Below, in pieces: positions 1-39,529 of a stretch of 39,529 nt of DNA (its first letter is position 1; every line of letters begins with the position of its first letter). This DNA comes from a virus (taxonomy: Duplodnaviria; Caudoviricetes), in IMG/VR virus record IMGVR_UViG_3300005739_000034, positions 1 through 39,529 of that record. The stretch is one strand, 5' to 3'. The position numbers and the translations under genes were made by a program. Under the pieces are notes generated by a model. The model was not told the DNA's origin. It did no database searches and saw only the letters and a list, made by a program, of their open reading frames with translations.

Positions 1-3000
1 CGGAAATCTCCTGCACGGTGAACCGCGTTTGCATGAACTGGCGCAGGTTGTCCGCGCCCCACTCTGCGCGAAGCGTGTTGAACAATCCCAAGCCTTCATT
101 GATTGCGCCTGCCGCTTGCCCGATGCCAATGTCTGTCGGCATCACGCCATTCGCTTTGAAGGAACTGTAGACCTGTTCCGCGAGTTCAAAATTCTTTCCA
201 ACCTTTAGACCGTTGGAGGTGACTGCCATCGCCCATGTCATGGCAAAGCGGGCGTTTTCGTCTCGCTCGATTTCGGGATGGATCAATGCCATCACCGCTA
301 AAGCCTGCCGCGTTTTTACATCATACCACCCGATGGCGTTGGAGTTTTGACGCAATGCCAGCAAAGCATCGCGAAGACCAACGCGCACAAGGTAGGTTGT
401 CGCCTCTGGCGATTCCGCCACTTCCTTGCTGGGAATCGGAACCGTTACTCCTGCCTTTTTGAATTCATCCAGCAATGCCTGTTGCATTGCCTGCTTGAGA
501 TCACGCCCGCGCTGCCAACTTTGTCCCTGTGCAATGTTGAACAGGTTTTCCAGCAATGCTGCCTTGTCTACGGTGTCCGGTATTTCAACGCCGGTTTCGC
601 TGGCGGGTGCTGCCATCTGCTCCAGCATTTCGCTGGTCGGACGGATCGCCGCGGTTGCGTTGTCGAGAATCGTCGCAATCCTTCCAACCGGCACATTGAC
701 CGGCGTCGGTTCGACTGCTTGCACCTCTGTCAGCGGGTAACCGTATTTAATGCCGTCTGGCTTTATGTCGAAGGTTGAATTGGGTTCCACGCGGTGCTGA
801 TCGTAGTCGGCGCGAAATTCATCTACGGTGTTGTAGACCTTCGGCTCGCCAACGACGGCATAGCCAACGATGGACGGTGTGCCGCCCTTGCCGGTGCTGA
901 CCAGCGCAACGCGCCTGCCGATGTATGGTGACAATGTGGGAGCGTCCCGCGTTTCAATGGTCTTTTCGCCGCGGAGGATTTGCCCAGTAAAATCCTGTTC
1001 GCTGTCGTTGATATTGATTCCGCGGGTGCGTGTATCGTCGGCGCGGATCGCAGCGGTTGTTTCTGTGTCCAATATTTCCGTTTGAGCCTGCCGCGTCTGC
1101 GAGTCGATGACCGTGTCAATGGAAATACCCAAAGACTCTGCAAAAAACTGTTCCAACCGTGCGTCGATTTGCCCGCTTTGCAGACCCGCCTGCAATTTGA
1201 CTGCCCGCGCCATGATGTGTTGGAGGTAGACCAGCAACCGTTGGAAAAACTGGGCGAGGCGTTGCGGGATAGAAGCGCGGTCGATGTTTCCGTTGAAGTA
1301 TGCGACACCCAGCGTGGACATCGCTTCGGTGAGGTTGGATGTCTGGTCCGCCTCGTTGAGCGCGTCGAAATTGTCTGCCAGTAGATTCTCGCCGGACGCC
1401 TGCTCATATTGGCGCACCCACTCGACGGTCTGTGCCTTGCTGAAAAGGTTCTGGTTCCATGCCCGCTTGAGGTCGCCTTCGATGGTTTCCTCGATCACCA
1501 CATTGACCATGTCGGGATCGTCGGAGCGGACGATGCGCGACACATCGCGGAAAATGCCGTCGCGCAGTTCCCCGATATTCAAGCCCACGGTCCGGATTTG
1601 GTCCGGTTGCAGACTCACGCCCATTTCCTTTTCCAGAGCGTCGAGACGGAGCTTGAGTTGTTCCGGCGTCATGTTCGCCGCGGCGTCGAGCGTCCCTTCG
1701 TCCACCAGTTCGATGACGCTCTGGTCGGAAATCCCGCGTTCCTCTTTCACCTTCCGGAGCGCGGTAACCATCATGTTCAACGCTTCCCAGTTCGCCTGCT
1801 CCTGCGACACCAAGAGTTGCTGGAGTTCGTAGCCTGCCGCCTCCCCGTCTGTGGTTCTCGCAACTTCCTCCCCGTTCCATTTGCGGACCACATAGTCCTC
1901 GCCCTGCTTTTCGATGCTGGGCATCGCGATGGCCGAATCCAGTTGTCCGGCCTGCACCATATCTTCGATGAGCTTGCTGTTGGCCGCGTTGACCGCGGCG
2001 GGATCGCGATTGGCGAATTCCTCGCGGAACGCCTCCTGCGCGGCCTCCGGATCGCGCTGCGATGCCACCCGATCCGCGGCCTCCGCGGAAAACCCCATGC
2101 GCTCCATGATGGCTTTGTCGTAAAGGTAGCGTTCCCCGAATTTGACCTCGTTGTAGCCGATGGCCCCAAGGCCGATTAGCGACAGCGGCAAGGTTGCCAC
2201 GGCATTGACGGCCACCTCGCGGGGAAGGTTCTGAACCTTGGCTTTCCAGTCGGGGTCTTTGATGTCCTCATCCAGCGCGGCAAAGACTGTCTGCACAACC
2301 GGCGTGACGGCATTTTCGATGAGTTCTTGAATGTTCTGCTCGGTGTAACCGGCAGCACCCATGATCATGGTTCGGGTCAACCATTTTTGCTCCGGTTTGA
2401 TCAGTCGCTTGAAAAGTCCGGAAGTAAACGGCAACGCTTTTCCAAACGCGGCAAGGAACTGGATGCGCTCGGTGAAAGCGCGAATCGGCGCGGCGATTGC
2501 CGACATTTGCATGGCTTTTTGCGGGTCCATGTTTGGGTCTTCCAGCATGAATTCCTCGTATTGCTGGGAGTAAAGCGCGAGCGCGGTTGCCGGTAGGCCG
2601 ACATACGGAATTGCCGCCATTGCGCTGTAAGACACACTTGATGCCGCTCCATACAGTCCTTCCTCGGCCCAGTTCGGCAGGAAGGTGGATGTGTAGGTGA
2701 TGGGGTCAATTTTGGTTTCCGCCAGATTGCGAAGTTCTCGCTCAACTTTGATCCGGTTCAGTTGTTTTTTGATGTCCGCGATGCGTTGCTGTTTTTGTTC
2801 CTGCGTCGGGACCGTAAGGTTCATGCCGGTGTAGCCTTCGCTGACCGGAGCCACCATTGCTCCCGTTGTGGAATCCAACAGCACAGGTTCACCGTTTTCG
2901 ATCCGCTGCGATTCAATGCGGAGCGAGGTTTCCGCGGTCACTCCTTTGGTGGATTTGATTGTGCCGGTGGCCATGCGCCCCATCGTTTCGGCCATCTGGT

Positions 3001-3820
3001 AGAAGACACCCTTGTCGGCTTTGAAGAGGGTGGCGAAACTTCCGGCCATGTTGTAGACCGCTTGTCGCCGGTCGTCTGGCATTTCGGCAAATTTGTCGAT
3101 GGCTTCCTCGACGCGCTTGGGGTCAAAGTCGGGGGTGCTGACCATTGCCGGTGTTGGCGACAATCCGCCGACGATCATGGCGGGATCGATACCGCCAGAC
3201 TGCACATCCTCCGTCGCTTTTTGAATGATTCCGGTATCTGCGCCTAATCTCTCGAAAAGCCACCGTGCGTCCTCGATCACTTGCGGAGCAGCGGAGCGCA
3301 TGGACTGTGTGATTTCGTCGGAACGCTTGCGAATTTCCAGCGCGTCGTCCGGAGTGAGCAGATCGGCATACTGGGCCATCTCCTCTTCCAGCGGTTTTTT
3401 TGAATCGTTCTGCCGGTTGTAAAACAAGTCCTCGACGGTTCGCCGTGCGACATTTTCCAGCAGGGTCCGTCCCGCGGCGTTTCGCTGGTTGATGTTGTCG
3501 AACTTGGACCGGAAATGTTCAAACAGCGTCTCGTCGGAAACGGACGCCTTGCCCAGTTCGGCGCGGGCCAAGGCTTCCTTCTTGCTGTCGTAGACATCCG
3601 CGAATTCTTCGGGATCGGCTTTGTAGACCGACGACATGTAGGCGATGTTTGCCTGTCGTTTGAGATAGGAATCCGGAAACGCCGTCGTCTCCGCGGCAGC
3701 GCGGAGCGCGGGCCGGTCGGTAAATTCGGTGAAGTAATCTTGGTCGGTGAATAGCCGATTCCAATGGTCGTCCGGCAGTTCCTCTTCCTCTCGCCTTATC
3801 GGTCCTTCAAGTGGTGTCAT
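1..3820 (-). CDS. Giant internal virion/ejection (polyvalent) protein, N-terminal part (continues at 39529)
   Basis: Hand translation from ATG at 3820, which overlaps the upstream TGA: MTPLEGPIRREEEELPDDHWNRLF...NLRQFMQTRFTVQEIS, with no stop met before base 1. Contains an ASCH motif (ILRGEKTIETR) and the start of an HhH-glycosylase-like region (NAIGWYD...AVTSNG). Confidence 0.88.
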   Translation of the reverse strand, partial: MTPLEGPIRREEEELPDDHWNRLFTDQDYFTEFTDRPALRAAAETTAFPDSYLKRQANIAYMSSVYKADPEEFADVYDSKKEALARAELGKASVSDETLFEHFRSKFDNINQRNAAGRTLLENVARRTVEDLFYNRQNDSKKPLEEEMAQYADLLTPDDALEIRKRSDEITQSMRSAAPQVIEDARWLFERLGADTGIIQKATEDVQSGGIDPAMIVGGLSPTPAMVSTPDFDPKRVEEAIDKFAEMPDDRRQAVYNMAGSFATLFKADKGVFYQMAETMGRMATGTIKSTKGVTAETSLRIESQRIENGEPVLLDSTTGAMVAPVSEGYTGMNLTVPTQEQKQQRIADIKKQLNRIKVERELRNLAETKIDPITYTSTFLPNWAEEGLYGAASSVSYSAMAAIPYVGLPATALALYSQQYEEFMLEDPNMDPQKAMQMSAIAAPIRAFTERIQFLAAFGKALPFTSGLFKRLIKPEQKWLTRTMIMGAAGYTEQNIQELIENAVTPVVQTVFAALDEDIKDPDWKAKVQNLPREVAVNAVATLPLSLIGLGAIGYNEVKFGERYLYDKAIMERMGFSAEAADRVASQRDPEAAQEAFREEFANRDPAAVNAANSKLIEDMVQAGQLDSAIAMPSIEKQGEDYVVRKWNGEEVARTTDGEAAGYELQQLLVSQEQANWEALNMMVTALRKVKEERGISDQSVIELVDEGTLDAAANMTPEQLKLRLDALEKEMGVSLQPDQIRTVGLNIGELRDGIFRDVSRIVRSDDPDMVNVVIEETIEGDLKRAWNQNLFSKAQTVEWVRQYEQASGENLLADNFDALNEADQTSNLTEAMSTLGVAYFNGNIDRASIPQRLAQFFQRLLVYLQHIMARAVKLQAGLQSGQIDARLEQFFAESLGISIDTVIDSQTRQAQTEILDTETTAAIRADDTRTRGININDSEQDFTGQILRGEKTIETRDAPTLSPYIGRRVALVSTGKGGTPSIVGYAVVGEPKVYNTVDEFRADYDQHRVEPNSTFDIKPDGIKYGYPLTEVQAVEPTPVNVPVGRIATILDNATAAIRPTSEMLEQMAAPASETGVEIPDTVDKAALLENLFNIAQGQSWQRGRDLKQAMQQALLDEFKKAGVTVPIPSKEVAESPEATTYLVRVGLRDALLALRQNSNAIGWYDVKTRQALAVMALIHPEIERDENARFAMTWAMAVTSNGLKVGKNFELAEQVYSSFKANGVMPTDIGIGQAAGAINEGLGLFNTLRAEWGADNLRQFMQTRFTVQEIS

Positions 3821-5886
3821 GTGAGTCCAAGTTTCCGCGCATTGCGATTCATGCGTTCCTCTGCCCAGCGCAGGAGGTCGGCATTCGTCTGGATTTCAGC
3901 AAGGAACGGGTTGGCCTTGATGACCGTGTTGGCCCAGCCCTTTTTGACCGTGTTGAGTGTGTCGCGGAAATCGGCGTCGGGGTTTTGCAGAATTTTTGGA
4001 CCGATCCCGATGCCTTGAAAATAGACCACATAAGTTTCCGCGGGGGTCGGTTCGCGTCCCAATGCCTTGCGGGCCACCTCTTGGTTTTCGCGCACCTTGG
4101 CCAGTCCTTGCGCGATGCCGTTTCCGCCATACCGTTTGCGGTCGCCGTCGAGGAACTGGAAAACCCCGCGGGCCGATGAGGTCGAGGATTTGGTGTTCGG
4201 GTTGAATCCGGACTCCATGTAAGCAATGAGAGTCGCCAGTTTCGGGTCTGTGCCGGTGCGCTGGGCCTCGGTCGTGATCTGGCGGGCCACATCTCCTTGC
4301 ACCTTGGGAAGTGTGGCATACATGCCTTCTTGCCTCTGCATTGCGCTGGAAAACCATGTGGACGGAGAAAACAGGTTCCACTCTTTCTTTTTGAAAAACT
4401 CGCCAGCGGCCCCTTTGGTCTTTCCGTTGGCCGATTCCAAAAACAACCGGCGGGCCTCGGTGGGATCGATGTTCGGATTCTTTTTCAGAATCTCCATGAC
4501 CTCCTTCCGCATCTCCGCGGCCTTGCTTTCCACCTCGTTGTATTTCGTCCAGTTTTTCGGTTTGCCGTTTTCGTCGGTTCCACCGTCGTCTCCCAGAACG
4601 CCCCATTTGCGAAGGTTGCCGGTGAGTGAAAGAAGGTCGCTTTGAATATCGTTCTGGACGCTGCGGCCTTTGGATCGGATGTCCGAAAGCGTGTCGAAGA
4701 AAATCTGCCATTCGCCGGTCGGCATTTTGGTTTTCACGGTCTGGCGCAGTTGCCGGTATTTTTCTTCGTCGAGATCGGTGGTCGGATCGTAAGCGGAAAT
4801 CTCCCCGTAGAGTTCGCGCTGGGCTTGCAGGAATTTCGCCTGTCCCTCCGGAGTCGCGGCATATGCCGCTCCGCGGGTCGAAAGCAATTGTTGCGTGTCG
4901 CGTTCGGACAAGCGGGCCATTTGGGCAATCGACCGAATTTTTTCCGGATCGGCATTGATTGGATCGCGCAGGATTTCGCTGTCGATGGCTTCGACGGCTT
5001 CGCGTTGGATCGTCGTCACGCGGGCGTTTGCGGCTTGCAGGGCTTGCGCCAGTTGCGTCGGTTGCAGGTTTTCAAACATGGAACTTTTCCCGCCCGCCGC
5101 GGCTTGCGCGAAATGGTTTTTTGCTTCAAACGGGTCGCTGTTGATGAAGTTTTGGATGGTCTGCGCCTGCATCCGCTTTTCGCGTTCCAGTTGGTTTTGC
5201 TCGTATTCGCCCTGTGTGGACAAACCCAAGTGCATCCGCTTGGCGTCGATTGCCGCCGCGCCTTCCCAATTCCCCATGAATTCCAGCTTGTCGCGCTGCG
5301 CGACGAGGGAAGCGTCCGTCTCGTCCATCTGCGCTTTGTCGGCGCGGAGCCTTGTATTAACGGTGTGTTGGGTCAGTTTCCCGTCCACCAGCACTTGCAT
5401 CTTGGCTTTGCCGGTGTTGGAAATCGGCATTCCTCCAATTTCTTTGACGAGGCGAGGAACCACATTTTCATTCCATTCCTTCATCCAAGTTCCAGCAGGC
5501 TTGTCGGACATGCTGTCCGCAAATTCGGCATACCGGCTATCGATGAGATTTTCAGCCTTGGACAGAGTCCCTTCGTCACGGACCTTTTGCATGTTCAGCG
5601 CGTAATCGCCCAGCATGCCTGCCACTTTGATGCCGGTTTGCCCAAGGTTGGCAACGGCCCGCGAGGCATAATCCACAAATTCTTCCTGCCGGTAGAACGG
5701 TTCTGGAATCGGAGCGGCCAGCAATTCCGCGGCGGAACCGATCATCTGCGATGCGCGTCCAAAGTTTGGCGCGGACACGGTTGGCGTTCCGTAACCGCCC
5801 GCGGAGGGAATTCCCATTGCGGGAATGTCCGGTGCATTTGGAACAAAATCGGGAGCGTTTGGGACTTGGGTGATCGGGATGGCCAT
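3817..5886 (-). CDS. Internal virion protein with C-terminal lytic transglycosylase (SLT-like) domain
   Basis: C-terminal IAYMESGFNP...SARGVFQF lysozyme-like motif after a long helical body; lies in the ejection-protein block. Confidence 0.8.
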   Translation of the reverse strand: MAIPITQVPNAPDFVPNAPDIPAMGIPSAGGYGTPTVSAPNFGRASQMIGSAAELLAAPIPEPFYRQEEFVDYASRAVANLGQTGIKVAGMLGDYALNMQKVRDEGTLSKAENLIDSRYAEFADSMSDKPAGTWMKEWNENVVPRLVKEIGGMPISNTGKAKMQVLVDGKLTQHTVNTRLRADKAQMDETDASLVAQRDKLEFMGNWEGAAAIDAKRMHLGLSTQGEYEQNQLEREKRMQAQTIQNFINSDPFEAKNHFAQAAAGGKSSMFENLQPTQLAQALQAANARVTTIQREAVEAIDSEILRDPINADPEKIRSIAQMARLSERDTQQLLSTRGAAYAATPEGQAKFLQAQRELYGEISAYDPTTDLDEEKYRQLRQTVKTKMPTGEWQIFFDTLSDIRSKGRSVQNDIQSDLLSLTGNLRKWGVLGDDGGTDENGKPKNWTKYNEVESKAAEMRKEVMEILKKNPNIDPTEARRLFLESANGKTKGAAGEFFKKKEWNLFSPSTWFSSAMQRQEGMYATLPKVQGDVARQITTEAQRTGTDPKLATLIAYMESGFNPNTKSSTSSARGVFQFLDGDRKRYGGNGIAQGLAKVRENQEVARKALGREPTPAETYVVYFQGIGIGPKILQNPDADFRDTLNTVKKGWANTVIKANPFLAEIQTNADLLRWAEERMNRNARKLGLT

Positions 5887-6893
5887 TAACCGTAGATGTT
5901 GTAGATGTTCGTCGTTCCGGACGGCTTGCTGCCGCTGTAAGTCGCCCCCATGTATGCCGCGCTGGACAATCCAGAAAATCCGCTGCCAACCGCATTGATG
6001 TAAGCGGCATTGGATTCATTGCGGCCCTGCATGAGAATCCCCTGCACCCGCGATCCCTCGTAGTTGGCCCGTTGCATGTTCAAGGCAAGTTCCTGCCCGA
6101 TCAGTCCGCGCTGCGCGGAAATCGCGCTGCCTTGATAGAGGGCCGCGGCCCGCTCGTAATTGGCAACTTGGTAATCCAGCGCGAACATCTGCTGTTCGGT
6201 GCGGGACTTGAGGGCCATCACCTCGGCATCCATTTCTTCAAATTGCGTCCCCCAGAGCATGACACGGGACCGGTAGTCCTTGATTCGGGCCTCCTGCTGT
6301 TTGGCCATGACCTGCAAACCGGCCTCGTATTGCATGTCCGAAATGGCCAGTTCCATGACAGATGCGGCCTGCCCTTGAATGAAAAGCGGACTTCCTTCGG
6401 TGACAATGTCAGCGCGGGTTCGTTTGGCGCGAAGCGCGGCGATTTGCTTGTCGTTCAATTCACGCTGGCGGCGAATCCGTTCGCGGGCCTGCGCCTCGAT
6501 CAATGATGCTTCGCGCTCGCTGTTTTGCGCGTTGCGTTGCTCGGCCAAGGCGTTGTTTTGAATCGCCATGATCTTCGCCTGCGATGCCCGCTGGTTGAGC
6601 AAGGACATCTGGCGAGAGTTGAAAGCGTTTGTGGACGCGGCTTGCATTGCCGCCTGCGCCTGCTGCTGCGCCAGTTGATTCTGGCGAGCCATGACCTCGT
6701 TTTGGATCATGGCATTGTTGTAAGCAATCTGCGCGGCTTGGGCCTGTATCTGGGCGTTCCGCTGCTGCATCTGTGCGTTGTAGTTCGCCATCTGCTGCGC
6801 GGCCTGTGCTTGCTGGGCTTGCCCGTAAACGGCAACTCCGGTTGACAACAGCGTGGTGGTAATTGCTAACGCAACAAGTGCTTCAGTTCCCAT
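5886..6893 (-). CDS. Internal virion protein (T7 gp14-like position)
   Basis: Hydrophobic N-terminus and Q/A-rich coiled coil; sits between the gp13-like gene and the larger core proteins. Confidence 0.65.
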   Translation of the reverse strand: MGTEALVALAITTTLLSTGVAVYGQAQQAQAAQQMANYNAQMQQRNAQIQAQAAQIAYNNAMIQNEVMARQNQLAQQQAQAAMQAASTNAFNSRQMSLLNQRASQAKIMAIQNNALAEQRNAQNSEREASLIEAQARERIRRQRELNDKQIAALRAKRTRADIVTEGSPLFIQGQAASVMELAISDMQYEAGLQVMAKQQEARIKDYRSRVMLWGTQFEEMDAEVMALKSRTEQQMFALDYQVANYERAAALYQGSAISAQRGLIGQELALNMQRANYEGSRVQGILMQGRNESNAAYINAVGSGFSGLSSAAYMGATYSGSKPSGTTNIYNIYG

Positions 6894-7317
6894 TGATGAC
6901 CTCCTTTTTCAAACCTGTCGGCGCGAACATCGTGACCATGCCTTCCATGTCCTGTTTAAATCCGCGGGATTTTAAAAATCGGGCAATGGGTGGTGGCGTG
7001 GTGACCCGCATCAGACCGTAGTTGTTTGCCGCGGCGGCTTTCTTCATAAATTCCAAAAGATGCGTCAAAGCGGTCAGCGACATCTTCACCGGCAATTTGG
7101 GTTTTGTGACCGGAAACTCGGCCCAGCAAACGCCAACGCTGTTGTCCATGTAAAGGAACAGCATGGCAATGTCCTCACCGTCCGCTTGGCAGACCGCGCC
7201 AAGCGAAGGCAGCATTTCCCGCGGAGGCGGCGGTTTGCCGTGTTCCCATGACCACTCGTCCAAAAGATCGTAGTCCTTGATGTGGTCGTAAAAGCGAAGT
7301 TGGAAGGTTGCGGCCAT
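6883..7317 (-). CDS. Putative acetyltransferase-fold protein (T7 gp13-like position)
   Basis: 144 aa with a GNAT-like C-terminus (IARFLKSRGF); directly follows the nozzle gene. Confidence 0.55.
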   Translation of the reverse strand: MAATFQLRFYDHIKDYDLLDEWSWEHGKPPPPREMLPSLGAVCQADGEDIAMLFLYMDNSVGVCWAEFPVTKPKLPVKMSLTALTHLLEFMKKAAAANNYGLMRVTTPPPIARFLKSRGFKQDMEGMVTMFAPTGLKKEVINGN

Positions 7318-7334
7318 TGGGGTTTAGTCAAAAA

Positions 7335-10217
7335 CTAATCACCATAGAAATCCACTTTTGCGACGATTGCCAATACCGAAAGCGGGTAAGGTTGTTGTTG
7401 CCGTATGTAGACCGGCAAAGCGGCATCGTAGTCACTTGCAACGACAACTTCTTTGTCCCCTGTAAACGGATTGGGAGAAGCATCCATTTGGTCGTTAAAA
7501 TCCCGCGGGTAAAGCCATTCCCAGTCCGTTCCGTTGGTTGATACCTGTCCGCCAAGTGATTTGGTCACGCTGACCACAAGTTTGTGAATCCGCTTGCGAC
7601 GACCGCGGGATGTGCCGTCTTGCAGGTTGTTCACATCAATGGTCATGGGTTGGAGTGTCGAATTGAACGGCAAACCGGCCAGCACCACCGAAGCAGGCTT
7701 GTCGAGCGTGATTTGACCACCGGACACGGATCGCGGAAGTTCCGCCGCGCCATCCGCCAGCACAGAAACTTGCAGACCTTCCAGATGGGACAAACCGGAC
7801 ATCGTTGCGCTGGCCGATCCCGTGCGCCGGACGGCGCAGTCTAAATACCACCAACTGTTCTTTGCTTCGTTCTCGAAATGCTCTCTGTGCAGAATGTGGA
7901 ATCGCTCGATGTAGCGCACGGCTTGCCCATTCACGGTGCGTTTGACCGACAACCAGACCTCGTCGGAGGTTCCGACGCCATAAATGACAGCGACGGATTC
8001 AAAATCCCCATCCGTTGTGTGCCTGTGCCATCCGACGACTTGCTGATCTCGCTCGTAGGTCATTCCGATCAATTGACCATCTCCGCGGATCGCCCAGTAA
8101 ATGGCATCGTTTTGTTGCTGGTAATCCGATTCAACAATCTCTCCGTTGGTCACATGTTCAGCCAGAACGGTGAGGTCCGGAGCCACCCATCCATCACGGT
8201 CCAGCACATAAGTCAACTCACGCACCTTGCGTCCCTGCCGTTGCACAAAAAGCATGACATCGTTGATGGTCGAAGCTGGAAGGTATTTTGATCCGTAAGC
8301 GGACTGCTTTTGCGCGGTGACATTTAATGGCGTGATGCCTTCGTCGGGATTGGACGATCCCAGCGTCCACTCGTTTCCGCTGGTCCCAATCATCAGCTTG
8401 TCTTGCGATTCAAGCCAATTGATGCGGTTGGCTTCTTTGCTGGAAAGCGTGATGGCAATGCCAGCGTCCGCATTGTCGCTGATACGCATGTTCTCAAAAT
8501 CGTCAACAACGCTTGCCCATAGTGACTGGGGTTTGCTGGCCGTCCCACCAAACCAAATGCGCGATTCGTGAAGCATAACGGTGCGCGGATGTCCGCGGTG
8601 GTTTGACCATGCTCCTTCGGCCCAATTTTTAGTCGCGGTCGTTTTAGCTACAGGATTGACTACATTGACTGCAACTTGAGTTGGGCTTGTGTATCCAGTC
8701 ACCTTGACGACACCATATTGCACATTGTTCAACGCTTCCAAACGCGCAACACGGGTTTCGTAGTTGATAGGCGTCCAATATTTTGCGTTGAACGGAGTAA
8801 AATCAATGGGTTCCCAGTAGGCAAAATTGGTTGGTCTGTAGTCGATTTTTTCCAACCGATTCATTTCGTAATCCGCTTCCTGTGGTGTGTTGGAAGACAG
8901 CATTTGAATGTCGTTGTCTTGACGCGCATCACCGTAAGTTTTGGCCGGTCCAAACACAGAAGTCACAACACGCCAAAATGCCGATGTGCCTGCACTTTCT
9001 TGAACAATTTGGTTGGCAAATTTATCCGCGGACGGCCATGTGCCGCTCCACGGCGAGCGAACTGCCGCATATGCCGTGTGGCATCTAAAAACAAAACCGT
9101 CTTGTTCTGTCGGGCAACGAAATTGTGTGCCTACAGCGACAGTTGTGTTGTTGGCGTAATTCACCGTCGCGTTGGTGTGCGTCTTAATGCATTTGTAGGT
9201 TTTGGTGTTGTAAGTGACAAAATCCCCTTCCGCGTATGTGGCTTGTGACGACCAATTGGCAGCAATATTGTTATGAGCAAGAACGCAGCGATAAACATTG
9301 TTTTCATAAACGCGGATGTCGTCTTTTGCAAAAGTCGAATTGCTGCTCCATGCCGGTCCTGTTGAATAGTCTGCAATCCGAATTCGCAACTTCACCTCAT
9401 TTTCGGTTTTTCCTGTTGTGGACAAGTTTCGCTCTGCTGCACCTTTGTAGTTGCGGATGGTCTGCCATGTCGCTCCATCGTCTTCGGATTGTTCGATGGT
9501 GATGAGCGCGGACCAAACGCCGGAAGTGGAAAATTCCCAGTCGCCAAACACGGCCAACGAATCGCTGGTTCCGTTTCCGTCGATGACTTTTTCGACATAA
9601 GACGCTTCCATGTCGTGACCGATTTGCCAGTAGCTGCCGACATGGTTGGCGTTGAATGTGGCCGCGGAAGCCGTCATGGTCCGGTTGTTGCCGGTCGTGT
9701 GACTGACCGACAATGTCGTGTTTTCGAGATTTTCATCGAGCAGCGCGGGCCATGTCCACGCCACTTCGGCCAGCGTCCAGTTATTGTCGGCCACACGGGA
9801 CAATTTGTGCGGGGCCACATCCGGATGCACCAGATACATGATGTCGTTGATTTGGACGAACTGCACCTCGCGTAGTTGGGATTCTGTGAATGGACTTGCC
9901 ACTTCCAGAATCGCATTGGCATTTGTCAGCACTTGCACACCGTTTGACCAGAAACGCATGTATTGGTGACCCATTTCGATGACAAAGCGCGTCGTCGTGG
10001 AAAAGTTGAATCCGATCAAACGGCAACGCCGGTTGGCGAATTTTGCGGCCCCAAGGTATTCGGTCCCGCCGCGCCGGATTACCCCGCCATAGGGCAGGAT
10101 GATGAAATTTTCCAGCGTCTTGCACCCGTTGCGGTATTTCTCCACATCGAGCCGCGCATCCATGTAGGGAGAAAGTTCTCCCGCGTTGAAACTGTTGGCG
10201 AGGATTGAAACCGGCAT
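7335..10217 (-). CDS. Tail tubular protein B / nozzle (T7 gp12, P22 gp10-like) with carbohydrate-binding-like insertion
   Basis: N-terminal NSFNAGELSP...NFIILPYGGVIRRGGT and later QQVVGWHRH and LSHLEG motifs typical of the family; insertion at about 8760-9360. Confidence 0.9.
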   Translation of the reverse strand: MPVSILANSFNAGELSPYMDARLDVEKYRNGCKTLENFIILPYGGVIRRGGTEYLGAAKFANRRCRLIGFNFSTTTRFVIEMGHQYMRFWSNGVQVLTNANAILEVASPFTESQLREVQFVQINDIMYLVHPDVAPHKLSRVADNNWTLAEVAWTWPALLDENLENTTLSVSHTTGNNRTMTASAATFNANHVGSYWQIGHDMEASYVEKVIDGNGTSDSLAVFGDWEFSTSGVWSALITIEQSEDDGATWQTIRNYKGAAERNLSTTGKTENEVKLRIRIADYSTGPAWSSNSTFAKDDIRVYENNVYRCVLAHNNIAANWSSQATYAEGDFVTYNTKTYKCIKTHTNATVNYANNTTVAVGTQFRCPTEQDGFVFRCHTAYAAVRSPWSGTWPSADKFANQIVQESAGTSAFWRVVTSVFGPAKTYGDARQDNDIQMLSSNTPQEADYEMNRLEKIDYRPTNFAYWEPIDFTPFNAKYWTPINYETRVARLEALNNVQYGVVKVTGYTSPTQVAVNVVNPVAKTTATKNWAEGAWSNHRGHPRTVMLHESRIWFGGTASKPQSLWASVVDDFENMRISDNADAGIAITLSSKEANRINWLESQDKLMIGTSGNEWTLGSSNPDEGITPLNVTAQKQSAYGSKYLPASTINDVMLFVQRQGRKVRELTYVLDRDGWVAPDLTVLAEHVTNGEIVESDYQQQNDAIYWAIRGDGQLIGMTYERDQQVVGWHRHTTDGDFESVAVIYGVGTSDEVWLSVKRTVNGQAVRYIERFHILHREHFENEAKNSWWYLDCAVRRTGSASATMSGLSHLEGLQVSVLADGAAELPRSVSGGQITLDKPASVVLAGLPFNSTLQPMTIDVNNLQDGTSRGRRKRIHKLVVSVTKSLGGQVSTNGTDWEWLYPRDFNDQMDASPNPFTGDKEVVVASDYDAALPVYIRQQQPYPLSVLAIVAKVDFYGD

Positions 10218-13006
10218 CAGTAGATTCCGGTTCTGCGGGAGCGCACGATTCTGCTGTCAATCCACGCAATCCGCGTCTTTTCCTTTGCCTCGAAAACATC
10301 CATGAGCCGCGCTTTCGGGCCGGTCAATCGTTCGTATTGTTCCGTGAGCATTCCGATCATTTCCATTTTGCCAAGCGGGCCTGCCAGTTTTGTCGCCAGT
10401 TTTACCGTGAGGGATTCGACGAACAGAGGCGGGTAACCTGCCGTGTCGGTCACCCGCGCCACATATTTGATTTGCGCGGTTGGTTCGTTGGTCATCACTT
10501 TGCCAGCCTCGACGGCATAGGACTGGATGGAAATGGCTGGATCGTAGTTGTTGAGTTGAAGGACGCGGATGCAGTCCGCGGGAAGGTCATATGACTTTTC
10601 CCATTCAAACAGCGGAGCCGTTGCGGAAGCGTTCAAATTTGACCGGCGGATGGCGAAATTCCACGGATGGGACACCATGACTTCGTCGCGGGTCGGCTCG
10701 TAAAAACGGTCGGCAAGTTGCGCTTGGATGGACTGGTCGCCAAAAGAAGTGATAGGCGTCACGCCAAGCATGGCCAAGGCGTTGTTGGCGATTTCCAGAG
10801 AAGTGATCCCCGCTCCAACGACACGGTTGGTTCGCTTGCGTTGTTCACCGGCCTGCGGGGTTTCTTGAATCTTCGCGTAGGTCAAAAACAGTTGTTTGAC
10901 CATATCCGGCTTTTGAAGGGGACCGGCCAGTTTGATGGCCAGCTTGGTAGCCAAAGCCTCGACAAACAGCGGGGAATACAAATCCACTTGCGTGACCTTG
11001 GCCACATAGCAGATTTCGATGCCAACTCTGTCGGAAAGCAATTTGTTTCCCTCCAAGGCATATTTGCTTTGGATCGTTTCAACCTCGTCTTTGTCAATCT
11101 GGATGAGGCGCAGGTAGTCGGAAGGGAGCGTGTAAGTGTAAGCCCACTCGCTGAACGCCGAATTTGCCGTGCCGGTCAAAGTTGCCCGTTTGATTGCGAA
11201 AGTCCAATTGCGGCTTTCCAACACTTCGTCGCGGGTTGGTGTGTAAAACCTGTCGCACAACTGCGCTTGGATGCTCTGGTCGGAAAACCCAACAATCGGG
11301 TCCGCGCCGATCATAGCAAGCGAGAGGTTGGCAATTTCCACAGAATTGAAAACCGTTCCCTTGGATCGATTGGATCGCCGGTTTTTTTCACCCGCTTGCG
11401 GAGTAACCGCCAACTTCTCGTAGCTGACCAACAGCAATTTTGTGAGGTCCGGCTTTTGTCCTTGATGGATCGGGCCGGACAATTTCAACGCCAATTTGGC
11501 CACCAGCATTTCGACAAATAGAGGACTGTAAAAGGTCGCGTCGGTGATTCTGGCGACATAAACGACATCGACCTCCTCTTCGTCTGTGAACAATTGAAAC
11601 CCCTCGATGGTGTATTTGTGTTGGATGGCATCGATTTCGTCGTTGTTGATTTGGACAAGCCGAATGAAATCCAATGGCAGCGCGTATCGGTAGGCATATT
11701 CGCTGCCCGCGGCATTTGACATGCGAATGAGCGGTTGTCTTTTCGTCGCGAATTGCCACACCCGCGTTTCCAAAACCTCGTCCACGGTTTGCGCGTAAAA
11801 CCGGTTGGCCAGTTGGGCGGACGCGCTGGGGTCCAACATGGAAACAATCGGCGACACGCCCAGCATCGCGAGGGACATGTTGACGATTTCCACTTCGTCC
11901 ACGGTGGCAGATTGCTTGCGGTTGGCGCGTTTAAGAGCTTCTCCGGATTGGGGAGTCGTGGTCAGCTTTTCCAGCGAAAGCATGAGCGTCCGGATCAAGT
12001 CGGGCTTTTGACCCTGCAAAAGCGGGCCTGCCATTTTCAAAGCAAATTTAGTCGTCAGCGTTTCAACGAACAGCGGCGAGTAAAGGGTCGCGTCGGTGAT
12101 CCGCGCCACATAGATGGCTTCGACCGATGCCTCGTCTGTGAGCAGCTTGTTGCCTTCGATGGCATATTTGTTCTGAATCGTCGCAACCTCGTCTTTGTTG
12201 ATTTGAATCAAGCGCAGGTAGTCGCTGGGCAGCGTGTAGGAATACAACCACTCGCTGCCGGTCGGGTTGCTGGCGCGGGTTAAAGTCGAGCGTTTGGTTG
12301 CAAATGTCCAAGGGCGGGATTCCAGCACCTCGTCACGGGTCAAATCGTAAAGCCGTTCGGCAAGCTGGGCCTGTGTGCTGGCGTCGGAAAACGAAGTTAT
12401 GGGTGGCGCACCCAGCATGACCAATGCGGTGTTGGCAATTTCGACGGCATTGAATGCAGTTCCTTTGTCGCGCTTTGCCCTACCCTGTTGTTCTCCTACC
12501 TGCGGAGTTGTGATTGCCTTTTCGTAAAGAGCCAGATAGTCCATCGACAACTTGAGTGCGCCGGTCAACGGACCTACAAGTTTGCTGGCCAGCTTCAGCG
12601 CGAAGGCTTCGGAAAAAAGCGGGGAATAGAGGGTCGGGTCGGTGACCCGTGCCACATAGCAAATGGTGATCGGGTTTTCGTCGGTGACGATGGTTCTGCC
12701 TTCAATGGCATATTTGAATTTGATCGTCTCGATTTCGTCGTTGTTGATTTGGACGAGTCGAAGAAAGTCCGAAGGGAGTTGGTAGGCGTATTGCCATTCG
12801 GAGATTGGCGCGGTGCTTAATTGGGAGAGGTTTTGCCGTTTGATGGCAAATGTCCACGGTCGTGCCGCCAGCACTTCCTCCCGCGTTTGATCAAAAAACC
12901 TTTTGGCAAACTGCGCTTGTTTGCTGTCGTCCGACAATTCCATGATGGGAGAAATTCCCAACCGGCCAAGTGCGTCATTTGCGATTTCGGTGTCGGATGC
13001 GGGCAT
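10217..13006 (-). CDS. Tail tubular protein A / adaptor (T7 gp11-like) with five tandem domain copies
   Basis: The pattern EI[AV]NxxLxx[LI]G...EV[LM]xxxxWxFA...YxLPxD...YxPLF repeats five times at about 184-aa spacing; lies between capsid and nozzle genes. Confidence 0.9.
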   Translation of the reverse strand: MPASDTEIANDALGRLGISPIMELSDDSKQAQFAKRFFDQTREEVLAARPWTFAIKRQNLSQLSTAPISEWQYAYQLPSDFLRLVQINNDEIETIKFKYAIEGRTIVTDENPITICYVARVTDPTLYSPLFSEAFALKLASKLVGPLTGALKLSMDYLALYEKAITTPQVGEQQGRAKRDKGTAFNAVEIANTALVMLGAPPITSFSDASTQAQLAERLYDLTRDEVLESRPWTFATKRSTLTRASNPTGSEWLYSYTLPSDYLRLIQINKDEVATIQNKYAIEGNKLLTDEASVEAIYVARITDATLYSPLFVETLTTKFALKMAGPLLQGQKPDLIRTLMLSLEKLTTTPQSGEALKRANRKQSATVDEVEIVNMSLAMLGVSPIVSMLDPSASAQLANRFYAQTVDEVLETRVWQFATKRQPLIRMSNAAGSEYAYRYALPLDFIRLVQINNDEIDAIQHKYTIEGFQLFTDEEEVDVVYVARITDATFYSPLFVEMLVAKLALKLSGPIHQGQKPDLTKLLLVSYEKLAVTPQAGEKNRRSNRSKGTVFNSVEIANLSLAMIGADPIVGFSDQSIQAQLCDRFYTPTRDEVLESRNWTFAIKRATLTGTANSAFSEWAYTYTLPSDYLRLIQIDKDEVETIQSKYALEGNKLLSDRVGIEICYVAKVTQVDLYSPLFVEALATKLAIKLAGPLQKPDMVKQLFLTYAKIQETPQAGEQRKRTNRVVGAGITSLEIANNALAMLGVTPITSFGDQSIQAQLADRFYEPTRDEVMVSHPWNFAIRRSNLNASATAPLFEWEKSYDLPADCIRVLQLNNYDPAISIQSYAVEAGKVMTNEPTAQIKYVARVTDTAGYPPLFVESLTVKLATKLAGPLGKMEMIGMLTEQYERLTGPKARLMDVFEAKEKTRIAWIDSRIVRSRRTGIY

Positions 13007-13044
13007 AAAAGAAAATGAGGGCGGCAGACTTTAACCGGTCTGCC
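13007..13044 (-). terminator. Putative intrinsic terminator after the capsid gene
   Basis: GGCAGAC-CGGTTAAA-GTCTGCC hairpin, then TTTTCTTTT 7 nt later on the minus strand; position analogous to T7 Tphi. Confidence 0.5.
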
Positions 13045-13058
13045 AGCGGTTGTGAGGA

Positions 13059-13964
13059 TTAAGCCTCGGAGCAAGCGATCTCAACGACCTTTGCTTCTTC
13101 CATGCGGGTCGCACCCATGCGGGCGACGGTCCGGATTTGCAGACCGTGCGAACGGTCCACGCGGATGTCCACATGGACTTTGCGTCCGCTGTCGGCGAAC
13201 TTGAGTCCGGACTTGGCGTAAGCAACAACACGACGGGTCGTGCCGGTTGTGCCAAAGAAGGACTTGTTGGTCCGGCGGAACTTGAAGCCCATGAAGGTGT
13301 CGATTTCACCGGCAACCATTGCGCGAACGGTGTTGTAGTCCGCGGAGGTGAGTTGCGGGTCGCGAAGCAAATCTTGGATTTGCTTGGCGGAAACGACAAG
13401 GATGCGGGCATCCTCTTCGTCCACTTCGGCGTCATCAAACAGGAACTTGGCGCGGCGAAGTTTTGCCAGCGTCATACCGCTTGCGGCGGCAGTTCCGGTT
13501 TCGACATAATCAACGGCAATTTTCTGACCGGCGGGAAGCGCGGTCGAGGTCAGTCCGTCAGCACCTGTGGCAGCAGTTCCAACCGCGGCGGCAAGTGCGA
13601 TCTCATCGATCTTGCGAGCGTAGGCAGCGGCATGGGCGGCAATGAGGTCGCTGTTGGGCAGCGAGACTTCGCCAAGGCGCACCTCGTCCCACTCATCGAG
13701 GATGTCCGCCTTCTCGTAATTGAGCGCGGTGATCCAGCGTTTGGCGAGCGGGGTGTCGGTGATGTTGGTTTCACCAGCACGGACCGTGATTTGGGTCATG
13801 CTCACAGGAGAAATCTGGTTGTATGACTTTTTCTCTCCGGTGAAGTTGTCGATGTTGAGAAACTCGCGCAGCTTGGAAATTTTCTGCTGAACAAGATGCT
13901 CCCAGTTGGATGAAAATTCCGTCGTGAAGAACTCCGGAATCTGTGCGTTTACGATAACAGGCAT
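13059..13964 (-). CDS. Major capsid protein
   Basis: 301 aa with DYNTVRAMVAGEIDTFMGFKF and MGATRMEEAKVVEI motifs of podovirus capsids; AAAGGAG Shine-Dalgarno upstream; follows the scaffold gene. Confidence 0.9.
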   Translation of the reverse strand: MPVIVNAQIPEFFTTEFSSNWEHLVQQKISKLREFLNIDNFTGEKKSYNQISPVSMTQITVRAGETNITDTPLAKRWITALNYEKADILDEWDEVRLGEVSLPNSDLIAAHAAAYARKIDEIALAAAVGTAATGADGLTSTALPAGQKIAVDYVETGTAAASGMTLAKLRRAKFLFDDAEVDEEDARILVVSAKQIQDLLRDPQLTSADYNTVRAMVAGEIDTFMGFKFRRTNKSFFGTTGTTRRVVAYAKSGLKFADSGRKVHVDIRVDRSHGLQIRTVARMGATRMEEAKVVEIACSEA

Positions 13965-14132
13965 TGTATTACTCCTTTGATTTTAGGTTGTGGTTTCTGT
14001 TTGGTCCCTACGGCAGAGCGATTGTCCCGTTCGGGGTCACCGCTGTCGGGTGTGCCGTTGGGCAGGCTCCACAGGAGTTGTCTGCCTTATGCTGTCCCCG
14101 CCCTAATGGATTTGACGGGTTTAGTCAAATAA
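13965..14132 (-). promoter_or_regulatory. Structured 5' leader of the capsid gene (two stems with GACAA internal loops, plus RBS)
   Basis: Pairings read directly: GGCAG-ACAA-CTCC-TGT-GGAG-C-CTGCC, and ACGGCA...AGCGGT-GAC-CCC-GAAC-GGG-ACA-ATCGCT-C-TGCCGT. Confidence 0.5.
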
Positions 14133-14963
14133 TTATTTTTGAGAAAGCATGCGCCGGACGCGGTCCACAATCTCCGGATCGTGGTCGAGATACCGGCGGT
14201 GAAGCGGATTCTCTGGGTTCCGCATGATGTCCTTGGCTTGTTGCTGCGGGCTGGAAAGAATCGGCGATTCTGCGCTGACCAGTTTGTCATCGCTGATTTT
14301 TTCCGCGGCCCAAAGCGCGAGGCGCACCATGTTAGAATCCGAAAAACCTTTTGAGTCGATGGGAACGCCCGCTGACACGGCAACCCGTTTGGCAAGGTCG
14401 AGTTTCTCGTTGAGCTTGTCACCGTAGACTTGTTTGAGTTCGGTGCGGGCCGTTTCCAGTTCTTGGAGGGCCATGCTGTTGATGGCTTGATACATGCTCT
14501 GCACCTGCTGCATTTGCAGGCCCGCCAATTCGCGCATGGCGGCGGGAGGAATGTTGTGTTTGTGCGCGATGGCAGAAGCGGCCTTGGCAAGGTTTTCGTC
14601 AAAAGTCACGCCTTCGGGCAACTGTTCGGGTTTGAGCGCGGGGATGTAGTCGTCGGGCTTGTCTGGGACACCGATAGCCTTGCGGAACGCCGCGATTTCT
14701 TCGGGGGTCGATTTTTCGTTTGGAACCATGACCGCGTTGGCTTTCTTGCCCAGCAACTGCTCCAAACCGGTGTAAGATTTGGCAAGGGATTCGTAATCGG
14801 CTTTGCCTTCGCGCCAAAACTTGTCCGGAAGGAATTCTGGTTTGTCCCCTGCTGCTGGCATTTGCTGTGCATCTGCCTGCGATTGCTGTGCGCCTGCAAG
14901 CAGGCCGTTTCCGGAGTCCGCGGACGCGGCTCCGCTGTCTGGTGCGGTGGTGGTTGTATCCAT
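14133..14963 (-). CDS. Capsid assembly scaffolding protein
   Basis: KPEFLPDKFW...LAKSYTGLEQLLG...FRKAIGVPDKPDDY motifs; immediately upstream of the capsid gene. Confidence 0.8.
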   Translation of the reverse strand: MDTTTTAPDSGAASADSGNGLLAGAQQSQADAQQMPAAGDKPEFLPDKFWREGKADYESLAKSYTGLEQLLGKKANAVMVPNEKSTPEEIAAFRKAIGVPDKPDDYIPALKPEQLPEGVTFDENLAKAASAIAHKHNIPPAAMRELAGLQMQQVQSMYQAINSMALQELETARTELKQVYGDKLNEKLDLAKRVAVSAGVPIDSKGFSDSNMVRLALWAAEKISDDKLVSAESPILSSPQQQAKDIMRNPENPLHRRYLDHDPEIVDRVRRMLSQK

Positions 14964-14972
14964 AAAAAAGCG

Positions 14973-15263
14973 TTATCGGACGACGGTGATTTCCGGCGCG
15001 TTGACATCTCCGTCGGCAATGGCCGGTTCGGAGAGTTTGTGTTGGATGAAAAGGATCACCTCGCGTTGCCCGTCGCGAATGGCCGCGGCGATGGCGTCGT
15101 AGCGGGGTTGGGTGTTTTTGCAGAAGGCGGGCGCGTTGGTGCGGAAGTAGGCTTGCAAATGATCCAGCACGATTTTCCCGTCCGGCGTTGCAAAAACGGA
15201 ATGGTAGGCATTGATGATTCGCTGGCGTTGTTTCGCGGCCTCGATGCTTTTGGCGTCGGTCAT
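14973..15263 (-). CDS. Bbp19-like small head-module protein
   Basis: YHSVFATPDGKIVLDHL...IRDGQREVILFI pattern; lies between portal and scaffold. Confidence 0.7.
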   Translation of the reverse strand: MTDAKSIEAAKQRQRIINAYHSVFATPDGKIVLDHLQAYFRTNAPAFCKNTQPRYDAIAAAIRDGQREVILFIQHKLSEPAIADGDVNAPEITVVR

Positions 15264-16948
15264 AGTCCTGCTTGTTCAGCCATAGCCTGCCCCACGACGC
15301 TGTCGCGCTTGATGCTGCCTGCCTTCGCGGCCATGTCGGCCTGCGCCATTTGCTGCTGCTGTTCAATTGCGGCCTGTTGCTGTGCGGCCCTCTCCTCGCG
15401 CATCTTGGTCACTTCTTCCTCGTCCATGATCCAGTCCGCGGGTGTTCCATCGTTTCTGGCCACATCGCGGGCAATGCGATCCCAGTCGTAGTTGTCCATG
15501 ACATCCGGACGGATTTGGGTGATGGGAGCGATCCGCTCCATCGTCCGCATGAAGGCAAGGTTGTGAAGAGCTTTGATGGCCAGCGCAACGCGGGACACAT
15601 ACTGGATTTCCGGTTCGGGGATTTCCGGAATGCCTGTGGCCGCATTGGGAACAAGCACATCTCGCGGTGGAGGCGGAAACGCGCCAGCGCGTAGGTGAAT
15701 GGAAAAGACTCGGCGCAAAAGCGGATTGAATAATTCGGTCGTCTTGAGCGCAAAGGTCGGACTGAACTGCACCAGTTTTTCGCTGGATCGTTCCGCCACT
15801 TCGCGGGCCGTCATTTGTTTGTCGAGCGACGAGAACATTTGGAACAAGTCCACATGGAACGCTCGTTGGATGGCTTCCTTTTTAGCGTTCTCGCGCTCCA
15901 GTCCGATGTTGTAATCGCCCGCGGTTGCCCATTCCACCGGCCTTGCGGCGGGGTTGGTCGGATCAAAATAGGTTGTGCCAGCGGCCCGCAAATCGACTTC
16001 GCCTTCATGGGTGGCCGGAATGAGCAGGCGCGGAAACGCCTTTACCTCGGCCAGCGCGTCAAGTTGTTTGCACAGGAAATTGAGTTGACGCGCTTCGGGG
16101 GTCGCAATCCATGCCGGTGACCATCCGTAGGGACTGTGGGACCACTTGAGGTGGCGTCCGGCAAAAAATGGTTTCTCGTCGAATCCGGACACGCGAATGA
16201 CATGCTTGCTCGATTTCTCGACATAGATGGAAGCCCACGGCTTGTTTTCCGCGTCGAGTTTTTCGGCGTCCCGCTCCAGCCGCGGGTAGATGGCGTGGAC
16301 AATGTCATGCTTGGCGTTCCCGCCCTTTCCGGTCTTGCGGTATTCCTCGACGGCTTTCTGCAATTTCGGTGACAGGTTTTCCACGCCAAATTTGGACGCG
16401 GCCTGCTCACAGGTCAGTTGCATCTCGCGGAACAGCGTGTCCACAAACCCCTCGTCGTTTTCGCTGATGGAAAACGACGGGACAGGGAATGTCTGGAAAA
16501 CGACCGGCGAATTCTGGCCTTCCTCGCAATACATGCAGTAGGTTCCAAATGTTCCGTCGTCGAAATACAGTTCGTGGATTTCGGAATAGAAATTGGAATT
16601 GGCCAGCGATTGTTGCGCGATTTCAGAACAGCGTTGGAACCATTGCTTGGCTTTGTCGTTGTTCTTGAGCCACGCGGGAGGATCGTAAACGAACCAGCGC
16701 GTGTCCGCGGGTGTCATGTAAGACAACTGGCCATTGGCCAAAACCATGTTGGAATGGACCGCGGTGCTGTCGTAAAGCGTCTCCGTCCGGTTGAAGGACG
16801 GGTATTCCTGCTTGTTGGCGATTTCGGCCTTGCGCGGCAGACAATAGTCCGCGATGTCCTGCCACAACGGTTCCCAAACCCTCCGTTGCTCGGTGAGGTC
16901 GTTGTGGCGGGCGAGAATGTAGTCTGCCAGTTCGGCCTTGGATTTCAT
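15260..16948 (-). CDS. Portal (head-tail connector) protein, T7 gp8/BPP-1 type
   Basis: 562 aa with WQDIADYCLP, YDSTAV, SNFY, PYGWSP and MTAREVAER motifs. Confidence 0.92.
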   Translation of the reverse strand: MKSKAELADYILARHNDLTEQRRVWEPLWQDIADYCLPRKAEIANKQEYPSFNRTETLYDSTAVHSNMVLANGQLSYMTPADTRWFVYDPPAWLKNNDKAKQWFQRCSEIAQQSLANSNFYSEIHELYFDDGTFGTYCMYCEEGQNSPVVFQTFPVPSFSISENDEGFVDTLFREMQLTCEQAASKFGVENLSPKLQKAVEEYRKTGKGGNAKHDIVHAIYPRLERDAEKLDAENKPWASIYVEKSSKHVIRVSGFDEKPFFAGRHLKWSHSPYGWSPAWIATPEARQLNFLCKQLDALAEVKAFPRLLIPATHEGEVDLRAAGTTYFDPTNPAARPVEWATAGDYNIGLERENAKKEAIQRAFHVDLFQMFSSLDKQMTAREVAERSSEKLVQFSPTFALKTTELFNPLLRRVFSIHLRAGAFPPPPRDVLVPNAATGIPEIPEPEIQYVSRVALAIKALHNLAFMRTMERIAPITQIRPDVMDNYDWDRIARDVARNDGTPADWIMDEEEVTKMREERAAQQQAAIEQQQQMAQADMAAKAGSIKRDSVVGQAMAEQAGL

Positions 16949-17358
16949 CCCAACAGAGAACGCGGGCCGGTGGCGGGATTGTTGTAGCCGCCAGTTTCAC
17001 CGGCAAGCAATGTCTGCCGCTGTCCTTTGCGCTTCATTTCTTCCTGCCGCGATTGTCTGGCGGCTTGCGCTACTTCTACTCGCTGGGGAGCAGACGCGGG
17101 AGGAGGCATAGGCGTCGGTGCAGGCGGCGGCGGCGGCGGCGGCATCTCTGGAAGTTTTGGCGGTGGCGGTGGCGGTGGCGGAGGAGGCGGTGGTGGTGGC
17201 GGAGGAGGCGGTGGCGGAGGAGGCGGTGGTGCTTGGTAAACAGGTTGCGGAGCAGGCTTGCTGCGTCCGCCACCACCACCAAAAAAGCACACGCTGGATG
17301 CCAACAGCGGATTCAAGCCAAGTGAACCACCAAGGGATCGAAGAGTTTCTGGGTCCAT
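16945..17358 (-). CDS. Proline-rich small virion protein (T7 gp7.3-like position)
   Basis: CFFGGGGG, Pro-rich middle, RKGQRQTLL and C-terminal SLLG; directly upstream of the portal gene with an ATGA overlap. Confidence 0.65.
   Translation of the reverse strand: MDPETLRSLGGSLGLNPLLASSVCFFGGGGGRSKPAPQPVYQAPPPPPPPPPPPPPPPPPPPPPPPPKLPEMPPPPPPPAPTPMPPPASAPQRVEVAQAARQSRQEEMKRKGQRQTLLAGETGGYNNPATGPRSLLG
17158..17229 (-). repeat. 24 consecutive proline codons (mixed CCA/CCG/CCT)
   Basis: Read directly; a second run (CCG)6-CCT follows a few codons later. Confidence 0.9.
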
Positions 17359-17714
17359 AGTTGTAGGTGTTTAGTTTTGAAATAGCGCAACCGGTCGTGC
17401 CTTTTGCGCTGCCACGCAACCAGCGGTAGTGGATACGGCATCATAGTCAACACATTTTTGACTAAACCTCGCGGACTGTTTCCCATGATGTCGGCATAGG
17501 CATAGACCAACCAGCAGTCCTGCCGGTCCCGCGGGAATACGATGGACGGGTCGTTGATTGCCTCGATGCCCGCGGTGCTGTCCACCGCCCTGCCCATGAG
17601 AAAGAATTCCGGAGTCGAGAACACATACCCATTGAGAAGGTGCTGTTCCAAATCCCCGCGAAAAGTGCGCTCGGTGTCGCTGTAGAGCGCGTGGATGCGT
17701 TCGGCTGGGGTCAT
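17313..17714 (-). CDS. Hypothetical protein between terL and the head module (possible GNAT-like fold)
   Basis: 133 aa, ATGA overlap with the terL stop; the fold is only a guess. Confidence 0.55.
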   Translation of the reverse strand: MTPAERIHALYSDTERTFRGDLEQHLLNGYVFSTPEFFLMGRAVDSTAGIEAINDPSIVFPRDRQDCWLVYAYADIMGNSPRGLVKNVLTMMPYPLPLVAWQRKRHDRLRYFKTKHLQLWTQKLFDPLVVHLA

Positions 17715-19249
17715 CTCCGGACCAGCGGTCTTGCGCGGGCGATCAATGGATCGCGAAATCCTGTGCGGACCACAGGTGTCACTCGCGGGTTTGCCATGCC
17801 TTGAATCATGCCTGCCATTTCCGCTTCGGCCAAAATGCGGAGCGCGTCGGCGGCGTGACTCGACCAGTCATGCACGGGTTCATTCTGCGCCAAGCCGGTG
17901 GAAGTGAATCGCCGGTAATGGTAGTTCGCCAGCGCAGTCAGACCGGCATCGCAGGCAGGCAAGCGGAAGGTCATTCGCGGCATGAGTTGTCGGAGCCGGT
18001 TGATGCCCACCCAGACATCCGCGGTGCGCGGAACACACCGGCAATTCTTTAGACCGGCGGATTGCAGTTCGCCTTGGAAGGTGCGCCCGCTGGAGTTGGT
18101 GGACGCGGCGTCGTGAGGCAGGAAATGGGTTCCGTAGTTGTAACCTTTGGCCAACATGTGGGACACGCGCTGGACCGGCGTCATGTCCAATTCCATGTCC
18201 ACATCGATCACGCGAATCTCGGTCCCCACGCTCTGCCAATACCAAGTCACCGTGTTTTCCGGACTGCCCAAATCCCATGATGTGTGAACCAGCGCGGAAT
18301 CATCGAACAAGCGCGGACCGATTGCGCCCGCGGCTCGCAACTTGTCGAGTTGGTCCGCGTAGATCGCGCCCTCGACCGGCGATTTGAAGCACTCGTCAAT
18401 GGTGCTGGGGAATTCGCGGAAAACAAACATCCCAAGGTTGCGTTCCTGCCGGTCATACCAAACGCGCTGACCCGCGGTGAGTTTCTGCCCGATTTCTTTT
18501 TCCAAGGCGTCGAGATACTGGGCGGTGTCCTTCCGGATCGTTTCCGGATCGCCATCGAGCGTGTAAGTGGGATCGCGCCACCAAGGAAAGAACAGCACAC
18601 GCCAATCCTTCGCGGTCTTCGCGCTGTCCGGCGTTTCCAGCGCGGTCTTGACCAGTTCCCACAGGTGTCCGCCGCGCCCGCCCTTCCATGTCGTTTCGAC
18701 AATGATCACGCCATGTTCCGCGGACGGGATCGCGCCGGTCAGAATTTCCTCTGATCGTTTCGGATCGTCGGCTTGGATCACGCCCCATTCGGAGAGGTGC
18801 AACCAGTTGTTGGTTCCACCGCGGGCGCGTAGACCGGCGAAGAACGAAGAAGGCGCATCCTCGCCCATCGACAGTTCCAGCGTGGACCCGCTGTCGCGCA
18901 GCAACTGGTAACGGTCGCGCAGCATGGGCGGCAGACTGTCAAATGCAGTCCGGACAATGGTGGACAACTTACGCTCCGCGTCCGCCATCGTGCAGTCCAC
19001 CAGCGATGCCTGCACACCGGCATTGAACAGCACTTGGTCCGCCAACAGGACATCGATTGCCGTGGACATCCCCAGCCTCCGCGCTTTGAGGATGATCAAC
19101 CGCTTGCAACCTTGGCGCAGGATGAGGTCGTAGACCTGCTGCTGCTCCGGTCGAGGTTCAAACGCAATGACCCTGCCGTCATCCGCCCGCTTGATGTGGT
19201 AGAGATTGGCGAGCCTCCAGAGCGGGTCGGCAAACAGGTCGGGGTTCAT
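17711..19249 (-). CDS. terL: Terminase large subunit
   Basis: Walker A-like LKARRLGMST, Walker B LHLSE, nuclease motifs SWDLG and PVHDWSSHAADALR. Confidence 0.93.
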   Translation of the reverse strand: MNPDLFADPLWRLANLYHIKRADDGRVIAFEPRPEQQQVYDLILRQGCKRLIILKARRLGMSTAIDVLLADQVLFNAGVQASLVDCTMADAERKLSTIVRTAFDSLPPMLRDRYQLLRDSGSTLELSMGEDAPSSFFAGLRARGGTNNWLHLSEWGVIQADDPKRSEEILTGAIPSAEHGVIIVETTWKGGRGGHLWELVKTALETPDSAKTAKDWRVLFFPWWRDPTYTLDGDPETIRKDTAQYLDALEKEIGQKLTAGQRVWYDRQERNLGMFVFREFPSTIDECFKSPVEGAIYADQLDKLRAAGAIGPRLFDDSALVHTSWDLGSPENTVTWYWQSVGTEIRVIDVDMELDMTPVQRVSHMLAKGYNYGTHFLPHDAASTNSSGRTFQGELQSAGLKNCRCVPRTADVWVGINRLRQLMPRMTFRLPACDAGLTALANYHYRRFTSTGLAQNEPVHDWSSHAADALRILAEAEMAGMIQGMANPRVTPVVRTGFRDPLIARARPLVRR

Positions 19250-19629
19250 CGAAAATCGTAAACAACAGAAGTAGTTGGCGTTTCAAACAACTCCACAGCG
19301 ACAATCTGTGGCAACGAATCCTTCAATTTATGGGCGCACCAGTAGCAAAGATTTTCGGCGGTTGTTTCAAATTCAAAATGGTGGTTCAAAAAAGAATGAT
19401 CTAATTGATTGATCAGAGGTCGCACCGCGGAAGCGATGTCTGCATAATCAACCACCCAATCCCGCGCAGGGTCCAATGTGCCTTCGCAATGGACTCGCAG
19501 TTTGTAACTATGTCCATGCAGCCTTCCGCATTGATGACCAACCGGCACTTTCGTCAATTGATGTGCCGCCTCGAAAGAGAAGTCTTTCCATAGGCGGAAC
19601 TTTGCTTTCAGTCTGTCTTGTTTGTTCAT
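19246..19629 (-). CDS. queD: 6-carboxy-5,6,7,8-tetrahydropterin synthase (QueD/PTPS family)
   Basis: FEAAH, CGRLHGHSY (CxxxHGH), LDHSFLN, TAEN and ETPT motifs. Confidence 0.9.
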   Translation of the reverse strand: MNKQDRLKAKFRLWKDFSFEAAHQLTKVPVGHQCGRLHGHSYKLRVHCEGTLDPARDWVVDYADIASAVRPLINQLDHSFLNHHFEFETTAENLCYWCAHKLKDSLPQIVAVELFETPTTSVVYDFR

Positions 19630-20264
19630 AAAGCCATTTGCAATTGCGGTCGGTGATCCCCGCCGGTCGATTGCTCCAAGTAACGATGTAGTTCTTCAAG
19701 CCTGTCTTCCCCGCCGCGCATCCAACCCGTGCCATCGCAGGATTCAACTCCTGCTTCATGGCACATCCACAGCAATCGTTCAGAGTTAACCCGCCCAACA
19801 TGAACACGCGGAAAATTATTTGCCCATGTGTGTAAATGACGCCATTTCCACTTGGTCGTTCCGCCAACAAACACGACATCCGCTTCGTTGGGAACATCGT
19901 TGGGAGTCATCCCGTCCTGCACGGCAAAAGCAAAGCCAACTCCGTGAAGTCGGCTCCGTAGTTGAGGCATCCATTCATGCCAACGAATGATCGTCGCTTC
20001 GCGGTCTGTAACCACATCTGGAACTACCACCCAACGCGGTTTGTGCGCGGTTTTAGAACGCTCGACCAGTTGAATAAATAAATTGGCGTCCCATTGCCGG
20101 TCGTTGACCCATGCCCCATACGCCCCGTTGTCCAAAGCATATGGCATCCAACTGGGCGGTTGTCTCCACCCGTCCGGCGACAACAACCAACCTATCCTTC
20201 CTTGGAACTTTCCGGCAAGATATCCAATCTGGATTCCGGAGTTATTTGAAGGCATTATAATCAT
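19626..20264 (-). CDS. Putative TGT-fold (DpdA-like) guanine transglycosylase
   Basis: Motifs ALDNGAY, VPDVV, AVQDG, FVGG, HVGRVN and SCDGTGW occur in the order of the TGT barrel signature; translationally coupled to queD. Confidence 0.6.
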   Translation of the reverse strand: MIIMPSNNSGIQIGYLAGKFQGRIGWLLSPDGWRQPPSWMPYALDNGAYGAWVNDRQWDANLFIQLVERSKTAHKPRWVVVPDVVTDREATIIRWHEWMPQLRSRLHGVGFAFAVQDGMTPNDVPNEADVVFVGGTTKWKWRHLHTWANNFPRVHVGRVNSERLLWMCHEAGVESCDGTGWMRGGEDRLEELHRYLEQSTGGDHRPQLQMAL

Positions 20265-20695
20265 GCCGGTTTCTTGTCGCCGCGCCGGATCGAGGCGAAC
20301 AGCGCGGTGATGCTGTCATCCGCGGAATGCTCGACTTTTTCCGGAGCGGCAAGCCCCATGAGTTTGACCAGTTCCTTCTGTGCCGCGGTGGCAGCGGAAT
20401 ATTCACCGGCATTGGTCGCCAGCATGAACAGCGTTTCAAACCGTTGTTTCGCCTTGGCGGTTTCGGTTTCGATGTCCTTTGAGAATGCCGCCTTGATCCG
20501 CTCGTTTGCCGCGGCGATGTAGCGTTCCGCGGTGCATTTGGATACACCGAATTCTCCCTCACAAAACTGCACGACCTTACTGTAGCGCAATCCGTCGATC
20601 AGCAGGTCAGCAACAGCGGAAATGCGCTGTTCCAATTCGGCTTCGCTGGTTTTGTCTCCGCGGGCTTTTGCCATGTTTTTGACTAAACCTGCCAT
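20261..20695 (-). CDS. Probable terminase small subunit (HTH + helical)
   Basis: HTH-like EFGVSKCTAERYI, helical ELVKLMGL...EKVEHS tail; upstream of terL. Start is ATG 20695 or 20674, not the track's 20827. Confidence 0.6.
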   Translation of the reverse strand: MAGLVKNMAKARGDKTSEAELEQRISAVADLLIDGLRYSKVVQFCEGEFGVSKCTAERYIAAANERIKAAFSKDIETETAKAKQRFETLFMLATNAGEYSAATAAQKELVKLMGLAAPEKVEHSADDSITALFASIRRGDKKPA

Positions 20696-20702
20696 TGAAT
20701 TA

Positions 20703-20930
20703 TCAGTCAAGCGGATCGGTTGAAGGTGCGCTGCCGGAATCGGTTTTCGGGCGGGTCTTGATGCGGATGAATTTGGTCCCGTCTTTGAACTCGTTGACCC
20801 AGCCGGATAGCCAGTAGTCCGCGCCACCGATGTTGATGTCGCCCTTGTAATCGGGATCGTTTTTGCCTTCGCGCTGTTGTTTGTTTTTCCACAGGCGTCC
20901 TGTGTTGGTGTTGTCGTATTGTTTGCTCAT
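20703..20930 (-). CDS. Small ssDNA-binding-like protein (DUF736-like)
   Basis: GRLWKN...DPDYKGDINIGGADYWLSGW and an acidic tail; ATG 20930 overlaps the upstream TGA. Confidence 0.55.
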   Translation of the reverse strand: MSKQYDNTNTGRLWKNKQQREGKNDPDYKGDINIGGADYWLSGWVNEFKDGTKFIRIKTRPKTDSGSAPSTDPLD

Positions 20931-21133
20931 TTTTTTGTTTTTTGCTTTTTGACTAAACCTTGCCGGAAATGTTGCGGGTTGCGCTCGATCCATGCGACGG
21001 CAATTCCGGAATCGCCAACCTCGCTGGCGCGAACGCAGTTGTCGCTGATGACGCCATGCTCTTGCAGGATGTTCATCACCGCGGTTTCGTCATCGTGGAG
21101 GAAGTTTTCGATGTATGCTTCCAGCGTGTTCAT
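20927..21133 (-). CDS. Hypothetical protein (68 aa)
   Basis: ATG 21133 preceded by AGGAGG; overlaps neighbouring genes at both ends. Confidence 0.6.
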   Translation of the reverse strand: MNTLEAYIENFLHDDETAVMNILQEHGVISDNCVRASEVGDSGIAVAWIERNPQHFRQGLVKKQKTKK

Positions 21134-21810
21134 TTGCCGCCCTCCTTGTCGCGGAACGATTCCCAATCGCAAACCGCAACGCCTCCCGCCTCGCTGATCC
21201 GACTCGCGACGGAAGGTCCGACGCTTTGCAGGAACACTTGCTGGGTCTGGTTGCTGACCAGAATGGTGTCCTTCATGTTCGCGTAGCGTTTGTCGAGGAT
21301 GTGGGTGAGAAGACGGTCCTCCCACGGTGTTTCTCCCCTCTCCTGCATCTCGTCAACGACCAGCAATGTGGGCTTGGTGTAGGCTTTAATCGCGTCCCGC
21401 TCGCTGCCGCCTTTGCGGTAGGAATCTTTTATGTCGAGGAAGATGTCCATCGCGGTGCAATACCGGAAGGACAGTTCCCGTTCCGCGGCTTCGCGGATCG
21501 CGGCGATTGCCATCTGGGTTTTGCCGGTCCCGCGTGGTCCGATTAGAGCGATGATGGAACCGGTCTGCAATCGCGCAGAAACCCGCCTAAAAATCGCTTT
21601 CCACCGGTCCCCGCTGTAGGTCAGCGGACGCATATGCCGACGCGGGAGAGAGGCGTTTTCGAGCGCGGAATCGACACGCTTGCGTTTTTGCTCTGTTTCC
21701 CACTCGTTGAGACGGTCGTTGTAGTCCTCGTCAGATGTGACTGACAGATGCGAGCCGGTCACCGTCAAACTGCCCAGCACGGTTGGAAGTGTTTCTGCGA
21801 TTGTTTTCAT
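21130..21810 (-). CDS. DnaC/IstB-like AAA+ helicase loader
   Basis: Walker A GPRGTGKT, Walker B LLVVDE, ILDKRY...TILVSN...SRI. Confidence 0.88.
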   Translation of the reverse strand: MKTIAETLPTVLGSLTVTGSHLSVTSDEDYNDRLNEWETEQKRKRVDSALENASLPRRHMRPLTYSGDRWKAIFRRVSARLQTGSIIALIGPRGTGKTQMAIAAIREAAERELSFRYCTAMDIFLDIKDSYRKGGSERDAIKAYTKPTLLVVDEMQERGETPWEDRLLTHILDKRYANMKDTILVSNQTQQVFLQSVGPSVASRISEAGGVAVCDWESFRDKEGGK

Positions 21811-22456
21811 TTTGTTTGGGTTGGAAGACGCCGGTCCATCCGTTGCTGATGGAGGCGTGGATTGCGTCGATTGCTTGGTCTACTCCCCACAACGCCATGC
21901 GTTGCAGGAGTGCTTTTTCCGATTGCGGTTGGAGTTTTCCCTTCTTCGCCTTGCGCCGGTAGGTGCGGTAGTCCTCCCATGCCTGCCGGAATTCTGGGGT
22001 GTCGAGGTTGCTGGGCAGTTGCACAGCGTCGGCTTTATCGTCTCCGTCTACGACTCCGTCTTCGTCTTCGTCTTCGTCTTCGGATATAGTGTGCATTTGC
22101 TCGCATCTGCTATGCATCTGCGTAGCATCTGCTGGCGGGTGCGGGTATTTTGACTGCTTGGCGCGTATCTGCTGACCGAAGTGTTCGACCTGCACATAAG
22201 GCTTGCCGTCAACCTCATAAGCCAACAACACACCCGCCTTGTGGCACTCGTTTAGGTAGGCGCGGATGTCCTTGTCCGACACTTTGTCGATCCGGAGCGG
22301 GTAGCAGGACGCCCGCAAAAGCACCGGCATCCCGTGGAATCGTCCGTAATCGTCCACGACCGACAGGAGTCGCCGGTAGAACAGTTCCGCGCCCGCGGAA
22401 AGGTCGTTGATCCGCGGGGAGGTCAAGATGCCTTCGCGAACTATTCTATTGGGCAT
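21731..22456 (-). CDS. Phage replication initiator (replisome organiser)
   Basis: N-terminal winged-helix-like RLLSVVDDYGRF, acidic linker, C-terminal AWEDYRTYR...SISNGWTGVF; paired with the DnaC-like loader. Confidence 0.75.
   Translation of the reverse strand: MPNRIVREGILTSPRINDLSAGAELFYRRLLSVVDDYGRFHGMPVLLRASCYPLRIDKVSDKDIRAYLNECHKAGVLLAYEVDGKPYVQVEHFGQQIRAKQSKYPHPPADATQMHSRCEQMHTISEDEDEDEDGVVDGDDKADAVQLPSNLDTPEFRQAWEDYRTYRRKAKKGKLQPQSEKALLQRMALWGVDQAIDAIHASISNGWTGVFQPKQNENNRRNTSNRAGQFDGDRLASVSHI
22093..22132. repeat. Four GCAT[CT]TGC repeats at 10-11 bp spacing, putative origin iterons
   Basis: Copies at 22093, 22103, 22114 and 22125 inside the initiator gene, next to (CGTCTT)4 at 22057-22080. 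Confidence 0.5.
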
Positions 22457-22871
22457 AGGTCAACATTGCCTCCGCGGGTTTCGCCTCCAGAAAAAGCGAC
22501 GGGATCGGACCGTATTGTTTGAGCGCGTGGAGCGAGCAGATGCGCGAATCCTCTTCGATCCATCCCGCCGGTCGCAGGGCGTCAAGAACGCCCTTGATGA
22601 GATTGTCGAGGTCCGGTCGTTTGTTGTGAAAGACCAGTTCGTTCTTCTGCTTCGACGCCTTCGGGTGCGCGAATGTCCAGATGAGCATCATGGAAATGTT
22701 TCCACCCATTGGCTTCGCCGGTCGCGCCTGCATCAGTTGCGCCACCAGCAAGCGGTGCGTGTCTGCCACTTTTTTCTTGGTGAAAAAAACCGGCTTGCCG
22801 TTGTGGACGAACACGCCCTTTTGCTGTGCCGTCGCGGTGGACGGGTTGCCGTTAATCGTGAGACGAATCAC
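22446..22871 (-). CDS. rusA: RusA-family Holliday junction resolvase
   Basis: KRPDLDNLIKGVLDAL...EEDSRI catalytic motif. Confidence 0.88.
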   Translation of the reverse strand: MIRLTINGNPSTATAQQKGVFVHNGKPVFFTKKKVADTHRLLVAQLMQARPAKPMGGNISMMLIWTFAHPKASKQKNELVFHNKRPDLDNLIKGVLDALRPAGWIEEDSRICSLHALKQYGPIPSLFLEAKPAEAMLTYAQ

Positions 22872-23028
22872 GCTTGCCTCCTTTCCGCGCTTTGCTCGAT
22901 TCGACCAGTTGATTGATCGCTTCGTCGCGCTGGCGTTCCATGTCGCGGCAGAAATCCGCGGGAACGAATTCCAGAAACGGGTGAAGGTCGCGCCGGATCA
23001 CCTTGTCGGTTTCGATGGTGTCACTCAT
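22852..23028 (-). CDS. Hypothetical protein (58 aa, not in ORF track)
   Basis: MSDTIETDKVIRRDLHPFLEFVPADFCRDMERQRDEA...; ATGA overlap with the upstream gene. Confidence 0.55.
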   Translation of the reverse strand: MSDTIETDKVIRRDLHPFLEFVPADFCRDMERQRDEAINQLVESSKARKGGKRDSSHD

Positions 23029-23189
23029 TTGCTGCTCACCTCCTCCACTTCATCAAGGGTCATTTGGCGTTCCTTGACCTGCCCGTGCAGGCGGACCCAG
23101 ACCCACTTCCCTGCTGCTTTGACAACCACACCGTGCCGCGTCGATTGCGGGCGCGGGTGCTTGGTCCGGATGTAGGTTCCAACCTTCAC
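23025..23189 (-). CDS. Hypothetical small beta-rich (SH3-like) protein
   Basis: GTG start overlaps the upstream TGA; VKVGTYIRT...GVVVKAAGKWVWVRL. Confidence 0.5.
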   Translation of the reverse strand: MKVGTYIRTKHPRPQSTRHGVVVKAAGKWVWVRLHGQVKERQMTLDEVEEVSSK

Positions 23190-23521
23190 GCGGTCACCTC
23201 GCTTCCCGTGTAGACCGCGAGGACGCGGGCGTGTGCCTCTTTGCGCTTCGCCGGTCGATAGCCAATCCGTCGAATGATGCCCTTCTTCATCGCCATGAGG
23301 AATCGTCCTCCCCACGCATTCGGGTTCGGCGGGTCGCCCACCCATTGCCGGACATCTTCCGCGGTGAACTCATGCCCACCGCGGGCAAGGACGCCGATCA
23401 TCACATCCGCGGCATCGCGCCATTCGGGGTCGGTGGCGCGGTCTGCCCGCGCCACCCCCTTCTCCCGTAATTGTTCGCCGGTCTGGGTCACAATACGCCC
23501 TCCAATTGTTTGGTCATCCAT
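23186..23521 (-). CDS. Hypothetical phage protein, possibly winged-helix
   Basis: FTAEDVR...PNAWGGRF...KKGIIRRIG; start uncertain (GTG 23491 also possible). Confidence 0.6.
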   Translation of the reverse strand: MDDQTIGGRIVTQTGEQLREKGVARADRATDPEWRDAADVMIGVLARGGHEFTAEDVRQWVGDPPNPNAWGGRFLMAMKKGIIRRIGYRPAKRKEAHARVLAVYTGSEVTA

Positions 23522-24300
23522 GCCGGAAGACCGATGTGGACAATGTCATTGCCCCACGCGGGGAAATGGTTTTCCGCTTCGCAATGGCGCACCAGCGCGA
23601 GGTCGCGCCGGTATTGTTTGCGTCCCCACTCGATGGCGTCGGGGTCCAGAGCGTAAACCGCGCTGGCGAACGGTGGTTCCTTCTCGACCGCGATGATGAG
23701 GAACTGGGTCCGCTCGATGCCCAGCAATTTGAGGATGTCGAGGTAGTATGCCGCCTGCACATTGTAGCGGTATTTGGCGATGGATTTTTCCATCTCTTGC
23801 GGGTCCGCGGACGCGGTGGTCTTGAGGTCCGCAACGATGTTGCCGGTCTTCGGCAGGATATCGATCCGCGCCTTCCGGAGTATGCCGTCGCTGTCTGTCG
23901 CAAACGCGCTGCGCTCGACATCGCTGCCGGAAATGATCCGCTTCGCGTTCGGGTTCGACCAGACGCTGTCCATCATCCCGCGCAGGGCGACATCCTCGTC
24001 CTCGCTGATGATGGGCAAAGTCTGCGATGCCTTCCACTCCTTGCCTTCTTTGGTGGCAAAGTTCATGCCCGCGGGCTTGACCACCCACGCATCTTTTATG
24101 GTGTCCGGCTCAAGGATCGCACGGTGAACCATGCTCCCCAGCCGCATGGCGGGCGTTTGCTCCGTCTCGACCAGACCCAGCTTTTTCGCACGGTAGTGTG
24201 CCGGTGTGCGCGGCGGGCAAATCCAATCGAGGTCCGATTTGGCGATAGCTTCGGAAGACCGGTATTGGAATTCCGGCATGGAAAGGATTCCGTCGTTCAC
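23488..24300 (-). CDS. RecE/exodeoxyribonuclease VIII-like PD-(D/E)XK exonuclease (DUF3799-type)
   Basis: TPAMRLGSMVHRAILEP, KARID...ADLKTT, YNVQAAYY and IAVEKEPP motifs. Confidence 0.88.
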   Translation of the reverse strand: MNDGILSMPEFQYRSSEAIAKSDLDWICPPRTPAHYRAKKLGLVETEQTPAMRLGSMVHRAILEPDTIKDAWVVKPAGMNFATKEGKEWKASQTLPIISEDEDVALRGMMDSVWSNPNAKRIISGSDVERSAFATDSDGILRKARIDILPKTGNIVADLKTTASADPQEMEKSIAKYRYNVQAAYYLDILKLLGIERTQFLIIAVEKEPPFASAVYALDPDAIEWGRKQYRRDLALVRHCEAENHFPAWGNDIVHIGLPAWMTKQLEGVL

Positions 24301-24974
24301 AGTAGTTCCTCCTGCTGGGTGGCAACGGTTGCGGTGACGGGTTCGACCGGCGCAAGTTCGACCGGCGCGGGTTCCTCCGGAAGCACAAGGTCGGTCGCGA
24401 CAACGCGCCCGCTGACCTGCTTTGGTGTCGAGTAGTCCTGCACCTCTTCGCGGATGCCGATGCCTTTGAGCGCGTCGGGAAACGCATCGCGGACTGCCCA
24501 GCTACGCGCCCGCATTTGGAGCATCCGCTGGGGATACTGCTGCCAAGGTCCGGCTTTGCCCCAGAGTCCGGCGCGTTTGGCGTCCGCCTCGCCAAAGGTC
24601 CGCAGGACCGCGGAACGGTCGCGGCGTTTTATGACGCAAGTTGCCGTGTTGCCTTCGATGGTTTCCTCTATGTCGAGGAACGACGGGTGCGCGGTGCAAA
24701 GCGCGAGTGCCGCGTCTCCCCATATGGTGGGACGCCCGTTGACCACAGCGATGCTCTGGAGTGCCTGCATAGGTGCAAGCCCCAGTTCCATGCCATGCTG
24801 GATCGCCACCATCACCGCTTCGGGTGTGTTGAATGTTTTCGGAGCCAATCCGCTGTTGACCACAGCGCGGCAGAATCGCGCCATGTCATCGAAGGATTGG
24901 AGTTGGACGCCGGTCTGGGTGACCGGAATGTTCACAGCGAGTTGTTGACTCGCGGAGTTTTGTTTTGTAGCCAT
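24297..24974 (-). CDS. RecT-like single-strand annealing protein
   Basis: GMELGLAPMQALQSIAVVNGRP...PWQQYPQRML...AFPDALKG; adjacent to the RecE-like gene; start reassigned to ATG 24974. Confidence 0.85.
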   Translation of the reverse strand: MATKQNSASQQLAVNIPVTQTGVQLQSFDDMARFCRAVVNSGLAPKTFNTPEAVMVAIQHGMELGLAPMQALQSIAVVNGRPTIWGDAALALCTAHPSFLDIEETIEGNTATCVIKRRDRSAVLRTFGEADAKRAGLWGKAGPWQQYPQRMLQMRARSWAVRDAFPDALKGIGIREEVQDYSTPKQVSGRVVATDLVLPEEPAPVELAPVEPVTATVATQQEELL

Positions 24975-25044
24975 GTTTTGCTGTTTGTTGTTTGCCCGCT
25001 GCGAGGGACACTTCGTAGCGGGCTTTTCGTTTGTTGGCGTGTCC

Positions 25045-25209
25045 CTAAATTCGTGTCCGGCGGTTGAGTTCGTTGCGGTAAAACCAGCGATGCCAGCGCA
25101 GGTCTTCACGACCCGCTTTGCGCCCGTAGTGCCACCCGATCCGGAAAGTGATGTAGGACAGGATTGCCCAGCCCAGACCGGTGAGAAGGAAGGTGAGTGA
25201 GGAAATCAT
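25045..25209 (-). CDS. Small membrane protein (54 aa)
   Basis: One hydrophobic helix (MISSLTFLLTGLGWAILSYITF) followed by a basic tail; ATGA overlap with GGAGG upstream. Confidence 0.55.
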   Translation of the reverse strand: MISSLTFLLTGLGWAILSYITFRIGWHYGRKAGREDLRWHRWFYRNELNRRTRI

Positions 25210-25463
25210 ACGATTGCCTCCGCTTTGACTGCATGGTTGAGCTTCCGGAGAACGCTGACTGCCTCGCGGATCGAGGTCCGGCAATGCACCTCCATGTTTT
25301 CGGTGTTGCGTCGTTCCCACAACCATTGGATGCGGCTTTTGACTGCCAGCTGCGTCTCCACGATGTCGCTAAAATTGAAGACGCAGGCGAATTTGTAGCA
25401 GAGGTTCATGCCCTGCCGTTGGCGGGTGTATTCTTGGATTTGGGTTTTGATGGTGCTGTTCAT
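25206..25463 (-). CDS. Hypothetical protein (85 aa)
   Basis: MNSTIKTQIQEY... fills the gap in the early operon; the track's longer start overlaps the upstream gene. Confidence 0.55.
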   Translation of the reverse strand: MNSTIKTQIQEYTRQRQGMNLCYKFACVFNFSDIVETQLAVKSRIQWLWERRNTENMEVHCRTSIREAVSVLRKLNHAVKAEAIV

Positions 25464-25479
25464 TGTTGTGCTGTGTGAG

Positions 25480-25710
25480 TTAGTGTGACACCGCTTTAGC
25501 CCAGCGAATGTATCGGCGGGAAACTGTCGCGGTGAAGGTGGATACTTTCGGGTGGACATCCTCGCCCTGCGATTTGAGCCATTCATGGATCGCCGCGTAG
25601 GAATAGCCCTTCCGGCGAAGGATCGAGACGGTGGGCATCCACCGGTCGGTGTTGCGGTATTTGCGTCCCGCGGGGGGTGCTGCTTTGGCAAGGCGCAGGA
25701 GGTCTTTCAT
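25480..25710 (-). CDS. Putative small HTH DNA-binding protein
   Basis: LRRKGYSYAAIHEWLKSQG helix-turn-helix-like segment; coupled to the upstream RHH gene. Confidence 0.55.
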   Translation of the reverse strand: MKDLLRLAKAAPPAGRKYRNTDRWMPTVSILRRKGYSYAAIHEWLKSQGEDVHPKVSTFTATVSRRYIRWAKAVSH

Positions 25711-25880
25711 TTTCCTGCTTTGGTTGTGGTTTGGCGTTTTGAGTTGTGATCCCGTGTGACACCTTCGCGCTGACGCTTGATGAGCATCGCGATGTAGGCG
25801 GATCGGGTGTGGCAGGTTTGCTCTCGCTGGCGATCTAAAAATTTTAATAGGTCGCTGGGCATAGTGATCGTGGTTCGCAT
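25707..25880 (-). CDS. Ribbon-helix-helix (Arc/CopG-like) regulator 2 (57 aa, not in ORF track)
   Basis: MRTTITMPSDLLKFLDRQREQTCHTRSAYIAMLIK fits the RHH strand-helix-helix pattern. Confidence 0.75.
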   Translation of the reverse strand: MRTTITMPSDLLKFLDRQREQTCHTRSAYIAMLIKRQREGVTRDHNSKRQTTTKAGK

Positions 25881-25881
25881 C

Positions 25882-26070
25882 TTACTTCGGCTTGGGTTGA
25901 GGCTTCGCTTCGGTTTCGACTGCTGCCCGCTCTGCTTGGATCAAAACTCTGACGAAGGTCGAGAAGTCATTGATGCCGGTCTTGCGGGCTTGCTTCATTG
26001 CCCACGCATACATCCCATCGTCCACCGTGATGGTGGTCCGTTTGATGTGCGGGGCGCGTTGGTTCGGCAT
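25882..26070 (-). CDS. Ribbon-helix-helix (Arc/CopG-like) regulator 1
   Basis: KRTTITVDDGMYAWAMKQARKTGINDFSTFVRVLI; start reassigned to ATG 26070. Confidence 0.7.
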   Translation of the reverse strand: MPNQRAPHIKRTTITVDDGMYAWAMKQARKTGINDFSTFVRVLIQAERAAVETEAKPQPKPK

Positions 26071-26098
26071 ATGAGAAAGGATGCTATTTGGCGATTTC

Positions 26099-26114
26099 AT
26101 GTGACACCTGTCAA
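26099..26114. promoter_or_regulatory. Putative operator TGACA-CC-TGTCA overlapping a TTGACA hexamer
   Basis: Same 12-bp palindrome as 26671-26682; lies upstream of RHH gene 1. Confidence 0.55.
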
Positions 26115-26351
26115 TCAATTTTTAATCGAAGCGGGATTGATTGCCGCGGGATTGATTGCAACAAACTTTTTCCCCGCAAATGGAGGAAAAGGAATTCCGC
26201 GCACCTTGGAAGGAATGCGGACCAAAAACCCGCGATTGGCTAATGTTGAGCCAACAATCGGAGCGGTAAAAGTAAGCGTTCCACCATCCGGAAGCGGATG
26301 CTGAAAACGAATGCGAGACAAGTTGGATTTGGCGTTGGTTGTAGTGTTCAT
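26115..26351 (-). CDS. Hypothetical early protein (78 aa)
   Basis: ORF in the early operon; no recognisable motif. Confidence 0.5.
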   Translation of the reverse strand: MNTTTNAKSNLSRIRFQHPLPDGGTLTFTAPIVGSTLANRGFLVRIPSKVRGIPFPPFAGKKFVAINPAAINPASIKN

Positions 26352-26403
26352 GCGTGATGGTTGGGTTGGTGGCGCGGGGGTCGAACCCGCGCCGGTTGGT
26401 GGG

Positions 26404-26628
26404 TTAGGCGGCGAGAAAGTAATTTTTTACTCCGGTGACCCAGTCGATTTCCTCGATAGTGGCGTCGGTGTAGAGCGCATCAGATTCTTCCCATGCTGCG
26501 AAGCCGCGAGCGATGAGAGTCAATGTGAGGTTGGTTCTCCAACTGGGCGTTTGGAGTGCGGTGAATTTGTAGGTGTTGATGGTTTCGGTGAGTTTCATTT
26601 TTGCTGTTTGGATTTTGGTTTGCGTCAT
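26404..26628 (-). CDS. Hypothetical early protein, first gene after the sigma70 promoter
   Basis: ATG 26628 (or 26598) lies downstream of the -10 box; the track's GTG start falls inside the promoter. Confidence 0.5.
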   Translation of the reverse strand: MTQTKIQTAKMKLTETINTYKFTALQTPSWRTNLTLTLIARGFAAWEESDALYTDATIEEIDWVTGVKNYFLAA

Positions 26629-26654
26629 TGGCGTTGTGCCTCTGATCTGATGCC

Positions 26655-26683
26655 AATGTATGCCATAGTGTGACACCTGTCAA
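26655..26683 (-). promoter_or_regulatory. Sigma70-type early promoter with overlapping palindromic operator
   Basis: TTGACA-17 nt-TACATT on the minus strand with an A-tract upstream; TGACA-GG-TGTCA palindrome covers the -35 box. Confidence 0.75.
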
Positions 26684-26741
26684 GCGGTATGACACAAGAT
26701 TTTTTTGGTCCGCGGAGCGAGTGTTTATGCGGCTCCGCGGG

Positions 26742-26939
26742 CTACCGGCGTTTTTTCTGTGATTTTTTTTTGGCGTGATACGCGGCGAGATTCTTCGCCT
26801 TGATGCGCTCCGCGTTCGCCTCATACCAAGCCCGTTTCCGGAGTGACTCGCTGGCGGCAAACCCGCGCTCTGTCTCGTAGCGTTGCAGGTATCTTTCCCG
26901 CATGGCGTCGAGTTGTTCGTCGCGGTTGGCGAAAGGCAT
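26742..26939 (-). CDS. Small basic hypothetical protein (65 aa)
   Basis: MPFANRDEQLDAMRERY...KKKSQKKRR; the track's longer start would run through attP. Confidence 0.5.
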   Translation of the reverse strand: MPFANRDEQLDAMRERYLQRYETERGFAASESLRKRAWYEANAERIKAKNLAAYHAKKKSQKKRR

Positions 26940-26963
26940 AGTCAAAAATACCCAACGGCAGCA

Positions 26964-27172
26964 GGTGCAGCAATGGTTGAATCGTGGATAACTGGCGTGG
27001 ATAACTCGACCGATTTCCACACCAAAAAGCCCGCCAACCCGCATGAATGCTGGGAGGGAGGCGAGGGTCGGAATCGAACCGACGCTTTCATCTGTGACTC
27101 TGTCAACAGAGTAAAACGCAGTTTTTGCTGCACCATTTTCCATATTCTGATGTATAACTCGCGGCGATAACT
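26964..27172. other. attP region: tRNA 3'-end core (27057-27084) with flanking arm-type repeats
   Basis: Minus strand GTCGG-TTCGATT-CCGAC-CCTCGCC-T-CC = T-arm, 3' acceptor strand and U discriminator (Cys-like). ATAACT-ending repeats at 26984, 26997, 27150 and 27163. Directly upstream of the integrase. Confidence 0.75.
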
Positions 27173-28351
27173 ATGGCATCCCTCACCACTCTCCCCAACT
27201 CCCCTTACTGGGTCGCTCGCATGAAAGTCTGGGTGACCGTCGAAGACCACCCACAGGGCGGTTTCTACCGGCGAACCTTCCGGTCCACCAAGGTCAAGGT
27301 CAAGTCTGCCCGCCGGACCGCACAGCGTGTCGCTGACGAAATGGAGCGCACCGCTTGCGAGTTGCGCGACATGAAACCGGACAAGGCATGGTTTGAGGCG
27401 CGTGTAGCCGCGCTGATGCGGGCGTCGGGGGTCGAGGCTCCGGTGGAGCGGACCAACTGGAAAAACGCCGCCGCGGGGTGGCTACGCGCCAAGGACGCCA
27501 AGCCACGGTCCATTGAACGATACGAATCGGACATCGCCCATTTCACGGCATTCCTTGGGGTCCGCGCCGGTCACGATTTGCGCGGGGTCACGCCGGACGA
27601 TGTGTCGAGGTTTTACCAGTCCCTGCTCGCCTCCGGATTGTCGGCAACCACCGCCCAGCACATCACCAAAACCATCCGTTCGGTCTTCCGGCGGGCAGTC
27701 CTGTTGCGCCGGATCGAGAGCAATCCCGCGGAACTGCTCCGGATGCGCGGCGGCAAATCCGCGGTCCAGCGACAACCGTTTTCCAAGGCGGACCTCGATA
27801 CGATTTTTTCCCACCTCAAAACGGAGCATCCGGAATGGCGCACCGCTTGCCTGTTCGGTTTGTGCTACGGAATGCGGATCGGTGATGCGGTCCGGAGGCG
27901 GATCGAGGAAATCGACACCGTGGACGGCATCCCGTGCCTGCAATTCGTCCCAGAAAAAAAATCATGGCGGGGAAAAACCGTCAGCGTCCCGCTGGTCGGG
28001 GAACTGGAAAAGTTAACCCACAGGTTAACCGGCAAAGGATACATCACGCCGCACCTCGCCTCGCTGCCAAACCCGTCGAAGGAATTTGGCAAGGTGCTTG
28101 GACGCTCAAAACTCAAACGCAAGAAAAGCGAGAAGACCGCGCAGGGTCGCGGGATCACCGACAAAACATTCCACTCCTTCCGGCACACCATAAATTCCCT
28201 GCTGGTCGATACCGGCGCGGACCAGCGTGTCCGGCAACTGATATGCGATCACGATGACGCCAAGGTCAACGCGCACTACACCCACGCTTCACTCGCCACA
28301 ATGGCGGCGGCAATCGACAAGGCAATCAGTCGAGGAACTGTGCCGAAATAA
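27173..28351 (+). CDS. int: Tyrosine integrase
   Basis: YGMRIGD (R), FHSFRHT (HxxR), CDH and HYTH (Y) catalytic motifs; the only plus-strand gene. Confidence 0.93.
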   Translation: MASLTTLPNSPYWVARMKVWVTVEDHPQGGFYRRTFRSTKVKVKSARRTAQRVADEMERTACELRDMKPDKAWFEARVAALMRASGVEAPVERTNWKNAAAGWLRAKDAKPRSIERYESDIAHFTAFLGVRAGHDLRGVTPDDVSRFYQSLLASGLSATTAQHITKTIRSVFRRAVLLRRIESNPAELLRMRGGKSAVQRQPFSKADLDTIFSHLKTEHPEWRTACLFGLCYGMRIGDAVRRRIEEIDTVDGIPCLQFVPEKKSWRGKTVSVPLVGELEKLTHRLTGKGYITPHLASLPNPSKEFGKVLGRSKLKRKKSEKTAQGRGITDKTFHSFRHTINSLLVDTGADQRVRQLICDHDDAKVNAHYTHASLATMAAAIDKAISRGTVPK

Positions 28352-28688
28352 GCCGGTCCGGCGAAGATGTGATCCGGAGCCACTCGCGGGCAATCATGTC
28401 CGGATCGTTTGCCCATGCGCGAAGCCGGTTGGATTTCCAGTAGGCGTCCCAGCCCCAAAGTTGGTTTGCGCCGGTCGGGTAAAGATAGGCGCAGATGGCG
28501 TGACCCCAGCGCGGCGTCCCGATTCTCACGACGCGGGCTTGGATTCCAGATTGCCGCAATCCCTGCGCCATCGCTGCCGCTTCCGGCAGGCAGGCGTTTT
28601 TGTAGCGTCCCACCCACTCCGGCGTCCGGACCGGAGGTTCGCTGGCGCACCCAGCAAGCAACAAGCACAGGATCGCCGCGAATCTCAC
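28326..28688 (-). CDS. Lipoprotein with transglutaminase/papain-like Cys-His-Asp motifs
   Basis: GTG start overlaps the endolysin stop; lipobox LLAG-C; NAC...GHAIC...WGWD. Confidence 0.6.
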   Translation of the reverse strand: MRFAAILCLLLAGCASEPPVRTPEWVGRYKNACLPEAAAMAQGLRQSGIQARVVRIGTPRWGHAICAYLYPTGANQLWGWDAYWKSNRLRAWANDPDMIAREWLRITSSPDRLISAQFLD

Positions 28689-29146
28689 GCGAAAAGGTCT
28701 TTGCCGGTTGCCACGCGCTGGCGCATCTGGGCGAGTGTCAGACCCAACTTCGCCTCGAAATGCGGGCGATCCACCAGTTTCTTCCAACGCCCTCCCCACT
28801 CCAGACCCAGCGATTCGCCTACCAGACCGCATTCGCTGTAAAGACTGTGGTCCCCGTAGTATTTCGGTCCCTTGAAAATTCCGATATCGAATGCCACGCC
28901 AAAATTGTGGCGCGAAAATCCGGCGCGGGCGTTTGTCACTTTTGGACCCGCGGTCGTTCTGCCTTTTGCATACAAAGCGTCCTGCTCCGCGTAGGTGCGC
29001 GTCCCGCAAATGATCCGGACATCGAAGCCAAACGCTTTGCAAATCGGAATCGCACCGCTCAAAAAGGCGCGGGCAAGTTCCTGCATTTTGGGATGCAGGG
29101 TCGCGATGTTCCGCTCGCTCCGTTCGTCAAATTTTTTTGCGGGCAT
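28685..29146 (-). CDS. Endolysin, peptidase M15 (L-Ala-D-Glu peptidase-like)
   Basis: RTYAEQDALYAKGRT, SRHNFGVAFD (SxHxxGxAxD), WGGRW and DRPHFE motifs. Confidence 0.92.
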   Translation of the reverse strand: MPAKKFDERSERNIATLHPKMQELARAFLSGAIPICKAFGFDVRIICGTRTYAEQDALYAKGRTTAGPKVTNARAGFSRHNFGVAFDIGIFKGPKYYGDHSLYSECGLVGESLGLEWGGRWKKLVDRPHFEAKLGLTLAQMRQRVATGKDLFA

Positions 29147-29303
29147 CCTGTGCAGCGATTAAGCCGATTCCCGCGGTCACAGCGGCAATCAACGCTCCAA
29201 GGTCGGGAATGTTGCCGGTGGCGAGGTAGGTTTTTGCCGCGGTCCCCACAGCGGTGAGAATAGTTGCGACACCCAGTAGTGTTGTTTTCCAGTTCATTTT
29301 CAT
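29127..29303 (-). CDS. Putative holin (two hydrophobic helices)
   Basis: MKMNWKTTLLGVATILTAVG...LGALIAAVTAGIGLIAA; possible Met-Lys-Met dual start; precedes the endolysin. Confidence 0.65.
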   Translation of the reverse strand: MKMNWKTTLLGVATILTAVGTAAKTYLATGNIPDLGALIAAVTAGIGLIAAQDARKKI

Positions 29304-29470
29304 TTTTTCAGTCCTTGTAGTTCGGGGAGTTCGTATGAAAACCGTCCCCAATCGGTTTCGATGCTGATCCGCGGGCGGTTAAACGCACCGCTGGCGCATC
29401 CGGAAAGCAGCAGGACAGCACCCGCCGCCATTCCCAAAACAATCAGCAATGAAATCCATTTGGGTTTCAT
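29300..29470 (-). CDS. Small lipoprotein (56 aa), possibly spanin-like
   Basis: MKPKWISLLIVLGMAAGAVLLLSG-C lipobox inside the lysis cassette. Confidence 0.55.
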   Translation of the reverse strand: MKPKWISLLIVLGMAAGAVLLLSGCASGAFNRPRISIETDWGRFSYELPELQGLKK

Positions 29471-29736
29471 TTTTGAAAATGCCGCTCGACGCGCTCGATG
29501 ACTGCCTTGGCGGACGCGATCACCTCCAGCATCTCCGCGTTCGCTTTCTTGAGGTGCGCGACAAAATCCTCCGTCTGCTCGTCCATCCGCGCCTGTAGCC
29601 GGTCGATCCTGCCGGTGAAATACCGGAACAAAAACCAAACCGCCGCCATGCCAATGACCAGCAAGGCGACAAACAACCAACGGTCCGATTGGTGCGCGGC
29701 GAAACTGATAGCTTCCATTGCGGTTTGCGATGTCAT
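29467..29736 (-). CDS. Single-TM, coiled-coil membrane protein (holin/lysis-associated)
   Basis: WLFVALLVIGMAAVWFLF hydrophobic helix followed by an amphipathic coil. Confidence 0.55.
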   Translation of the reverse strand: MTSQTAMEAISFAAHQSDRWLFVALLVIGMAAVWFLFRYFTGRIDRLQARMDEQTEDFVAHLKKANAEMLEVIASAKAVIERVERHFQK

Positions 29737-29954
29737 GGCTGGGAAGGTTTAGTCAAAAATGCATGAAGCGCGAGCAAGTCTTCGCGATTGTCGCGGACCC
29801 ATTGCCAATGCGGTTCCCTGTGCGGTCCGGACGGTCCCTCGACGCCTTGGATTGCGGTCATCAATCCCGCGGTCAACGGTGTATCGTCGGTCCATTTGTC
29901 CATGTTGGTGCTGAACCAAGCCCACGCACCCATAAGTTCGTTGTCGAGTTCCAT
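29733..29954 (-). CDS. Hypothetical protein (73 aa)
   Basis: Start and stop overlap both neighbours. Confidence 0.55.
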   Translation of the reverse strand: MELDNELMGAWAWFSTNMDKWTDDTPLTAGLMTAIQGVEGPSGPHREPHWQWVRDNREDLLALHAFLTKPSQP

Positions 29955-30412
29955 TATTGCCTCCGGATTTGAATGTATGGTTGAAGAAGCATGGCGCTAC
30001 CGGCAGTCGTTCTTCGCGCCAACAATTGAAATGTGGTGCTTTCGCCGGTTGCGTTGTAAGTGACCCACGCGCTGGTGAGTGTTTCTGTATCTCCGGAATT
30101 AGGACCGTTCGTTGTTCGCTGCCGAAAACTTGCTGGAGTCAAGCGCGTTGGCGCATTCCCGTCTCTGTATGCGTCAAGCGCGTATTCCACATTTGAACCT
30201 CCGTATTGCGAAACGCAAACGATACGAATTCCCACATTAAAAGATGGCGCAGCTTGATTGTCATCGAGGTCAAGCATCACGCAAGTTGGAACTCCTACAA
30301 TGGCGCGTCCAATTGTAACGAATGATGTCGAACTAAAAATGTAATCATTGTAGTCGAACGGCATCGCAATCGTTTTGTAGTTCGACCGGTCGGATGGAAG
30401 GATGAGAGGCAT
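29954..30412 (-). CDS. Hypothetical beta-rich tail-associated protein
   Basis: 152 aa, coupled to the fibre-like gene; function inferred from position only. Confidence 0.5.
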   Translation of the reverse strand: MPLILPSDRSNYKTIAMPFDYNDYIFSSTSFVTIGRAIVGVPTCVMLDLDDNQAAPSFNVGIRIVCVSQYGGSNVEYALDAYRDGNAPTRLTPASFRQRTTNGPNSGDTETLTSAWVTYNATGESTTFQLLARRTTAGSAMLLQPYIQIRRQ

Positions 30413-30414
30413 AA

Positions 30415-31485
30415 TTAGGCGTGAGCAATGTAGTAGCTTTGGCTTGCTTCAGTCCGGATCATTCGCACCGACGATGTCGGAACGAACCGTCCTTCAAAAA
30501 TAAGCGTTCCGCCACCATCGATTCGCAGGGTCGAGGTGGACGCTGTTCCGCCAAACGAAATGTGGAACGGTGCAGTCGAGAGGTTTTGGATCAGCAAATA
30601 ATTTCGCGTGGAATTCGACGCCAGCACCTCTGTGCTGGTCGATGCGGCAGTTCCAGTTGTTTCGGTGATTGCTGCGCTGGACAACAAAACCGGAACGGCA
30701 GAAGCGCGGAGTTGCGAATCGGTCAGCGGACCACTCACAGGGACCGCGGTGGCTCGCAGTTGCGTGTCAGTTAGCGGACCACTTACTGGAACCGCGGAAG
30801 CGCGTAGCTGGGTGTCCGTAAGAGGTCCGGTCGCGGTGACCGTTCCAGAAACGGCAACCGCTGTTGCCCGAAGTTGCGTGTCTGTCAAAGGACCGGTTGC
30901 AGTCACCGTTCCGGACACAGGTTGCGTGACCCCAGACCCGTCAACCAACAACCGGCTTGATGCCGCGGTTAGCGTCGGAATCTTTGTGTTCAGAGTAGAC
31001 AGCGTGGTTTCGGTTGCCGCGCCGGTAGGAAGTGGCAACGCGGTTGCGCTGACCGGCTGGGTAGCCGGAAAGGTGACATTTGCTGTCACGGTTCCATCCA
31101 CCGTCAGCGATCCACCGTTGTCAGTCACAGGAACCGTGCCGGTGTCTACCTGCAACCGGTTTGACGAAACGGTAAGGTTGGAAGGAATTCGCCCAAGGAT
31201 CGATGTAAGGTGAGCAAGCCCGCGCTTGAACAGCGACACCATTGACATCGTGCCGGTGTCTTGTGTCGCCGCCGCGTCGGTTTTTGCGCCCAGCGTTTCT
31301 TCGATGGTGTTTACATCCGCAACAAGGTCACCGCTGATGTTGACGGTCGCTTGGGACAAATCGACATTGGAATCTACCTTGAGTTTTCCATTTGCATCTA
31401 CTTGCAGCATTTTTAGGTTGCCGGAAGGGTCTTCGGCAACGCCTACTGCTGTATCTACTACGGGATCGTAATCTTGAACTTTCAT
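30415..31485 (-). CDS. Tail fibre-like protein with T/V/S-rich repeats
   Basis: GGSLTVDGTV, TQPVS and four GPLTD[TS]QLRA[TS]AV[AP]V repeats; follows the tailspike gene. Confidence 0.65.
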   Translation of the reverse strand: MKVQDYDPVVDTAVGVAEDPSGNLKMLQVDANGKLKVDSNVDLSQATVNISGDLVADVNTIEETLGAKTDAAATQDTGTMSMVSLFKRGLAHLTSILGRIPSNLTVSSNRLQVDTGTVPVTDNGGSLTVDGTVTANVTFPATQPVSATALPLPTGAATETTLSTLNTKIPTLTAASSRLLVDGSGVTQPVSGTVTATGPLTDTQLRATAVAVSGTVTATGPLTDTQLRASAVPVSGPLTDTQLRATAVPVSGPLTDSQLRASAVPVLLSSAAITETTGTAASTSTEVLASNSTRNYLLIQNLSTAPFHISFGGTASTSTLRIDGGGTLIFEGRFVPTSSVRMIRTEASQSYYIAHA

Positions 31486-31489
31486 ATGG

Positions 31490-34400
31490 TTAGTTGGTTC
31501 TTATAAATTTCATTCCGCCAATTTCAAATGGCACAGAATAAGTTGGTGATGTGAGATTTTTTCTGACCACTACGACTAAATTATTGGATGCAAAATCAAG
31601 CCCATTCATGGGTCCGTTCAATTCCGACACCGCTAACACTTTGCGATTCCCTTTTGGAAATTCGCCAGTAACGATTAATCGTGAACCCGTATTCGGTATA
31701 ACAGTTCCCCCGAAAACTGTGATTGGTTGCCAACTGATACTAATGGAGCGCAATTCTGGTGACGAGATGCCGGTCCCAATTGTTTCCGAAGACCCATTGT
31801 GAATGGCAGCAGCAACATCGTAATTTGTGTTGTTGCCCGACAAAGATACTCTCAATCCTCTTGCTGTTAATGCTTGTCCTTCTTCGTTTCCTGTTCCTCC
31901 AAAATACACAGTAGTAACAAACCCGCTTTCCGCCCGCGCAATTAAGCGGCATTCAAAAGTAAAACCATTACTTGCAAAATAACCTTCGGCTTGAGCCAAA
32001 GAATGATTTAGTTTTGGCACGATCAATCGTGACCATCCTGTTGCAGAGTTTGCAGGAACACGCATCCACGCTTGCACACCTGTAAACCCATGCCTTTTTG
32101 CTTCCCATCTGAATTGAGCGGTTTGTCCTGCCGCAAGCGTTGGCGAAACGCGAATAGCAAAATTTGCCCCATCAATTGAATCTACCCACCATTTGTTAGC
32201 GTCCCCCATTGCATTTAATGGAGTCACATTTATATCCGGCGCAACTTCAAGCCCATGACTTACTACGACAGAACTTTGCCCTCCGCTGATTTGCGCTGTG
32301 CCGACATTGTTGTCTACAATCCATTGCGGCATTCCTCCGGACTTGGAGAGCAAGTATTGATTTGTTGTGATTTCCGTTGTTCGATCTCCCGATCCTAATG
32401 GCGAATTGTCCGTCACAATGACGCCCTGCGCGTTTTCAAGCAAAATTGGTTCTTGGCGCGTAAAAGGACCGATAAGCGTGTTGTGACTAATAACGCCATC
32501 TCGCGTTACCGCTAATGCTAATTTGTTGGAAGCAATGTCCGCAGCAAGCGTGGTTGCTGTATGCGGCGCGATTACTTTGTAGCTTATTCCATTGCTATCG
32601 ACCACCGTATCGAACTCTGTAAAAACAACTCCAGATGCCCATCCTTTTGATACTAAATTCCATTTACCGCTACCATTGTTCCAATCCGTTGAAAAATTTG
32701 CAGCAGAGGTGTGGGTTTGTTTGCAATAATACAAACCGTTTAATGATACCGGTCCTCCGGTGTAATGTGCATATTGACCTTCCGTGAAAGTAGTTGATGC
32801 TACCCACGGCACATTCACTATGTTATTACTACCAAAGCGAATACCGATCAATACATTCGATGAATCAGCGCGAATAATATTGTTTGTAATATTTACATTG
32901 CGATTACAACTTCCTTGTATTTGTATAACATTGCTCGCGCTGTTGTTTAATCGACTTTCGAACACATTGCCGGTAATGTTGCAATTGTCCAAAGTCGTGT
33001 TGCAAAATATTGCGCTTATTACCTCTTTTGCAACATTGCCAGATATTGTAATATTCCGCAGGGTTTCTGCGTTACTCATGCTGATTCCAGACAAGCTATT
33101 TCCATAAACGGAACCTGCCCAATCTGCTTCAGTATTTAACGGCAATGTGTTATCAATCTTGCGATTGGTCATGTAATTGCCAGTAATAGTTCCGTTGCTG
33201 GAGTTTGCCATTTCGATGCAATAATCCCTTGCCCCGATAGCCACATTGCCCGTGACTGAAAAATCGTCTGCACCACCCATGCTAATTGCTATATCCCCGC
33301 CACTTATGAAATTGTTTGCTACGATGGCATTTCTTGATTCTGCATATAATTCAATACCTGTCGTTCCTCCGGTGATACAAATATTGTTGGCGACGGTAAT
33401 GTTTTGAATTTCTGCTGCCGGTGTTCCGGAAAAAGCAAACCGAGCAGTTCCTATGCATCTGGCATAGCTGCCTTTTACTTCCCACGAATTATTTTTGACG
33501 GTGTTGCCACTAATAATGAAATCAGAAGGTGGAACAATTGATGCGATATATGTTGGATCAAGAGTCGATTGAATAACAATTCCCATGTAAACATTCGACA
33601 GTTTATTGTTTTCAATCCTTGTCCCAGCAACCGATCTATTGCTTCCGGACCCGTAAAAAGAATCGTTAGCATATGTTGCTACACCGGCTCCAACCCCCAA
33701 CTGTGCCGTAATTCCCCGTCCTTGAATATTGAAGAGTTCGCAATGTTTTACGGTGATATCGATACCGTTGATTTCAATAGCATGAAACTTGTCAGCAAAA
33801 TTTGCAGAATTATTAACTGCAACCGAATAACTTGTCCTTGATGGCGTGGTTCCCGCCACAAAAGAACCGTCGAAACGCAACCCATCAATTGTCGTTTTTT
33901 CGCCTGCTATTCGGAAAAACTGTGGGAAATACCCGTCCGCGGCTTTGAGAGTCGCATTGCCGTGCAATTTCAAGCCAGTTTTTGAAAACGGAATGTTGAT
34001 CCTTGCACCAATCCGGTAAATTCCTTTGGGGAACAATATCTGGTCACCATTGGACGCGGCATTGATAGCATTTTGAATTTGCGTGTGACTATTGGTCACG
34101 CCGGTTGGGTCGGCTCCAAAATCCAGCACATTGATTTGATCCGCTTCGCGGTCGCTGATTAACCGCGGAGTATCTGATCCGGTGGCAGTAATCGGACCTA
34201 CCGCAACTGTTGGCATTGTTCCCCAGCTTGCCGGTTGTCCCGCACCAGCGGTAAGCAACGCAAACGGTCCCGCGCCGATTGGATATTGCGGCAAGGGACG
34301 ATGGTCTTGCCAAGCAATGGACCCATTGTTGGACAACGCAACGGACAATCCGGTGTTTGGTGGCGAAGGGATGTTGGCGTCGGTGTCCCAAGATATTGCT

Positions 34401-34858
34401 CCATTGTTGCTGACAAGTTTTCGATATCCGTTGGCAGCGTTTGGCAAATCGTTGGGCGAAGTTTGAGATTCCGAAACTTTGAGTGAGCGATCCGCAATGC
34501 GTTTTGTTTGTTGAACCAGCATGGTCAACTTGTCCAACGCCCTCTCATGGCTCGCCGCAGGAAAATCGCCACCTTCCGCGTAGCTTGTTGTCTGTGTGAC
34601 CGGAACCTCACGGTAGATTGTGAGTTTGCTGCTGGACGGGACCGCGGTTGTGGTCGTGAGTGTGCCGCCGGTTACATTACCCGCGCCGGTCAGCGAGAAT
34701 CCGCTTCCCAGCGACAGCGTGGTATCCACGCCGGACGAATTGGTCACCACCGCTTTGATGTGCGAGTTCTCGAAAAAGTAAAACGGCACAGCATACGACG
34801 CGGTCGTGCTGTTGTTTCCGTTGTATTGGATGCGGGATGTTTCGCTCTGGAGTGCCAT
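31490..34858 (-). CDS. Tailspike: gp17-like N-terminal anchor + pectate-lyase-like right-handed beta helix
   Basis: YNGNNSTTASYAVPFYF...ERALDKLTM anchor; INVLDFGADPTG...FPKGIYRI; repeated I[ST]xNx beta-helix turns. Confidence 0.85.
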   Translation of the reverse strand: MALQSETSRIQYNGNNSTTASYAVPFYFFENSHIKAVVTNSSGVDTTLSLGSGFSLTGAGNVTGGTLTTTTAVPSSSKLTIYREVPVTQTTSYAEGGDFPAASHERALDKLTMLVQQTKRIADRSLKVSESQTSPNDLPNAANGYRKLVSNNGAISWDTDANIPSPPNTGLSVALSNNGSIAWQDHRPLPQYPIGAGPFALLTAGAGQPASWGTMPTVAVGPITATGSDTPRLISDREADQINVLDFGADPTGVTNSHTQIQNAINAASNGDQILFPKGIYRIGARINIPFSKTGLKLHGNATLKAADGYFPQFFRIAGEKTTIDGLRFDGSFVAGTTPSRTSYSVAVNNSANFADKFHAIEINGIDITVKHCELFNIQGRGITAQLGVGAGVATYANDSFYGSGSNRSVAGTRIENNKLSNVYMGIVIQSTLDPTYIASIVPPSDFIISGNTVKNNSWEVKGSYARCIGTARFAFSGTPAAEIQNITVANNICITGGTTGIELYAESRNAIVANNFISGGDIAISMGGADDFSVTGNVAIGARDYCIEMANSSNGTITGNYMTNRKIDNTLPLNTEADWAGSVYGNSLSGISMSNAETLRNITISGNVAKEVISAIFCNTTLDNCNITGNVFESRLNNSASNVIQIQGSCNRNVNITNNIIRADSSNVLIGIRFGSNNIVNVPWVASTTFTEGQYAHYTGGPVSLNGLYYCKQTHTSAANFSTDWNNGSGKWNLVSKGWASGVVFTEFDTVVDSNGISYKVIAPHTATTLAADIASNKLALAVTRDGVISHNTLIGPFTRQEPILLENAQGVIVTDNSPLGSGDRTTEITTNQYLLSKSGGMPQWIVDNNVGTAQISGGQSSVVVSHGLEVAPDINVTPLNAMGDANKWWVDSIDGANFAIRVSPTLAAGQTAQFRWEAKRHGFTGVQAWMRVPANSATGWSRLIVPKLNHSLAQAEGYFASNGFTFECRLIARAESGFVTTVYFGGTGNEEGQALTARGLRVSLSGNNTNYDVAAAIHNGSSETIGTGISSPELRSISISWQPITVFGGTVIPNTGSRLIVTGEFPKGNRKVLAVSELNGPMNGLDFASNNLVVVVRKNLTSPTYSVPFEIGGMKFIRTN

Positions 34859-34904
34859 TGTGGTTTAGTCAAAAATGCTATTCGCGGGGTTCATGGCAAG
34901 AAAA

Positions 34905-37900
34905 TTATTCTTCATCCTTCGTCATTTTATCCCATAGCCCCGCAGCATCTTTTGCGATGTTCAACATTGCTGCAACAGATGCCACCGCCATGCTGCCGGT
35001 GACGGTCGCGGTGAGTTGCGCGTAGGATTGAATTCCCTTCACGACATCGCTTGCGTCTTCCCAGTTCCACGGTTTGAAATCTTTTCGCATGACCAGCGTC
35101 GGAATCCGGACCAGCGGATTCTCGCTGGAGTTGAAGACCGGCGATCCGAAGACCGCGTTGCCTGCCATTGCCAGCGCGGGACCGGCGAGGAAAAGACCGT
35201 TGAGGTGTCCCATGACTGCCGCCCGTGCGTAGTCTTCCCAGCGCACGATTTCCTGCTCGTCATCGTCGCGGAAAATGGATTGGAAAATGTCGGTGAGTGC
35301 TTCGGTGATGACACCCATTGCCACCCATCCCGCGGCGAATTTTTTGAGGTTGCGCTTCACATCACGACCGGCAGCGATTTCGCGGGCGATCATGTAATTG
35401 ATGGCAAACTTCTGCCGCGGCTCCGACGCGAACAAATACAGCAGGCGAACAAACGGACTCCGGTTTGCCTCCAACAGACTGCGATCCGTCAGCGATGCCG
35501 GTTGCGCGGTGCGCCGGACGCTGGCGTCCATGCGGTCAAGCGCAATGCTCTTTGCCGCCTCCTTGCTCAAGCCCTGCGCGAGCGCGGCGTTGTAGTGGTG
35601 GTCGAATGCGATTGCCGCTCCGAAGGTCGTGAGGAAAGCGTCCAGTTGCGCGATGTTGAGCATTCCGCGCTCTGCCAGCGCGAGCAGTTTACTGGGCGAC
35701 ATTCCCGCGCTCTGGTTGACTGCCCGCGCCTCCGGAGAATAGCCCGCCTCGATGCGGCGTTGAATGGTCGGGGAGTTCCAGATTTCCGGCAGGCTTGCCG
35801 ACAACTGCCCGCGGAAAAACTTGGTCAGTCCGCGAAGGTATTCATCGACGCCGATGTCGAGCGAGATTGCCATGCCCGCAGACCCTTGTTTGAACAGCGT
35901 GGACAGCGCGTAGCCCATGAACATTACCGCTTGAAGACCCATCTGCCGGTTGAGCATATCGCTGACAACTTCCAGCATTTTTCCGGAGTCGAGTCCGTTG
36001 CGGTCGAATGCCAGAATCCATTTCTTCATGCGCTCCGCGTCGGCTTCGCCAACCCGCGCCTTGATTGCGCGAACCACATCTGTTGAAGCAATCGTGCCGC
36101 GAAGTTCGCGCACCAGTTCGGCAAAGTTGATCCAGTAGTTCTGGGTCACCATGTGCGATTGGAAAACCGACAGAGCATTCATTCGCAGGATCGGCGCGTT
36201 GTGAGACACGCGCTGTTTGACGAAGCCAGCGTTCATGCCGGTCAGCGACGGTGACATTTCGTCCGGACCCATGACCGTGTCGGTCTGCGCGGTGTCGTAG
36301 GCAGTCGGCGCGTAGTTCCGGACCCGCGGCATATCCATTCCGTAGATTCTCCGGTAGACAGCGTTCACGCGGTCGTAGCCTTGCGAGTATTGCGAGCGCA
36401 GGTAGTCGAGCATGATCTGCCCGTTGTTCGACAGGAAGTCTTGCGACAGCGAGTCGATGTAGTCTTGCGTGTAGCCCTGCCGCTCCATCTTCACACGCAC
36501 ATCGTCCTGTGACCACATGAGGATGTCTTGAATCGCTTCCAATTCGGAAAGGCGTTGCTCCCGCGGGACGCCATTGGAAACGACGCGCTCCAACTCGATA
36601 AATTTCCGGCGGGCAATGTTTCCGGCAGGGATTGCGGACAACTCCGCGTTCAAGCGAAACAACTCCTCCCTGTCGAATCCCAGCGCGTTCCCTTTGTTTT
36701 CAAAGATTGCCGCGATGGCAGTCTGCATGGGGATGCGCTCGACTTTGACCTGTTTGCCCTCGTAGATGACTGCCTTGCTTTGGCGTGTCTCGTTGAGCTT
36801 CTGCAAGGCGTCGTTGAGTGCCGCCATTGTCTTCAGATTGATTTTGTCCCCGATGCCCATGCGCTGGATCATCACCAAACGGAAGTTGTTCTTCGCTTGA
36901 ATCTGTGCGTCCTCGAAAGCGTTGGTCGCCCGCCGGACCCGTGTCTCGTATTGGTTCGCGAGTTTGCCTTCTCCAAAGATTTTCCGGAGGTGCTGATACC
37001 ATGCAAGGTGACCCTCAAGGTAGTTCTGCGCCTTGCTCCACCAAGTGACCGATTCCTCTTTGCTCTTCTGCAACTGGGACGGCAACGCGCCGGTCGGCAC
37101 ATTCTGGTTGAGTTCGGTTTGCGCCTCGTTCCGGATGCGCTCGTATTCTTCCAGACGCAATTTTTCCTGCGCCTTCCATTGGTCGCGCCCGCGCAGGATC
37201 ACGCTCCGGAGCGATTCGTAGCTTTGCGCCAGCGATTCCGCGCTGTGCTGGTCCGCGGACGCCAGCGCACCGTAACGGTCCAGTAATGCCCATTCTTCCT
37301 GCAACTGCGCCAGCATTTCCGGTGTAGCCTCCGGATCGTTCATCTGTGCCTGTATGCCGGTGATCTTGTTGGCGACATCCTTCTGCTCCAGATCAATCAC
37401 GCTGGCGATGTAGTTTACAATGCGCTGCGCCTCCGGTCCGATCCGGCTCCGGTTGGTGCGGTTTTTGTCGGTTGTGTCGGAGAGGTTCTCGACCAGTTCG
37501 TTGATTTCCTCGATGTAGGCTCCGCGGAGGTATGCTTCCAACGCTTTGTCGGTCCGCTCGATTCGCTTCAACAGGTAGTTCATCCTGCCGCGGGCGGTTT
37601 TGTATCCCGCCAGTTTTTCCGCCCCGCCGATGTTCTTCCGCGCTTCCGGCGGGAGCATCGAAATCAACGCCTCCAGATACGCCACCGCTTCAATCTGTGA
37701 CAGCGGATCGTCGGGACGCTTTTGACTAAACCGGTCACGGATCGATTTGAACTTTTTGAGCGCGGCGGCAACCCGCTCGCGGCGGAATTTGGGATCGCCG
37801 TCCATCTGCGCGAGACGGTCGCGCAAGGTGTCGCCGGTCGCCGGTCGGACCGCGGCGGTTACAATTTGCGCTTGCTTCTGAAATTCACCTACCGCTTTTT

Positions 37901-39529
37901 CCTGCGCTTTGACTGCCTTGCCGTAGTCGGTGAAAACCTTTCCGTCTTTTGGTGAATGCCAAGCATGACCGGTAGAATCGTGCGCCATGAAAACCACATC
38001 CGGTTCACCGTTGTTAAATTCACGGAAAAGCGTTTTGTCCCATCCGTCCGGTGCTTGGGAATCATCCCATTTCAAACGGGACACAGCGACAAACCCGTGC
38101 GCCGAATAAAACTTCGGAAGGATGGTTTCAAACGCATCCAGTTTTGTGCCGCCTGCCGCAACAGCAAGTTCTATGATTGCCCTGCCTGCGCCTCCGGTGC
38201 TGAACACAGAAACAATGTCCCCGTCCGGCTTGACTCCAACTCCGCTCAACCCGTCTTTGGTGACAAACAACTGCATTTTTGCGTAGTCGTCTGCCGGATA
38301 CACATAAACGGAAGCACCAAATTTGTTGCTGGTTTTGCTTGCGGTGATTAGTTCAGCAAACCGTGCCGCGTTTTGAGGTGTCTGCTCTAATTCGTAAAAG
38401 AGAGGCGCGACATCCTGCCCCTTCGATACAGCGTCTGGAGAAGTGGCTTTAAGGATGCGGCGGAATGCTGGTCCCGCCTTCCATTCTGCTGTATAAGAAA
38501 CGCCAAGGTTTTTTAGAACCCGTGCGCTTTTGCCATCTCGTCCAGTTTCTCGATTGTAAGAGTAGGATATTCTTTCAGAAGTGCGCCTACCCAATCGGAT
38601 TCGTCTGACTCCAACCGCAGAGGTGAAGAGTTTTTTCTGCGTTGGAGTAAAGCCTCCAACTTTGCCCTGCTCCCCTTTACCCGCGGCTTGGCTTTGAGAT
38701 TCTGGTCGTGTTGTTGCTGTGAGTTCATCGTTGAGTGCTTTCTTTATTTTGCGCTCCGAAACGCCCTTTGCTCTGGCAACTCCTGCCGCGGCGTTGGCGT
38801 AATCCGGTGCTTCATCATCTTCGTAGCCTTCAACATTGCTGTCAGTATCCTCGTCCTCTTTTGCTGTCTCGTAAAGGCGTTTTTCGGCATACCACAGCAC
38901 CGCTTGAAGGTCCGCCATTGTCAGTTCGGCGTATTCCGGCATTGCCTTCAGTTCGGCAAGAATCTGTCCAAACACATGGCGAATGTAGTTGCGTTCATGC
39001 GGTCCGTCCGGAGCCTCTTTCTGCCCGTCAATTTCCTTGGCAAGGTTGTTGCCGGTTTTCCGAAGGTCCGATCCGCCTTCGACGGAATTCATCACATCGC
39101 GAAATTGTTTGTCCATCGACGCCTTTTGAATGGCGTTGGCGAGTTCATCGACGCTGTCATCGCTTTCGGTCAGACCTTCCATCGCGGCAATCAACCGCTC
39201 CCTGTCCTTCGGCTTGAGTTCGGTTTCTCCTTTGGTCTTGGTAACTTTTTTGAGTGACCGCAATCCCTCCGCAAGTTTGGCAACATCTGTTTTTGCCAGC
39301 GCATCCCGCAATGTCGTTCTTCCGCTGACGATCCGCGCTTCATCGCGCACGATCAATGTGCCGGTCCATCGTCCCCATGTCCGGACCAACCAACGGTCCA
39401 TCGTCAAGGCGTCGAAATACCCGTAGAGGTTTGAGAAAAATTCGTTGCCGATTTTGGGACCAAGGATCGCGGAACCGCGGACCATTGTTGCGGCGTGTTC
39501 CCCGCTGGGAGTCAAATCCGGAGACAGTC
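34905..39529 (-). CDS. Giant internal virion/polyvalent protein, C-terminal part (continues from base 1)
   Basis: Frame is open to the window end. Base 1 plus bases 39529-39528 make GGA, giving ...QEIS-G-LSPDLTPSGEH. Contains GPKIGN...TMDRW...LQAVLW and GNAT-like LPKFYSAHGF. Confidence 0.9.
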   Translation of the reverse strand, partial: LSPDLTPSGEHAATMVRGSAILGPKIGNEFFSNLYGYFDALTMDRWLVRTWGRWTGTLIVRDEARIVSGRTTLRDALAKTDVAKLAEGLRSLKKVTKTKGETELKPKDRERLIAAMEGLTESDDSVDELANAIQKASMDKQFRDVMNSVEGGSDLRKTGNNLAKEIDGQKEAPDGPHERNYIRHVFGQILAELKAMPEYAELTMADLQAVLWYAEKRLYETAKEDEDTDSNVEGYEDDEAPDYANAAAGVARAKGVSERKIKKALNDELTATTRPESQSQAAGKGEQGKVGGFTPTQKKLFTSAVGVRRIRLGRRTSERISYSYNRETGRDGKSARVLKNLGVSYTAEWKAGPAFRRILKATSPDAVSKGQDVAPLFYELEQTPQNAARFAELITASKTSNKFGASVYVYPADDYAKMQLFVTKDGLSGVGVKPDGDIVSVFSTGGAGRAIIELAVAAGGTKLDAFETILPKFYSAHGFVAVSRLKWDDSQAPDGWDKTLFREFNNGEPDVVFMAHDSTGHAWHSPKDGKVFTDYGKAVKAQEKAVGEFQKQAQIVTAAVRPATGDTLRDRLAQMDGDPKFRRERVAAALKKFKSIRDRFSQKRPDDPLSQIEAVAYLEALISMLPPEARKNIGGAEKLAGYKTARGRMNYLLKRIERTDKALEAYLRGAYIEEINELVENLSDTTDKNRTNRSRIGPEAQRIVNYIASVIDLEQKDVANKITGIQAQMNDPEATPEMLAQLQEEWALLDRYGALASADQHSAESLAQSYESLRSVILRGRDQWKAQEKLRLEEYERIRNEAQTELNQNVPTGALPSQLQKSKEESVTWWSKAQNYLEGHLAWYQHLRKIFGEGKLANQYETRVRRATNAFEDAQIQAKNNFRLVMIQRMGIGDKINLKTMAALNDALQKLNETRQSKAVIYEGKQVKVERIPMQTAIAAIFENKGNALGFDREELFRLNAELSAIPAGNIARRKFIELERVVSNGVPREQRLSELEAIQDILMWSQDDVRVKMERQGYTQDYIDSLSQDFLSNNGQIMLDYLRSQYSQGYDRVNAVYRRIYGMDMPRVRNYAPTAYDTAQTDTVMGPDEMSPSLTGMNAGFVKQRVSHNAPILRMNALSVFQSHMVTQNYWINFAELVRELRGTIASTDVVRAIKARVGEADAERMKKWILAFDRNGLDSGKMLEVVSDMLNRQMGLQAVMFMGYALSTLFKQGSAGMAISLDIGVDEYLRGLTKFFRGQLSASLPEIWNSPTIQRRIEAGYSPEARAVNQSAGMSPSKLLALAERGMLNIAQLDAFLTTFGAAIAFDHHYNAALAQGLSKEAAKSIALDRMDASVRRTAQPASLTDRSLLEANRSPFVRLLYLFASEPRQKFAINYMIAREIAAGRDVKRNLKKFAAGWVAMGVITEALTDIFQSIFRDDDEQEIVRWEDYARAAVMGHLNGLFLAGPALAMAGNAVFGSPVFNSSENPLVRIPTLVMRKDFKPWNWEDASDVVKGIQSYAQLTATVTGSMAVASVAAMLNIAKDAAGLWDKMTKDEE
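38513..38728 (-). CDS. Candidate overprinted 71-aa ORF nested in the giant gene (alternative frame)
   Basis: ATG to TAA with an A-rich upstream region; protein-like C-terminus DWVGALLKEYPTLTIEKLDEMAKAHGF; the main frame here reads as an R/S/G-rich linker. Confidence 0.5.
   Translation of the reverse strand: MNSQQQHDQNLKAKPRVKGSRAKLEALLQRRKNSSPLRLESDESDWVGALLKEYPTLTIEKLDEMAKAHGF

Follow-up and report, generated by a model that had tools for sequence, protein, structure and literature searches.

Temperate phages carry polymorphic toxins of the MuF type, in which an effector sits on a virion-associated carrier and a small ORF is the presumed immunity gene (Jamet et al. 2017, PMC5576092). Polyvalent proteins, giant multidomain products of the late region with LPD, InPase, ART and GNAT domains, are thought to be injected (Iyer et al. 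2017, PMC5512222). GNAT toxins also occur in the GNAT-RHH type II toxin-antitoxin systems AtaRT, TacAT and KacAT (PMC9177977, PMC6698736), and Gp13 of phage LUZ19 is described in the available text as a growth inhibitor of P. aeruginosa (PMC3604761). Polyvalent virion proteins unite many predicted toxic enzymes in one chain. A domain inside such a chain cannot be followed by its own immunity gene, which leaves the survival of the producing cell so far unexplained. Orphan immunity genes, located away from their toxin, are a feature of polymorphic toxin systems. As for gene nesting, the spanin gene Rz1 is a small +1-frame gene embedded in the gene of its partner Rz, and the two are embedded or separated depending on the lineage.

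The window, i.e. the whole 39,529-nucleotide stretch analysed here, holds a small gene nested out of frame in a giant virion gene, just before a GNAT domain. We consider it likely that this nested gene encodes an immunity protein, which silences the virion-delivered predicted acetyltransferase in the producing cell and which bacteria have captured. The window is the genome of a circularly permuted temperate podovirus, with an estimated completeness of 98%; genes for capsid, head-tail connector, tail tube, terminase and integrase were found. The features relevant here are the following.

27173..28351, plus strand: tyrosine integrase, by gene and family annotation; it marks the phage as temperate.
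34905..39529, minus strand: 3' part (1,540 codons) of the gene of a giant virion or ejection-type polyvalent protein, from its ORF and a match to the relative L001.
1..3820, minus strand: 5' part (1,273 codons) of the same giant gene, from its ORF, joined across the contig ends.
37965..38492, minus strand: GNAT-fold acetyltransferase domain with LDAFDTxLP and NNGEPD motifs, a predicted virion-delivered effector, from its model and fold matches.
38513..38728, minus strand: nested 71-codon gene for the predicted antidote (immunity) protein of the GNAT, from its position in the +1 frame of the giant ORF, its family and the codon-position shift.
38516..38596, minus strand: conserved C-terminal helical hairpin of the nested protein, ending in Gly-Phe-stop, from alignments and model helices.
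38513..38729, minus strand: R/S/G-rich linker of the giant protein, encoded by the bases of the nested gene (36% R, S and G; GC3 0.36).

The giant gene runs from 3820 to 1 and then from 39529 to 34905, for a product of about 2,814 aa. The contig ends are joined into one gene because L001 reads across the junction: its residues 782-999 align to 655..2, the alignment resumes at residue 1001 with position 39527, and residues 1001-2540 align to 39527..34908 at 97.5%. The gene comes after an SLT-bearing internal virion gene and the tail genes, and the best BFVD match of its product is an LPD-containing protein (E 3e-25). Such a size and position mark the product as a polyvalent protein, and relatives have carriers that match LPD38, LPD23, InPase and ART-PolyVal. 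One of them, L182, combines ART-PolyVal with the GNAT in a single chain, as the available text of PMC5512222 describes for the first of its two GNAT families; the GNAT family of the window may be among the families of that paper. The resemblance ends at the small gene: the same text describes no immunity or antidote gene for a GNAT, has no occurrence of "overlap" and uses "nested" for a hairpin. A Pfam search of the window's giant protein gave no family at cut-off, and the domain upstream of the linker, called glycosylase-like in an earlier note made from the letters alone, was not confirmed as such.

The same note took the downstream domain to be GNAT-like, and its model does adopt a GNAT fold (pLDDT 92.7; Foldseek E 7e-5). 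Its best structural match has Z 11.7 and an rmsd of 2.7 Å with 128 aligned positions; a profile match to phrog_2563 is weak. Foldseek also matches the domain to protein Q0E652 of Pseudomonas phage LKD16 (E 2e-5). LUZ19 Gp13 is reached in two tblastn steps, and the GEPDV end is common to both proteins. This link is distant (profile score 9.9 bits), so the toxicity of the window GNAT is presumed. Gp13 is thus a phage GNAT that blocks host growth and is distantly linked to ours in sequence and structure; it differs in being a stand-alone early gene of a lytic phage, whereas the window GNAT is fused to a virion protein. A link of the GNAT to Rac was considered and rejected: Rac is LUZ19 Gp28 according to the available text of PMC7552054, and the relative is Gp13.

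The nested ORF (38728..38513) starts with ATG and encodes 71 aa on the minus strand, in the +1 frame relative to the giant ORF. Its stop lies about 20 nt ahead of the GNAT domain, so that the same-strand, alternative-frame ORF of the earlier note is indeed there, in the linker before the GNAT. Its size alone is no evidence, since the large genes of the window hold 15 +1-frame ATG ORFs of at least 70 aa in 25.8 kb; the case rests on conservation. The linker itself is rich in R, S and G, as had been claimed: these residues make up 36% of the main frame over the overlap, against 19.5% in the rest of 39527..34905. It was also said to be AT-richer, which is true to a modest degree, with a GC content of 49.5% in the overlap, 52.1% in the GNAT, 53.9% upstream and 57.8% downstream. 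The real compositional signal sits in the codon positions, not in overall GC: in the main frame, the overlap has a GC3 of 0.36 and a GC2 of 0.57, where the other parts have 0.52-0.73 and 0.40-0.46.

The AlphaFold2 model of the nested protein has four helices and zero strands, with a mean pLDDT of 71.5. The C-terminal hairpin, expected from the sequence, appears in it as helices 46-53 and 59-68, in a block with pLDDT 75-79. No Shine-Dalgarno sequence precedes the window's nested start (-0.9 kcal/mol); a strong one is found for only 2 of 13 other genes of the window. Neither a sigma-70 promoter nor a terminator was found within 38300-39100, so an internal promoter for expression in the lysogen is unsupported. 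RNA run X20 contains assembled contigs covering 38692-38914; as the data are assembled contigs, they were set aside as evidence of expression or translation. A related run has a 1-nt deletion compensated by an insertion within the overlap, with both frames kept.

The nested frame is conserved. In the close homologue L001 it is intact, with start and stop at the same places and 90% identity, and the alternative frame is not broken there as it might have been for a spurious ORF. A profile search recovers 283 representatives of the family at E<=0.001. In an alignment of 68 members G70 is invariant, and L57, T58, E60 and F71 are present in at least 90%; the products share the C-terminal hairpin ending in Gly-Phe.

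Selection was assessed on 14 disjoint, hand-picked close pairs, by counting differences at main-frame codon positions 1/2/3. They amount to 162/100/454 in 1376 codons upstream of the overlap (0.12/0.07/0.33) and to 296/215/866 in 2068 codons of the GNAT (0.14/0.10/0.42). Across the overlap the pattern changes to 139/107/114 in 559 codons (Fisher p 9e-20), and in its last 28 codons to 109/66/69 in 392 (0.28/0.17/0.18; Fisher p 8e-21). Main position 1 is the silent position of the nested frame, and its rise therefore points to selection on that frame; synonymous-site conservation, a check proposed beforehand, thus comes out as a move of the substitutions to the nested silent position. Judged by these substitutions and by its family, the nested ORF is a real, conserved protein-coding gene under selection in its own frame.

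The nested stops (n=48) are TAA in 28 cases, TAG in 16 and TGA in 4, and the main-frame codons at this place are CGG or GGG and the rare CTA; this suggests that the small gene dictates the linker and not the reverse. The Arg-Val-Leu end of the linker follows from the nested Gly-Phe-stop. From its codons, the linker of the giant protein looks like a by-product of the small gene. The small gene had been called overprinted: the overlap is real, but the direction may be reversed, the frame of the small gene being the constrained one. A conserved frameshift signal was rejected, as the Gly and stop codons vary freely. Over the family, Shine-Dalgarno pairing at nested starts has a median of -3.45 kcal/mol versus -2.4 for background +1 ATGs (p 0.0016, n=60, a set that includes loci fetched by the small-gene motif).

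The small protein matches nothing described. The proposed search of the 71-aa peptide against phage proteins, done with the single sequence, gave zero matches, and tblastn of family members against phage and plasmid records gave none either; both methods are too insensitive, for they miss the nested copy of phage DC33. Pfam, PHROGs, NCBIfam and PADLOC hold no family for it, and its best score in the ESM Atlas, 0.81, is at chance level. Fold searches with its model gave 0 Foldseek matches and a best Z of 3.1, with nothing meaningful. A resemblance of the hairpin to the C-terminus of chloroplast ribosomal protein S1 (E 0.33) was treated as chance.

Linkage to the GNAT family was then a check that does not depend on the small protein. 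GNAT relatives were gathered from viral contigs, annotated phages and genomes, one search contributing the best 80 of 451. There were 187 loci fetched with the GNAT alone; 9 incomplete ones were dropped, and the remaining 178 form 96 clusters at 80% identity. A locus was counted if a +1 ATG ORF of at least 45 aa ends between -70 and +60 nt from the GNAT start. Such an ORF is present in 80 of 91 fused clusters, against a background of 13% (1202/9195) elsewhere in the same genes; the +2-frame control gives 0/91, and the stand-alone GNAT clusters 0/5. From the other side, with the small-protein motif alone, the GNAT was found directly downstream in the -1 frame at 20/20 and 22/22 loci of viral contigs, in two sets that overlap and include alignment seeds.

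The proteins that carry both are diverse: portal proteins, VG15/minor capsid proteins, LPD38/InPase/ART polyvalent proteins, Nocardia conflict proteins with WXG100 or zeta/GT4, and short Rhodococcus proteins. In Microbacterium phages this GNAT is borne by a protein annotated as "minor capsid protein", which matches VG15. The annotations of Limnohabitans phage DC33 and of two Microbacterium phages list the carrier only, with no nested gene. That the small gene is tied to the GNAT, and not to the carrier protein, is strongly supported by these comparisons of loci.

Eleven of the 91 fused clusters lack an ORF so placed. Three of them (L178, L180, L200) carry family members whose start differs or whose stop lies further away, and in L221 the +1 ORF ends at +67, just beyond the tested range. 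Three others, from Gastranaerophilales of the Melainabacteria (L176, L186, L215), have the GNAT at the C-terminus and, directly downstream, a free small gene with an AGGAG site. L184 is the sister of L176 in the GNAT tree, and its nested gene shares 54% identity (E 3e-19) with the downstream gene of L176. L176 also retains a decayed nested copy; the downstream gene of L215 matches the family profile at E 0.025, and that of L186 weakly, at E 2.5. By analogy, this arrangement is the classic toxin-immunity layout. In the last four (L120, L126, L195, L226) the GNAT looks intact, and no partner was found close by; no small-gene match was obtained in the genome with L172, whose GNAT sequence is identical to that of L126.

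These relatives connect the pair to MuF toxin-immunity systems. The effector is again fused to varied carriers (portal, VG15/minor capsid, polyvalent, WXG100), the phage is temperate, and L176, L186 and L215 have exactly the downstream immunity gene described in the available text of PMC5576092. Elsewhere the pair departs from that scheme: the small gene lies mostly upstream, out of frame within the carrier, and the effector is usually internal. A C-terminal effector followed by an immunity ORF is found only in those three loci and not in the window. The Pfam search gave no family, MuF included, in the giant protein; the Microbacterium carriers match VG15. The words "GNAT" and "acetyl" do not occur in the main text of PMC5576092. 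By analogy with these systems, the pair would work as a polymorphic toxin and its immunity protein do, without a downstream gene in most carriers.

The pair is not a GNAT-RHH system, a kind whose toxins acetylate aminoacyl-tRNA. Both have a small gene upstream of a GNAT-fold protein and, here by prediction, neutralisation by direct contact, as far as the available texts on those systems go. However, neither 26 nor 68 members of the small-protein family gave an RHH/DUF1778 match, the model has no strand, and the GNAT is fused in 91 of 96 clusters, the 5 stand-alone ones having no partner. Rz/Rz1 spanins share with the pair a small +1-frame gene within the gene of the partner, in embedded and separated architectures. 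They are cooperating lysis proteins, whereas the pair here looks antagonistic and its small gene has been captured alone. A literature search, outside which most subscription papers lie, found no report of an immunity gene nested before a phage GNAT.

Complex prediction, also proposed in the earlier note, gives a weak pass. The small protein and the GNAT together score 0.56, against 0.00 for the best control, with contacts agreeing to at least 60% and a partner pLDDT of at least 51; of 157 solved complexes 116 reach this mark, as do 2 of 215 mismatches, but only 18 of those solved complexes, together with both mismatches, do so with a score of 0.60 or below.

Free-standing copies of the small gene exist in metagenomes, on DNA that looks cellular. 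Motif matches there number 59: 13 with the GNAT, one false (L287) and 45 orphans without GNAT, which form 20 clusters and resemble the orphans of polymorphic toxin systems; 3 of the 45 have less than 150 nt of downstream sequence. The former main frame holds at least 3 stops inside the small gene in 32 of the 45. Differences among orphans at the small gene's own codon positions 1/2/3 are 54/33/108 in 575 codons, and this concentration at third positions indicates that the protein is kept on its own; several orphans start with AGGAGG sites. The small protein alone is probably not toxic, to judge by this persistence.

In two orphans, L230 and L231, the similarity to phage L048 (91-94% identity) is confined to the stretch between -280 and +37 around the stop; a third, L248, matches L028 at 95% over -231 to +63. 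By these boundaries, the three were captured recently, each with hardly any DNA beyond the small gene. Most orphan neighbours are without known family; the others include transposases, a plasmid Mob gene, rpsL, an HD-family hydrolase, AbiTii, PDC-S41 and a type IV restriction-like HNH gene, and two neighbours cluster with Polynucleobacter proteins. Genomes sampled around one Burkholderiales MAG contain no orphan (0/28 and 0/401, with no positive control), and the host setting therefore rests on the contig neighbours. Either orphans are rare or the islands that hold them assemble poorly. Bacteria appear, from these contigs, to have copied the antidote gene into their own DNA.

Other explanations can be weighed against these data. 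We give almost no credence to the +1 ORF being an untranslated by-product of linker composition: long +1 ORFs are common in these genes and the window's start has no Shine-Dalgarno sequence, but the linkage far exceeds its background, the substitutions shift by codon position in the overlap, and free-standing copies have AGGAGG sites and a broken -1 frame. An exchange of roles, in which the small protein would be the toxin and the GNAT would neutralise it by acetylation, is very improbable. There are antitoxins that modify their toxin enzymatically; here, against this, selection maintains an intact small gene at the orphan loci, where no GNAT is near, and it is the GNAT that is joined to delivery carriers and has a toxic distant relative. 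Orphans show that the small gene can exist alone, and it could be an independent mobile microprotein gene that sits in the linker and is carried along with the GNAT cassette. Such a hitchhiker is improbable, though, as in viral contigs the motif-fetched small gene never occurs without the GNAT, as its position is kept across unrelated carriers, and as the loss or decay of the nested copy in L176, L186 and L215 goes with a relative on the other side of the GNAT.

The small protein could instead be a real partner of the GNAT that does not inhibit it, namely a chaperone, an activator, a targeting adaptor or a decoy substrate. The tight linkage and the weak pass in complex prediction fit any binding partner, and hosts would gain from capturing a decoy, too. 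A role of this kind is nonetheless unlikely in our view: stand-alone GNAT relatives have no such neighbour, hosts would have no reason to keep a chaperone or activator without its GNAT, as 45 loci do, and the downstream gene of the three exceptional clusters stands in the standard immunity position (PMC5576092, available text). An immunity function is thus the reading retained. Where the earlier note left the choice between "antidote or partner", the nested partner tied to the GNAT is strongly supported by the linkage, and the antidote is supported indirectly, by the downstream relatives, the orphans, Gp13 and the weak pass in complex prediction.

The giant protein and the nested one would be made from one mRNA late in infection, and during virion assembly the small protein would attach to the GNAT by its C-terminal hairpin and keep it inactive. 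The GNAT would be ejected without the antidote into the next cell, to acetylate a host target there for host takeover or counter-defence. Nesting would let an internal effector travel with its antidote as one cassette of roughly 750 bp, which could fuse in frame into any carrier, while the stand-alone GNATs of lytic phages would need no antidote. A bacterium with a captured copy of the small gene would be safe from the injected enzyme. It is possible, although we put the chance somewhat below even, that virion effectors in general travel as cassettes with a built-in antidote, and that bacteria excise the hidden gene and keep it beside their defence genes as a stolen-antidote defence.

An antidote nested in the linker, if true, would solve the problem of self-protection from internal effector domains. 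If the principle is general, many small genes nested in giant virion genes would be cognate antidotes that flag toxic domains, and the precisely captured orphans suggest a little-recognised route to phage resistance. The pair is small, and it is present in cultured phage-host systems.

In Actinobacteria a different small family occupies the same spot before the GNAT. It shares with the window's nested family only the final helix and the Gly-Phe, with only the last 11 columns in common and an hhalign probability of 24%. This actinobacterial family comprises 55 database proteins, many of them labelled "hypothetical protein".

The cassette of nested gene and GNAT (acetyltransferase-fold) domain extends beyond virions to Rhodococcus proteins, some of them plasmid-borne. 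The main-frame proteins of five Rhodococcus loci (L177, L185, L191, L196 and L202, some of which lie on plasmids) span only about 370-430 codons and carry both the nested gene and the GNAT domain. Their N-terminal domain is uncharacterised, and for L177 it has no Pfam match. At four other loci (L029, L030, L027 and L200), a zeta-toxin domain resides in the same chain as the GNAT domain; it could have a nested antidote of its own.

In L061 (2381-2629), and likewise in L103, L104 and L271, the main frame meets a stop at the exact site where the nested frame of the relatives terminates. The nested ORF of these four loci extends 10 codons further, leaving the GNAT domain as an ORF of its own; this split may be natural or may stem from an error in the assembly.

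The Gastranaerophilales locus L176 resembles an immunity gene array: a tandem duplication of the small downstream gene plus its neighbour follows the GNAT domain (3123-3605 and 4224-4706), with an additional, paralogous-looking small ORF between the two copies. Within single small proteins, the C-terminal hairpin occurs in two tandem copies in family members P0087, P0158, P0154 and P0201.

Among the orphans, metagenomic copies of the small gene with no GNAT nearby, L230 and L252 lie close to a MerR gene. These two belong to different subfamilies, and their common vicinity suggests a capture hot spot. A VIT-domain gene is also found near the L252 orphan, and DUF3293 recurs near L251, L252, L261, L265 and L270. 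HD-family (p)ppGpp hydrolases can function as antitoxins; a gene resembling this kind (L265:578-1108) lies 0.8 kb upstream of the L265 orphan, a hint that captured antidotes cluster there.

Upstream of the linker, the window encodes a conserved, putatively glycosylase-like domain with a DRW motif (38730-39527) that has no Pfam match; the upstream part of two relatives matches DUF7178. The tail tube gene (10217-13006) is unusually long, at 929 aa, and seems to contain the phrog_394 tail domain five times over. A strong Shine-Dalgarno sequence precedes only two of the 13 gene starts tested in the window, and the stretch TTTTTGACTAAACC is common to the upstream regions of two gene starts.
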